64,000 nucleotides of DNA from Trichodelitschia bisporula (taxonomy: Eukaryota), in contig ML996692.1 in NCBI GenBank assembly GCA_010356995.1, forward strand, positions 1,003,933 to 1,067,932. The letters run 5' to 3'. The position numbers were made by a program, and so were the translations under genes. The notes below the pieces were generated by a model. It did not search any database, had not been told where the DNA came from, and saw only the letters and a program-made list of their open reading frames with translations. Below, one piece after another: positions 1-64,000 of the stretch; position 1 is the stretch's first letter; every line of letters begins with the position of its first letter.

Positions 1-2413
1 TCTCCTGGCACCGCGACGTGCGCTTCGCCGACGACGGTATCCGCGCACCGGACCATGACCCGTTTGCCGGTCCAGCAGCTTCCCGTGATCCGGCGCATGG
101 AGACGTACTCGACGCAGGGGAACCGACTGCGCACACCAGGTTGCTCGGTTGTGATAACTGGGACAGGGCGTCGGGCTGTGGCTACTCGGAATGCAACCAT
201 GGGACGTTTTCGCCGCGCGCTACCTCCCCTCCCGCGATGCGGCCTGGGAGTCACCGGAGCTATGGCAGCTTTGGTGGGCACTATGCGTACGAGGATACTA
301 GCGCTTCTCAGAGGTTGCTGGGCGATGGAGCTATAGACGGTGACAATGGAGGAAATGGGAGGAAAACCAGCACAGCGTGGTTTCCGGCGAAGAAACATGG
401 CAGCTCAGAGCAGCGGTGGATGTAAGTATTCCTTTGTGGTTGGAAACGCGAAGCTAACGATCTAGGTACATCGCCTACTACGTGCCGTTCTTTAACTGGA
501 TCCGCCAGTACAAGTGGATATATCTACGAGGCGACTTCATCGCAGCCCTTACTATGGCGTCTTTCTACATTCCTATGGCCCTGTCCTACGCCGACAACCT
601 GGGTCATGTTCCGCCGGTCCAGGGCCTGTACAGCTTTGTCTTCAATCCGCTGATATACGCGCTGCTCGGCACGTGTCCGCAGATGGTTGTCGGACCAGAA
701 GCGGCGGGCTCCCTGCTTACGGGACAAGTTGTAAAAGAGAACATCAACAAGGGGAAGTCAGGAGAGGGCGATGACTCGCGCAATGCGGAGATTGCGGGCA
801 TGGTGACGTTTATGGCAGGCGGGATGATTTTCATGGCGGGTGTGTTTCGACTAGGGTTTTTGGACAACGTGCTTAGCCGGCCGTTTTTGCGTGGGTTTAT
901 CAGCGCTATTGGTTTTGTCATCTTTATCGATCAGCTCATTCCTGAGCTGGGGCTGAATTCGCTGGCGGAGCATGTAGGCGGCGTTGCGCATGGGAGCTGC
1001 ATCGACAAGGCGATTTTTGTGATTTCGAACATCAGATACACGCATGGCCTCACGGCGGCCGTGTCCTTTGGCTCCTTTGCCATCATTCTTGTGTGCAGGT
1101 AAAGTGGTCTTCAGTTTCTCCGTCCTTTACTAATTGGTCCAGGGAAATGAAAAAGCGCCTCCAACCTCGCTATCCCTCCGTGGCCTATGTCCCAGACCGC
1201 TTCCTCGTCGTCGTCGGGTCCGCAGTGCTCGCGTGGCACTTCAGCTGGGACCGACACGGCCTCGAAGTCTTCGGCAACATCAAGGCACACGGCACGCCTT
1301 TCCGCGTTCACTTCCCCTTCGGCATAACACACCTGAAGTACGCGTCCGACGCCTTTGGCACGGGCTTCGTGATCGCGCTGCTAGGCTTCTTCGAGTCGAG
1401 TGTTGCGGCTAAGAGCATTGGTTCGCATAGCGGTGACCAGGGCCCGGCTATTAGCAATGTGCATCTGAGCGCGAATCGCGAGCTCGTGGCGCTGGGCGTG
1501 GCGAATATAGTGGGTGGGTTGTTCATGGCGCTGCCGGGCTTCGGCGGGTATGGGCGGAGTAAGGTGAATGCGTCGACGGGGGGGCGGACGCCGATGAGTA
1601 GCGTCATCTTGTCGCTCATATCCATCACGTGCGTGCTGTGGCTGCTGCCGTACTTTTACTACGTCCCGGTACGATTCCCCCTTTCCGCAGTTGATCATTC
1701 CTAACAAGAAGCAGAAAGGCGTCCTCTCCGCCATGATCAGCGTAGTCGCCTACTCCCTCCTCGAAGAAGCCCCCCCAGATGTAGCCTTCTTCATCAAAAT
1801 CCGCGGCTACTCCGAGCTCACCCTCATGACGCTCATCTTCCTCTCCACCGTGCTCTGGAACATCAAAATCGGCATCGCGGTCGGGATTGGCCTCTCTGTC
1901 CTCCGCGTCGTGCGTCATTCCACACGCCCACGCATCCAGATCCTAGGCCGCGTCCCTGGCACCACGGATAGGTTTGAGGATGCAGAGCGCGCGCCTGGCG
2001 TTGTTGAGTTTATTGCGGGTTGTCTGATCGTTAAGATACCGGAGCCGCTTACTTTTGCGAATACCGGCGATTTAAGGGCCCGCTTGCGCAGACTCGAGGA
2101 ACATGGCTCTGCGCGCGTACATCCTGCGCTGCCGCCCGTGCGCGACGAAGTCCACAATCAAAATATCATCTTTGACGTGCATGGCGTCACGGGACTCGAC
2201 GGTGCGGGCGCTCAAGTCCTGTTCGAGATCGTGCAGGCGTATGTGCGCCGCGGTGTGCGCGTGTTTTTCTGCCGCGTCCCAGGCGAGGGGAGCGAAGTTC
2301 GAAGACTTATGGAGGCGAGTGGGATAGTGGAGCTGTGCGGGGGACGGGAGTACATCACGCACAGCGTTGAGGAAGCGCTGCGCTTGACTGAGGTCGAGGA
2401 GCGAGATGTGTAG
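1..2413 (+). CDS. SulP/SLC26-family sulfate/anion transporter with C-terminal STAS domain; 5' end lies outside the window. Introns 422-465, 1099-1142, 1669-1714
   Basis: Spliced frame is continuous (RWM|YIAYYVPF, CR|EMKK, VP|KGVL). Motifs: GDFIAALTMASFYIPMALSYA, GLYS, VGPEA, NRELVALGVANI, GGYGRSKVN, STAS IVKIPEPLTFANTG and IIFDVHGVTGLDGAG. All three introns have GT..CTAA[C/T]..AG. Confidence 0.93.
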
Positions 2414-3278
2414 CGTTTACTGTAAAGCATTATGGGCGCTCAGGTTGGGAGGGGGGAGTGTACAACGGGTTTCCCAGCCAGATACACTGCCGGAATCGAG
2501 ATGTCCCCCCCCCATTAACCTTACCTGCGTCGTCGAGTCCCATCCCGCTCTCCATCCACGTCCCATCGACTCCCTAGCCCGGCATCGAGTGCGAGCTTGC
2601 GCGTGCCCTCCTCGCCCTATTCCGCAAGCTCCCTCGCAGCAGTCGTACACGTGCTACACTGCAAGCCCATGAGCCGGCATGGCACGGGCGACGCGTGGGC
2701 GCTGGCAATGGTTGCGTGGTTACATGCGTGGGGACTCGCACAGCGGGCGAAGCACTGGATCGCAAGAAGGCTCGGTAACGCCGTTCCGGCTTGCATGTCC
2801 TCTCATTTACCTCCCCAGCCACTCATTGCTCCTTGACGAGAAAGCCGCCGGCCGACGAAGGCCAGTCGATTCGGTGTGTCCCGTTCGTTTGAGCTCCCCA
2901 TGCCATGCCTTGTCTTGCCATAGCACGCGTCCCTGCTACAACCGACACACACTGTGCGAGGCCAGACCACCCGGGGAACCATCGCCTGCCTCTCATACAC
3001 ACCCGTCGCTCCCGCCAGCGCCAACATCACCTCGCGCATTTCGAATCTCATGCTGATTACCTAGTATACAACCCGCCCCCGCCCCCGCGCCGTGGTATCA
3101 TTCGCACCCACCATCACACCCGTATCCCATCCCCTCCCCCTTCCCGCCCCCGCTTGTATTCCCGCCCTCGAGCCCGCCTTAGCTAGCCGAATACCCCGTC
3201 CATCCTAACCCCGCCCATCCCAAACATCGCCCGGGACGCATCCGGCCGTCCCATAATCCCCTCCCCTCAAACACCCGC

Positions 3279-4339
3279 TTAACACAACCCCCCTCCCCAA
3301 GCCCCCCCCGGACTCCCCACCGAACAAGGCGGGCTAGGCGGACCAGTCCCCCACGGCTTTCCGAGCGGGGCCTGCGTGTCCCAGCGCGCCTCAAGGCCCG
3401 CGGCCGTGTCTTCGGCCTGGCATCCGGTCCACGCGGTGTCGAGTCCGCCGGCTGCTAGCCCTGTGCACCAGGCGTAGGCGTCGCCGGTGAGGAAGTCCGG
3501 TGCCGGGGGGTCTAGACCGACGAAGGAGGGGCCGAGGGGGAAGGGCGGGGAGAAGCCGGGGGCGGAGTAGAAGGGTGGGGCGAGGAGGTGGGGGGGTTGG
3601 AGGTGGGAGTTGGAGAGCGGGAGTTGAGGGGTGAGGCGGGGTTGGGGCGGGGGTTGAGGGTGCGGTTGCTGGGGTTGGGGTTGAGGCTGGCGGGACTGAG
3701 GGTGCTGAGATTGGGGTTGAGTCTGCGAGTCGCTTGGTTGACACTGCCCCTGATTCCGCGGCGCGATGCTCACGGGGCGCTTATACAAACTGAGCTGCCT
3801 CTTTGCGCGGCGGTACGCGGCGTCAGCGGAGCGGCGTGTGGCACGCGGGTGGCATGTGAGTCCTTTGGACGCGCAGCGGGAGCACGTTGGTGTCTGTAGA
3901 TGGATTAGATATTGGGTTCTAAAGTGCTCAAGCTGTGTGTTGAAGTGGGAGAAAGGGGGTTGCGCACCGCCTTATCACACTTGGTCTTTGCCTTCGCACA
4001 GCTTACGCACGCAATCGGCCGGCCCGCGTCGGGCGCGCTGGGCGGCGTGCCTGGGCTGTCGGTGTCCTTGTGCACGAGGATGTAGTGACGCTGGAGGAGA
4101 TCGCTGGCAGAAGGTTAGGTGGAGGTGTGGAAAGGGGGAGAAATGGGCGGACCGGCGCTTGAAGGAGAAGTGGCAGATGGAGCACTTGTAAGGCTTGACG
4201 TTCGTGTCTGCCAGGCGTTAGCCGCGCGCCGTTCATGATGCATCTCTCCAGGGGAGGCGGGCGACCCACGCGTCAGGACGTGTCGGTCCAAGTGCTCGGC
4301 GCGCGAGAATTCCTGACCACAGTACGTGCACCAGACCAT
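3279..4339 (-). CDS. Short (291 aa) Cmr1/Amr1/Pig1-like transcription factor: two C2H2 fingers, a Zn2Cys6 cluster and a Q/P-rich tail. Exons 4339-4270, 4207-4153, 4103-3968, 3893-3279
   Basis: Spliced: MVWCTYCGQEFSRAEHLDRHVLT|HTNVKPYKCSICHFSFKR|RDLLQRHYILVH...IACVSCAKAKTKCDKA|TPTCSRCASKGLTC. Three GT..CTAA..CAG introns keep the frame. The N-terminus closely matches the remembered Cmr1 start (MVFCTYCG..F.R.EHL.RH.LTHTNVKP). Confidence 0.88.
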
Positions 4340-5647
4340 GATTCAGAGGCGTCGATGTCAAAGCTCAATAGCCGGAAAAGGAAGCAAAAGGGAAGTGTGT
4401 CAGATCCCCCCCCACACGGCGCACCAGGGAAATGATATAAACCCACCCGCACACCCACCCGCACCTTGCTCCAAGCACACCAACCCCCGAACACCCCCCA
4501 AGATAGGATATGACGACGCTCCCCGCCGACGCAGCAGGCAGCATGCTTACTGACCTCGTTGCGAGCTTACAGTTACACACCCGGCGCGCGGGGCACTCGC
4601 GCAGCATACCACGCCGCCTCATCTCGCAAGCCGGTGCCTCGGGACCCATGCGGGGCCGGCGCCAGCAGGCTGTGCCCGGCTGAACCGCCGCGCGACCTTA
4701 ACCACGCCGCCCCTCCCGGCACCAGCCCCACACGCCGTACCACCACGGTCGCCTTGCTCATGACCCGCTGGCTCCCGTCCCGTTCCGCGGCTGGGTTTGA
4801 TGGCTTGCCTAATGCAGACGGTAGAGGCGTGGGTTGTGCGCCGAAGCTGCGGGCTGTAGTTGCAGTGCATGGTTTGGGACCTGCTCGCTGCTCGGCCCGG
4901 GAACTGTACCGCGCCGGGCTGGGTGCGGTGCCCTGCTGCTGCTGGGCGCGGCTTGCGCGACCGGGTCAGGCCCGCTGGTGCGTCGGGGGAGGGGTTTGAA
5001 ACGGGGTGTCGGGGTCGGAGTGTTAGCAACGGGCGGGGAGAGCGATGAGTGCACTGCGGGTTTGGAAAGATGGGGTTTTGGGAGTAGAAGGCGAGTGATA
5101 GGGTAGGGGCTGTTACACCGGCTGATGAAATCGCCCCCAACGAGCATGACCATCCCAGCCCCTTGTTGACCGCACATTTCGGGCGGCCGCAGTTGGTGGA
5201 GTGGGACTGGCGTGCCTCGCTCGAAGGTGGTGAGGGACTAGGCATGTGCGAGCGGCTGTTTCGATGCGGGAGTGCTGCCGCGTGGCTCGCGGGTGGGAGT
5301 TTGCACGACGAAGGCGGCGTGGGGCGGTCAGGCAGACTCGGTGTTTAAATTGGGAAGGGGGGAAGAAGGGAAGAGGAATGCAGATGTACGCTCCCTGTGC
5401 TTCTCTTTTTCGCTATGCTGCTTCGGGTGAAATACGGCCATCAGTTGATGTTACCGGAGGTTGGTAGAGACACCGGCGGAGTGGAAAAGGTTGCGAGCGG
5501 CGTCTTAAAGCAGGAAATGGTCCAAGGTTATCGAATCTCGAGTGGCTATGGGTGATTCCGTGAGGGGAGGGGAGGGACGAGAGTCTGGGAATAGGAAGTC
5601 AATGCTGGAACTGGGTTTTTCATGCAGAGCTACTTCACTCGATTGAC

Positions 5648-5653
5648 CCGAGG
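5648..5653 (+). promoter_or_regulatory. Candidate FarA/Ctf1 fatty-acid response element (CCGAGG = CCTCGG) upstream of PXA1
   Basis: Exact hexamer about 780 bp before the PXA1 ATG. It fits a peroxisomal fatty-acid importer, but a hexamer can occur by chance in GC-rich DNA. Confidence 0.3.
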
Positions 5654-6425
5654 GAATGGTCTGGTGCGGTGGAATAGGACGATAGGTTGCAGGGAGATGG
5701 TGGCTGGAAGAGAGGCATAAAGCACATTTTTTGAGAGCGATGGACCGTGGAGCTGTGATGATCTGCGTTGATGAGGTGAGATGGTTGAGAGAACATGTTG
5801 TTGAGATGAGAAGAGCTGAAGGTTGGTGGTGAGGGGGTGATGAAGAGGTGAAGCTGAAGAGAAGGAAGGGAGCTGAGCGGTGGGATGGGTTGATGAATGA
5901 CGTCCACCAAAGGCCAAGGAGGCTGAAAAAGCCGTTTCAGCGTCAAAAGCGCCTCTTCTAGCGCCACCTGCACTCGTTACTGGGTAGATTTAGCGGGTAC
6001 CCCCCTAATTCCCCACAGCCAGGCCCCCCTCCAACAGCCGGTCACCCCCCTAACTTCCCCACTAACCCACTAACCCCCAACCGCTAATTTACTCCACAAT
6101 CGTATCGACTGTTCACATGCTCAGATCCGGATCGGCTGGCAGGTGATCGGTTGGCGTTGCCGAAGCGCATGTGCCTCCCGCCTCTCCTCTCTCTCGCTCT
6201 GTCGTTACGTACCAAGCTCTCTCGTGTCCAAGATCAACATCGTCACCACCACACCTCCAACTGCCACCACCTTCCTCTCCTTCTCTCTTGTGTTCCTATC
6301 GTCCCATCTCTCTCTCCCTCGTATCGCCTCCCGCTCAACTGTCGTCTCGCAGTGCATGGCACGGATGTAGCCCACCCACGCTCTCCACGCGCCCATTCCC
6401 CTCCCCTCCCTCTCTCCCTCCCACA

Positions 6426-9086
6426 ATGGCCGCCCAATCCACGCTTCGCCACTCCGAGGATCCCCTTCTCGTCCTGTACCATCGCTATGTGCGTCTCCTA
6501 ACCGCCAAAGCGAAAGGCGCGTCGCGTACCGTCAAGCTGCTCGCAACCGTCATCCTGACCCTGTCCATCGCATCCTCGGTCTATGGCGGACAAAAATGGT
6601 GGAAGAAGCGTAAAGCCGAGCGTGAGATGGGCCGCCGCCTGCTGCGCCGCAACTCAGGTCTGCGCGGGCCGGACGGGTCGCGTACTATCTATGTCCCGTA
6701 CCGTGGAGGTACAAGCAAGGTCGTCATCCATCCCACCAAGCCTACCACTTTTGACGCTCATCGCCGGCTTTTCCTCCAGCCACCGCGCGCTGCGGGGCTC
6801 GGTGATGGCCATCAGCCGCAGGTGCCACCGCCGCAGACCAAGCCCGGCCTCAATCTTGCGTTCTTGCATCAGTTCCTCAGCCTGTTCAATATCATGGTGC
6901 CGCGGTGGACGAGCAAGGAGGCGGGGTTGCTGCTGAGCCACGGCTTCTTCCTCATGCTGCGAACGTACCTATCGCTGGTCGTCGCGCGGCTGGACGGTGA
7001 GATTGTACGGGACCTGGTTGCGGGCAATGGAAAGGCCTTCCTCTGGGGCATCGTCAAGTGGTGCGGCATCGGAAGCCTGGCGTCTTACACCAACGCCATG
7101 ATCAAGTTCCTGCAATCCAAGGTGTCCATTGCGTTCCGCACGCGCCTCACGCGCTACATCCACGACCTCTACCTTAACGACAAGCTCAACTACTACAAGC
7201 TGCTCAATCTGGACGGCGGCGTAGGCGCGCAGGCCGACCAGTTCATCACTCAAGATCTGACACAGTTTTGCGCTGCCGCTGCAGCTTTGTATTCCTCTCT
7301 CGGTAAGCCGTTCGTCGACCTCTGCGTCTTCAACTACCAGCTCTACCGCTCTCTCGGACCCCTGGCCTTCACCGGACTTTTGGGTAACTACTTCGCCACC
7401 GCCACTCTCCTCCGCAAACTCTCACCGCCCTTCGGCAAACTCAAAGCCGTCGAAGGCCGCAAAGAAGGCGAATTCCGCGCCCTGCACGCGCGCCTCATCG
7501 CCAACGCCGAAGAAGTAGCCTTCTACGGCGGCGACGCAATGGAACGCGGCTTCCTAGACAAGGGCTTCCGCGAGCTCAAGCACTGGATGGAAGGCATCTA
7601 CAGCCTCAAGATCCGCTACAACATGCTCGAGGACTTTGTGCTCAAGTACTCCTGGTCCGCCTTTGGGTATCTCGTGACTTCCTTGCCTGTTTTCCTCCCG
7701 GCCTGGGGCGGCCTCGGCGGCGCCGACGAACTCGCTGAGGTGGGGTTGCCTGGCCGCGAGCGCGATCGCATGAAGGACTTCATCACGAACAAGCGCCTCA
7801 TGCTCTCCCTCGCCGACGCCGGCGGCCGCATGATGTACTCGATCAAGGACCTGTCCGAACTCGCGGGCTACACGTCCCGCGTGTACACCCTCATCAGCAC
7901 GCTCCACCGCGTGCACGCCGAAGCCTACGTCCCGCCCCCTGGGTCTCGCCCCGAGCTCTTCTCCCTCTGCGACGTGCAGGGTACCACGCACCGCGGCTTC
8001 GACGGCGTGCGCCTGGAGCACGTGCCCGTCGTCGCGCCCGCGCTGTTCCCGCACGGCGGCGAGGAACTAGTCGACCAGTTGAGTTTCATAGTCCATTCGG
8101 GCGAGCACCTGCTCATCACGGGCCCGAATGGCGTGGGGAAGAGCGCCGTTGCGCGCATCGTCGCGGGTCTGTGGCCCGTGTATCGCGGGCTGGTGTCGCG
8201 GCCGCGCACCATCGGGACCGATGGGATTATGTTCCTGCCCCAACGCCCCTACCTCAGCACGGGCACACTGCGCGACCAGGTTATCTACCCGCATACGGAG
8301 GTAGACATGAAAGACGCGCGAAGGCGCGATTTTGAGCTTAGTCAGATACTGGAGGATGCGCGGTTGGGGTATTTGCCCGACCGCGAGGGCGGGTGGGATA
8401 CGCGCAAGGACTGGAAGGATGTGCTGAGTGGCGGGGAGAAGCAGCGCATGGCGCTTGCGAGGCTGTTTTATCATGAGCCGCGGTATGCGTTTGTGGATGA
8501 GGGGACGAGTGCGGTGAGTAGTGATGTTGAGGGGTTGTTGTATGAGCGCGCGAAGGCGAGGGGTATCAGTGAGTTCCCACCCCCCTCCATGCTTCCTATC
8601 CGTCCGGGTCTAATACCGTCGATAGCACTTATCACGATCTCGACCCGCGCCTCCCTCAAGCGCTACCACACCTTCACCCTCACCCTCGGCAGCGGCGAGT
8701 CAGGCGAAGAATGGGCCTTCCAGCGCATCGGCACGCAGGCCGAAAAGTCCTCCGTAGAGAAGGAGCTCGCGGACTTGCGGGAGCGGCTCGCTCATGTCGA
8801 GGAGTGGACGCAGCGCCGTGAGCAGATCGAGCAAGAGCTAAGTAAGGTGTGGGTTAGGGGCGCGGAGGGGGAGGGGGAGACGTTAGCGCCGCCGCCGTAT
8901 ATAGAGAAAGAGACCGAGGGCGAGGGCGAGGCGGACACCGGTCCTGAGAGCGCAGAGCACGCCCCCGAGCCCGTCACCCCCGCGACCGACCCCGCGCAAT
9001 CGGCTTTCCTCAACCTCTCGAGCCAGATCTCGGAGCCTGTGGAGGTGGAGGTGGAGCGGCAGATGCCTGGGGACGAAGCCGCGTGA
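6426..9086 (+). CDS. PXA1: Peroxisomal half-size ABC transporter (ABCD, long-chain fatty acyl-CoA import). One 57-nt intron, 8569-8625
   Basis: EAA motif NAEEVAFYGG, Walker A GPNGVGKS, FLPQRPY, signature LSGGEKQR, Walker B FVDEGTSA. Intron GTGAGT..CTAAT..TAG restores GITLITIS. ATG at 6426 follows a CT-rich leader. Confidence 0.93.
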   Translation: MAAQSTLRHSEDPLLVLYHRYVRLLTAKAKGASRTVKLLATVILTLSIASSVYGGQKWWKKRKAEREMGRRLLRRNSGLRGPDGSRTIYVPYRGGTSKVVIHPTKPTTFDAHRRLFLQPPRAAGLGDGHQPQVPPPQTKPGLNLAFLHQFLSLFNIMVPRWTSKEAGLLLSHGFFLMLRTYLSLVVARLDGEIVRDLVAGNGKAFLWGIVKWCGIGSLASYTNAMIKFLQSKVSIAFRTRLTRYIHDLYLNDKLNYYKLLNLDGGVGAQADQFITQDLTQFCAAAAALYSSLGKPFVDLCVFNYQLYRSLGPLAFTGLLGNYFATATLLRKLSPPFGKLKAVEGRKEGEFRALHARLIANAEEVAFYGGDAMERGFLDKGFRELKHWMEGIYSLKIRYNMLEDFVLKYSWSAFGYLVTSLPVFLPAWGGLGGADELAEVGLPGRERDRMKDFITNKRLMLSLADAGGRMMYSIKDLSELAGYTSRVYTLISTLHRVHAEAYVPPPGSRPELFSLCDVQGTTHRGFDGVRLEHVPVVAPALFPHGGEELVDQLSFIVHSGEHLLITGPNGVGKSAVARIVAGLWPVYRGLVSRPRTIGTDGIMFLPQRPYLSTGTLRDQVIYPHTEVDMKDARRRDFELSQILEDARLGYLPDREGGWDTRKDWKDVLSGGEKQRMALARLFYHEPRYAFVDEGTSAVSSDVEGLLYERAKARGISEFPPPSMLPIRPGLIPSIALITISTRASLKRYHTFTLTLGSGESGEEWAFQRIGTQAEKSSVEKELADLRERLAHVEEWTQRREQIEQELSKVWVRGAEGEGETLAPPPYIEKETEGEGEADTGPESAEHAPEPVTPATDPAQSAFLNLSSQISEPVEVEVERQMPGDEAA

Positions 9087-9985
9087 TCGAGGGTGTGTAC
9101 TTGGATAGCGCAGCGGATACCACAGCATTGCATATGGCTTCTCTCAAACACACATTCCGTTCACACTAGAACTACACTCCCTGGCGCGCAGAGCCGCATG
9201 TCCCCTCCCCGTAGCAGCCTTGACCAGAAAGCAGCCCAGTATCGGGCCGTGCCATCGAGCCGTGCCTGCCGCCGCCGCAGCTACCCGCGCGTCCTATTTG
9301 CAGCCACACGACCCACTGCCGGTACATAGAGAACACGCGACAGTGCCGCGGGCGCTTCACTCAATATTAATGGAATCACGGCAGTGGTACGTACCGCGAT
9401 TAGCTCAGCGCAGGGAGAGGCGTCGAGGACCTCGCCCCCCCAGAGTGACACACAACCCTTCGTCGTACACGCTCGTATCCCTCTTATCGACCTTCCGTCC
9501 CACCTCAGCAGCGCATCTCAAGGCCCTCGCACATCAGGCCTTCACTTGCAATGAACAAACACAAGCAATATCGAATCTCTCAGCTCGAATTCCATTAATT
9601 ACCCCACCGCATAGCCATCATGACGGTCACCGTTAGACACAGGGGACAAAACAGCGGTCGGGTATTGTACATCCGATGAAAAATCTCGCGAAAAAGCGAA
9701 AACAGTAGCAGCAGCGCCCGGTATCCCATTCCCGATTTTAGCAAATCCCGTGGTGAAAACGCCGTGTGCGCCATCGCTCGTTCCCCGTTTGACCCAGCCC
9801 ATCTCTTGCAGTAAAAATACTCCGCATGACCCGCTCAGAAAACGCCTAAGAAAATCGTTGGTATCGATCATGTGCCGTAGATGGGGTGCTCTGCTGGCTG
9901 ATTTAGTGTCGAGATTAGAGATTGCAGTCCCCCAACCACGCCCCTAACACAAACCGTCCATGAACGAGCGTCAGACTGCTCCAGG

Positions 9986-11168
9986 CTAGAGGCGCTTGCC
10001 TGGCACGAAGATGAACAGACAGGAGAGCGCGGCATCGATGATTGCCACCGTAACAAGCACCATCCAAGCCCGCTTGATGAGGAGCTTGCGGACAAACGGT
10101 TCCCGAACACGAGTCCAGTTGAAGAACGTGTACTCCGAGTAGCCGACGAGAGCCATGATCGGGTCAAGCATGTACTGGTGCGAAGCAAGGAGGTAGATCC
10201 CGATGGTGAAAGGGAGGATCACCTATATCAATTAGCTTAGTCACGTCTCTGAGCGGGAAATTTACCCAACAGCGGGTACGACGTGACTTGTCGAGGAAGA
10301 TCAGGATGAATGACGTCCAGAAGGCTCCGAAAAGCGCAAGGAGGCCGACAACGAGCCGAGCCATCATGCTAGGAGGCACGACATTGCCGAGCGCCTTGCT
10401 ACGCAAGAAGCCGGGGAAAGCGTCACGCTCCATCGCCTGGAAGACATAGTCCTTGGCCGCATCGAACACTTCGGGATCATCACGAGTCTCCTCCTCGATG
10501 GCATGCTGGATGGTGTTCAGAATGCCTTGCGGGATGATGATCTCGCGCTCGGAGCCGGGAAGCAGGTACGTGTACAGGATCTTTTCGGCCGAGGCACGGA
10601 TATCCGTACGGGCAACGGTGTGCTGTCCACTGCCGCTAGAGACCTGGCCAGGCGACGGCTCAGCGAGCATGGGCGAATCGACAGCGGACTCCGTCTGGCG
10701 GGTGCGGCTACTGCTCTGGCTGTTGGAGTGCGAGTGATGCCTGACATCATGCTCATCACGCAAAGCCTGAGAGACTTCATGATCGGTAGCACGCTGCTTA
10801 GAGTTCGACGGGCCAGCCTCGGTAGCATCGAAGCTCTCAAGCACGGCAGACGAGCGCTTGCTAGCCGACTTTTCCAGTTCGGGAGTGTCGAGCAGAACCG
10901 ATTGCCGCAGCTCACGGACATAGTGACGGCAGAGAGACATGTGCTGAGAGACATCGAGCCTGGAGAGTTAGCATCAATTGAACCCCTCCATGCATACTTT
11001 CTGCACATACCAGAAGTCCAGATAGTCGACCGAACGCTGTTGATCGCGCATGTAGATATAGAAGGAGAACAGGTCGACGGGCGCCGCGGTGCGTCTGCTC
11101 AGGACCTCAAAGAGCGTGGGCAAACGCGTCCTGTGGTGGACAACCGTCGGCGACGGCGGGTTCGCCAT
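9986..11168 (-). CDS. RAX1: RGS-domain membrane protein of the Rax1 (bud-site/polarity) family. Introns 11010-10960 and 10265-10223
   Basis: RLPTLFEVLSRRT..PVDLFSFYIYMRDQQRSVDYLDFW|LDVSQHMSLCRHYVRELR; RDDPEVFDAAKDYVFQAMERDAFPGFL; three C-terminal hydrophobic segments ending FVPGKRL. Confidence 0.9.
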
Positions 11169-13794
11169 CGCGAAGGGCGTTGCGGGAGCGTTCGAAGCGA
11201 TAGACTGTGGTCGGATCGTGGAATTGCTCAAAAGGATGCTGTCGGCGAGCGTGTTCGAGGAAGCGGGCGTTGTGGAGTGGAAGTGGAGGGCGTGGAGAGG
11301 TGCAGGCGCAGGTTGTCGGGGGTTGCGAAACCCGCGAGCCTTGGCACCCGCCGGGGAAATGAGCGCCAGTTTGCCAACCAATCAGTTGCGTCCGTCAGCA
11401 ACGGCGTGCGACGGAACAGGAGAACAGAACAATTGTAGAGGCAAATGGGATCAAGTGAAAGGATGGAGTAGACGGTGTTGGTTTGCTATGGTGGGACAAT
11501 CTCATTTGATATTTATCTCCTCTCCCCCCCCTTCGTAGCTTCCCGTCAGCTAACCGTGGTGCTGTCCAACTGCGAACTCTCTCGTCACTTTCGCCTTCCC
11601 CAGCCTCCGCTGGCACTCCGCCTTGCACGCCTGAGTTGGCACCGTGGGGCCGCCAACTCAGTGGTCGCCATCTCACCACGGCGAACTGCGGCCCAATCGG
11701 CCTCTAACACCTAAAACCCAGCGAATGGGCATGGGAAATCTTTTGGAACGTGTCGGAACATTGTAGAACATACTCCTGATGGCTAATGAGTGAGGCTCGA
11801 CCGGACCTACCGCCGGCGAAGGCATGGAGCATTGAGGCACGTAGTTCATGCAGCTGTCAATGTGAAAAGGCATGGCGGCTTAAAGGCCTATATTCATAAA
11901 CGTCAAGTACGTCAACCTCTTTACGTGATAAGGCAGGGTGGGCCTCGTGTCCAGCCCTATCTACTAATTCCCCGGTGGCGTTCAGTCAATAATGCATGGC
12001 ACTCAGTATGGCGTCCATGCAAGGAGAGACATGGCAAGCCACGATACTAGATGCGAACGTCGATTGCTGAGTGCGGGGAAGGGTGTACGAATACGGATGT
12101 ACTTTAGGTTGCAAGCAGTCTCCGGAAAAGCATGGCTGCCAGGGGTATGTTTGAAACGATATCGGTTGCTATTTCCCACACAACGTTTTGACGAACAACC
12201 GCTGAGTCGATCAGTTTCGCGTCAGCGAGGATTAGCGTGCAAGACGTCAGTAGTATCCTAGAACCAGATCATGGAACCGGGGATCTGCTCACCTGGGAAA
12301 AAAAGAGTGAAGTGCCACCTTCGCCAGAATAATCGGAATCGAATTATGCTCTTCCCTGCATCCCGAAGGAGAACAGAGTCAATCATGCCGCGTATTGCAC
12401 TCAAGTATCACGCCCCACCTTTCGGCAGAGACGCACACAATCTCTGCACCAGCTCCCATGGTTGCATACCCCTCCTGAGGAAGGAGCAGCCCCGAGTTTC
12501 TGATGCCGGATGCAAGCGCTTTCGCGCCAGGCCCTCACAGGCAGCTGCCAGAGCTCCGTCCGCAAGCAGACAGAGGGTAGCGAGAGGTAGAGATTACTCC
12601 GAATTTCTCATTTGCGTATAGGGATGAACTGAGCGGAGCTCAGCCATCTGTTTGTAGCAAAGAAACGCAGCTATGGCGAAGGTGGCACTTGAGGGTGGAA
12701 ATTTTTGGAGACGGATCTTTCTTATGATGCTTTCGCGAAGCTCGTGCACAGGCCACCGGATGCGCGGCCATAATTCCGCCGCGCCCGGGGGGGTCTCGAC
12801 CACAACCTCATGCTCAGTATGTCTTCTCAAGGTCACTCGGCACTTGATCTTCGAAATATTTCGCTATGTGAATCTTCCCATCTTTTTGGTTCTCCGTACT
12901 TCTTATTTTTGTGCTGGCAGGATTCCGGCGGTACCCGTAGACGTAACTTGCACCATTCTGTCTTGAATCACTACCCTTATAATTTTCCACTTCTAGAACA
13001 CCCCGAGCATTTCGGATACCGCGGAGACCAATCATAGGGTTACTGAAAGCATAGTCTTTACAGTTATGGATTCTTGAATGAGCTGGAAGATGTCGAACGA
13101 GCAATTCTGGCCAGCCGCTGGCTTGACTGTACCGCGCAGTAAAGCGGTTGATAGGAGATGGATTGCTCAAATGATGTAGTGCATGATTCCCCGCAACTTG
13201 CTAGCCTCAATGGACCCTTTATGTCTCCACACTCAGCCCTGAGTCCACCTTTGCTGGTGTTGTCTCCTTCGAGGGTCTTCCAGTTGCCATCTCAGCCTAT
13301 GTTGATCGGGTGCGATTCAAAATCACAACATGAGTGACGCAAATTGACATGACACGCTCTACTCCATATGCTCGGACAACGAGCCGCAAGCCTTAGGAGG
13401 ATGATGGCCATACGCGAGCTCTTCCTCGCTTCCTCTCCAGCTTGGTTCGTACGCGTTCTCTCAAATCCAGCTTTGCTGACTCCATTCAGATCAGATGCAC
13501 TCCGGTTCACCGTCAAGTCCCGGCACATGAGCTCGAGGCTAAACATTCCCTTTCCCATTGTGTCCATCAGCCTCAACGATGTCTGTAATTCCGAGATTGC
13601 TCCTTACGCTACCTCTACTTTGAGCCCTGGGACATCCATCGCTTTCATTTACTGCAGCTGGGTTTCTTCATAGCGCACTCACCGTATCTCCGCAACTTTC
13701 CAGGTGTTATGTACGCTTCTTGTCCTCACACATTGCTTTTCATTGCCTGACAATCTTCAGCTTCTCCTCCACTTGATCGTCCAAAGATTTCAGA

Positions 13795-15678
13795 ATGATT
13801 GTCTTTCACACTGGCAAGCAACACCCAATCAGCTCAATACTCAACAGCATATGTAAAGGAAAGAAGTCGAGGAAACCCCGCAAACAGCGGACGTCAAGCT
13901 CGAGACAGCTTGGGCGTAACCCACCTCCGGTCGCGTCAACTACCGCGCCCCCTAGTGGGCAGGGATACGAGCTTAGGTTCGACAGCCCAACCGGCAGTTT
14001 CAGCCAGGGAACCATCTTGAAGCTGGTCAAATCACTGGTTGGCTCTTACTATGGCTATCGCTGTTGGGTTCACAGTCGAAAAGTCGGCAATCACGCCCAA
14101 ATCATCATCGTCAAGTTCTTCAGCGGTGCCAAAGTGGTTCTCAAGATACCCTCCTCCGGTACCCCTGGAATATGGACGGCAAAAGAAGCGGCCCTGCTCC
14201 ACTCGGAGGCGATGACCATGCGGTACATCAACGAAGTGTGCGAGGGGGCTCTTGTACCCCTTACACTCGCTCACGACACCTCGTGCAGGAATGCCGTTGG
14301 CGCCCCATACATCCTCATGGATTGTATGGAGGGCATGCCACTCACTAATATGTGGCCACGACGCTACGGTGTGGAAAATTTCGAAGAGCTTCGAGCCAAC
14401 GTCCTGCGAAGCCTCGCCAAGGCGATGGCTGACATCCGACAAGCCCAATTTTTCGGCATCGGTATGCCATGGTTCAATTACAGCGACTGCAGCGATGCCC
14501 GCGTTCTGGACCTTCCAAGAGCAGAGCTGGAGATGGTTCCATACCACATTCGTCGCGGCCACTCAGTTTTGAGCGATCCCCCACCGCGTTCCGCCTATGC
14601 CTACCTCCGCAAGCACCTCGATCAAATGTTTGATGGTCTCCCGAACCTCCCATTTTATCGGAGCAGAAAGCTCTTCTTAGAGCTATACCTGGACTGCCTG
14701 CCATTCTCGTACCTCAGCAAACAATTTGAAGGTGTCGAGACATTTGGAGTGACCCCTCCGGATTTCGATATGGACAACATTCTTGTCGACTCAGAGGGCA
14801 ATGTGACCGCTATTCTGGGATGGAGAGGTGTTGAAACGCGGCCGCAATATCTCTCTTGGGCTGCAGTTCCGAAATGGCTACGGGGTGACTACCACGCATC
14901 ATACTGCTGGCCATATGCTGGAAGTTACCCGTCGTATGAACTTGAGCGCTACCGGCAAATGTATGTAGAGGCCATGAAAGTGGCGCTCATTGGCAATGAC
15001 GACTGGCGTTATACGCAGCTGTCAGCAACGGCCTGCGCATTGCAGGACGTTTTGTACGAGGGTAGTGACGTTGTCCACTTTTGCGACATACTCCTCGAAG
15101 CCGTCTTGCCACGAGTCAACCAAGCGGCTTTTTACGACCAACTCTTTCACAAGGGGTGGGTTTCTTCCAACTTTGAGAATTCTGCGGACCAGGTTCTTCA
15201 GCGAATGCGCGATCTTTTCTTCCCAGACCTGTACTTCCATGAGGATGACACCCTGGAGCCGGATGAGAAGCATCACAGTCATACACGATTGCGGAAAGGC
15301 ACGAGTAGATCTTGGTCGTCAACCGATGGACAGCAATCAACTTATGTTGGTTCAAGTCCGACCGTCAAATCCGACACACTCTGGAGCCGCCCGCATAGAA
15401 AGCACCATTCAGAATCACGGGTCTCCACATACAAGTCAGCACAGTCATCGCCGCAGACACGGTCTCCGCCGCATGCACAGTCTTCGCCGCAGGGGCGAAG
15501 GCAAACGGCGTCTCCAGTCTCTGTCCTGTCACCAGTGCCCTCGCCGGATCCAACCGCTGACCAGGCACCGGAAGCGCCCGTCGGTGAAGCACTCAACCAT
15601 CTTGAATCTGGTGGAGTTGCGGTGACAGGACGGGCCAAAGTGGTTACCATTACCAAGCTCAGTCCTCCTTCGAAGTGA
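13795..15678 (+). CDS. Aminoglycoside-phosphotransferase/kinase-like (APH) family protein, 627 aa, single coding exon; probably catalytically impaired
   Basis: VVLKIP, SEAMTMRYI, GAPYILMDCMEG, PPDFDMDNILVDSEGNVTAILGW, AAVPKWLRGD, ELERYRQMY follow the fungal APH-like motif order. S/P-rich disordered C-terminus. Confidence 0.8.
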   Translation: MIVFHTGKQHPISSILNSICKGKKSRKPRKQRTSSSRQLGRNPPPVASTTAPPSGQGYELRFDSPTGSFSQGTILKLVKSLVGSYYGYRCWVHSRKVGNHAQIIIVKFFSGAKVVLKIPSSGTPGIWTAKEAALLHSEAMTMRYINEVCEGALVPLTLAHDTSCRNAVGAPYILMDCMEGMPLTNMWPRRYGVENFEELRANVLRSLAKAMADIRQAQFFGIGMPWFNYSDCSDARVLDLPRAELEMVPYHIRRGHSVLSDPPPRSAYAYLRKHLDQMFDGLPNLPFYRSRKLFLELYLDCLPFSYLSKQFEGVETFGVTPPDFDMDNILVDSEGNVTAILGWRGVETRPQYLSWAAVPKWLRGDYHASYCWPYAGSYPSYELERYRQMYVEAMKVALIGNDDWRYTQLSATACALQDVLYEGSDVVHFCDILLEAVLPRVNQAAFYDQLFHKGWVSSNFENSADQVLQRMRDLFFPDLYFHEDDTLEPDEKHHSHTRLRKGTSRSWSSTDGQQSTYVGSSPTVKSDTLWSRPHRKHHSESRVSTYKSAQSSPQTRSPPHAQSSPQGRRQTASPVSVLSPVPSPDPTADQAPEAPVGEALNHLESGGVAVTGRAKVVTITKLSPPSK

Positions 15679-16032
15679 AGTTGACAGAAGAGTAGTAGTT
15701 CTTCCCTGTATGCAATGAGATCATTTGCTAAGTGCCTTTCTGACTACCGCCTTTGCATAGCCGCTCTTTGCCGTGTAATCCAGACGATGTTGATTGAATC
15801 TCGTTTGGCCTTTTTCGTTCCTTTCCCACGTTTTCGGAGGCTTGCTGCGGGCCCGGCCGAAGCCAAGTCGGATTGGTCCTAAGAATGCCATTACCTGATC
15901 GTACCCGAACTGCCTGTGACCAACAGTGGTTGCGGCACGGAGAAGATAACACTAGTTCCGCAGCTGTGCCCCACATTCTTCCATCTAGCCCTCCGCCACC
16001 AACAAGGATAAAAGCGCCTAGCACGCGCCTAG

Positions 16033-16090
16033 TGACGTCAAACTAGGAAAATAGTTTCCTTTAGAAGCCTTCGGCCTCGTCATCACGTGG
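16033..16090 (+). promoter_or_regulatory. CRE-like palindrome TGACGTCA (16033-16040) and E-box CACGTG (16084-16089) in the proximal promoter of the MCT-type MFS gene
   Basis: Exact bZIP and bHLH consensus sites 115-170 bp upstream of ATG 16203. Confidence 0.4.
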
Positions 16091-16202
16091 GGACTAAGGA
16101 CTTCACGGCACATCGGCACGCCCCAGGACGACATATATTTGCCTAGCTGCTCCCCCCGCCTCTCGTTCTTTTCCTCTCTCAAATAATTCCGTTCTCCTGC
16201 GA

Positions 16203-17968
16203 ATGAGAACTCAAAACAAAGGCAGCACGCCAGGACTAATTAACCCCCCAAACGCCACCTCTGCCCCGCGCGCAGAAAGCCACAATGGTGCGCCACCGCG
16301 CACCTGCTCCCCGGTCCCGGTCCGCTCCACCCGCTCGGCGGGCCGGTCCGAGTCGGCCGAGTCGGTCGTCTCCGGCCTAACCGCCCGGGAATGGACGGAT
16401 ATCAAAGCCCCCGTTGACGTCAAGGCTGAAAAGGCCCACCATTATTCGGACGAGAAATATGGGTCGGAAGAGAAAATCGAGGATTCGGATCGGCCCGTTC
16501 GCACGTCCAGCCCTGCGGCTGCGGGGCATGCGCACGTCGAGCTTAACCGTTGCCAGTCGCTGCCGCCGCCGTCAACGGTGAGCATGCAGGACGATGGAGA
16601 GACATGGTACCCTGAGGGTGGGCTGCAGGGATGGCTTGTTGTGCTTGGGTCATTTTTGGGCATGTTGGTTGCATTTGGGTTTATGAATACCAGTAAGTGG
16701 GGACCAAAGACGGTTACCCGGCGCTGATGCTGATCGTTTCCTAGTCGGGGTATGGCAGACACACTTGACCCGGAACCAACTCAAGGGATACGATGAAAGT
16801 ACCATCGGATGGATCTTCAGTTTTTATATCTTCCTGGCTTTCGTAGGCGGCATCCAGGTCGGCCCTATTGTCGACTCGAAGGGCCCGAAGCTCCTCCTCC
16901 TCTCCGGCAGCATCCTGATTGTCGCCGCCGTGCTCCTCATGGGCGTATGCACCCGTATGTCCCCACCCCCCTCAGCCTTTTACCACCCACTAACACGCCC
17001 AAGAATACTGGCACTTCATGCTCACCATCGGCCTGATGGCCGGGCTAGGCACCTCCCTCCTCTTCACACCCTGCATCGCCTGCATAGGCCACTTCTTCCA
17101 CAAAACGCGCGGCAACGCAACCGGCATCGCCGCCGCCGGCGGCTCCGTCGGGGGCGTGATCTTCCCACTGATGCTCCAGCGCCTCATCCCCTCCATCGGC
17201 TTCGCCTGGGCCACGCGCGCCCTCGCGCTAATCTTCGTAATCCTATGCATCGCAAGCGTCCTAATGGTGCGCACGCGCCTCCCCCCCAAACCCGGCGCCA
17301 ACCTCATCCCCTCAATGAGCATCCTGCGCGACCCAGCCTTCGCCCTCACCACCGTTGCCGTCTTCTGCATGGAGTGGGGCCTCTTCCTGCCGATTACCTT
17401 CCTGGCCTCGTTTGTGCTGGACAGCGGCGTGCCGGGCGGGACGCAGTTCGCGTTCACGTGTCTCGCGGTTTTGAACGCAGGCAGTTGCGTCGGGCGGTAC
17501 GTGCCAGGCGTGGTGGCAGACCGGATCGGGCGCTTCAACTGCATGCTCATTGCGCTGGTGGGGTGCATGTGCACCGTTCTCGGACTCTGGCTTCCAGCCT
17601 CACTGCTAGGCACCAACTCAGCCGGGATCGCGCACCCCGCGGCCAAGCCCGTCGTGCTCGTTTTCTCGGTCCTGTTCGGCATCTTCTCCGGGTCGAATAT
17701 CTCGCTGACGCCGGTGTGTGTTGGCCAGCTGTGCGATACCGAGGAGTATGGCCGGTACTACTCGACGTGTTATACGCTCGTGGCGTTTGGGACGCTGACT
17801 GGCATTCCGATTGCCGGTGCGCTGATCCAGAAGTGTGCTGGGAAGTATTATGGGGTTGTCTGCTTTACTGGCGCGTGCTATGTCATGGCATTTTTGGCTA
17901 TGGGCGCGGCGAGGGTGCTGAAGGTTGGATGGAGGATTAAGGGGGAGCAGGGCTGGGTGATCTTTTAG
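16203..17968 (+). CDS. MFS monocarboxylate-porter family transporter (Mch5/riboflavin-transporter-like). Introns 16693-16744 and 16955-17003
   Basis: YPEGGLQGWLVVLGSF, NT|IGVWQTHL, IGWIFS, GPIVDSKGPK, T|QYWHFML, HFFHKTRGNATGIAAAGGSVGG, ADRIGRFN, GRYYSTCY; multiple TM segments. Confidence 0.92.
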
Positions 17969-18530
17969 GAGAATGAAGTACGCAATGAGGCCCTATTCCT
18001 GAGAAGCGAAGACGGAGCGACGTAATGCCTAGCAATATAATGACGAATGGAGTCCTCAAGGAATTATCTTGCTGCACACCTGTGGATACGTAAGCAATGC
18101 GTCCAGTGACATGTTGAGCCAACCCATCACTACATCCTCTCCGAATGGTCTCATACACCAATCTCCGCATGTGCTTGTATAGAGGTTTGATTGCTTTACC
18201 ATAATCCTCTTCATCAATACCCATCTGCTGACATAATCCTTGAGCCGACCAGTCGAACTCAAATGTGACATCGCCATCAAACAGTCAAGGTGAATACAGG
18301 AGAACATGCTCGACAACTTCCAAACCGAACAAGTGATCGCCACCAACACGACGGTGAGGAGGAAAGATTATTGGGACCGAAAAGGTGCTCCGAAGTCAGG
18401 GGTATACATGCAAACAACTACCGCCCATTCTCTCCAACTCCCTGAATTCCGCTTCCCAGAAACACCCACCATGAACTCTTGCAAATGCTGAAATGCCCAT
18501 ACGCCATTTAATGCTGTCAAAACGTCGCAA

Positions 18531-19801
18531 TCAAGGAAGACGGATCCGGAACGCCGGGTGAATATCGCTCGGTGTTGTCGGTCTCTGTTGAAATAAGACG
18601 GTGCTCCGCGGAGCTGCCGTCACAATGTAGTCCACTCCATCGTCACTAACATAGCTTGGAGGTCGGGGCCCGACTTGAGCAGTTTGGCTCATCTCAGGAG
18701 TGTGGCTGCTAGCAGCCGGAGAAACAGGTGACATCTGAGAGGATTGGGGAGAAGTCGAACCATCCGCAGAGCTGGAGTCTCCAACACGCTGCCAATGGAG
18801 AAGCGCGGGGTTTACTCGCTGAATGCAACGTTAGCGCTATAGTAATCATTGGGGGCTGACACATACCACACTGCATCGCCAGAGGCCATAGGCCGGTGGT
18901 GGCGCCTTCAGTGACTCCAGCTTAGCTTCCTCAACCGTTCCGTCCTCAGCGCGCGCAACGATTTCTTCGTCACGTGCAAGGTGAACGCGAATCGGTACGG
19001 TAGGCTGAAATCCTTCAGGACCAGCAACGCTCGGGATACGCTCGAGGCGTTGCTGATTCTTTGGCCGAAGGTGCAAGATGCAGACGCGGATGAGCGAGTG
19101 CACAAAGAAGATCAGGGTTCCGACGATGGTGAGGATGAACAAGACGTGGAGCTCCTGGCCCAACCCCTTTACAGTGAGGGCGATTGTGAGATCTAGGCAA
19201 TGTTAGCAGCTATCATGCATCATACAGGGAGAAGCGTACAGGTAGTGAGAATGGCAGCCAAAAACACCCCAGAAACAAAGCAGGCTAGGGCCTTGCCTCG
19301 AGTCGGCCCTCTCATGGGCAGACAGTTGCCTCTCCTCCTTGGGCCCGAAGGCTTCCGCACCCAGGCATTTGGCGGGGCTCTTCTCTTCCGCCTCCGATGT
19401 CTTCTAGCGGGAGCTGCAGCCTCCAAGTCCCGGTCTTCATCCACCACTGGGGAAGGATCAGACGGGTGACGAAAGGAGGGTAAGACCGCAGGCGCCGGCT
19501 GAGTGGGCGATTCATCCCAGTTGCTGGCGGGAGAGTATGCCTGCACGAGGGGCGGATTGAGAGGAAGATGCGAAGCCGAAGACGCGGCTGACTGAGTGTA
19601 TCCCGGTTGGACTCGCCCGAAAAATCCTCGAACTCGAGCCCTCGGCGTACCGTTGATGGGAGCATTTGGATTCGGGCTTCTGGAATAAAGGGAACTGGAA
19701 GCTGGCGATCCCATGTCTCGCAAGAGAGATCGTATGTTGTCTTGTATGGCGCTCAGCCGGGAAGTCCGAGGGTCGGGCTGTGTGCTGGTCGGAAGAGCCA
19801 T
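18531..19801 (-). CDS. Conserved fungal hypothetical protein with two TM segments. Introns 19239-19193 and 18866-18819
   Basis: Splicing gives ...AILTT|YLTIALT..QELHVLFILTIVGTLIFFVHSLIR..PPPAYGLWRCSV|RVNPALLHWQR..RPPSYVSDDGVDYIV. Canonical GT..GCTAAC..AG introns; PPAY/PPSY PY-like motifs. Confidence 0.8.
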
Positions 19802-21105
19802 GGTGAAGGTTGTTCAAATGCTCGAATCCGTGTGTAGATAGGTCTCAGCAAAGAGCCCAATTATGCCGTCCAGAAAGGAAGTGGAGGGTGTGGAAAAAAG
19901 GTCGCGACGAGGAGCGTATTTGAGCACGTCCGGCACTCTGCCACGACACCAAGTATGCTGCGACTAGGTTCTCCGTCGCGTCTGAGTTGTTTACCGTCTA
20001 GCTTCGTGTTGACGAGATCAAAAGACTATGAATGAGTGGATGTCGGCTGCGTTACGAGCGACCGGGTGGCCATGCACATGCCGGGGAGGGTGAGAGCTTC
20101 TTCCCCACCGCTGGAATGGGTATGGTGTTTGCGCAAAAGGAAACTATTCTGCAGGTTGGAGATCTTGAGGTGTTCGTGGAGCCTAATGGAAAAGGTGTTA
20201 GTGGTCTGGATGTCGGACGTGCAGCGTGCTTGCTTGAATGATTGGCGAAGGCGGGTGGTGGAGGGCAGGACGGAAAACGGGAAGCTGCTTGTGGGAAGCA
20301 AGGCTAGTACGATGGAAAGGTCGACGACGACGACATTGATAGCCAACGAAGAGGGCGCGGGGATAAAGGGCCGAAACGCCCTGGTCAACAGAGGTACCGA
20401 GATGCGGGCTTGGGTGGTGACGGGAGACTCAAAAGAGGGAGTGGTCCAATAGAGTAGAGTAGGATGGGAGTATCAAGAGGTAGTTGGCAACAGCGAGTGT
20501 GAGGGTAACGAGTGTAGACAAGCAAAGAACCTCAAGTCCCTGGCACTTGTTGGCCTTGGTGGGACAAAAGAGGAGGGCTCGAGACCATGCATCTGCATGA
20601 TGTCTGTTACGAGGAGCGAGCGGAGGAGAACGATGGCTCGCGGGCCAGTGGTCGGCGAAGTCGAAGCTGGAGCTGCTGAAACGTTTGGCCGTCTCAAGTT
20701 TCAGCCAAGCCAAACCTCCCACCTCTCCACCGGCCGCCAGTGCGCCACCACCGCCATCCTTCAAAACACGGTTGTGCCACTTGTTGTTGCTCCCTTATCC
20801 TCGTCTGGAAGTTATTGGCCCATCATCTAAACTGAAATTGGAGAAATTGGAAATTTTGGCCAACATGACTGGACTGTCACTGCTGCTCATGCCAAACTCC
20901 ATTGCCCTCAGCCATGCCCCCACGACGCGGCCATGCTCCGTCACTCTGAATTCTACTAGTTAATGTACATGGTATTTGCGGCAATCATCATCAAACTGCC
21001 AGTGAAGAAACCCTACATCATCATGCCCGACCAGTGTTCCTCTTGTGACACAAAAAGCATCGGATGTCGAGGGCTTCACCTTCAGCTAAAACATTCGCCC
21101 CCTGC

Positions 21106-22645
21106 CTATTTCGCAAGTTCACCCAGCACCACACTACGATCTGAAGACCCGGAAACGACTGTAACAAGTTGAACCGTTAGCTTACTGGACCAATAAGAGA
21201 AACGACGAGGGGATACCCCAGCTATTGCAACGCATGCTAAGCGGGAGCAGCAAATCACGCATGAAGCCGCTATTTCGTTCCATAAACGTTCGCGCCGAGT
21301 CGGCTCTCGTTCAAGAACAAGCATCAGCTCGCATAGTTCCCGTGGACTATGCAGAGACGATACGATAGGAGAGAATGAAGATCCACAAGAAACACATGAC
21401 GAAGACGCATAAACTTACTTATGGGGTCATCTCCCGGATAGAAGCGGACGTCATTGACTGCGCCTTTGTGGCCCGGAAGTTTCGAGAGGAGCTTTCCGCT
21501 GCTGGCTTCCCAGATAACAACGCTACGGTCTCCGCTTCCAGCAGCAATCTTTTGGCCCGTCGGGTTCCAGCTTGCACGCAGCAGATTCTTCTCCATACCA
21601 GTGGGAGCGCCATCGAATGTTCGCACATGCCGATCTGCTGCTGCATAAGGCCGAATGTCCCATGTCCGGACAGTGGAGTCGTGCGCATTAGAGAGCAAGA
21701 AGTTTGAATCTGGCGACACTTGCAAAGAAGTGACCGTATCCATGTGGCCGATCAAGGAGTACAAGACCGCCTTTTTGCGCAGATCCCACACTTTGATGTC
21801 ATTATCGATACCGCCGGAATAGATCTCGTATCCAGCTTCCGATACCGCTACAGCAGTGATAGGAAATTCGGTCGCAATATAATCGGCGGCATCTTTTGTC
21901 CTCGGATCCCATATCTTTACTATGTTAGCACAGTCCATTTCAGTGCGGAGGTTTACGTACACCTATGGTTCCATCATCAGAGCCACTCACGAGGAACTCC
22001 TCGCCGCGCTTCCTGACATCCAAAGCGTTGACGATTTCCTCATGCCCCTCATGCCGACGTATCCTCGTCCCAGTTTCCAGATCCCAGCGAGATATCGTCA
22101 TATCCGCCGAAGCCGAGAATATGGATGCCGAGTCGCGCGACCAGTGGAGATCGAGAATCGCCCCCTTGTGCCCACTGAGGACACCATAGTTTTCACATTG
22201 GCCGTAGGTGTGCCACAGCACTATCAATTATGAGCAGGTGTCACTAAAGGCGCATGATATACGCACAGATTGTTCGGTCCATGGAACCGGAGGCGATGAA
22301 CTGGCCGGTAGGATCAAATCTTGTCGCAAATACCTCGCCGGAGTGACCTGCAGGCTATCAGCGAGGCTTTCAGAAAGAATCATGCGTAACTTACCGTTCA
22401 ACTCCATGACGGGGGCCTGAAGACCACTTGTGCGCGGCACCTATTACCCGCAGTAATTAGCTTTCCTACAAGCTATGGTCCTCCGTGCAGAAGATACCCA
22501 CAGTCTGTATGAGAGCTCCATTTTTCGAGCTGGAATTGACAAGCGCGATTGAGCGAGCATTCCCGAGGTTCGCATCAGACTTCTGGCGCTTGACAAGCTG
22601 TGAGCTGCCAAACGAATCGGCCGCCGGCCGCTTTTCGGATGACAT
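21106..22645 (-). CDS. SNRNP40: WD40 U5 snRNP 40-kDa protein (SNRNP40/Spf38 orthologue), 6 exons; last intron 21418-21159 is 260 nt
   Basis: MSSEKRP..., VPRTSGLQAPVMELN|GHSGEVF, ASGSMDRTI|LLW, GHKGAILDLHWS, DNDIKVWDLRK, GHMDTVTSL, EKNLLRASW, LPGHKGAVNDV; last exon IVSGSSDRSVVLGELAK*. Confidence 0.9.
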
Positions 22646-23028
22646 CTTGATGGTAGTATGGGCGAGCGATGTATGGGGAGCGTGGTATAGACGGCAATGT
22701 AGTATCGACGGTTATGTGATATATCCTGGGCACGAGTGATGGAGATGGACGCGTCGTGAAAGCACTTGTAGATGTGGAGTAGTTGACGCAAACGCGGCGG
22801 AAGCTTTTTTGTGGAGCTTTGCGGCGCCTGCAGGTGTTGGAGAGGTTCACATTCTTGGCATTAGATTGGACTAGTCAAGCACGTCCAGGTCACCCCGCAA
22901 TCCCCCATATTAAGACATGGCTGTTATACATCACAAGCTTTGAATACTTGCAAGAGCTATCAAATTGATCGCCACACCCTCGAGACCCCCCTCTCTGCTC
23001 GTAGCGTAACTTCACACCCTCCGGCACC

Positions 23029-23808
23029 ATGTCGAAAGCCGCCCGCGTCGGCGAAGAGTGAGCGGCACATGCTCATTTGAGAGAAGACATTGGCTGACAG
23101 CTCTTTAGCATATGGAAGTAAGTGGCTTAATTGCTTTCTTGTACTATGAGCAGCGACAGTAGCTGATAGTCTAAGAACTCGCGTTGACAAGGTCAACGCC
23201 GAGTTAGTCACCTTGACGTATGGTACCATCGTCCAGCAGCTTTGCAAGGACTTTGACAGTGACTACTTGGAGGTGAACCGGCAACTAGACAAGATGGGAT
23301 ACAACATCGGACTGCGCATGGTCGAAGATTTTCTCGCAAAATCCAACAACGGCCCTTGCTCCAACTTCCGGGAAACAGCAGAGACGATATCAAAGGTGCG
23401 CATTGGGCGCCTATCCTCATGTCATAAGGCTCACATACCGTCCAGATTGGCTTCAAGATCTTTTTGAACATTACGCCCACCGTCACCAACTGGACTAGCG
23501 ATAACAAGCAGTTCTCGCTCATATTTGAAGAGAACCCCCTCGCTGACTTCGTGGAGCTGCCGGACGACGGCAGGGCACAAGACGAGCTGTGGTACTCTAA
23601 CATACTGTGCGGCGTACTGAGGGGTGCTTTGGAGATGGTAAGCCGGAAGCCAAAGCCGGTTCGTCCTCGTCATTAACGTCTTTCCTAGGTCCAAATGCAG
23701 GTTGAAGCGCATTTCATCAGCGATGTGCTTCGCGGCAACGACAATACTGAGATGAGAGTCACTCTCATCCGGTACATCGACGACGAGATGCCCCCTGACG
23801 ACGAGTGA
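23029..23808 (+). CDS. BET3: TRAPP complex subunit Bet3. Exons 23029-23057, 23109-23117 (9-nt microexon), 23176-23395, 23446-23637, 23689-23808
   Basis: Spliced [98 protein letters not shown]. Confidence 0.95.
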
Positions 23809-25033
23809 GGTCGCCTTTCCGTTACTGCCCCAAGTACGGATGTCCTGTCACATGGTACCAGCTCAATATCCCTTCATGCTCCCCGCAATGTCATGTCAGT
23901 GGTGGCGGCAAGGTGCCTTTTTTCAAGATGGACTGCAAGAGCAAAAGAGGGCGGGGCGCGCAGCTATTCGCATCATGACAGGGGCAATGGTTTTCTTGCG
24001 TGACCAAGAGAAGTGGTGGTTGGCGGTAACATCCATCTCTACTATCATGATCCCATCATGTGTTGGGCCCCATTACTACGGATGTACATGCGTAGCGCCC
24101 TCGCACCCTTCTGTTTTTGCGGCCATCAAACACCCTTTGCAGTGTCAAGTGCAAAGAGAATACATAGTTAGATATTGTAAGATCATCGAGGGGGATAATG
24201 AGCCAGATCAGTGAGGAGATAGCCAAGTTCCACAAAGGAGACCTGGGGGGTTAGACGGCAGCTTATTGGCTGGTGTCTATTTGCGACATCGCCGCAGCAC
24301 GTGAAATTAGCGTGACCATTACCACAACTTTTGAAGGGGGACGCAAAGGATCGAGGACCGTCTTCTCTTTTCTTGGTGGCTATGAGATAAACCCCATCTC
24401 CACAACTTCTTCACTTCTCCAAATCCTTCGAACTTCGTCTACTTTCCCTGATGCGCTGCGAAAATCTCGTGCGTCGGGCCACACCTTCATCAAACTCGCT
24501 GTGGTTCGCTTGATTATCTCCAAGCCCACGCTCCCCCCCCCCCCCAAAGCCTTCGCCCAGTTGCCCGCCCCCCTCTGCTTTGCCTGCGTGTCCCCCCCCC
24601 CGGTGACCCTTCACGGCATCACTCCTTCAGACTTCCTCATCAACGCCATCGCTGTCCGGTCTTACGCGGCGCATTTTTTAATGCGGACATCATATCGCAT
24701 TACTTGTTGCGATCAACTGCCCATCTGTTGGCCTTAAACACTGACGCTCGGCTTCTTTGTCGCCGTTCGCTCTTCCCTCAGTTGGCGTCCTAACAGCCGT
24801 CACTCCATCCTTCGAAACGCGACGTCCTTTCAACCCCTTTGCATCAACATTTGCAGGCCGCCGTCGCACACTTCGAGAACCCTTGTGGAGTCTTTTAGGC
24901 TTCAGAGACCACTCGCAGAGCCGGCGGGTTCCCTCACATCGCTCTCTCGTGTTGACCGACGGCCCTACCCGCAGCCTCATCTCGCCACTTTCGCGCCGAC
25001 GTGATAACACATTCAAACAACGCTTTCACGACG

Positions 25034-27365
25034 ATGAACGCACCAGGAGCGAATATGGTGATGAATTCGGTCGGTGGGCCCGTTGGCGGGCCGATGCCAA
25101 TCAACCAGGCCAACCAAGGCGCGAGCCGCTCATCATCGGATCAGGAAATACAAAGGCGCCTTAACACCTACATCTACGACTATATGTGTAGGAACCATCA
25201 CTACGAACTCGCACGGCAGTTTTTGCAGTGCTGTCCCATTCTGGAGAAAAAGCATGAAGCGAACGGAGTCGATGACTCGATGGATACGGACTCCAAGGAC
25301 GAAGTCAAGCGCCCCACCGACCTTCCGTTCCCAGACATCCCTAGCTACTCGGTCGAAAATTGTTTTCTGCTTGACTGGTGGAACCAATTTTGGGACATAT
25401 TTGCCACTCGCCAACAGGGCAACATGAATAGTTTGAGCGGGATTTATCTTACGCACAATATTGTAAGCGTACCCAGTATTCCATCCGGTCAGCACGAGCT
25501 GACCACTGTTAGGTTTCCTCGAAGCAGCGCGCAATACAGCATCAGGGCATGCTCCGCCCGAATGGTGATCCGAACATGATGCGCCCGCAGTACGCAATGA
25601 TGCCGCAGGGCAGCAATATCAATATGGCTAAGGCTGCCCTGGCCAATAACCGCAGCACGTATGCTTTACACTCTCAATTACAAGACGCCGCTGACCCAAA
25701 TAGGCCTCAGCAGCTGCAGTTGCAGGCTAAGTTGATGCAGAATCAAGCGCGTGAAGGTGGAAATATGGACATGGGCCAACGACCTCAGTCGCCAGCAGGC
25801 AACATGGAGAATGGCGCATCATCTCCGTCAAAGCGACCGCGGCTCGACAACACAAATGGCTTTAATGGTCCACAGATGGGGCCTTCTGGGCGCGGCCAAC
25901 CGCTCCAGCAGCCGAACATGCAAGGTGGAGGAGGCCCGAATAACATGATGCTGCAAAACGGCCTCACACCCGACCTCGCCAGTCAGCAAATGAACGCATT
26001 TGGCGGCGGTCCAAACATGCAGCAGAAATTTGAGGTTCGTTCCCGGTCTCAAATACATGTACGTAACAGGCTAACATGCGAAGATGGGTGCTAGCCCTGC
26101 CGGAAGCATGCCGGACGGCCTTGACATGATGCCTAATCGCGGCATTCCAGCAGGTGGTGCACCGCCTTCACAAGGCAACCACGCTCTTCAGGACTACCAG
26201 ATGCAGCTCATGTTGCTTGAACAGCAGAACAAGAAGCGCCTGTTGATGGCGCGCCAGGAGCAGGACAACCATAACCATGTTCCCGTTGCATCTGGACCTG
26301 GTCAGGGCGGTGGTGGGGGTATGGGATTCGCACCCAACATGTCACCTTCCGGAAGCCGAGCCGGCCCTTCGCCGAATCCAAACGAACAACTCAAACGCGT
26401 GGCGGGTACTCCGAAAATCGGGCAACCGGGTGTCCCCGGCTCACCGATGAACGATATCCAGAACCGCCAATCTCCTGCGCCCGGTTTTGACCCCAATCAG
26501 CAAATGGGCCCTAACGCCATTCAGACGCAGTACTTCCAGCAGCAGATGAGCAACGGCATGATGGGACGAGCCCCGAGCTCCCACCCTCCCAACTTCATGA
26601 GTATGCCCATGGGCCTCGCTCCGAGCCGTGCAATTCAAAACGGCGCTGGTGCCCATTGGGGTGGTCAACCAGGCCCACAGCAGCAGATGCCGCAGCAGGG
26701 AAATCCTGGCCAGCAACCTCAACAGATGGGTAACCCTCAACAGCGGAACACGATGCCACCTCCGCCCGCACCGCAACCGGAGCCCCCCCAACCTCAGCGC
26801 GCTCAACCTTCATCGCCAGCACCCACCCAGGCTCCACCAACCCCGTCACAATCCGCGAAAGCGGCGCCCAAGGGCAAGAAGGAAACGAACCCCAAAAAGG
26901 TCTGTCCACCCCTTGTAATCTCACAAAAGATCATACTGACAGCAATACTAGAAGGCTGCGCCCAAAAATGCCAAGTCCGCAAACGCCGCCGCTGCTGCCG
27001 AAAATGCAGAAGCGGCTCCACCACAGGCACCTTCAACCCCGATCACGCCAGTTCATCCTACGCTGGGGAGGCCCCAGCAGAATGGTGGCCCGTCGCAGGC
27101 GGCCAACGCACCGCAGCAGCAGCCGCCGGTCCAGCCTGCCCCATCTGTCGCTCCTCAAATGGATGCCAATGCGGCCCAATTTGGCGCACTGGCAGACAAC
27201 GACAACTTCAGTCTGGACTTCGCAGTTGGCGACACCACTGACGTCTTCGAAAATCTGGACTTCGACACTTTCCTGACCAATAATGAGGACAACGGATTTA
27301 ACGACTTCAATTCGTTGATGAATTTTGGTCCAGACGGCGTCGAAACGGGTGCGGGCGACGTCTGA
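25034..27365 (+). CDS. SOM1: LisH/LUFS transcriptional regulator of the Som1/SomA/Flo8 family; 4 introns (approx. 25463-25512, 25659-25703, 26034-26083, 26900-26951)
   Basis: LNTYIYDY LisH motif, FLLDWWNQFWDIF, SPSKRPRL NLS, HALQDYQMQLMLLEQQNKKRLLMARQEQD, PSTPITP, C-terminal ENLDFDTFL. Confidence 0.9.
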
Positions 27366-28786
27366 TGTCTTCGCGCACGTATCCGAGGATGATAGGCCTG
27401 CTACTCAATAAGTGCACCATCCTTCCGTTTTATCGATGATACTCCGGGTTGTCGCGCGGAATTCAGGGCTCTACTCTGGGTTGCTCTTGGTGGGCTTTGA
27501 CGATGGCGTTTCCTGCATACAGGTTTGGTATGGCGGCTGGGTTGATGGCGTTTAGGTCGGGGTTGCCTACGGATGGTCTCACATAAAATGATTATCTCTT
27601 GTCTATACCCTTGGCTTGTGGTTATTTTGCATTTCTGACTCTGGAGTCTTGTTTTTATTTGGATTACGCGTTCTGTTCTTCTTCTGTACATGCGAAAAGT
27701 TCGCTGAACAGACATTCTGGAAAAGGCGTCGCCATCTGATAGATGGCGGCTAAGGATTGATGCGGTTGTCTCATGTTTCCATTCATTGGCGAGATGCATT
27801 GCCGCCGGAGCTTTGCGTTCAGCGCCATCCGTTGCGGTGGTCTAATTCTGGCTGGTTGGAAGGGCAGTCAAGTACCGGCAACATGTCTACTGGGGCTTGT
27901 ATACTGGCACAACGGCATCTGGTTCTTAGGAGAGAGAGTTGAAGGTGGCTGGGCTTCACCCTGGCTTTCCTTGGAAATAAGCGCAGTTGGATCCGCAAGT
28001 GCGGAGTTCTAGCTGGAGATGGCGCTTGATTGCGGACTCTGGATTGAGCGTCGAGCATGCGCCTGGTTTTCATCTTTGGTTCTGCTACTCTCGATCCTAC
28101 TCTTGTGGCAATTGTTACGACTGGCGTTTGCTTCTACTGTTGGTACGGACTCCTTTTTTGTTATCGCTTATGTTTATCATTTCCCGAGCGGAGAACGGCC
28201 GGGGCGCTTCCTGGACTTTTGTACTTGCTTTGTGCCTCGTCCAATCAGGACATGGTGCCATTTTATTCTGGAATGAGCTCCTTCGCCAATGGTTGTGGCG
28301 GGGGTTTGTGGATGGACGGTCATATCTGGAGATCTGGTAGTTAATTGAATCAGTTTTCCGCTTGTGATGGGCAAGGACGCTTTATCGTTGATAGACTGCT
28401 TGGTTTTGCTATCTTCCACTATGAATTCCTGAGCTTGCTGCAAGTATGGGACTTGAGGAGGTTTTGATTATGTTTTGAAGGCACTTATCGTCATGAACGT
28501 GAGCGCGATGTGCGGAAGCACACTGCATTCTGATCTCTGCTGTCTCGCAAGAGCCGCTAGCTTAAAAACAAGCGTGAAACTGATGCTGCTGGCGATATGG
28601 ATCGGAGGCTTGGCAGGGCATTCAAGGTTTGGCCGACGTCACCACGGCCAACAATTGCGACTTGGGGAGCCCTGTTCGAAGTCCCACCCAACCTCGGAGC
28701 TTCACTCTTCGTATTACCAAGCTTCACCAACATTCTACGCTTCAGTATCACTGTTATTCCACTCAATTGCACTTCATCGTCTCATC

Positions 28787-30037
28787 ATGTTTGCCAGACA
28801 GGTGTTCCGGCCGGCCGCGGTTCTTAGAAGCGTAAGCTTGCACCCCCGCATCATAACTCAAAGAGCTATTCTAGCTTCACTTTGGCCAGCTTGGAGCCAT
28901 TGCTAATAGATTTTCGGCCAGCATGTGCGGCGCTATGCCAGTGACAGCTCCCAGAGTTCTGGTGGGAACTCTACGCTGTACGGTGCAGGCGCGGCTGCCG
29001 TCGGCGGGGCTGGCCTCTACTGGTACTTCAATCGCTCGAAGCCTCTTGAGTCGGGGCATGGACCCGACAAGTCCAAACCTGAATCAGAAGGTCAAGGGCA
29101 GCCTGCGTCCAAGACTGAAGAGCAGAACATACCTGCGAATACCAATGAAGCTTCGAAGGCTTTTCGGGGCGGGGACCAGGGCTTTGTCTCTCTGAAGCTG
29201 GATTCAGTTGAGATCCTCAATCACAACACTAAGAAGTTCCGCTTCAGTCTTCCGGAGAATGACAGTGTTGCTGGCCTTCACGTTGCTTGTAAGACTGGTG
29301 AAATATAGGGAGAAGCCGCGGCTAACTCACTGCAGCTGCACTCCTCGCAAAGTATAAGGGCCCCGAGATGGAGAAGCCAGTCATTCGTCCCTATACACCT
29401 ACTAGTGAAGAGGGTAAGGCTTTCAAAGTGCGTTAATGTAGCTTGCTAACACATGTATCTGGTAGACAGCAAGGGCTACATCGAGTTCGTCGTCAAGAAG
29501 TACCCCAACGGTCCCATGTCCACGCATCTCCATGACATGGTGCCCGGCCAGCGTCTCGACTTCAAAGGGCCTATCCCGAAGTACCCGTGGGCGCCAAACA
29601 AGCACGATCACATCGCTCTGATTGCTGGCGGTACGGGTATCACGCCCATGTACCAGCTGATCCGCGCTATTTTCTCGAACCCCGAGGACCAGACGAAGGT
29701 CACCCTCGTCTTCGGCAACATTTCCGAAGAGGACATCCTACTCAAGCGTGAGCTCGAGGATCTCGAAAACACCTACCCGCGCCGGTTCCGTGCCTTCTAC
29801 ACGCTAGACAACCCCCCGGAGAAATGGCAGCAGGGCAAGGGCTTCATCTCGAAGGAGCTCCTGAAGACGGTTCTGCCGGAGCCTAAGGAAGGTGAAAAGC
29901 TCAAGATCTTCGTGTGTGGTCCGCCCGGCATGTACAAGGCCATCAGCGGCCCGAAGAAGAGCCCAGCGGACCAGGGCGAATTGGGCGGCGTCTTGAGCGA
30001 GCTAGGGTACAGCAAGGAGCAGGTGTACAAGTTCTAA
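28787..30037 (+). CDS. MCR1: Mitochondrial NADH-cytochrome b5 reductase 2. Introns 28832-28921, 29289-29335, 29414-29465
   Basis: Presequence [22 protein letters not shown] and a TM anchor; [52 protein letters not shown]. Confidence 0.95.
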
Positions 30038-30680
30038 GTTGGCTAATTACCGCTGCGTATGTTTTTGTGGCGTTCTTCCCAACGAGATACACCACCACCG
30101 GCTCTCTGCCTTCCTGTAGACTACAATAGATTCGAACCTGTATCAACGAGAGGACGTGATGTTGGGCTGGCCTGTTCTGAAGAGAGTCCCGTTCGGTTCT
30201 CACCAAGTACTCTATCCTGATAAGGACTTAGCAGGAAAAGTCCTTGCTCGTCCTTCCTGCCCTCCACGCGCGCCTGAATCAATGTAACAACTTCAAAACC
30301 AGAGTGACGCCACCAAACCCTTGTGCATATGAGGGGCTAAGATGGGTTGTGTACTGGAGAACATATGAGCTCTTCTAAGTTGAAATATTGCGTCTTACAT
30401 TGCCCCAATCCAAGGGGATCCCACATGGGGTTCTGTAGCAGGTCTGGGCAATGATTTATGAAGGTACCCGGAGGATTTTTTATCCGACATGACCTATGAG
30501 ATGCATCGGGCAACTCAAAAGTTTGAAGTCTAATCCGTCGCGAACTTGCGCTCCGCCAGCCTTGACAACATCCCAGCGTACCCGCCATTGCTCCCTTCTT
30601 TAAACTACCACCACCTTTTCCAAGGCTCGGATCCTTCCGACTTCGAAACAGAAGTGCGCCCCACCCATCATCCGCCCAGC

Positions 30681-31655
30681 ATGTCCGCCGACGCCCTCCC
30701 TTCTCAAACCAAACACAAGTCAAAAGACAAGAAAGACCGCAAAGATCGCAAAGACGAGAAAGAGAAGTCGCGCAAGCGCGACAAAGCCACGGCCGATGAG
30801 CCGTCTAGCCCAAAGAAGCGGCGCCGCACCTCACAATCCACCAACGATGTCGTCGAACTCTCCTCCACCACGCGCCCCGCACCCACCCGCTCACCCCTCG
30901 TACGCCTCATTGCTTCAATGCAAGTCACCATTCCGCCAGTCTGCCAGGACACGCCCGTTGAGGCCGTGTGCGCCGCCCACCTGTCGCCGCTGCTGCTAGC
31001 GTTTTACCCACCGTTCCACGGGGTTGTGCTGGGGTATAATAAGGTGCGGCTTGTAGGTGGACCAGGGCTGGATGGTGAAGAGACTGAGGCGAGGACAGAG
31101 CCGGGTGCGGTGTGCGCGCGCTCGGTAAATGAGTATGCTGCTCCAGTGGTGTGGGTGCGGGCCGAATTCCTCGTTTTCCAGCCTAGGAGGGGCGCGAAGC
31201 TGGAGGGGAATGTGGTGTTCATGGGCGAGAGCCAAATCGGCCTCGTGCTGTGGAATCTGTTCAATGTGTCTATTTCGCGCACCCGGTTGCCGGCGGAGTG
31301 GACGTGGGTTGCGGATAAGGGCGGCGCGGCGCGGGAGCACGAAGATGAGCAGGATGAAGATGCGGAGGGGGTCAAGGAGACAAGAGAGGAGAGGAGGAAG
31401 CGCAAACGTCCTCAGGGTAAATACCTTGATGCGGAGGGGAATGCAGTTGAGGGGCTTGTTGAGTTCCGGATCCGCGATTTTGAGACTGGGGGGACGAATT
31501 CGGGCGATACCCACACGATGAGCATTGAGGGGACGATGTTGAGCGTGGAGGAGGAGAAGGCGTTGATGAAGGCGGAGATCGAAGGGAGATCTGGCTCGTC
31601 GCGAGCACGGCGTGGGGTTTCGCCCGGCAACCCGTCGTTAAGGCGAAGTGGTTGA
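30681..31655 (+). CDS. RPA43: RNA polymerase I stalk subunit A43-like
   Basis: Lys-rich N-terminus, then HLSPLLLAFYPPFHGVVLGY, WVRAEFLVFQP..G.KLEG, IGLVLWNLFNVSI..LPAEWTW, SIEGTM (Rpa43/Rpb7-like fold motifs). ATG at 30681. Confidence 0.82.
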   Translation: MSADALPSQTKHKSKDKKDRKDRKDEKEKSRKRDKATADEPSSPKKRRRTSQSTNDVVELSSTTRPAPTRSPLVRLIASMQVTIPPVCQDTPVEAVCAAHLSPLLLAFYPPFHGVVLGYNKVRLVGGPGLDGEETEARTEPGAVCARSVNEYAAPVVWVRAEFLVFQPRRGAKLEGNVVFMGESQIGLVLWNLFNVSISRTRLPAEWTWVADKGGAAREHEDEQDEDAEGVKETREERRKRKRPQGKYLDAEGNAVEGLVEFRIRDFETGGTNSGDTHTMSIEGTMLSVEEEKALMKAEIEGRSGSSRARRGVSPGNPSLRRSG

Positions 31656-32168
31656 GATAGGTGCTGCGGTGGTGGGCTATATTCGGGTGGTGAGGTGTAT
31701 GATACCAGGATGGCGGATTACGCTGCATGTTCATCTTCGAATTAATTGGGATGTGGTTTGGCATCTGACATTCCAACTTCACCGTGCACATGAACTGATT
31801 GTGGAGATGGCAATGCAATCGATTTGGTGGCAAAGATACTGTCAACCCCCAAACTAAACAAACAAGAAGTCCAATGATCCAAGCAGTCAAGATGCAAGAA
31901 GTCTCAGCATCACAATTCCAATACAAGAGATCCAACCCAAATTCAGCCAAGAAATCCAATCCAGAAGCCCAAATACAGAATCCAATCCAAGTAATACATG
32001 ACCAAGCGACCAAAACCATAACGAGCCCAAACCAACATCACATAACGCGAACACGAGCGTGTTCAATAACCCAACCAACATCGCGAACACGAGCGCGATC
32101 CATACCCAGAAACTCCACCACCCATCCAAAGGTCCATTCTAATTCCTCCACCAGCACCAGTAAAGACA

Positions 32169-32536
32169 GGGTCGACGGCGTCGTCGCCCTATAGGCATCC
32201 GCTGTGCCATGCGGAGTCTGAGATCTTCACAATTTCGAGGTTTCGAGACAGTCGGATCATGAAGTCCCAACTGCTCTTTGTTGAAGGAGACGGATGGCTT
32301 TGGGCGTTGCTACCATCCATCGTATCTGATTGATGATTCCAAGGGTCGACGAGGATGTCGCCCTATTGGCATCCGCTGCGTCATGCGGAGCCTGGGAGTT
32401 TGACGATTTGGGGTCTTTGAGACAGTCGGATGACGCGGTTCGAACTGCTCTTTGCTGAAGGAGGCCGCTTGCTTGGCGGTCGCGACCGTCGGATATATCC
32501 GACTGATGATTCGAGGTATTCCATGAGGATGTCACC
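32169..32536. repeat. Degenerate tandem duplication, 174-bp period, about 2.1 copies
   Basis: GGGTCGAC..GTCGCCCTAT.GGCATCCGCTG..ATGCGGAG..GAGACAGTCGGAT..AACTGCTCTTTG.TGAAGGAG occurs at 32169 and 32343; GAGGATGTC recurs at 32351 and 32525. Confidence 0.85.
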
Positions 32537-33862
32537 TTTTGTTTCATCCGCCCTTGCGAGCTGATGGAGGTGGCTGTGATGACGGGACAGCCGAGATGTG
32601 GTTCTCCGACACTGTTGTAGACTTGGCATCGACGATTTGAAGGTTGGCTTCAGCCTTGCGAACGCAGTTAGCACGTGACCTGCTGATGAAGGGCTGAGGT
32701 TGCCATACGGAATTACCTACCGGACACTGTCTTGTCCCCACCTCCCGGCGGGGTTACGCGTTCGTTTTGACGCGTTGTGACGGTTCAGAAAATTTTGCAC
32801 CCTTTGCTGCTCGGCAACATGTGCCTTGACCTTGTCGAGGGACATTGGCGTTAGGGAGCCTTTCCACGGATCGCCTTTGACGATATACTCGTCGAAGTAC
32901 CTGGTCCCCATGTTGAACGTCTCTAATGTCTTGACGTAGGTGCGTCGAGGAAGGGTTGCGCCCCCCTCCAGTTCTAGAACAGGCAAGCCATTATGGCCCG
33001 ACTCATTCCCATGGCGTATGAGGAGGTGCTGGCGCCTCACATCCTTATTTTTGTATTTTTCCGTAACCGTTTTTCCTCTACAAGACGACAGGATCGCAAA
33101 TGTTGCTTTCCCCTGCTCGTCCGGATTGGATAAAATGAGAACCGGGTGTTCATAAGCATTGTCACGTCCCAGTTCATTGTGGACATTTGACTCCGGCGCT
33201 ATTTGGTCCTTGCGGGGCAAGTACAATATCCGTCCAGCCCGGACGTTGTCCTCACAGAAGTCGGGCTTGGAACGGTCCGGACCGTTGTTTTTGGGCTTGA
33301 CGTCGGACTCAATCTTTGCGGGGTCTTGGCCGCTGTTCTCGTCCGTCTCGCTCGTGTCATGCTCGACGGGGTCCTGGCCGCTGTTCTCGGCCGTCTCGCC
33401 GGTGTCAATCTCATTAGACACCTGACCGCTGTTTTGGTCCGTCACGATGGTGTCAACTTTGGGACCGAGGGGCTGTTGGGTCGGGTTCATTGTTCCCCTC
33501 CAGGGATCCTTCATCTTCTTTGCTTTGTCGGGCGATATTTCGCGCCGTTTGCCCTCTGTGAAAATAGGAGCATTTGAAGCTCGGTGTTCAGCTGGCGGGC
33601 CAGATGAATCGAGGTATTTCGATGGAGCGTGGGCCTAGGTTGCTGTTGGCGAAGGTGACGAGAAGTTAGGTGATTGTGCGCTTACAGAATTTCTTCCCCG
33701 GGTAGAATCTGACTCTGCTGAAGGTTGTGTGTTCTCCGCGGTCTTGTGCGTGGGGGAAAGTAGTTCACACCCAAGCCGTCGTTTTTGGGGAGGGATGTAT
33801 AGTTGCTTAGGCACTGCGAAGTTGAGGGTTGTGAGGGAATGGGTTTGAGTCTGAGTTGCCAT
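32381..33862 (-). CDS. Orphan protein with acidic 16-aa repeats and a putative MazF/PemK-like domain. Exons 33862-33686, 33634-32721, 32654-32381 (ends at 32717 if intron 2 is retained)
   Basis: Intron 33685-33635 (GTAAGC..CCTAAC..TAG) joins MATQTQ..YIPPQKR..GRNS in frame to the 265-aa ORF. Intron 32720-32655 (GTAGGT..GCTAAC..AAG) joins to ORF 32674-32381. Core: RAGRILYLP..EHPVLILSN..ATFAILSS..TYVKT..LTPMSLDKVKAHV. Confidence 0.72.
33269..33454 (-). repeat. 48-bp (16-aa) coding tandem repeat, about 4 degenerate copies (DT.ET.ENSGQDP)
   Basis: DTIVTDQNSGQVSNEI / DTGETAENSGQDPVEH / DTSETDENSGQDPAKI / ESDVKPKNNGPDR; DNA core GCCGCTGTTCTCG recurs at 48-nt spacing. Confidence 0.85.
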
Positions 33863-34770
33863 CGTGTCACTAGAGAATGGGAGTGAAAACGGCAGTTGAG
33901 ATGATTATCGTCACTGAGGGTTGGATAAAGCTTGGGTGATATCGTCGCGTAGCGTTAGGTACGGCTTGGATATCACAGAATGAGGAAGGCTGGAGAGTGA
34001 CTGAAGGGGGATCAGGCACCTTTTGTGACTTCGAAGCTGCGGTCGACGTATGCGATCGCTACCCTGAACCAGTATTCTCAGGTGTGCGTCCGCTCTCCGT
34101 TGATCTGGCACGGTTGCCAGCGAGTCGTCAGGCCATACGCGTCCGTCGCCGACCTATAACATTGTGGAAGGGTGATATCACGCTACGTGGGATTGCGAGT
34201 CTAGTACAGAGACAGTGGGACCGTAAAATGGAAAGCCATTTTGGGCTAGAGTTCGAGTGAGCGTCAGTACGTATATAAGGGGCCCGGGAATCGCCTTAAC
34301 TTGGACTTCGAACCTTTCTCGCTCCCTCGATGAATCGTGCTGTGATGTCTTCCCAATGCTGTGTCAGCCGACGATGGATAGTGACGATGATGGAGATACG
34401 GGAGATTGGGGAGTCCGGAATCGACACACTGAAGGACCAGGCTGCTGAGGATACGGACGGGGAGTCGGGAGATCGTGAGCGCTTCACTCGCAGTTATTTG
34501 CCATGACGTAGCAGTACCCTTGGGTAGCTGACGTCTGCGATGCGAAGGATAGTTCCTGAAGCTAATACGACATGGTTAGGGGTGCCACGTGCCAGTCGAG
34601 CGTGGCATGGACTTTGGTTCTCAGGGTATCGGGGTTCCGGCTATCCAGCCTTACCATGTCCACCCCACCCTATGGCACTGTTGGTCGCAACCATTCGCAA
34701 ATATCGAAAGACAGAAATGGTGATAGAAAAAATATTGCATCACGGTCGCAAGGCGTGGTAGGTCCACTTT

Positions 34771-37700
34771 CTATTCGAGTAGCTTATTCAATCGGCGAAT
34801 TTCCGTCCAGCGGCTCTGGCTGCCCATCTCTAACAAGCTCATGCGCCGCATCTTTCCACTTGGATTCCCAACAACAACAGGCTTCCACTCTGGATCCTGC
34901 ATCTGCTCAGTCCATTCATTCGTATTGACGCGCGTTCCCAGAGAATGGTCGGGGAGTACACGAATACTGCGGAACCGCCATAGCGAGAGGGTCAAGAGTA
35001 CGGTTAGGATGGCGAGGATGATCGCAACCACCCCGGTGCTCAGTCGGGCACCCAAGTTGCGCGTCAAGGAACCTCCCCCTTCAGTGGCACAAGCGGCGAA
35101 GACGAATCCAAGAGATTGCATCATGAACACGCCAGCAGCGACGCGCGGAAAGGACGAATAATTAGTGCGCCGGCGTCGAACATCTTCAGCAAGACTTTGA
35201 AGCCGATGGCGCGAGTTGACCCCTGGTTGCAGGTCTGACGTGTCGAATGTCTCCATGACGAGTCCCATACATTCAGCGATGGCAAGGTTGGAAAGGAAGC
35301 CTACAGTCCCAGCAAAAAGAATCGGCGCCATGAAGTGCACCGACACTCCGGGACTGGTGACGGTGTATGCCGCGCCGGCGAGTGGTAGCAGGGTCATGAA
35401 GATGAGGCGGCGAGCTAAGTGCGAGGACCAAGAAATCTCACGATCGAACGTCATGCTGTCGGTACGCGGCCCCTGCTTACGATCTCGACTGAGAAGACTG
35501 GCCTTCGACAGTGGTACCGCTAGGAGAGCGCCAACGCTGATCGAAAAGACACCTAAGCCTACGAATTTGGGTTGGAGCCGGTAACTGCGAGAAAGGAGCG
35601 CACCCAAAAGCTAAAAGATCAGGAGAACCCCACATTTTTTTGGAAGACTGACGACTCACGATGATGACTAACACAACCATTGCATAGATCCATGCAACGT
35701 ACACAGCCAGAATGACGAAGCCCTGCTGGCGAAGCATTCGCTGGTTGAGCACTAACCCGGCCCAAACTTCTTGCAGCCAGTTTCGCGGCGACACCCCCGT
35801 CACATGAAGTTTAGCCTCCCCCCAGATCGTCGTCTCCAGAAGCTTCTCCTCGCTGTCGATATTCAGACGTACGGTGCGTCGGTGTGCCGAACGGCGAGTT
35901 TCCGGCATGATAACATTGATCACGATAACGCAGGAGATCACGATGATGGTAACGTAAAATCCCCAGGCAGGATTCAACGGCCCGATAATCGCCGCTCCGC
36001 AAAAAAATCCGACACCGATGGAGCCGATGAAGCACCATGTCCAGATTCCAAGCCATACGCCCATACCGCCACCGTCCCGCCGAATGTCATTGTATACCAC
36101 GATTTCTTGGTGCGGGCGGCTGCTCTGCAGAGAGGCGCCGAAGAGGTCTAAAAGGACAGTGAAGCAGTTGACGTTGGCGAATCCGAGCACAAGACCAGTG
36201 CAGAATCGGCAGATGACGACACTCAGGTGAAAGAACCGCAGTTTCGGCGTCCGGAACAAGCTCACGATGACAGCCTGCGGAAATTGTAACGGGAGTATAA
36301 TCGCTAGCGCACCAAGAATGTAAGGCTTTCGTCCGTGGAGCAGAGGCAACGGCCACGTAAGGAACGTAGTAATTGCGAGTCCGAAGTACAACCTGACGAA
36401 ATTAGCCTAGCGCAGAGTATGATGGGCAAAGTCTAGACGCACAGGACATTCCCCCGGATGACCTCGTGCCGTTGGTCTGCCAGCTGGAACTGAATCCGAG
36501 GCACCATTCCCGCCTGCAGAACAGTAAGCACCAGTAGCGGCAGCAGAGCAACGATGCTAATCTCACGTAGATTCCAACCACGAATCCAATGATTCCCGTA
36601 TTGATGCACGCAACGGTCGCGACAATCCGCTTTCTGGGCGTACTCCATTTCCTCGCAATCGGGTGGCGTCTCGAATGGTGAAGATGCGGTGAGTGATCTC
36701 TCGAATCGGATTTAAAGTGGGCAATCCGTCTCAAGCGGTGATGACCTTTCTCGGGATCCACATGCTCCTCATACTGCGGGCTCGAAAACGGCAGAGGGCG
36801 CCGCGGCGTTTTCGTGCGTTCAGACTCCCAGCTCAGAGGCACAGGCGGAGCAGGCTCCTCAGCGATTCCCTCAACCAAAGTATTGTGACGGCGGGGAGCC
36901 CACGGCTCGGGAGCAGGATCTGTGGGCTGGTGAGAGGGTTTGCGGTGGCGGAGGGTAGACCCATCGGAAAGTGGAGCGGCTTGTGAGGGGATGTCGGTCG
37001 CGTCTGGATACTTTGTGCTCGGTTTCCGTCCCATCCAATGCTCTTCTTGAGGCTGACCGAAATCTCTCACCACCGGCTCAGGATTTTGCGGCCTCGAAAG
37101 CTTACGTGCAGGCGTCGGTGGACGTATTGAGGTCCTGCGGTCAGGCGTCGGCGGATGTACCGAAACCCTGCGATCAGGCGCATACTCCTCAGACGACGCC
37201 GAAGAATATAACTCATCGCTGGACAGCGACGAGGAAGTAACATCCTGAAACCGTTCAGCGTCTTGAAACGGATGATTCCCGCTCTCTTCGCTCTCCACCC
37301 TCAACAACATCCTCGGCCTCGGCGCCAGTGGCTCAGGTTTAACTACCGAAGCCCTGCGCATGGCATCGCGGGCGAGATCCATATTATGCTCCGCGGCACG
37401 CGGGCCCAAACGCTCTGCCTCGTGAACGAGCTTGTTTGCTTCCTCGATCAGGTCTTCGAACCGGTTGATTGCATCTGTCATGGGGTGGGCGGTGCTGCCG
37501 CGACGGAAGGGGTCCGGGACTGGCGTGGCGAGGGTGTGTGGAGATACAGAGCGGATGGTGTCTGGTGGGGGCGTGAGGGAGTGCTTGGGATGATCGGGGG
37601 CGTCGCTCGTGCCTTCGAGAGTGGGGAACGAGCGGTGGGTTCGCAGGGGCTTCGGGTTTGGAGAAGTGCTCGTGGGCGTGAGCGTGGACGAAACGCTGAC

Positions 37701-38087
37701 AGTGGAGAGACTCGCGGCGCGAGAGTGGTGACGGGCTGGCGGGGTGTGGATTTGAGGTAAGTGACGGGGTGCTTCTGACGTGGTAACTAATCTTTCAGGG
37801 CCGGCAGCTCTTTCATAATGTCGAGGGACTGAAGGAGGACAGCGTTCTGGGGGAGGAAGGGTTGCTAGGTTGGCCGCATTGTCGGTCTTTTCATGGTACG
37901 GGGCGTCAGGAGGAGGGCGGCCTGGCGACTGTGGGTCTTGCGACGACTGTATGAAGGAGCCGGGAACCTTGGGAGATGCCGATGTAGGGGCGGCACCCAG
38001 CCTGGATACGGGCTTCCCGCTGAGCCATGGCAGACGGGACTTGGTAGGATATTGCGTAAATGTGCCTTTGACAGGCTCGGCGCTCAT
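34771..38087 (-). CDS. MFS transporter (DHA1/polyamine-transporter-like) with a roughly 480-aa disordered N-terminus. Introns 36566-36514, 36442-36393, 35659-35611
   Basis: PIARKWSTPRKRIVATVACINT..GIY|AGMVPRIQ..GNV|LLYFGLA..LPLLHGRKPY..DLFGASLQS..GGGMGVWLGIW..PETRRS..II|LLGALLSR..ETFDTSDLQPG..RWTEIRRLN; multiple TM segments. Confidence 0.88.
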
Positions 38088-38486
38088 TCTCGCCCTGTAC
38101 CGATGGGATGGTGGGCGAGGATGGGGGAGGGGAGATGATCTTAGGTGGGTTCGAGAGTTGCGTCAACAATAGGGTGGACAGGGAAGGCGTTTACGATTCA
38201 GCTGGATAGAGGCGAAAGAGAGGAACTGCGAATGGTGATAGGGCGTAGGAATGTGTGCTCAATCCGGGATTGGTATATGAAATGAGGGGTTGGGCCGAGA
38301 TGGATGGGGGAGGGAAGTGGATAGCGAGGCGGTTTGAGTGATAGCAAGGCGTGAAGTTGATAGAGTCTCGAAGTGTTGACCAGCAGGCTCAGGAGAGGAG
38401 AGAGCACTGGGCAGTTCCTCCCATGTTGAGACAACACTGGAGAGCAACTGACTTAAACCTACAGCGACGTTTATTAGGCCGAGCGA

Positions 38487-38514
38487 AGCGGAGCAAAGCG
38501 GAGCAAAGCGGAGC
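38487..38514 (+). repeat. 10-bp tandem repeat (GCGGAGCAAA), about 3 copies, just downstream of the NIT3-like gene
   Basis: AGCGGAGCAAAGCGGAGCAAAGCGGAGC read directly. Confidence 0.8.
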
Positions 38515-38581
38515 TTGATGGAACGGACACAGCTGTATATACTGGACTATGTACATACCTCGAGCCGAATCCGCGCTTTTC

Positions 38582-39499
38582 TCACGACAGAGAGGGATCC
38601 GGATTCCCAATCTCTGCCTTGACCTCCTCACTAACATCGGGATAGACATCAAACCGACGTTGAGTGTAAATCGGAATGCCCTTCCTCGTCTCCTCGATCT
38701 TCTCCCCCGTCAGCTCTGCCGTGAGAATGCCCTCCTTCTCATCCAACTGCCCCAACACCGCCGCATTAGGATCCACAATCAAGCTATGTCCCCACGCATG
38801 ATAATCCGCCCCGGTATCCCGCGCCGGACTGCACAAGCCCACATAGACCTGATTATCCACCGCGCGAGCTCGCGCGAGCAACTCCCAATGCAGCGTACCC
38901 GTGGTCATATTAAACGCGCCAGGATAAAGCAGCAAAAACGCCCCCTTGCGCGCCGCAATCGTCGCAAGCTCAGGGAATCGCACATCGTAGCAAATGGCAA
39001 CCGCAATCTTCCCATACTCCGGTAAATCGATCATAGTGACCTTGTCCCCGGGGGACAACACCTCGCTCTCCTTGAACCGAATCTTGCCGGGGATATCAAT
39101 GTCGAAAAGATGCACCTTGCGATGCGTCGCAAGCAGCGTCCCATCCGGCCCAAATGTTAAGCTCGTATTAAACAGTTTCTCGCTCTTGGGCTCGAATTCC
39201 GGAATGCTCCCGCCGACGAGGTACACCTTCGCCTCGGCGGCGATGCGGGAGAGCGCGTGGAAGGTGGGGGATGCGGCTTCGGAGGGTGGGGAGGGGAGCA
39301 GTGTTTCCGCGTACTTGGGAAAGTAGGGCGTGCCGTACGGGGAGTTGAAGCATTCTGGGAGCACGACGATGCGCGCGCCGTGCTCGCGGGCTGCGGAGAG
39401 GACTTGTCGGCGGGCGGCGGCGAGGTTGTGTGTTTTATCGGCTGTGCAGGCGAGCTGGACAAGGGCGAGCTTGACGGGTTGCTTGAGGAGTTTGGCCAT
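38582..39499 (-). CDS. NIT3: Carbon-nitrogen hydrolase, omega-amidase (yeast Nit3 / mammalian NIT2 type), intronless
   Basis: Catalytic triad VLPECFNSPYG / HRKVHLFDIDIPG / ICYDVRFPE; YPGAFN.TTG.LHW, ARAVDNQ, AWGHS, IPIYTQRRFDVY. Confidence 0.93.
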   Translation of the reverse strand: MAKLLKQPVKLALVQLACTADKTHNLAAARRQVLSAAREHGARIVVLPECFNSPYGTPYFPKYAETLLPSPPSEAASPTFHALSRIAAEAKVYLVGGSIPEFEPKSEKLFNTSLTFGPDGTLLATHRKVHLFDIDIPGKIRFKESEVLSPGDKVTMIDLPEYGKIAVAICYDVRFPELATIAARKGAFLLLYPGAFNMTTGTLHWELLARARAVDNQVYVGLCSPARDTGADYHAWGHSLIVDPNAAVLGQLDEKEGILTAELTGEKIEETRKGIPIYTQRRFDVYPDVSEEVKAEIGNPDPSLS

Positions 39500-40423
39500 G
39501 GCGAAGGGGTTAATGGACGTCACAGAAGCTTTAGAGAGGGGTGATTGAGGGGTTTGATGGGAAGTTTAATGAGTGGTCGTTGGCATAGAGTAGTGAGCTG
39601 ACGTTGAGGCGTTTGCGGACACTTCCCTGTTTGGGGCTAGGATATCCCCGTTTATCTCCGCTATCAAGTGGATGGAGGAGACATCACTTCAACTGCTTGC
39701 AACGCTGAGAGATGGGCCTCGCCTATTGTGTCTTCTAATAAGAGTATGGGTCTTCGATTTTGAATTCGGACAAGAGCAAGTCATCACAGATGAACAATGA
39801 TGCTGAGTTCCGGCAACCGGGACAGAGCAGTGGCAAATTAGGCACCCGGCCGAGTACAACTTCGTCATCACTGCTCTGCCGAGTGCTACATACTACTTAT
39901 GCCATCAATCGGCTGGAGATTTAATGAGCAAGGGGCTTCGTCTCCCCCGTACTTGTGATATAAGCTCAGCGAGTTCATCGATATCGATTCGTCAAGCTTT
40001 CCCCCTCGATATGGCCTGAGTGTCGGCGAGTAATCACATAGCACCAGATATACATCCGTGGAGACATAGTTAACTACGTACTCGATATACGAATGAATGC
40101 CTTGAGCGCCGTCTACACACTGTCCCGCAGGACTTCTTACCCGGGAGTCAGAGACTCGTCCAGTCTTCCCTACAGTGCTTCGTCTCGAGCCGCTCAGGCT
40201 TTCCCGCATCTTTAGAGAACAATAGCCTGAATAGCAACCTGATTCCAAGCCGTTGTTGTTGACTCTGGCATTCATTCGCCAGCCAAGCTCCATAGGCACA
40301 GCGGACCTGAGACGTAGACACGACCGTCAATGGCATCAACCCGTGATGGACAATGGCACATGGACAATGACACATTTTTTCAGGCTTCAAGGTAGATAAA
40401 TAGTTGTAAATATACTCAACGAA

Positions 40424-40500
40424 ATCCTACTCCTTATCCTCATCCTCATCCTCATCCTCGATCCCATCCTCTCCTTCACCCTCACCCTCGTCCTCGTCCC
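40424..40500 (+). repeat. Degenerate (CATCCT)n hexamer microsatellite
   Basis: ATCCTACTCCTTATCCTCATCCTCATCCTCATCCTCGATCCCATCCT...CACCCTCACCCTCGTCCTCGTCCC. Confidence 0.75.
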
Positions 40501-41816
40501 CATCTCTGATCCACATCCTCGACCCTCACGATCGAGCCTCAACACCATCCCCGAGCCAATATCACTATCCCCGAAAATCTGCAGCTCCAGCTTCGACATC
40601 ATGACATCTACTCCTACGCTCTCGAACTCTTATATCTGCAAAACGTCACCGGGCAACTGCTGCCGCCGCAGCTGCAGTGGATGGCCCAATGGCTACCTAA
40701 AAAAGTAATGTCGCATCCCATCCTCAACTTTTGCAGAGGGGGAGCGTCATTACTTTTCCGACTAGCCTCACCCTCGCACTCTCGTCGTGATATCGACTGA
40801 TCACCATCAGCTTCAGTCTCCGTATCAATTTCCTACAGATATCTGTTCTCTACCGGGTACTATTGTCAATTTCCCCCATCTTCTAACATCAAATCCTCAT
40901 TCACTTAACCTTTCACCCCCAGGATCCTCTCTCGATCCGTTATCTTTATTCCAACCCGAACCATCAGTCTCCACCGGCTCTCATCATCCCCTCAACATCA
41001 CATTCACATTCCACACAGCATATTTCTCTGACGATTACATTAGACTACGATTACATCGAATCATCCGGCGCTCATATCCGCCTTTCACGTAATCATCAAA
41101 GAAGTCTCGCATCAGCAGAATCCATCATCCCAGCATGTCGACCAGCCTCTCCTCGCATAACTTCACCGAACACGAACGTCGAAAACGCTCCCGTCGGAAA
41201 AGTCCGGAAACAGGACAGTCGGGTTACCGCAAATCAAGATCGTCGAAAGCCTTGCTGTCGTCATAATCTCGCTTTCTCGAATGCTGCTATCGTCGTCTTT
41301 TCAGCGCATCGTCGAATTTCCACACCGTTTGGAAACATATCGTGCCCACTTCGCCACACACTACACTCCGAACTCCCGATAATGCGATCCAGTCCGCGCC
41401 GTAAAGCAAAGAATGCAATCGAACCCGAGACCTCCGCACCATATCAAACCCACCAGATCACGCAATGCACCCGAACCCCGCGAAAAAACACACCTAGGAA
41501 ATCCGCCACCGCCGCACATGTCCCGCCAGACCGCCGCCCGCACGTACATCCAGCAATTAAAGGACCGAATATCCATCACCCTCAACAATCAACCACATCA
41601 AAGAACACACCCCATGAAGATCCGTCACCCGTCAGGATCTCAAAATAAATCGTAGTGAGAAGAAAAGCACTCTGGGGAAGGGGGAAGATTATGTTACAAA
41701 GAGTTGACAGATGCCCAGGTCAAACATATCAGCCACTGGACATCATCACACACAGATGCGGGCGATGCTGCGCTCGAAAACGTCAATAAACCCGCACCAT
41801 ACACCTGATGCACCAC

Positions 41817-44800
41817 CTAAAGCACGCCATAGGCGTGCAAGGTGAGCACAGATACAAGCGTAGCCAGGCACAGCAGACACATGCCGGCAAACAACCAGAG
41901 AGCAACGCACTTCTGACGCCGCCCGAACCGATCGACCTTGTACTTTGTCAGATACCCAATAAGAGGATCAAACCCATCACAAGCGAAGATGATGTAAAAG
42001 GGTGGAAAGAGGGCAAGAACACCCACAGCGATCCAGCTGAGCTTGTTTTGCAGCTTCATCGCTTCCGTCTGCTTCACCGCATTCGGGGTGAGCAAAGTGG
42101 ACATCCGCTTGTCCGCATTGCCGTTGTTCCCGCCGGGGCGGATGAACGGCGTAGTCGTACTCGTCGGGAACTCAGTCAGCGCGTTTTCCTCGTCATGCAC
42201 GGACTGGCGCGTCGACCGGCCACCGGGAGGCTGCAGCTTCGCACATGTGGCGTCGTTGTTCGGGTCGTGGGGACTCTCCGGGCCGTGGCCTTGGATCCAG
42301 AGGGGCTGCAGACTGGTCTGGCGAATGACGGAGCGACGCGAACCCTTGGACGACGACGAGGGGACACGCGACTTGCCGCCGCGCAGCCCGCGCATGTCCT
42401 GCAGCTCAATGCCGCCGGCACTGCTGCTGGTTCCGACCGACGGAGTCATGACGCGAGCACCGCGAGGCAGCGGGACGATCGTGGCGCCCAGTTTCGCGCC
42501 CAGGCTCGCGGCGGGGTGGTTGTACATACCCACCTTCGTGCTATTGCTCGAAGTAGGATGGTTGTACATCCCCACCTTCGTCGTGCTGTTGCTCGCGGCA
42601 GGATGATGGTACATCCCCACCTTCGTCGTGCTAAAGTTCGCAGCAGGGTGGTTGTACATCATACCCAGCTTCTGGCCCTGCTCGTACGCCGGGCTAGACG
42701 GCAGGTTCGCATTCTCCATCGTCACAAGCGGAGAACCCTTGGGAGGCTTAGCCGCCGAGCTCAGATTCGCAAGGCTGCTGCCGGCCAGCTTCATCCCCGT
42801 GCCGCCTGGGCTGCCAGTCAGGTTGGCGTGACGACCCAGCTTCGTCATGTTGTCCATGGAGTATTCGCCTTGGAGCTGCTGGGGGGCGATGGGCTGGCTC
42901 GGGCCGGACCCGTACTCGATGCCGTCGTGGGGCTCTGGGCTCAGCTCGTTGTTCGGAATGCCGTGGATCACCGGAGCCGTCATGGGAGTGCTGTGGGAAT
43001 GACCCTGATTGCTGACTTCGGATGGGCGGCCAGCCTCGAGATCGTACATCGCATCATCCGGGTGCTCGTTCGCGTTGTTGCCGCGGTTTTGGAACGCAGG
43101 GATATCGCTGACGTTACCTCCATGGTGTATTCCACCGAAGGGATCCTGGTGCACGATATTGCCCTGCTCAGTGACCCAGCTCTTGAAGCCATTGTTGCTG
43201 TAAAGCACTTTGGCTTGATAGGGGACATCTTCGGCATCAGAGCCGGAGACGATCTGTGCTTGGCGATCAACATTGCCAGCTTGCAGGACAGTCTCATCAT
43301 GATCAACTTGGATGCCACGACCTTCGATAAACGCACTATCACCCTGCTCATGCTTGTTGGCTTGTTCAACCTCGCTGTTGCCTTCGGAGAACTCCCAGAC
43401 ATCGTCCGGACTGATCCGTCCAGGGACCTTGGGAGCGTAGACAATAGGGGTTGAGAACCGCTGGAGACTGAGAAACGGATTATTGCTCCTACTGCTTGAA
43501 CCAGAGTTGCGAGACCCAGCTTTGTTCGTGAATATCGCTGGGCTCTGCTCGGCAGGGCCTCTGTACCGCTGAGCATAAGACGAGCTCATGATAGGCGACA
43601 AGGCCTGAGTGGCCATCCGATCGCTCGAATTGCGGTTGATCAGACGTTGAAGACCACCGTAGCTAGTGTAGTCCGCCATGGAAGACTCTCTGTTGGATGC
43701 TGGAGACGGTTCAACAGTCTCCCAGCCATCGCTGACCCCAGACGCCCGCTTGTCGTTAGTGCGAAGCGAATATGTGCGCTTCCACATGGGAGGAATCGTC
43801 GCATCGACCGGATGCTGGATTCGAGAGTTGCTGGACTCTTGGCTGGGACCACCAGTGATGTTGGACATCCCACTGTACCGGTTCTCGTCCTTGTTTCTCT
43901 TACCCGACCGACCAACCTCAACCGAGCGATCCTGCTCCGCTGGGGAAGGCAGATTCGGCACCGACTGAAAGTTTTGGTACTTGTTATTCCTAAACGGCGA
44001 ATCACGGTCAACCTGAGAAGGCGAGTTTTCGGTACCGGAGCCCGAGGGAGTCGAGTCAGCCTGCGCCAGTCGATTGGCTTGCATCCGGAGGAAGGCGCGT
44101 TGAGTGGGCGTGAACTCCGGAACGGACTGAAACCCAGGAATGTCACTCTTGTAGGTGATAGGCGACAACTTCGGAGCTGGGACAGGCGTCCAAGGAGGGC
44201 CCCCAGAAATATCATTACCGTTCTCGTCAAGCCCCAGCAGCTCGTTGGTGTCGGGCTCGCGGCTGAGTCGACTCTGATGGGACAGTCCGGGCAGCTCGGG
44301 GTTGAGCCTCAGCAGTTCGGCGGTATCTCCGTATGACTCCATGGAGAATGGGTTGGATGATTCCGCCTCGGGGCGCTGGCCCGCGGGACGGAAAACTGGG
44401 AACGGAGGCTTGACGTGGGTGTAAGGCACAGCCTCGTCGTCCTCGTCCTCCCACTCGTATGAATCATCTTCTGTGTCGTGAGCAACCCCCTTCCCTTTCT
44501 GACTATGGCTGTAGTAGACGCCTCCGTCGTCCGCATGATCATTGCCGGCATCAGCTTCATGCCCTTCAGTCACAAGACCCAGGCCACCGCTGCGGGAATG
44601 CGGAGCACCACCTGGCTGCCGCGCATGAATGGAGTGTTGCGAAGCACCTACTCGAAAGGAGTGGTTCGAGTCAGAGTATGTGGAACCCATCTGATCACCG
44701 TAACCTTGAATCAAATCGCTGACCAGGGATGAGTTGTGCTGATACGGATGCGGATTGTCAGCGCCAACAGCAGGCGCGTCATCCTCAGATGTATCGTTGC

Positions 44801-46435
44801 CCAAGTCCGGCGAATTTGCATACTCGTATTCGTACGAGTCGATGTCGAAGCCATACTGAGAGCCCGTGACCGAGTCATGATCCAGATACTCGTTGGGAAT
44901 GCTCGACAGGTCATCCTGTTGACCGCCATAGTAGTCGATAACATCAGTCTCCGGTGCTGGCTGCCACGACTGATTGTGCGCGTTTTCTGGTGCGCCACCT
45001 GAAGAATAGGCGGGCGGTTTGGCATTGTCGTTGGCTAGTTATGTGGGTCAGCTTCTGTATTTCAATATAGGCGACAAGCCAGTCATAAGAGGGCACAAAC
45101 ATTCCCCTAAGCCATAGTACGAGATGAGAAGCCTAGCCTCTTCCGGATTCAAGAACATCGAAGTGTCTGCCGGAGGTCTTTTACGAAAGCCTGTTCCACC
45201 GAAGGGCTTACCAGCCGCGCTGTCTTGAGCCGCATTCCGCATCGTTGCTGAGCCTGATCGCGTGGCCGGCTGCGCCTGTTTGACGTTTGAGTCTTGCGGC
45301 ACCGGAGTGTCTGAAGGCGAAATGGTCGGAGATTTTCCTAAAATCCCTCTCCTAGCTTCGGCGAGCGTGTCGTATGGCATTCGCTCCTGATCCTGCTCAC
45401 TGAGCAAGCGGGAAGACGCCGATGACTCCTGGGGGTCCGAATCGAGAGAAGTGTACACGTCTGACAGTCGCAACGAGTCGTGAGGGTTCACAATATTGAA
45501 CGTCGCGCCTTTGTAGTTCAAAACGGTGTTTGCTACTTCGTTCAGCGGAGACTTCTTGTGCTGTGGAATTTGAGGGGACCTCGGGATGTCGAGTCGCGGG
45601 GGATCCGGGAAGGGAAACTTTGACAGTGAGAAGGTGGATGTACTTGTGAATGGCTGAAAACGTTCAGCTTCGTCGCCTGGTACCAGCGAGTAAACCGGCG
45701 AGGTAAAACGTGGTCTTCTGTCGGCGGAGTCAGGGCGCGGGAGCTTCTTGATGGGATTGAAGCGAACGTCTGCTTTAACCGATGCTTCGGGAGATGCAAC
45801 TCCTTCATCACCAATTGGTAAGAGGCATGCACTACCGTGATTGCGGGAGAAGACTCACGAGAAGCGATTTGCGGCAAAACTTGCACGCCGCCCGCAAACA
45901 GCGAGCGGGTAGACGACGGGGAGGAATCTAGCGATTTTTGGGATCCGGTAGACGACGAATCTGAGTGTAGGTGCTCGAATTCGGGATAGATTCGCGATTG
46001 CGCGCGGCGATTTTCTGTGGGTTGAAGTGAGTGATCAAGCGAGTGAGGTGGTGATTCCGAAAGCAGGCGAAAAGAACGTTGGTTGTAAGGAGTCGGGGGA
46101 GGAGTAGAAGAAAAATCGATGTGGGTAGAGGAGTAGTCATGCCGCGCGGTGGACGACGGCTTGGAAAGCGGCCGCTTGGGGGTTGATATTCTGGTCTTGG
46201 CACTTTCCGGGCCGCTGTCTGTCTCGAGCTGATTCAAACGACCGGCCGCAGCTTTCCGCTTCACCGTCCTCTGTCCCGCCACGGCCTGCGGACTCGGCGC
46301 GGCTTGCTGCTGGCGGTACTCGTGGAGGCTCAACTGACCCGGTGTCCGGGGTCTAATCGAGCCGGAAGATGGATGCGGGGAATGTACAGGCGTGAGCGGC
46401 GTGAAGGGCCGGTGGGGAGCGATTTGATAAGCCAT
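41817..46435 (-). CDS. Very large (about 1,500 aa), mostly disordered fungal protein with two C-terminal TM segments. Introns 45858-45803 and approx. 45101-45035
   Basis: Splicing links MAYQIAP..LSLHEYRQQQ..VKRK..IAS|RVASPE..FSLSKFPFP..NYKGATFNIVNPHDSL..GE|SNDNAKP to the 995-aa ORF, which ends WIAVGVLALFPPFYIIFACDGFD..VALWLFAGMCLLCLATLVSV. Confidence 0.78.
42513..42671 (-). repeat. Coding tandem repeat, 4 copies of a 14-15 aa unit (KVGMYNHPAA....T)
   Basis: KLGMMYNHPAANFSTT KVGMYHHPAASNSTT KVGMYNHPTSSNST KVGMYNHPAAS; DNA GTACATCCCCACCTTCGT recurs at 42-45 nt spacing. Confidence 0.9.
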
Positions 46436-48511
46436 TTTGATATCAGACGTGATGTCCCCCCACACCCAACCCAACGACGTAGCTGATCCTCGAACCTTTC
46501 AATCAACGAGTGTCGACCAGCCTTGAAGGTGTCAAGTCAGCGAAAGATATTTCTGCCGCTTGAAGTGAGGTGATGTGTTCGATATCAGTGTTGATTCATC
46601 CGAGAGGGGTACCTGATGTTCGATGGATCTAGCGAGATAAGTTAGCAAAGGATGTCTGACGCAAAGCCGAAGCTGCACGTCGCCCACCGCAATGATATTG
46701 CGGTGGATGAGCGCTACTTACTCGCATTCCCTCCGAAACCACCAACTATCCAGACTCTCTGCACCTCTCCGTTTGCTGCGGGGACGCCGCCGAAGCCATG
46801 GGACGAAGCAACGAGGGCGTGGGGTAGGCGCGGATGAGAGACCAGGGAAAGAGTGATATGGCGGTCCTCTCCTCTCTCCTCTTTCCTCGCTCACTTCCGC
46901 CTCTTGTGGGTCAGTTGTCCCTTCCTAGATTCTCCTTTCGCGTTTCCAACTCTCTGGTCGTCAATACAGGAACCCTCAACCGACTCTCAGGACGACATGA
47001 CTGCTCTTTCAAGGTCGAGACTGCAGGGAAACGAAGGCTCCTTCTCCTTCTCTGGCCGGACACCCAAGCAAACGCAAGGAAGAGAAAGAACAACAACACA
47101 AGGAAGTAGAACAGAGAGCACCAGGGCGAGACAAGAAGTCATAAATCAAGAAAGTAAGAACATCACACTCCCCTCTCCTTGTACCGCCCACTCCCCTCCA
47201 CCCAAGCAACCAGCCTGCAACCCACACTCCAGTCCCCCATCCCAATCAACTCCCCATCCCCATCCCCATCCCCAAAATCACGGCCATAAACCGGCCTAAC
47301 TCGCCGTCTCACATCCTCGCGGCCAAAAATCACCAACCCACAAACCCGTGTGGTCACCACCTCCCCGGCCCCCCTCGCGCGCCGCGCCGGGAACCCGCTG
47401 GGCCACACAGCCAATCAAACACCCCACATCCCCTCCCACCAAACGGCGTGCCAAAACAACGCAACCACTCACCGTCCCCCATGCCCTCGGCCTCATCTCC
47501 AACCCTCCGCCCGCAGCGAGCCACTCACGTAGCCTTCAGCACAAATACGAAGTACGCGATGACGCTTGTCATCGCGGGGCTGCGCACGCGGTGGCGGCGG
47601 CGGCGTGCCCGGCGGGGATGGCTTGGGTTAGGCGACCCGGTTGGGTGCGGGGCGAGGCGGAGGTGCGAGCGGTGGACGAGGCTCTGGCGGTCACCCGGGC
47701 GAGATGTGCTGTTGTGCTACGGCGCGTTGTTACGGCTGCTCTGTGGCTTCCCGGTGAAGGTCCGAGTCGGTGCGGTGCTGCAGGTGGAGAGGAGCCCCTG
47801 TACCGAGTGAGCGGGTCGTTCGGCTTGTGGTGCCTGAGGGCTGGACGGAGCCGCATTTTGACGTCCGAGGATGCCGTTACGCGGGGTGGAATGCCCCGAG
47901 GGGTATTGGGGTTCTTGTCTGTCCATCTAACATGCCGCGTATGGCTGACGGGCAATTTGGGAGATGGGGCCGGTATGCCGCCAGATGTCGTAGGGCGGAG
48001 ACGGACTCCGTCCGTAACCCCACATTCGACTTCAGTAAACTTCAGCTGGGGCGAGATGATTTTTCATTTTCATGCTCGTTGGATGGGCCTTCCATGTCGA
48101 ACGCCTTCCCGAGGGGTGTACGACAATGGAATATTATCCCTTATGCGTAAGCAGATGCTTTCCCTGCTGTTAAATTGCTGCGGAGATTGTATCTCGTTAC
48201 GCACGAGCGACTTTGCATGCTTTGGGGCTGCATGGCGCAATTATGTCGATGCTTGTTCCCGTGGCCACTGGGAATTTTACTCGAGGCCATTGTAGGTGTG
48301 AGATGTGGTACAATGCGATTGTCTTCAGCCTCCTAGAACCGAGAATGGATATGCCCATTGACTGACTACGGAGGGCTTCCAACTGTTTCTCAAATCATAT
48401 CTCCTGCACAGTGAAGGAATGGCGCCAAATGCCTCCACTCCTGCTGGCTGCTACCGGTACAGGCCCGTAACTAACGTGCCATTTCATGTTTGCTCTACTC
48501 CTTCTTACCAA

Positions 48512-49886
48512 TTACACCTCTTTCCCCTTCCCATCTTCATTGGCCCCTTCCACCTTCAGCGGCCGCTCCGGATTCGGCGTGAGCAGATATCGAGCATCAA
48601 GCAAATTCGCCCCAGGACTAACCTCCAACCCAAACCCAGGCCTGTCCAACTGCGTAACATCCAAAAACCCCCTCACCGGCACCGGCTCCTCAACAAACAA
48701 GTTCCCAAAAACCGGCACCACGCTCTTCCCATCCGGACTCGCCGCCAAATACTCCTGAAACGGCGCATTGGGGGTCGCAACCACAAAATGATAGCTATAC
48801 GGCCCGCTCGCATGCGGCACAACCGGCACATCATACGCCGCCGCCAAGTTCGCAATCTTAAGCAACTCCGTCAAGCCCCCGCACCACATGACGTCCGGCT
48901 GCAAAATGCTGATATTCCGCCCTTCAACCAACCGCCGGAATCCGTAGCGGCTATACTCGTGCTCGCCAGTCGTGAACTTCGCCCGCGGATGCGCCGCCTT
49001 GAGCAGCGCATGCCCCTCCACGTCGTCGGGCGAGAGACACTCCTCCCACCAATTTATCCCGAGGTCGGCACACGCACTCACCAGATCAATCGTGTACGCC
49101 ACGTCTAGGCTCATGTAGCAGTCCACCATAAGGGGAAAGTCCGGGCCTACGGCCTCGCGGTGCGCGCGCAGGAAGGACACGTTCTTGGCTAGCCCGGCGG
49201 TGCCCTCGCCGAGCCCGTGCGGCAGCGGCACCTTTGCGCCGAAGAAACCCGCGGCTTGGGCGGAGACTGGCTCGGGGGTTGTGCAGTAGAAGGAAAGGCG
49301 GGAGCGCGTCGCACCCCCGATCAGCTTGTACACGGGCTCGCGCCGGATTTTGCCGACGAGATCCCAGAGCGCGAGGTCGATGGCGGAGATGGTGGCGGTG
49401 GGGAGGCCCTTGCGCCCGTAGAAGAGGGAGGCGCGGTACATTTGGTCCGAGAGGCGGTTTGTGTCGCGGGGATCTGGGGCGGGGTTAGCGGGGTCGGATA
49501 GATGTGGGGTGCGGAATCTGGGGATCGGGGAAGCCCGTTTCCCTTTCGCCCGAGTGACCCCGGGTGGGGGGTGGGGACGTACCGGCGCCGATGAGGAAGC
49601 GCTCGAAGTGCTGGTGCACTAGCCAGCAGGCGGGTGGTCCGCCGAAGCCTGTTGCGAATCCCGTTGTGCCGTCCGAGGCTGTGAGTTCGACGCAGAAGGA
49701 TCCGAGGACGTTGATGCCCCATGAGGTGCGGGAGGAGCGATATTCTTCGTAGTGCGACATGGGGGTTGAGATCTTGGAGTCGACGAGCCAGTGCCCGTTG
49801 GGTACATTGTGGTAGTCACCGCCTGAGCCGATGCCGTGTATGATGAAGGTCTTTACGGCGGTGATGGTGGGGAAGGAGACGGCCAT
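48512..49886 (-). CDS. lraC: L-rhamnonate dehydratase (enolase/mandelate racemase superfamily). Intron 49582-49474
   Basis: GSGGDYHNV..HWLVD..ISTPMS..SRTSWGINVLG..HFERFLIGA|DPRDTN..YGRKGL..DLALWDL..KVPLPHG..MVDCYMSL..WWEECL..TTGEHEY..LQPDVMWCGG..VPHASG. Confidence 0.92.
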
Positions 49887-50965
49887 TTTGAGGGTGGTGA
49901 TAAGGCTGGAGGGGGGGGGTGGAGGGGTGATGAGGCTGATGAGGCTGATGGGAGACTGCAAGTAGGGACACGAGCGGACTGATACATATACCCACCCACA
50001 TATCCTCCGATTATGCTTCCACGGACATGTTCCCGGCCCCTCTGCTGAAGCCAGTTTAGCTTTCACCATACGCCCACGGCTCACCAGTCCAGACTTCGGG
50101 CCATCTTCCAGCGACGCCCTGGCTTGCGTGATTGGCGATGTTGACGATTCGGCCGTCGGGATACAGTACGGTAGACGCACATCCCTCCGTTCAGCCGTCC
50201 ATGTTCTAATTACTGGCCACGGCCATTCCACTGGACTAGCATTAAGGGCAGACCGGTCACGGTTGCCCGCCTGCGCAGTGTGCAGTGTGATAGTCCCGGG
50301 CTTGCCGTTGTCGTGCGTTGGTTGAGAGAGAGAGGAAGAAGTGCCCACCACCCTCTGACCATCAACCACCAACCAGGACACGCCGAGCGAACGCCCCAGC
50401 GCCCCGAATTACCCGGCCATGCCACACCCCCATGTTTCTACGCCCATACCGTACATTGTGCATGCATTAACTCTCACCTGCAGCCATTGTGATTGATGAT
50501 GCCCTGCGTTACTGGACGTTGGTTGATGGACGATGGACTTCACGGAAGATTACGTGCCTATGTTAAGACATGGACTGCGGATGTATGTTGAGGCATGTTC
50601 GCCTATTCCCAGCCTTATTCCTCCCTCCCTCCGCCGTCGTCCCCGGATTTCCCCCCTAATTATTATCTAGCTCCCCATAGCCTGCCCCCCTCATCACCAC
50701 CCCCTCCCTCCCCTCCCTATCCTCCAGTAACCATCCAGAGAAGTCCCAAAGCGCCCCCAATGCCCACCCAATGAACCCCCGTTTCTACGTTAAGTCCCAT
50801 GTCCCCCACACGTTCCCCCCTCCCCGCATCAGCCCGACCAACGCTCCTCGGCACATCTCTCCCTCGAGCAATTGCACCCTTCGGCCCATTAAGATACGAG
50901 CCAAACGCACGGCGCACCACTCACTCCATCTAATTGTCTTCCTCGCCTGAGTCCAATCCCTCGCC
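49887..50965. promoter_or_regulatory. Bidirectional promoter shared by lraC and the RhaR-like regulator
   Basis: Head-to-head ATGs at 49886 (-) and 50966 (+). Several CGG/CCG triplets at about 50030-50300 could be Zn2Cys6 half-sites; the exact site is not determined. Confidence 0.55.
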
Positions 50966-53599
50966 ATGAGCGCCGCAGCTCCTCCTTCGAGTCACACCAG
51001 TTACACGTCGCGTCAGGCCCAGGGCCAGGCCCAGCCTGGCGATCCCCAGCATCACCACCACCACCACCACCACAACCACAACCACAACCACAACCACCCC
51101 AACGCGTCGTCGCCCGACCCCGACCCCGAGCGCGCCCACTCCCTCGACCACCACCTCAACCAGGACAACGACGACGACCACAACCCTCCCGGCTCCTGGT
51201 CCCCCTCCTCCTCCGCCCGCTCCGACACCGAACCCCCCTCCTCCCACCCCACAAAACGGCGCAAACACAACCACAACCCCCCCTCCTCCCGCCCCCTAAG
51301 CGTCTCCTGCGAAACCTGCAAACAGCGCAAAGTAAAATGCGACCGCGGCCTGCCCGCCTGCGGGTGGTGCACCAAGAACGGGCAAAGGTGCGAGTACAAG
51401 GCGCGCAAGAAGCCCGGGTTGCGCGCGGGATATGGGCGGGAGCTGGAGGGGAGGTTGGCGGAGCAGGCAGGGCTGATCGGTCCGTCCCCCATCATCATTC
51501 ACTTCCGTCACACTGCAGTACAGCGTACCCTGAAGAATGTACCCGACTAACCCAGATTTACAGATCAAATCCGCGCCACCCTCCACCGCCACGACATAAC
51601 CCTCGCCCAACTCACCGCTGCACCCCCCCCCAATCCCCCCGCCCTCCCGCCCGCCTTCCGCGATCCCCCCCCGCAGCAGCCCTCCCAATCACCGCACACG
51701 CCCCTCCTCCCCCGGCCCGATCTCTGGCCCAAACCCATGTTCCCGCCCACCTACCCAGCGAGCGCAGAGTATGCCGACAGCCGGCCATCGCACGGGTACG
51801 CCACAGCGCATATGCAGGAGGTCAACGGCGCGCTGCCCCCGCTGCAGACCCGCGAGATGTACGCGCCAGACGCGCAGGCGCTGGTAGCGGGGCGGGGCGG
51901 GGCGAACGGCGCAGGGCCCGGGGCGAAATACGGGGCCGATCCGGGGGTGGGTCATGCGGCGCGGGCCGAGCCCGAGTTCCCGGCGTACGATGTGTGCGAG
52001 CATCTCGTCGATCTGTTTTTCGCGCACGTCAACCCCTGGTGTCCGCTGCTGCACCAGCAGGCGACTGTGGATGCACTGTTCAAGCCCGCGCTCATGCAGG
52101 AGGAGGAGAAGATACTCCTCCACGCGATCATAGCGACGACGCTGCGGTTCAGCACGGATGTGCGACTGACGGATGAGGTGCGGGTGCGGCAGCACAAGGT
52201 GAGCAAGGAGCGGGTGCAGCTTTACGGGCTGGAATATAGCTCCGTGCGCTCGTTGCAGGCGCTTGTTATCCTTACGCTTGATCTTGTGGGCGACTCGAAT
52301 GGTCCGCCGGGGTGGAATATGTTGGCGCTGATTTCGCGGGCTGTGGTGCAGCTGGGGCTGGCGGTGGAGTCGACGAGTCTGGCGGTGGCGCCGGCGTATC
52401 CGTCCATCTACACGCTACGCACGGTGATTCTCCCTGAGCCGAAGGACTTCATCGAAGACGAGAGCCGGCGACGGCTTTTCTGGGTCATCTTCCTACTCGA
52501 CCGCTACGCAACCATCGCCACAGCCTTCGACTTCGCACTGGACGAGAAGGAAATCGACCGCCGGCTGCCCTGCCGCGACGACTTCTTCATCAGCAACCGC
52601 TTCGTCGAAACGCGGTGGTTCAAGACAGCCCACCGGAGCGACTACACGCTCGACAAGCCCGAAAACCTCGGGTCCTTCGGCTACTACATCGAAGTGATCG
52701 GCATCTTATCCCGCATCCACCAATTCCTCAAACAACCAGTCGACATCTCCGCCCTCCCAGACGTCGAGCAATGGCAACGCACCTACCGCGCCCTGGACTC
52801 CGAACTCCAAACCTGGCAATACAACCTCCCCCCAGAGCATGGGAACATGTCGCGCGCCTACTCCCCGCCCTCATCCAAAAACCCCCCCCCCACCCCCCCC
52901 GCCTGGATAATGCTCCACGCCACCTTCCACACAACCATGATCCGCCTGCACTCCTCCGCCGCCTACCCCACAACCCGCTCCCCAATCTTCACCCCCTCCT
53001 TCTCCGCCGCCCAACGCTGCCAATCAGCAGTAGAACACATCGCCGCCCTAACCGCCTACGTCGTCTCCACGGGCCAACTCCCCCACCTCGGCCCGCCCTT
53101 CGCCTTCGCGCTCTGGGTCGCCGCCCGCGTGCTCCTCGTGCACGGGTGCACGCTCGTCCGGCGCGTGAGTCGCCTCATCCACCCGCTCGTCGACGCGCTG
53201 CACGTGCTGGGCCGCAGTTGGCGCGTGGCGGCGCGGTATGCGGATCTGCTCGCGCGCGTGCTGGACGAGTATCGCGAGAGCGAGGCCACGCCGGGAGGCG
53301 GCGTTCCGAGGAGTGTAACTATTCTGGCGGATATGCGGCGCACGGCGTTTGATCTCGATGCGCTGATTTCGCGGCAGCCGCGGGGCGGGGGTGGGGCGGT
53401 GGGGGGACAGGGAGCGGGTGGTGGGGCGCCGGTGGGGGTGCAGCCGAGCAGGGCGGATTTGGAGTATCTGGATGTTTTCGACTTTTTTAATGTCCCGAGG
53501 CTGGCGGGGGGGGTTGGAGAGGAAGGGGGCATGGAGGGGGAGTTTAATATCACGAATTTTATGGTGGATGCTAGTGCGGATTGGCTGGGGGGTGCTTAG
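50966..53599 (+). CDS. rhaR: Zn2Cys6 transcription factor with fungal-specific TF domain, RhaR-like (L-rhamnose utilisation). Intron 51480-51563
   Basis: CETCKQRKVKCDRGLPACGWCTKNGQRCEYKARKKPGLRAGYGRELE; LVDLFFAHVNPWCPLLH; EDESRRRLFWVIFLLDRY. Divergent from L-rhamnonate dehydratase, as in known Aspergillus lra/rhaR clusters. Confidence 0.85.
51050..51098 (+). repeat. Coding microsatellite (CAC)n/(CACAAC)n encoding HHHHHHHNHNHNHNH
   Basis: Read directly in exon 1 of the RhaR-like gene. Confidence 0.9.
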
Positions 53600-54155
53600 G
53601 GGGAGGGAGGGATGGTGGGTTGCGAAATGGAGGCGGTGTATAGGGGTCTTGCCTCGGCGGCTCTGCATGTGCTCGACACGTCTGGGTTAGGTTCGGCGTA
53701 CGTGCATACTGTGGATATCGTGTACATATGGGGTAGATGGGCACTGGACACAGTCGACGAGGCTGAATATGGGGTCGCCTCCTGATGGGGGAGCAATGGC
53801 TCATTACGTCCGAAGGCAATTTTAAGCAGAATATTGAAGTAAAGACAAAGAGAGGAAGAGACTCTCGAGACTTAAATACACGATGCCAAGTATCCTCCTT
53901 CCATGTCTACATCGATCACAGGCATCTGAAGCGGCTCATAGTCATGATAAGTAAGCTATAAGCTATAAACGTTGAAGCTAGAATAAAGACAAGGAAAACC
54001 AGCAGCGAAGGACCGTAACCGTCGTCACGCCGAGGGCAGCGGACCGGGACATCATCAACACCATAACACCATAACACCATCATCACCAGAACACCATCAT
54101 CGACACCGTCATCAAGACCAGATACGCCCCCCAACCACCCCAACGCCGCCCCTCA

Positions 54156-56186
54156 TCACCGCCACGAAAACACCCCACTCTTAAGCACACGCCTCAAATG
54201 CTCCCCCCCCTTCCACCCCCCACTCCCAGCCCCCTTCCTCAACCTCCTCCCCCCACTCCACCACCCCCTCCGCTCCCGCCCCTCCTCCTGCGGCTCAAGG
54301 CACCCCTCAACGACTAGATCATCCCCGCACACCGGCCCCCTCACCGGACTCATAACAACAGGCACATCCATCCACCCCACCCCCCTCTCCTCCCTCCCCG
54401 CCCTCAACCCCCCCTCCTTCAAACCCCTCTCCATCCCACCCCCCACCCACTCCACCTGCTCAAACGCAAACTCAACTCTACTCCGCCGTTTATGGCGTGC
54501 AATAAACGCCCCCGCCCTCCGCCCATCCACCGCCGCATTCGACAGCCTCAGCGAGCGCAGCGCAGGGAAACACAGCGCCTCAGCCGCGGCCGGTGTGTTG
54601 TGTTGCTCCGGCAGCAGCGGCTCCCCGCCGCCGGACCCACCCCGCTGATGCCTCCCCCGCACCGGGTGGCTCCGACCATGCGTAGGGTCGCTCGACCCAC
54701 GCACATGGCCCTGTTCTCCATGAAGAGCCGCGCCTTCCCCCGTTGCAGTCCCCGGTCTCCGCCGCGGCGCCCACTCCACGCGCTCGCGCTCGCGCATCCA
54801 CGCTGGGGGCGAGCGCTTGCGTTCGCCGCCCCAGACATCCTCGAGTGGACTTGCGGCGCGGGGGCCGAGCCATTCGAATGCCAGGTCCTCGAGGGACGGG
54901 GCGAAGGCGCGGAGGAAGGCGGATAGCGGGCGCACGTGTGCGGGATCGAGCGTGCCGGATGCGGAGGCGGTGAAAAGGTCGCTGCGTAGGGATAGGTGAA
55001 GGGTGCGGATTTGCGCCCAGCGCTTGGCGCTCCCTGGTGTCGCGCCCGGGCCGTGCGTGGGGCGCAGGTAGAAGAGGGATTGCGGGTGGATGTCCACTAG
55101 GTTGAGCGTGGAGAGGCGGGGCAGGGGCGCGCGCTCGATGGCCAGGCGCAGGGTGAGGAGCGCGTAATCGACTGTGCTGCGCCTGTACGCTTGAGCGGGG
55201 CCGGGCGCCGCGCCGGGCGTGGACACGGTTAAGCTCTCCAGGGACGGGAGCGCGGACAGCGCGGTCATGAAGGCGCCGACGTTAGTAGCTGCGTGGAAGA
55301 GCGGCGGGTACTGCGCTATGAGCAGCGACGCCAGTTCAGGCGGGTAGCGCGGGGCGTCGGCGGCGGCGGGCGGGACGTAAGTGAATGGAATCTGGGTCCC
55401 GGATTCTGGGTCTAGGAGCGGGGGGAGGAAGGTCGAGGGCCCGTGGGGGAGGGTGAAGGTTAGGGTTTTTACGTGGTGGCCTATGCGGGCTAGAGCGGCC
55501 TGTCGGCGGGGCTTGGAGAACGTGGCAGGGCGGAAGGTGAGGGGGAGGTGGGTGAAGAGGGGGGGGGCGCAGCGCGTGGATAGGTCGTGGCATACTAGGC
55601 GGAGGGAGGCGAGGGTGCTGGGGGAGTGAGAGAGGGCGGAGAGGAGAGCGGTGCGGCAGTTCGGAGTGGACCAGAGGCGGGTGAATGCTGGGGAGGTGGA
55701 GAAGATGAGGGCGCAGGTGGCCGGGGCGAGGGTGGGGGGGGGGGTGCTTGCCGAAGCTGCGGTCGGTTAGTTGGGTGTTATCGATCGGGCCGAAGCGCTG
55801 GTGGGAGGACGGGTAGGAGGGAACCGGCTCCGGCTGAGGCAGGAATACTGGGTTTTCACCCAGAGGCGCTACTCACTGAAACTGCTACACCCGAGCGACG
55901 GACTGCTCGCTATCTCGCCGAAGAGCAGCTCTCGCGACGGATGGCTCGCCGTGCTCGTGCTGCTGCTGCTGCTGGCGGAGCGCGCGCTGGCGTCCGAGCC
56001 TGAGCCCGCGCGGCGGCGGAGGGAGGGGCGCGAGGGAGAGGGGCCTGGGCGGCGCGGGGAGGAGTCCATGTTCGAGCGTCGGGCGGGCGAGGAGTCCATG
56101 TTCGGGCGGCGGGAGGGCGAGGAGTCCATGTTCGGGCGGCGGGAGGGCGAATCGGGGTATGCCCGTCTGACAGGCGAAGCGTCCAT
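54156..56186 (-). CDS. Conserved fungal hypothetical protein, F-box/LRR-like. Intron 55876-55757
   Basis: GTGAGT..CTAAC..CAG intron joins MDASPVRR..CSSF to TSASTPP..LASLRLVCHDLSTRCAPPLFTHL..ALARIGHHVKTLTF..FLPPLLDP..QYPPLFHAATNV..LPSLESLTVS..YRRSTVDYALLTLRLAIERAPL..WAQIRTLHL..FPALRSLRLSN. Confidence 0.78.
56059..56150 (-). repeat. 30-bp (10-aa) coding tandem repeat, 3 copies (SPSRRPNMDS)
   Basis: GAGGAGTCCATGTTCG at 56059, 56089 and 56119. Confidence 0.9.
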
Positions 56187-57366
56187 TACGAGTATCGGGC
56201 CGGTGTCCAGCAGCGGCGTTATGCGTTGTCCGTAAATCGTCCAGTCGTAAAATCGCACGTCGTCAATCGTTCAAAGGCAGCGTGAGTGGAAAGCGAAAAT
56301 TCGAATTCTTGCAAACCTCAGGAAAACTCTCCAACCGGCGCCCGCCGCATTTACCCATTCCTCCTCCCGTCCCAGCCCCGACAACACCCCGTGCGACGCA
56401 GGTGTGAGTCAACCTTCCCCACCGCGCATCGTTCGCGTTCTTGCACTTCAAAAACGCGACCATCTCGCGCTCGCGCGTCGCCCGCGCCTTATGTATTCCT
56501 ACGCGACGGGTGCGATGACTGGAAGGTGGATGCGTGTCGGGGCCCGATGCGGGAGTCGACGCGCAGGTGCGGGGAACCCGGGAGGGAGACTGGCCAATGG
56601 GGTGAGGAGGGATGTTGGGCGAAGGTTTTGGATGGGCCGGGGGGTGGGCGAATGGGAGGCCGGGGCCGGCGCGCGGCAGACCGGTTCGTGGCCGGCATAT
56701 GCGGCTACGGTCAAGTATGCACGGCGCGACGCGTGAGGGATTTTGTCTGCGTGTCTGCTTGGTGCGGGCGGTGACCAATGGGAGGCTGGGAATTTGGGGT
56801 CGTTCGACCTGTGAGGAGCGGTGGAGGGCGTGATAGGCTCCGCCGTGGGTGTTATCGATGGTCTGTTTGGATTCTGGAATGTGGGCGCAGCGGGGGCGAT
56901 CTGGTGTTTCGTTCTTCGTTTCTGTGCTTCCACGCGGTTGGCCAATCGTTCACTGTTCAAGGGGAGGGTTGAAGACGGGGTCGGGATGCGGCTATCGGGC
57001 AGGTTGTTTACGGGGCCGGTTGAGGGCCGTTTGTCGGGCGAGGTTCAAACGGCAGGCCGATGGCGCGCGGAGGGCGCCGTTCGAGGTGAAACGCTTGTGG
57101 GGCTTGACGGATGGCGGGTGAAACGTGTTGATGGTGTTGGAGGCTGGCACGCGTGCGTTGCTATGTAAACATGGAAGTCCGTGGCAGTCGAGGGGGATCT
57201 CAGCTTCTCGCTCTCTTTTCTTCCCTTCATCTTCATCCGAGAGACGGCCCGCTCTCATCTTCCCTTCAACCATTTTCAGGTTCTTGACTGACTTTGACTG
57301 CTTCCTTCATCCGAGAGGCAACGAGCACGCTCGAGTAAGCAGCATGCGGGGCTCTCGGGGTTGGGA

Positions 57367-57523
57367 TTTCTCCGAGATTGTATTCCCGAGCCGTCATATT
57401 CCCGATCAAAGGAATCTTCACCCGAAGCCGGCAGTGTTTTCTACTTTCTCCGAGATGGTATTCTCGAGCATCGTGTTCGAGAGGCAAAGGAATGTGCATC
57501 CGAAGCCGGCGCAGTGTCTCTAC
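57367..57523. repeat. Intergenic 78-bp tandem duplication, 2 diverged copies
   Basis: TTTCTCCGAGAT.GTATTC.CGAGC...CAAAGGAAT...CA.CCGAAGCCGGC..AGTGT.TCTAC at 57367 and 57445. Confidence 0.85.
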
Positions 57524-59811
57524 CTCCGTACTTGCTACTGTTGCACCGGGAATGCAGAAGCAATGCATCGCTACGGAATACCCCGCCAAAGACGAGCTGG
57601 ACTCGGCAGCTTTTGTTCCACCATGTTGCGGTGCCTCGCACACGGACAAGAGACTGGCGCCATGTCGCGGTTTCAACAAAGCTGTGCACTTTTTCAGCGC
57701 ATGGTACGGCAGGTGAATCCATGGATTGCATGTTCAGTGGGAAATAGATATGAAACACGGGCACGATGGAATGGACGACGGCGAAGGTGAGGGCATCGGA
57801 AAAGTATATGAACGGCGCGCGGGGGAGAGAAACCACGCGACTGTGGCGAATTTCTTCTCCATCGCTGCGGGGTAGTCAAGAGGTAAGTATAAGCGCAAGA
57901 GAATCGATGATGCGGCGATGATGCTCTCTTATCTCTTTCCAGCAATTGGGGAGCAGGAGCTGCAGGTTACATCATGCAGTCATCGCTCGATCGCTGCACA
58001 TACGGCTACCGGTAAAGCTCGGGGTTAACCCCGATTCCCGATGGTTGTGGCTGCAGCCCGTTGGGGTTGTTCGAATCAGCACAGACTCACCACGATTGCA
58101 AGCGCTAGAACTACCGTACGGTAGCAAATTGGAGTACGCACTTGACTGGCCTGGGCTGCCAGACACGAGGCCAGCCGCGATCGACTCGCTCCGGTGCGGT
58201 ACTTACGGAGTAAGTACCTCAACCTTTGGTGCTTCGGATCTTCTTTGGGGATATGGGATTTCGGGACTGCCATCCTCATTGATCTTTGACATGGGTGAGA
58301 AGATGAAGGAGATTCAGATGGATATGTGCCGGTTTCCAGCGTCAAGTGAAATGAGATGACGAGGCAAAGCCGCGCCGGACGAAAAAGAAGAGCGCGACAG
58401 CGGGAAAGGAGGCGATCTAAACATTCCAGACTCTTTCAGCCTTCGGGAATTTTAGACAGCAGCCCGCTAAAGCAGTACATAGTCACCACATTCGGTTAGA
58501 TATGCCACACTTTCCCCGAACCTTTGGCCGAAGACGGTCCATTTTGGCCCAGAATACCCCAAGTCCCTACCCAAAAGGCTCGCGTGTGTGGGTCCGGCTG
58601 TGAGCGGCAGCGAGGTGGCAGATGGCAGAGTGGCTCGTGTGTTCTGTGGCGTGGGCCCCATCGCACTCTCCGTCCCCTGCTCGTGGCTTCAAAGCTGTAG
58701 CCCTCTCTATTGGTCGCATCGTCAAGTCCCTTGTGAGGTCGAATGTCGCGCTCCTCCACCACGTCCACCACATCCACCACGTTACCCTCTCTCTCTCCCC
58801 TTCAGACGATATCTTTCTTCTCAACCTCATTTCTCCTTTATCTCTTCTCTTCCTCCCTCCCTCCTCCCTCCTCCCCTCCGTAAGGGAGAACCACCCATCC
58901 ATCTCTAGTATTTGCTCAGGCCTTCCTTTGGTAACGCATAGTCGTGTGCATCTCTCTCTTCCGCTACCGCTACTGCAACCTGTCGCCCTCACCCCCCAAA
59001 GCAAACCCTAGCCCCAAAGTCCTCCACATATCCCTCCCTCTCCCCCTCCGCCCCCAGTCCAAAACGTCCACCGGCCTCTGGCCACACAAAATCGCTGCTT
59101 GGCTTCCGTTCTGCTTTGCATTCCCGCCCTGCGCCCCTCAAATCGCAGCCAGCTCTCTACGCAGTACTCACTCTCTTTCTTTCTCCGTCAAAGTCGAGAT
59201 AATCCTTAGGCAGCTTTTTTCCAGTGGCAGAGAACCCTCCCAGCCCTGGAAGGCAAAAAGCTCCAAGAGTTCCAGACAGCCTCACTTCGTCTTCGTAATC
59301 CTTTCCTAACCACCAAAACGCCACCCATCTCTCACCCCTTTGGCTCTTTGCCCGCTCCTCTTTTCGCCAATCCATCTTTCTCCGCCCTCTCCGCTAGCCG
59401 GTGTACCCCCCCCCCCCACCGACTTCAAAGCCAAGTGTCAGCTGTCTTGACTACCAAGACTCCAAAAGTCCCCTCTTCTCACCCTCCGCGGGAAAACATC
59501 AGCACATCTAGACCTCGCTTGAATCGTTCGCGATAATACCGTCAAGTCTGTTGTTCACTTTGTCGTCCAACCCTGTAATTCGGTCGGCGTACATCAGTCT
59601 CCAGCTAGCCGACGTCCGCAATTGGGTTATGGACAATCACGACAACCTCGCGACTCACAACCGTTTTCTCGACATTTGAGCGCTTACCAATATACCCCAA
59701 TCTCTCTCCGCCACATCGCCGCCGTCTGCTGCGCCAGCTTTGAGCTCTTCGGCTTGAAGCCCATACGGCTTTGCATTCTCTTCCCCGCGAGACTGCGCAA
59801 CAGCTGTGACA

Positions 59812-62800
59812 ATGCGCATCGGAATCCGCTGGCAGCTGGCCGCACTGGTGGTCATCGCGTCTCTCATCGGCCTCGCTGTGGTAACAATCGCAACATGGGT
59901 GCGCTCTCTTTTCCAGTGTGGTCTGATCTCCACCCCATGCTAAAGTCGAATAGGTCACCAACCACAGCTTCGTCCTCGACATACGGTATGTTGATCCCCA
60001 ATCTGAAACCCTCTTCATTCTCAATGCTAACGGTACAGGTCGCAACGCCTGGCCCTTACAGCCTCACTCAAGGCTGGACAAATCGCCGCCAGCCTGCTCC
60101 TCATCCAATCCAGCGTTGGATCCATCTCTACGCGCATCCTCATCCAAAGCGCCCTCCAGCGCTATAATGACCAAGGCAACGATACGGATGCAAATTGGGT
60201 TCGCGCGAACCAGGACCTGGTGACGGCGCTCAACGGCGCGCAACAGAATGGCATCCTGCTGCAGGCCAAGGTTTTCTCCAAAAACGATACGGAGACGGGC
60301 AACAACACGCTCCTCCAGGCTACCGGCTCTGATTTAGGACACCACTGGCGCCTGCCATACGATGACGATAACGGGACCGCTGTCTACCTCGGCGCTGACA
60401 ACCCTCTGGCCTACCCAGATACTCTCTATCCTAACCTGACCTACACTATGGTCAAAGATGAAAGAGGACTTGATGTGTGGCGCGCCGTATTTAACACAGA
60501 GGTCCTAGGTCGCAAGTCCGTTTTGCTGCTTGGGCCGTGGCAGGTAAACCAGAGCTCGTCGCTAGTCTCCCTCACCGTCCCTATCATCAACAACACCTCG
60601 GAGACCGACATCATGGCGTACATGACCGTCGTCGTGAACGCTCAACTCGCGACGCAAGTCGTATCATCGCCGGAAGGCCTCGACGACACTGGCGTCACCA
60701 TGCTCATCGGGCCAGCAAACGCGTCAAATCGCTTTCCGTCCGGCATCGTCAATGCGTCAACCCGTGCGCCAGACAGCGCTGATGTACGCTTTGTAATTGC
60801 GCCCAACAATGCGCTCGGTCGCCACAACGCGCACTCGTACGGCAAGACGCCTTATTTCAGTTACGACAAATTTCCCGCTGTTAAAAAGGCCATTACCAAA
60901 CCGCCTCGCGGCGTCAACGGCGCCGGCAGCGTCATTTCGACTAAGAACGAGCAGGGCGATAATGTGGCCATTGGTTTCGCGCATCCTACGACCGATCTGG
61001 TGGATTGGTGGGTGATAGTGGAACAGTCGCACGACGAGGTGTGGGCGCCGATCAAGCGCCTACGGAATATTCTGGTCGGCTGCGTGTTCGGGACTGCTGC
61101 CGTTCTCATCTTCCTCGCCATCCCCATGGCGCACTTCTCCACGGCACCCATTCGCCGCCTGCGCGACGCGACGCGTAATTCAGTCGCGCCTCCCAATTAT
61201 GCATCCAACGGCCATGGCGATGGGCAGTCGAGCACCCCGCACGACGAGGATGATGACGACGATTACGAGTATGCGCGCAAGGAGGGCTTCCTGGCAACCA
61301 TTTCGAGCTGGCGTCACGTGCACCGGCCCACTCGCCAGGAGCGCAAAGACGAGCAGCGCAAGCGCGCGTTCCGCATACCGGGCAAGGTCAAGGACCGCAA
61401 GCATATCGTCCACGACGAGCTGACGGACTTGACGGCAACGTTCAATGAGATGAGTGATGAACTGGTGGTGAATTACGAAAAGCTCGAGGAGCGTGTCAAG
61501 CAACGGACCGCAGAGCTCGAGGAGAGCAAAAAGGCGGCTGAGGCGGCCAACGAGATGAAGACGCTGTTCGTGGCCAACATCTCACACGAGCTGAAGACGC
61601 CGCTCAACGGCATTATCGGCACGGCGCAGACAGCACAGGCGGAGAGTAATATCGCTAACCTCAAGCGCGACATGCGGACCATCTACTCGCAGGGCGACCT
61701 GCTGAATCAGCTGATCCAGGACTTGTTGAGCTTCAGCAAGAACCAGGTAGGCCACAGCATTGTTCTGGACGAGCGCGAATTCCGTTTGCGCGATATCTAC
61801 ACGCAGGTGTATGCCGTATTCAACCGTACAGCCAAGGAGCGCGGTATCAACCTCACTGTCGAATTCGAGGGGCCACCCGACTACAACAACGTGGACAGCG
61901 GCTTCCGCGATCGCAAAGACTTTGGCCCGCCGGGCACAGGTCGTGTGCGCGACATGCTGGTCTGGGGCGACAAGACGCGCATCTTGCAGGTTATCATCAA
62001 CCTGACGTCGAACAGTCTCAAATTCACCCCCAAGGGCGGATCCGTTGTCGTCAAGATTCGCTGTACAGGAGAGACTGACCCCTCAGTCAGCCGCAAGGGC
62101 TCAATGCTCTCGCGCAGCAACCACTCTGGCCGCAACTCGCGCAACCGAATCTACAGCAACAGCAGCGAGACGTCGGAGGCGCCGTCAGCGTCACGTCTCG
62201 CTCCCGTCGTCGCTACCGCCAACGAAATCAACGCGCTCGAGCGTCCGGCCGGCTTGTCAGGCTCGGCGGCGGCGACAACCCGGGCTGCGTCCCCACCCGT
62301 CGGTGCACGCGAACTAATGTTCGAGTGGGAGGTGCAGGATACGGGTCCCGGCGTGCCGGCCTCGTTACAGGAGAAAGTCTTCGAACCCTTCTTCCAGGGT
62401 GATATGGCGCTGAGCAAGAAATATAGCGGCACGGGCTTGGGACTGAGCATCTGCGCGCAGCTCGCGAAGTTGATGGGCGGGGATATTCGCCTCCAGAGTG
62501 ACGAGGGACAGGGCAGCGTGTTTACGATGCGCATTCCGCTGAAGCAGATCGGTAGCCGTGCGGATAGCACGGCCAGCTCAATTAGCGGTGCGAGGCTTAG
62601 TCGAGATAGCTTCTCCGATTCGGAACGGCCGGACGACGTCAGTCCCGTGCGGCCGAACCCGAGTAAGGCCGCTGCATCATCAACGCCGAGCTTCTTCGAT
62701 GCGGGGACCGAGCCGCGACTCGTTGGCTATTCAGTGCCCTTTTTTACCACAACGTCGTCACCATCGGCGGAGCCATCTGAAGGAGAGAAGGCGGCGCAGC

Positions 62801-63409
62801 AAGCAGCGGATGATGCGGAAGCGGCGGACGGGCGGGCGTTGAAGATCTTGGTCGCCGAGGACAATAAGATGAACCAAGTGGTGGTGTGTCGGATGCTAAA
62901 GCTGGAGAAGATCTATGACGTCAAAGTCGCCGAGGGTGAGTTTCGGGTCTTTCCTTTGCGCCTTTGAAACACTGCTAACAACCACAGACGGCGCCCGGGC
63001 TCTGGAAATGGTCAAAGACAGCATGGCCACCCACAACGAGTACGACCTGATCTTCATGGACGTCCAAATGCCCAACATGGACGGGCTAGAAGCCACGCGG
63101 CTCATCCGCACCGCCGGCTTCCGCGGACCCATCGTCGCGCTCTCCGCTTACTCCGACGACACCAATGTCAAGGGATGCCACGACGCCGGCATGGACGACT
63201 TCGTCTCCAAACCAATTCAACTTGCGCGGCTCAAGCTCGTGCTCAAGACTTTCTGCTCGCAGGAGTACGAGGCGAATCGCGTGTCTGCCGGCGGCGTAAC
63301 CACACCGCCTGCCACGACACCGGCGGCCGCGGGCGGTGATGGGACGAGTAGTCCGAGGAGACGCACGATGAGCGGCCCTGGAAGTCCTGGAATATCGCCG
63401 CTGAGCTAG
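59812..63409 (+). CDS. SLN1: Transmembrane hybrid histidine kinase, group VI (Sln1/TcsB type). Introns 59899-59953, 59986-60038, 62936-62987
   Basis: MRIGIRWQLAALV..TW|VTNHSFVLDI|RSQRLALTASLKA; second TM segment; HAMP DELTDLT.TFNEM; H-box ANISHELKTPLNGI; N-box QVIINLTSNSLKFT; DTGPG, F-box, GTGLGL; receiver ILVAEDN..DLIFMDVQMPNMDG..SKP. Confidence 0.95.
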
Positions 63410-64000
63410 GGGACTCGTAAAGAGAGGAGGTTCTTTACGTTTTTCGGGATACCCTGGCGTTTTTCTTTTTTTTTTGGCGGTTGAAGCGATATTTGTGTGA
63501 GTAACCGAGCGTTGTACATACCTGCATACTGAGCGTTTTTTGCCGGAGGAAGGGCTGATGGGACTGGAAATGGAAAGGGAGATGGTCAGCATACGCACGT
63601 GGGGGTTTTTTCTTTTAAAGGGTTATTCTTGTCTGGCGCTTGGGAGGAGGGGTTGTTGCTCCACGGAGGCTGTTTTTCACAGGCCAATCTTTTTTTTTTG
63701 CATCGTTTACCTTCACGCACACAAAATGGGAGGGGGTTTTTTTTTTAATTAGTCGGTAAACGACGGCGGGGATTTTTGGGTTCGGCGTCTCGGCGGGGCG
63801 ATGGGGGGATTCCGCCTGCTTTGCTTTTCCTTACTGTGGAGAGGGAGGGGGTGGGGTGGGGATGCTGCCGTTGTGTACATGGACGATGTGAGGGGAGGGG
63901 GAGGGGGAGGGGGAGTAATAGGTGGTGATGGAGTTGATGAAAAGTTAGGAGTGGGGTGGGAGCGGGTGCCCCCGAGAAGGGTGTATAGTACGATATGCAT

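Follow-up and report, generated by a model that had tools for sequence, protein, structure and literature searches.

MazF/PemK toxins are, to our knowledge, regarded as an invention of prokaryotes, plasmids and phages, always paired with an antitoxin. In type III systems (ToxIN and CptIN), the antitoxin is made of RNA, with tandem non-coding repeats lying directly upstream of the toxin gene. CcdB binds gyrase, and its target is a protein rather than RNA. MazF itself is a sequence-specific, ribosome-independent endoribonuclease, an obligate homodimer in which dimerization forms the RNA groove. We take its catalytic arginine to be Arg25 (Bacillus) or Arg29 (E. coli), and its catalytic threonine to be Thr48/Thr52. 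A published study names Arg25 and Thr48 as the key catalytic residues of MazF, and describes replacements of these two residues, Lys19 in MazF-mt4 and Ser51 in MazF-mt7, that are still required for activity (PMC7354611).

A domain with a predicted MazF/PemK-like fold is encoded on the minus strand of contig ML996692.1 of the fungus Trichodelitschia bisporula (GCA_010356995.1), at positions 32771..33241 of the 64-kb stretch of DNA that was analysed (the window, whose coordinates are used throughout). A preliminary description had drawn attention to positions 32816-33241. The minus-strand translation of that interval is a stop-free frame of 142 residues, in which all of the strings quoted at the time are present (RAGRILYLP, YEHPVLILSN, ATFAILSS, RRQHLLI, LPRRTYVKTLETFNM and SLTPMSLDKVKAHV), and it is contained in a stop-to-stop open reading frame of 305 codons (32717..33634). 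Two GT..AG introns on the minus strand, of 51 and 66 nt, are absent from RNA-derived contigs in two runs of one sample. These skips indicate that the gene is transcribed and spliced, in keeping with the earlier view of a spliced, intron-containing fungal gene; the RNA origin of both runs was recognized solely from the intron-less contigs, as the run records do not list RNA.

The coding part of exon 1 (33686..33862, minus strand) starts with an ATG at 33860-33862 and provides 59 codons of low-complexity N-terminus, covered by the RNA-derived contigs. Intron 1 (33635..33685, minus strand; 51 nt, GTAAGC...CCTAG, or CT..AC on the plus strand) is skipped in one contig per run. In exon 2 (32721..33634, minus strand), the sequence for the entire MazF-like domain is preceded by that for an N-terminal region that is disordered, acidic and repeat-bearing. 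Intron 2, as defined by the RNA-derived contigs (32655..32720, minus strand; 66 nt, GTAGGT...CGCAAG), is again skipped in one contig per run, but the annotated database protein (P0004, labelled ‘hypothetical protein’) requires an intron spanning 32648-32720, with its acceptor 7 nt further on. In the RNA-supported frame, the coding part of exon 3 (32381..32654, minus strand; stop codon 32381-32383) specifies a low-complexity C-terminus, for a total protein length of 454 aa versus 493 aa as annotated. Our reconstruction from window coordinates is identical to P0004 across the first 364 residues. Tandem Repeats Finder detected a 48 bp × 2.6 repeat (33330..33456, minus strand; score 135, 75% matches), which translates into acidic repeats of the ENSGQDP type that precede the domain, and a 174 bp × 2.0 repeat (32183..32533, no strand assigned; score 395, 76% matches), which spans the 3′ end of the gene. 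Within the window, the gene is present as a single copy.

Residue numbers given here (His39, Ser59 and so on) are those of a 165-aa core (P0003), in which the domain occupies residues 8-164, corresponding to residues 191-347 of P0004. The core was modelled with AlphaFold2, template-free, using a 37-row alignment (pLDDT 95.2, pTM 0.90); the single-sequence model, built without the alignment, was useless (pLDDT 35.7). Strands were predicted at residues 11-15, 39-43, 52-59, 79-82 and 108-119, with a C-terminal helix at 139-164. Compared to bacterial MazF, an insertion of approximately 30-45 residues (61-107) separates the third strand from the long fifth one. The model has the SH3-like barrel of MazF and Kid, with two sheets and a C-terminal helix (98-115 residues aligned), and the barrel-plus-helix architecture of the CcdB/MazF superfamily extends across the whole of the modelled domain.

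Structural comparison of the model with the PDB using Foldseek yielded 21 matches at E ≤ 1e-3, and among the matches listed, all were MazF toxins or the type III toxin CptN. The top matches were MazF-mt3 (5hkc_A; E 1.9e-4, TM by target 0.68), S. aureus MazF, E. coli MazF (5cr2_B) and B. subtilis YdcE. VIA-align gave a Z-score of 11.1 for 7bxy (113/116 residues aligned, rmsd 3.0), followed by 4me7_B (10.9), 5cr2_A (10.5), Kid (1m1f_A, 9.9) and CptN (4rmo_A, 9.7); the best Z-scores, 10.9-11.1, extend across 111-113 of about 115 residues. An all-against-representatives search, independent of Foldseek, returned 12 chains at Z ≥ 8, every one of which is a MazF, Kid, CptN or CcdB protein or is named merely as a toxin, endoribonuclease or toxin-antitoxin complex. 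The wide search scored MazF at 10.9, CcdB at 8.6, ToxN at 6.9 and AbiQ at 6.5, while the next class, generic SH3/Tudor barrels, reached Z ≤ 7.0 with 53-77 residues aligned. The highest-ranking matches are confined to MazF, Kid, CptN and CcdB, and the MazF/PemK-like fold first suggested by the preliminary description is borne out on the AlphaFold2 model. Judged at the level of the predicted fold, the domain is very probably homologous to the bacterial MazF/PemK toxins, from which it has diverged.

An exhaustive phmmer search of 1.84 billion representatives, with the 165-aa core as query, identified 37 proteins at E ≤ 1e-3 including the query itself, and hence 36 relatives. At 50% identity, the family numbers at least 37 clusters within Pezizomycotina, so the term ‘orphan’, previously applied to the gene, was too strong. 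All relatives with a named organism belong to Pezizomycotina (Dothideomycetes, Sordariomycetes and Lecanoromycetes), except one labelled Quercus suber. The family HMM spans core residues 8-150. A word-indexed homologue search with a 265-aa piece found none, and the same type of search with the 37-row family alignment produced 3 matches only, probably because it was swamped by low-complexity words. Two full domains in tandem are present in 2 of the 37 relatives (P0006 and P0015) and a hydrophobic segment follows the domain in about 10 of 37. The domain carries only a mildly positive net charge (median +3, range −6 to +11), which is uninformative.

To place the family against the MazF active site, residue equivalences were taken from profile alignment and strand register, not from superposed coordinates. 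His39-Pro40 (codons 33143..33148, minus strand), at the start of strand 2, falls on the MazF Arg-Pro pair in all four profile alignments. Two of these alignments also set Thr/Ser-Ser on the Thr-Thr/Ser pair of MazF, which places Ser59-Ser60 (codons 33083..33088, minus strand; family consensus Thr-Ser), at the end of strand 3, in the column of the catalytic Thr. The preliminary description had located the His codon at 33146-33148, where it is indeed found, and had proposed a register of His on Arg and Ser-Ser on Thr, which the profile alignments recover. It had also looked to conservation of the HP and SS positions among homologues, and this is seen in the 37-row alignment: His39 is present in 35/36 rows, with Lys in the remaining one, and Pro40 in 35/36, while position 59 is Thr in 33/37 and Ser in 2/37, and position 60 is Ser in 30/37 and Thr in 6/37. 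The family thus has a putative catalytic Thr/Ser at the end of strand 3, Ser in the T. bisporula protein, and no Arg at the start of strand 2, where the column is occupied by His (35/36) or Lys (1/36). Judged from the alignments, the His39 column is as conserved as the Arg column of MazF, with a different residue. Arg in this column was found only in the extra first domain of one relative (P0015), which reads Arg-Pro-Val-Leu-Val and Pro-Ile-Thr-Thr, as in bacterial MazF. At the sequence level, the variation seen at His39 (Lys, Arg) follows what MazF enzymes tolerate. Histidine occupies the Arg column in 2 of 18 aligned bacterial PemK/MazF toxins; we know of no MazF with His at the catalytic Arg position that has been assayed. 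Further conserved polar residues (32936..33058, minus strand) are Lys69 (29/37, with Arg in 4 more), Arg76 (32/37), Arg106 (Lys in 29/37, Arg in 6/37), Thr108 (Ser in 22/37, Thr in 12/37) and Tyr109 (35/37).

In comparison with MazF, PemK and Kid (B. cereus 7BXY, B. subtilis 4MDX/4ME7, E. coli 5CR2 and Kid 1M1F), the fungal domain shares a near-whole-chain fold (Z 9.9-11.1, rmsd 2.6-3.2, 103-113 residues aligned), conserved polar residues on both catalytic columns, and the order of elements: a G-x-I strand, a long loop, an x-Pro-V-V-I-L-S strand, a strand ending in Thr-Ser, a long fifth strand and the C-terminal helix. It differs from these toxins in lacking a PF02452 match above threshold, in having His for the catalytic Arg and in the insertion of approximately 30-45 residues after strand 3. 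The gene, unlike those of the toxins, is eukaryotic, intron-containing and monocistronic, with long disordered arms and no adjacent antitoxin, and among the fungal relatives some carry the domain in tandem or a hydrophobic segment at the C-terminus.

The genomic neighbourhood was examined for a possible antitoxin. RPA43 (PF17875, E 7.9e-27) is the downstream neighbour, as first described, but the MFS label given to the upstream neighbour could not be substantiated, since the open reading frames there (34771-35610, 35477-36406 and 36402-38162) have no Pfam match. No Pfam match at E ≤ 1 was obtained for any of the 17 flanking stop-to-stop open reading frames from 31372 to 34928, which agrees with the original observation that no antitoxin is adjacent. 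A cognate antitoxin of the MazE, PemI or AbrB type sharing an operon with the gene was likewise not found next to it; the locus is a spliced eukaryotic unit with RPA43 downstream.

The type III toxins CptN, ToxN and AbiQ share the superfamily fold, with Z 9.7 over 130 aligned residues for CptN (4rmo_A), 6.9 for ToxN (4ato_A) and 6.5 for AbiQ (4glk_A), and are similar in size (155-168 aa), with a MazF core plus extra elements, but they match with a higher rmsd (4.0-4.3) than MazF does. The 48-bp × 2.6 repeat upstream of the domain in the T. bisporula gene, set beside the ToxI arrays, lies within the coding exon and is imperfect (75% matches). CcdB (PF01845; 1VUB) has the same barrel-plus-helix fold (Z 8.6, 93/95 residues aligned); however, the fungal domain scores higher against MazF, and CcdB has neither the Arg-Pro nor the Thr-Ser motif, both of which have counterparts in the fungal family. 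A shared fold alone is no proof of function, as CcdB, with the same fold (Z 8.6), is not an RNase.

In our reading, the T. bisporula protein belongs to the MazF/PemK superfamily as a novel eukaryotic form lacking an antitoxin. The chances seem about even that it is a protein of approximately 454 aa in which two disordered, repeat-bearing arms surround one compact MazF/PemK-homologous domain, belonging to an unnamed Pezizomycotina family and cutting RNA by the mechanism set out here; for the domain being an active RNase, we put them slightly below even. The domain would pair as a MazF-like dimer, and the tandem domains of 2/37 relatives, which are what one would expect if a domain pair is the working unit, hint at this. 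Single-stranded RNA would be bound in a groove composed of strands 2 and 3 and the loop between strands 1 and 2, and would be cut without metal by attack of the 2′-OH, leaving a 2′,3′-cyclic phosphate. His39 would take over from the MazF arginine as general acid/base, with Thr/Ser59 stabilizing the transition state. Lys69, Arg76, Lys/Arg106 and Tyr109, in or beside the insertion that is absent from bacterial MazF, may hold the RNA backbone. As there is no linked antitoxin gene, the protein would be controlled through its expression, by its disordered arms or by a partner encoded elsewhere.

Alternatively, the domain could be a MazF/CcdB-superfamily descendant without nuclease activity, acting as a binding module for RNA or a protein partner, with His-Pro and Thr-Ser forming a ligand site. 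We regard this as possible but rather unlikely. The catalytic Arg is replaced in 35/36 rows, as would be expected for a domain that has lost catalysis, but the replacement is His, the classic general acid/base of metal-independent RNases, and the Lys and Arg also seen in this column are changes tolerated by MazF enzymes. CcdB provides a precedent for the same fold (Z 8.6) in a binding role, yet it is outscored by the MazF chains (Z 10.9), and the two most conserved polar motifs of the family sit exactly on both MazF catalytic columns. The insertion, with its conserved Lys69, Arg76 and Lys/Arg106, could form a new surface, and the long disordered arms, along with the hydrophobic segment of about 10/37 relatives, would suit a scaffold or tethered adaptor.

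Whether the domain and MazF are related by descent at all was considered using sequence-level comparisons. The PF02452 cut-off (23.1 bits) is reached by none of the 37 members, the best whole-protein E being 0.15, in one member, and no Pfam family covers the core in any of them. When the protein sequence was searched against Pfam, NCBIfam and the PDB, no relevant match emerged, and a family-profile search of the PDB gave no chain at E ≤ 10. Sequence identity to MazF chains is 10-18%, and hhalign returned a probability of 2.2% against one MazF and 2.4% against a narrow MazF alignment. This lack of a significant sequence or profile match, together with the wide distribution of SH3-like barrels, for which many unrelated chains score at Z 5-7, could suggest that the likeness to MazF is convergent, the domain being a small SH3-like barrel of unrelated origin whose C-terminus forms a helix, as in Tudor, KOW and Mind-bomb repeats. 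We consider convergence improbable, however. When the trimmed family alignment was compared with 18 diverse PemK/MazF sequences, hhalign gave a score of 25.7 (P 6.4e-4, probability 27.8%), far above both the reversed template (11.7) and 150 column shuffles (mean 10.8, sd 1.8, maximum 17.8), none of which attained it. Nearly the whole MazF chain is aligned, helix included (111-113 of about 115 residues), as opposed to 53-77 residues at Z ≤ 7.0 for generic barrels; the order and register of the motifs match MazF in four independent alignments, and one domain in the family has the canonical Arg-Pro-Val-Leu-Val and Pro-Ile-Thr-Thr. A PemK/MazF set accounted for 9 of 30 matches among the language-model neighbours of the core, and for the relative P0036, 22 of 30 lay in a set for which the cluster shown has PemK_toxin in 16% of its members. 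Finally, a fast-evolving non-functional or spurious frame, with an artefactual fold prediction, is very improbable: the flanks are low-complexity and repeat-rich, no source carries an annotation and the annotated 3′ splice site conflicts with the RNA contigs, but spliced RNA contigs are present in two runs, the core is strongly constrained across 36 relatives and pLDDT is 95.2 with the alignment against 35.7 without it.

Extending the preferred reading of an antitoxin-less MazF-like RNase to the family as a whole, one could envisage a eukaryotic branch of MazF endoribonucleases, consisting of nuclear, intron-bearing, antitoxin-less genes in filamentous and lichen-forming ascomycetes with a His-Thr/Ser site, and functioning as a regulated RNA-cutting effector. 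This is a tentative proposal that we would not expect to hold in full. Such an effector might participate in stress-induced RNA decay, mycovirus defence or cell-death/incompatibility reactions, with the antitoxin replaced by the acidic disordered arm of the protein itself or by a partner encoded elsewhere, and some members might be membrane-tethered or single-chain pseudo-dimers. If this is true, eukaryotes would have retained the MazF fold, through ancient transfer or descent, with no antitoxin linked to it, and it would have to be asked how a potentially toxic RNase is restrained. The family would also amount to an experiment of nature on the MazF mechanism, with Arg exchanged for His, and would offer a function hypothesis for ‘hypothetical’ proteins of many Dothideomycetes, Sordariomycetes and Lecanoromycetes.

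In the full-text literature, we found no paper describing such a fungal family; subscription journals and AlphaFold DB-type structure clusters were outside the scope of that search, and the family may already have been flagged in either. DUF6590 (PF20233), an Ascomycota domain of unknown function and similar size, was a language-model neighbour of the core and of P0036 (0.92 and 0.91; 2 matches each). No match to PF20233 at E ≤ 10 was obtained for any family member (0/37); this relation is a lead only. In the viral library, the top matches were phage PemK-like proteins.

The sequence strings that had drawn attention to this gene are all present in the minus-strand translation of positions 32816-33241, which runs for 142 residues without a stop and lies within a stop-to-stop frame of 305 codons (32717..33634, minus strand). 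A 165-residue core (P0003; 32768-33262, minus strand) serves as the reference for all residue numbers used here. His39 is encoded at 33146-33148, exactly where the preliminary description placed it, and Ser59-Ser60 at 33083-33088 (minus strand). RNA-derived contigs from two public runs of a single sample showed no differences at the locus apart from two skipped stretches with GT..AG ends, introns of 51 nt (33635-33685) and 66 nt (32655-32720), both on the minus strand and missing from the contigs of both runs. The contigs are therefore products of spliced RNA, which shows the gene to be transcribed, in agreement with its earlier description as spliced; exon 2 holds the entire conserved core. 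An exhaustive protein search identified an identical database protein of 493 aa (P0004, 'hypothetical protein EJ06DRAFT_369743 [Trichodelitschia bisporula]'), which agrees with the contigs for intron 1 and the first 364 residues. Its model requires a 73-nt intron 2 (32648-32720, minus strand), whereas the contig acceptor lies 7 nt upstream in both runs, so the C-terminal frame is shifted: the RNA-supported protein has 454 aa rather than 493, its stop codon is at 32381-32383, and its C-terminus is another low-complexity sequence.

Searches of Pfam, NCBIfam and PDB sequences with the T. bisporula protein yielded no relevant match, and a word-indexed homologue search returned none. An exhaustive phmmer search covering 1.84 billion representatives returned 37 proteins at E ≤ 1e-3 including the query itself, three of them at E ≤ 1e-10. 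Sources were looked up for 30 of the 36 relatives (all except P0027, P0033, P0034, P0036, P0038 and P0039). Among these, clusters with an organism name belonged to Pezizomycotina in all but one case, the rest being nameless; they were Tothia, Phyllosticta (two species), Glonium, Lophium, Baudoinia, Diplodia, Lophiostoma, Hypoxylon, Rosellinia, Xylaria, a Xylariaceae species, Diaporthe and Thelonectria, together with the lichen fungi Lambiella and Letrouitia. One relative, P0035, is labelled Quercus suber, all other named relatives being fungal, and could come from a contig of fungal origin within a plant assembly. Descriptive names, where present for the 30, were all 'hypothetical' or 'uncharacterized'. 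Over the core, Pfam domains are absent from all 37 family proteins; at E ≤ 10, PemK_toxin (PF02452) matched one member (E 0.15) and DUF6590 (PF20233) none. The gene is therefore unannotated yet, with 36 relatives at E ≤ 1e-3, not the orphan it was taken for.

The structure of the core was modelled using AlphaFold2, which failed without an alignment (pLDDT 35.7) and gave a pLDDT of 95.2 and a pTM of 0.90 with the 37-row family alignment (A1) and no templates. The model has strands at residues 11-15, 39-43, 52-59, 79-82 and 108-119 and a helix at 139-164. Foldseek yielded 21 PDB matches at E ≤ 1e-3, and those listed were all MazF toxins or the type III toxin CptN. VIA-align, restricted in a first run to Foldseek's list, gave the highest score for B. 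cereus MazF (7bxy; Z 11.1, 113/116 residues, rmsd 3.0), followed by B. subtilis MazF (10.9), E. coli MazF (10.5), Kid (9.9) and CptN (9.7); all 50 matches listed were of the MazF/Kid/CptN kind. In a second, Foldseek-independent search of 48,161 representatives, the 12 chains with Z ≥ 8 were MazF, Kid, CptN, the gyrase poison CcdB, or carried a name stating merely toxin, endoribonuclease or toxin-antitoxin complex, while the next class (generic SH3, Tudor and KOW barrels) reached Z ≤ 7.0 over 53-77 aligned residues. A viral library returned phage PemK-like proteins, and for both the core and relative P0036 the language-model neighbours also pointed towards PemK/MazF. The domain very probably has the proposed MazF/PemK fold and is homologous to these toxins.

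The consensus of A1 reads G-x-I-x-x-L-P ... H-P-V-V-I-L-S ... I-T-S-F-x-G ... E-K-Y ... R-x-x-Y-L-x-I ... H-D ... L-x-L ... K-x-S-Y-V ... I ... L ... L-x-x-x-S. Gly10 is kept in 31/32 rows, His39 in 35/36 (one Lys) and Pro40 in 35/36; position 59 is Thr in 33/37 and Ser in 2/37, position 60 Ser in 30/37 and Thr in 6/37. Further conserved columns are Lys69 (29/37, plus four Arg), Arg76 (32/37), position 106 (29 Lys, six Arg), position 108 (22 Ser, 12 Thr) and Tyr109 (35/37).

Alignment of A1 by hhalign with E. coli MazF alone or with 29 close MazF homologues was non-significant (probability 2.2% and 2.4%, respectively), and both runs still put His-Pro on Arg29-Pro30. The trimmed family alignment was then compared with 18 diverse PemK/MazF toxins, namely MazF and ChpB of E. 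coli, 12 from plasmid loci and four taken from the database, and reached a score of 25.7 (P 6.4e-4, probability 27.8%); His39-Pro40 was paired with Arg-Pro, and Ser59-Ser60 with Thr-Ser in Pro-Ile-Thr-Ser, the register first suggested from the sequence. The reversed template scored 11.7, and none of 150 column shuffles reached 25.7 (mean 10.8, sd 1.8, maximum 17.8), a generous control because column shuffling breaks up strand patterns. When a plain HMM built from the 18 toxins was run over the 37 fungal proteins, the matches were weak and mostly placed the Arg-Pro strand region on the His-Pro strand. In the model His39 begins strand 2 and Ser59 ends strand 3, the places occupied by Arg and Thr in MazF. 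Equivalence to the MazF Arg and Thr is well supported by profile alignments and modelled strand positions.

Histidine occupies the Arg column in two of the 18 bacterial toxins, from Cupriavidus necator pHG1 (His-Pro) and a Pantoea stewartii plasmid (His-Tyr), both annotated PemK/MazF with an antitoxin gene adjacent. According to PMC7354611, MazF catalysis depends chiefly on Arg25 and Thr48, Arg being predicted to act as general acid/base and Thr to stabilise the transition state, and single mutants were severely impaired; Lys19 of M. tuberculosis MazF4 and Ser51 of MazF7 are given there as natural replacements still required for activity. The most economical mechanism would be that of a MazF-type metal-independent endoribonuclease with His in the role of Arg. 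It is supported by the two catalytic columns being the family's most conserved polar positions and by the exceptions in the His column (Lys, Arg) being residues in use by MazF enzymes; we tentatively place this reading a little short of an even chance. A non-catalytic binding role is a serious rival, if a rather unlikely one: CcdB has the same fold and acts as a protein poison, and the family has conserved basic residues of its own within an insertion absent from bacterial MazF, but such a role sits less easily with that ranking of the catalytic columns.

The downstream neighbour is RPA43 (PF17875, E 7.9e-27), as previously noted. The upstream neighbour, earlier called an MFS gene, comprises long hydrophobic, membrane-like ORFs (34771-38162, minus strand) with no Pfam match, to MFS or any other family, at the thresholds used; two weak sub-threshold matches were to a holin-like family (E 0.0085) and DUF681 (E 0.065). 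Pfam searches of 17 flanking ORFs gave no match at E ≤ 1; nothing antitoxin-like is therefore found nearby, as the preliminary description had it, and the 64-kb window contains no second copy of the gene.

The fungal family thus shares with MazF/PemK the predicted fold and the Thr/Ser column, but it fails the PF02452 profile, has His for the catalytic Arg and lacks an adjacent antitoxin. We therefore file it as a novel variant within the MazF/CcdB superfamily, outside PemK_toxin. The fungal DUF6590 is an ESM Atlas neighbour of both the core and P0036 and may be a sister MazF-like family; full-text literature outside subscription journals yielded no description of a fungal MazF-like family or of DUF6590.

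Two relatives carry a tandem pair of full domains, P0006 (residues 2-147 and 197-350) and P0015 (281-423 and 447-587). Domain 1 of P0015 has the canonical bacterial strings Gly-Arg-Pro-Val-Leu-Val and Pro-Ile-Thr-Thr, while domain 2 reads Lys-Pro and no longer shows Thr-Ser. About 10 of the 37 (P0009, P0012, P0019, P0022, P0026, P0029, P0032 and others) have, on the C-terminal side of the domain, a strongly hydrophobic stretch of 19 residues that suggests membrane tethering and that the T. bisporula protein lacks; in P0006 this stretch falls within a fused DUF1242 match (E 7.3e-18), perhaps the result of joined gene models. In T. bisporula, a 48-bp tandem repeat (2.6 copies; 33330-33456, minus strand) codes for acidic ENSGQDP-type units; it shares its exon with the MazF-like domain and lies shortly before it. 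A 174-bp repeat (two copies; 32183-32533) belongs to the other arm and runs across the 3' end of the gene. An acidic arm beside a MazF fold is reminiscent of the MazE acidic tail, and repeats upstream of a toxin are reminiscent of type III systems; the arms of the relatives are Ser/Thr-rich in place of acidic repeats.
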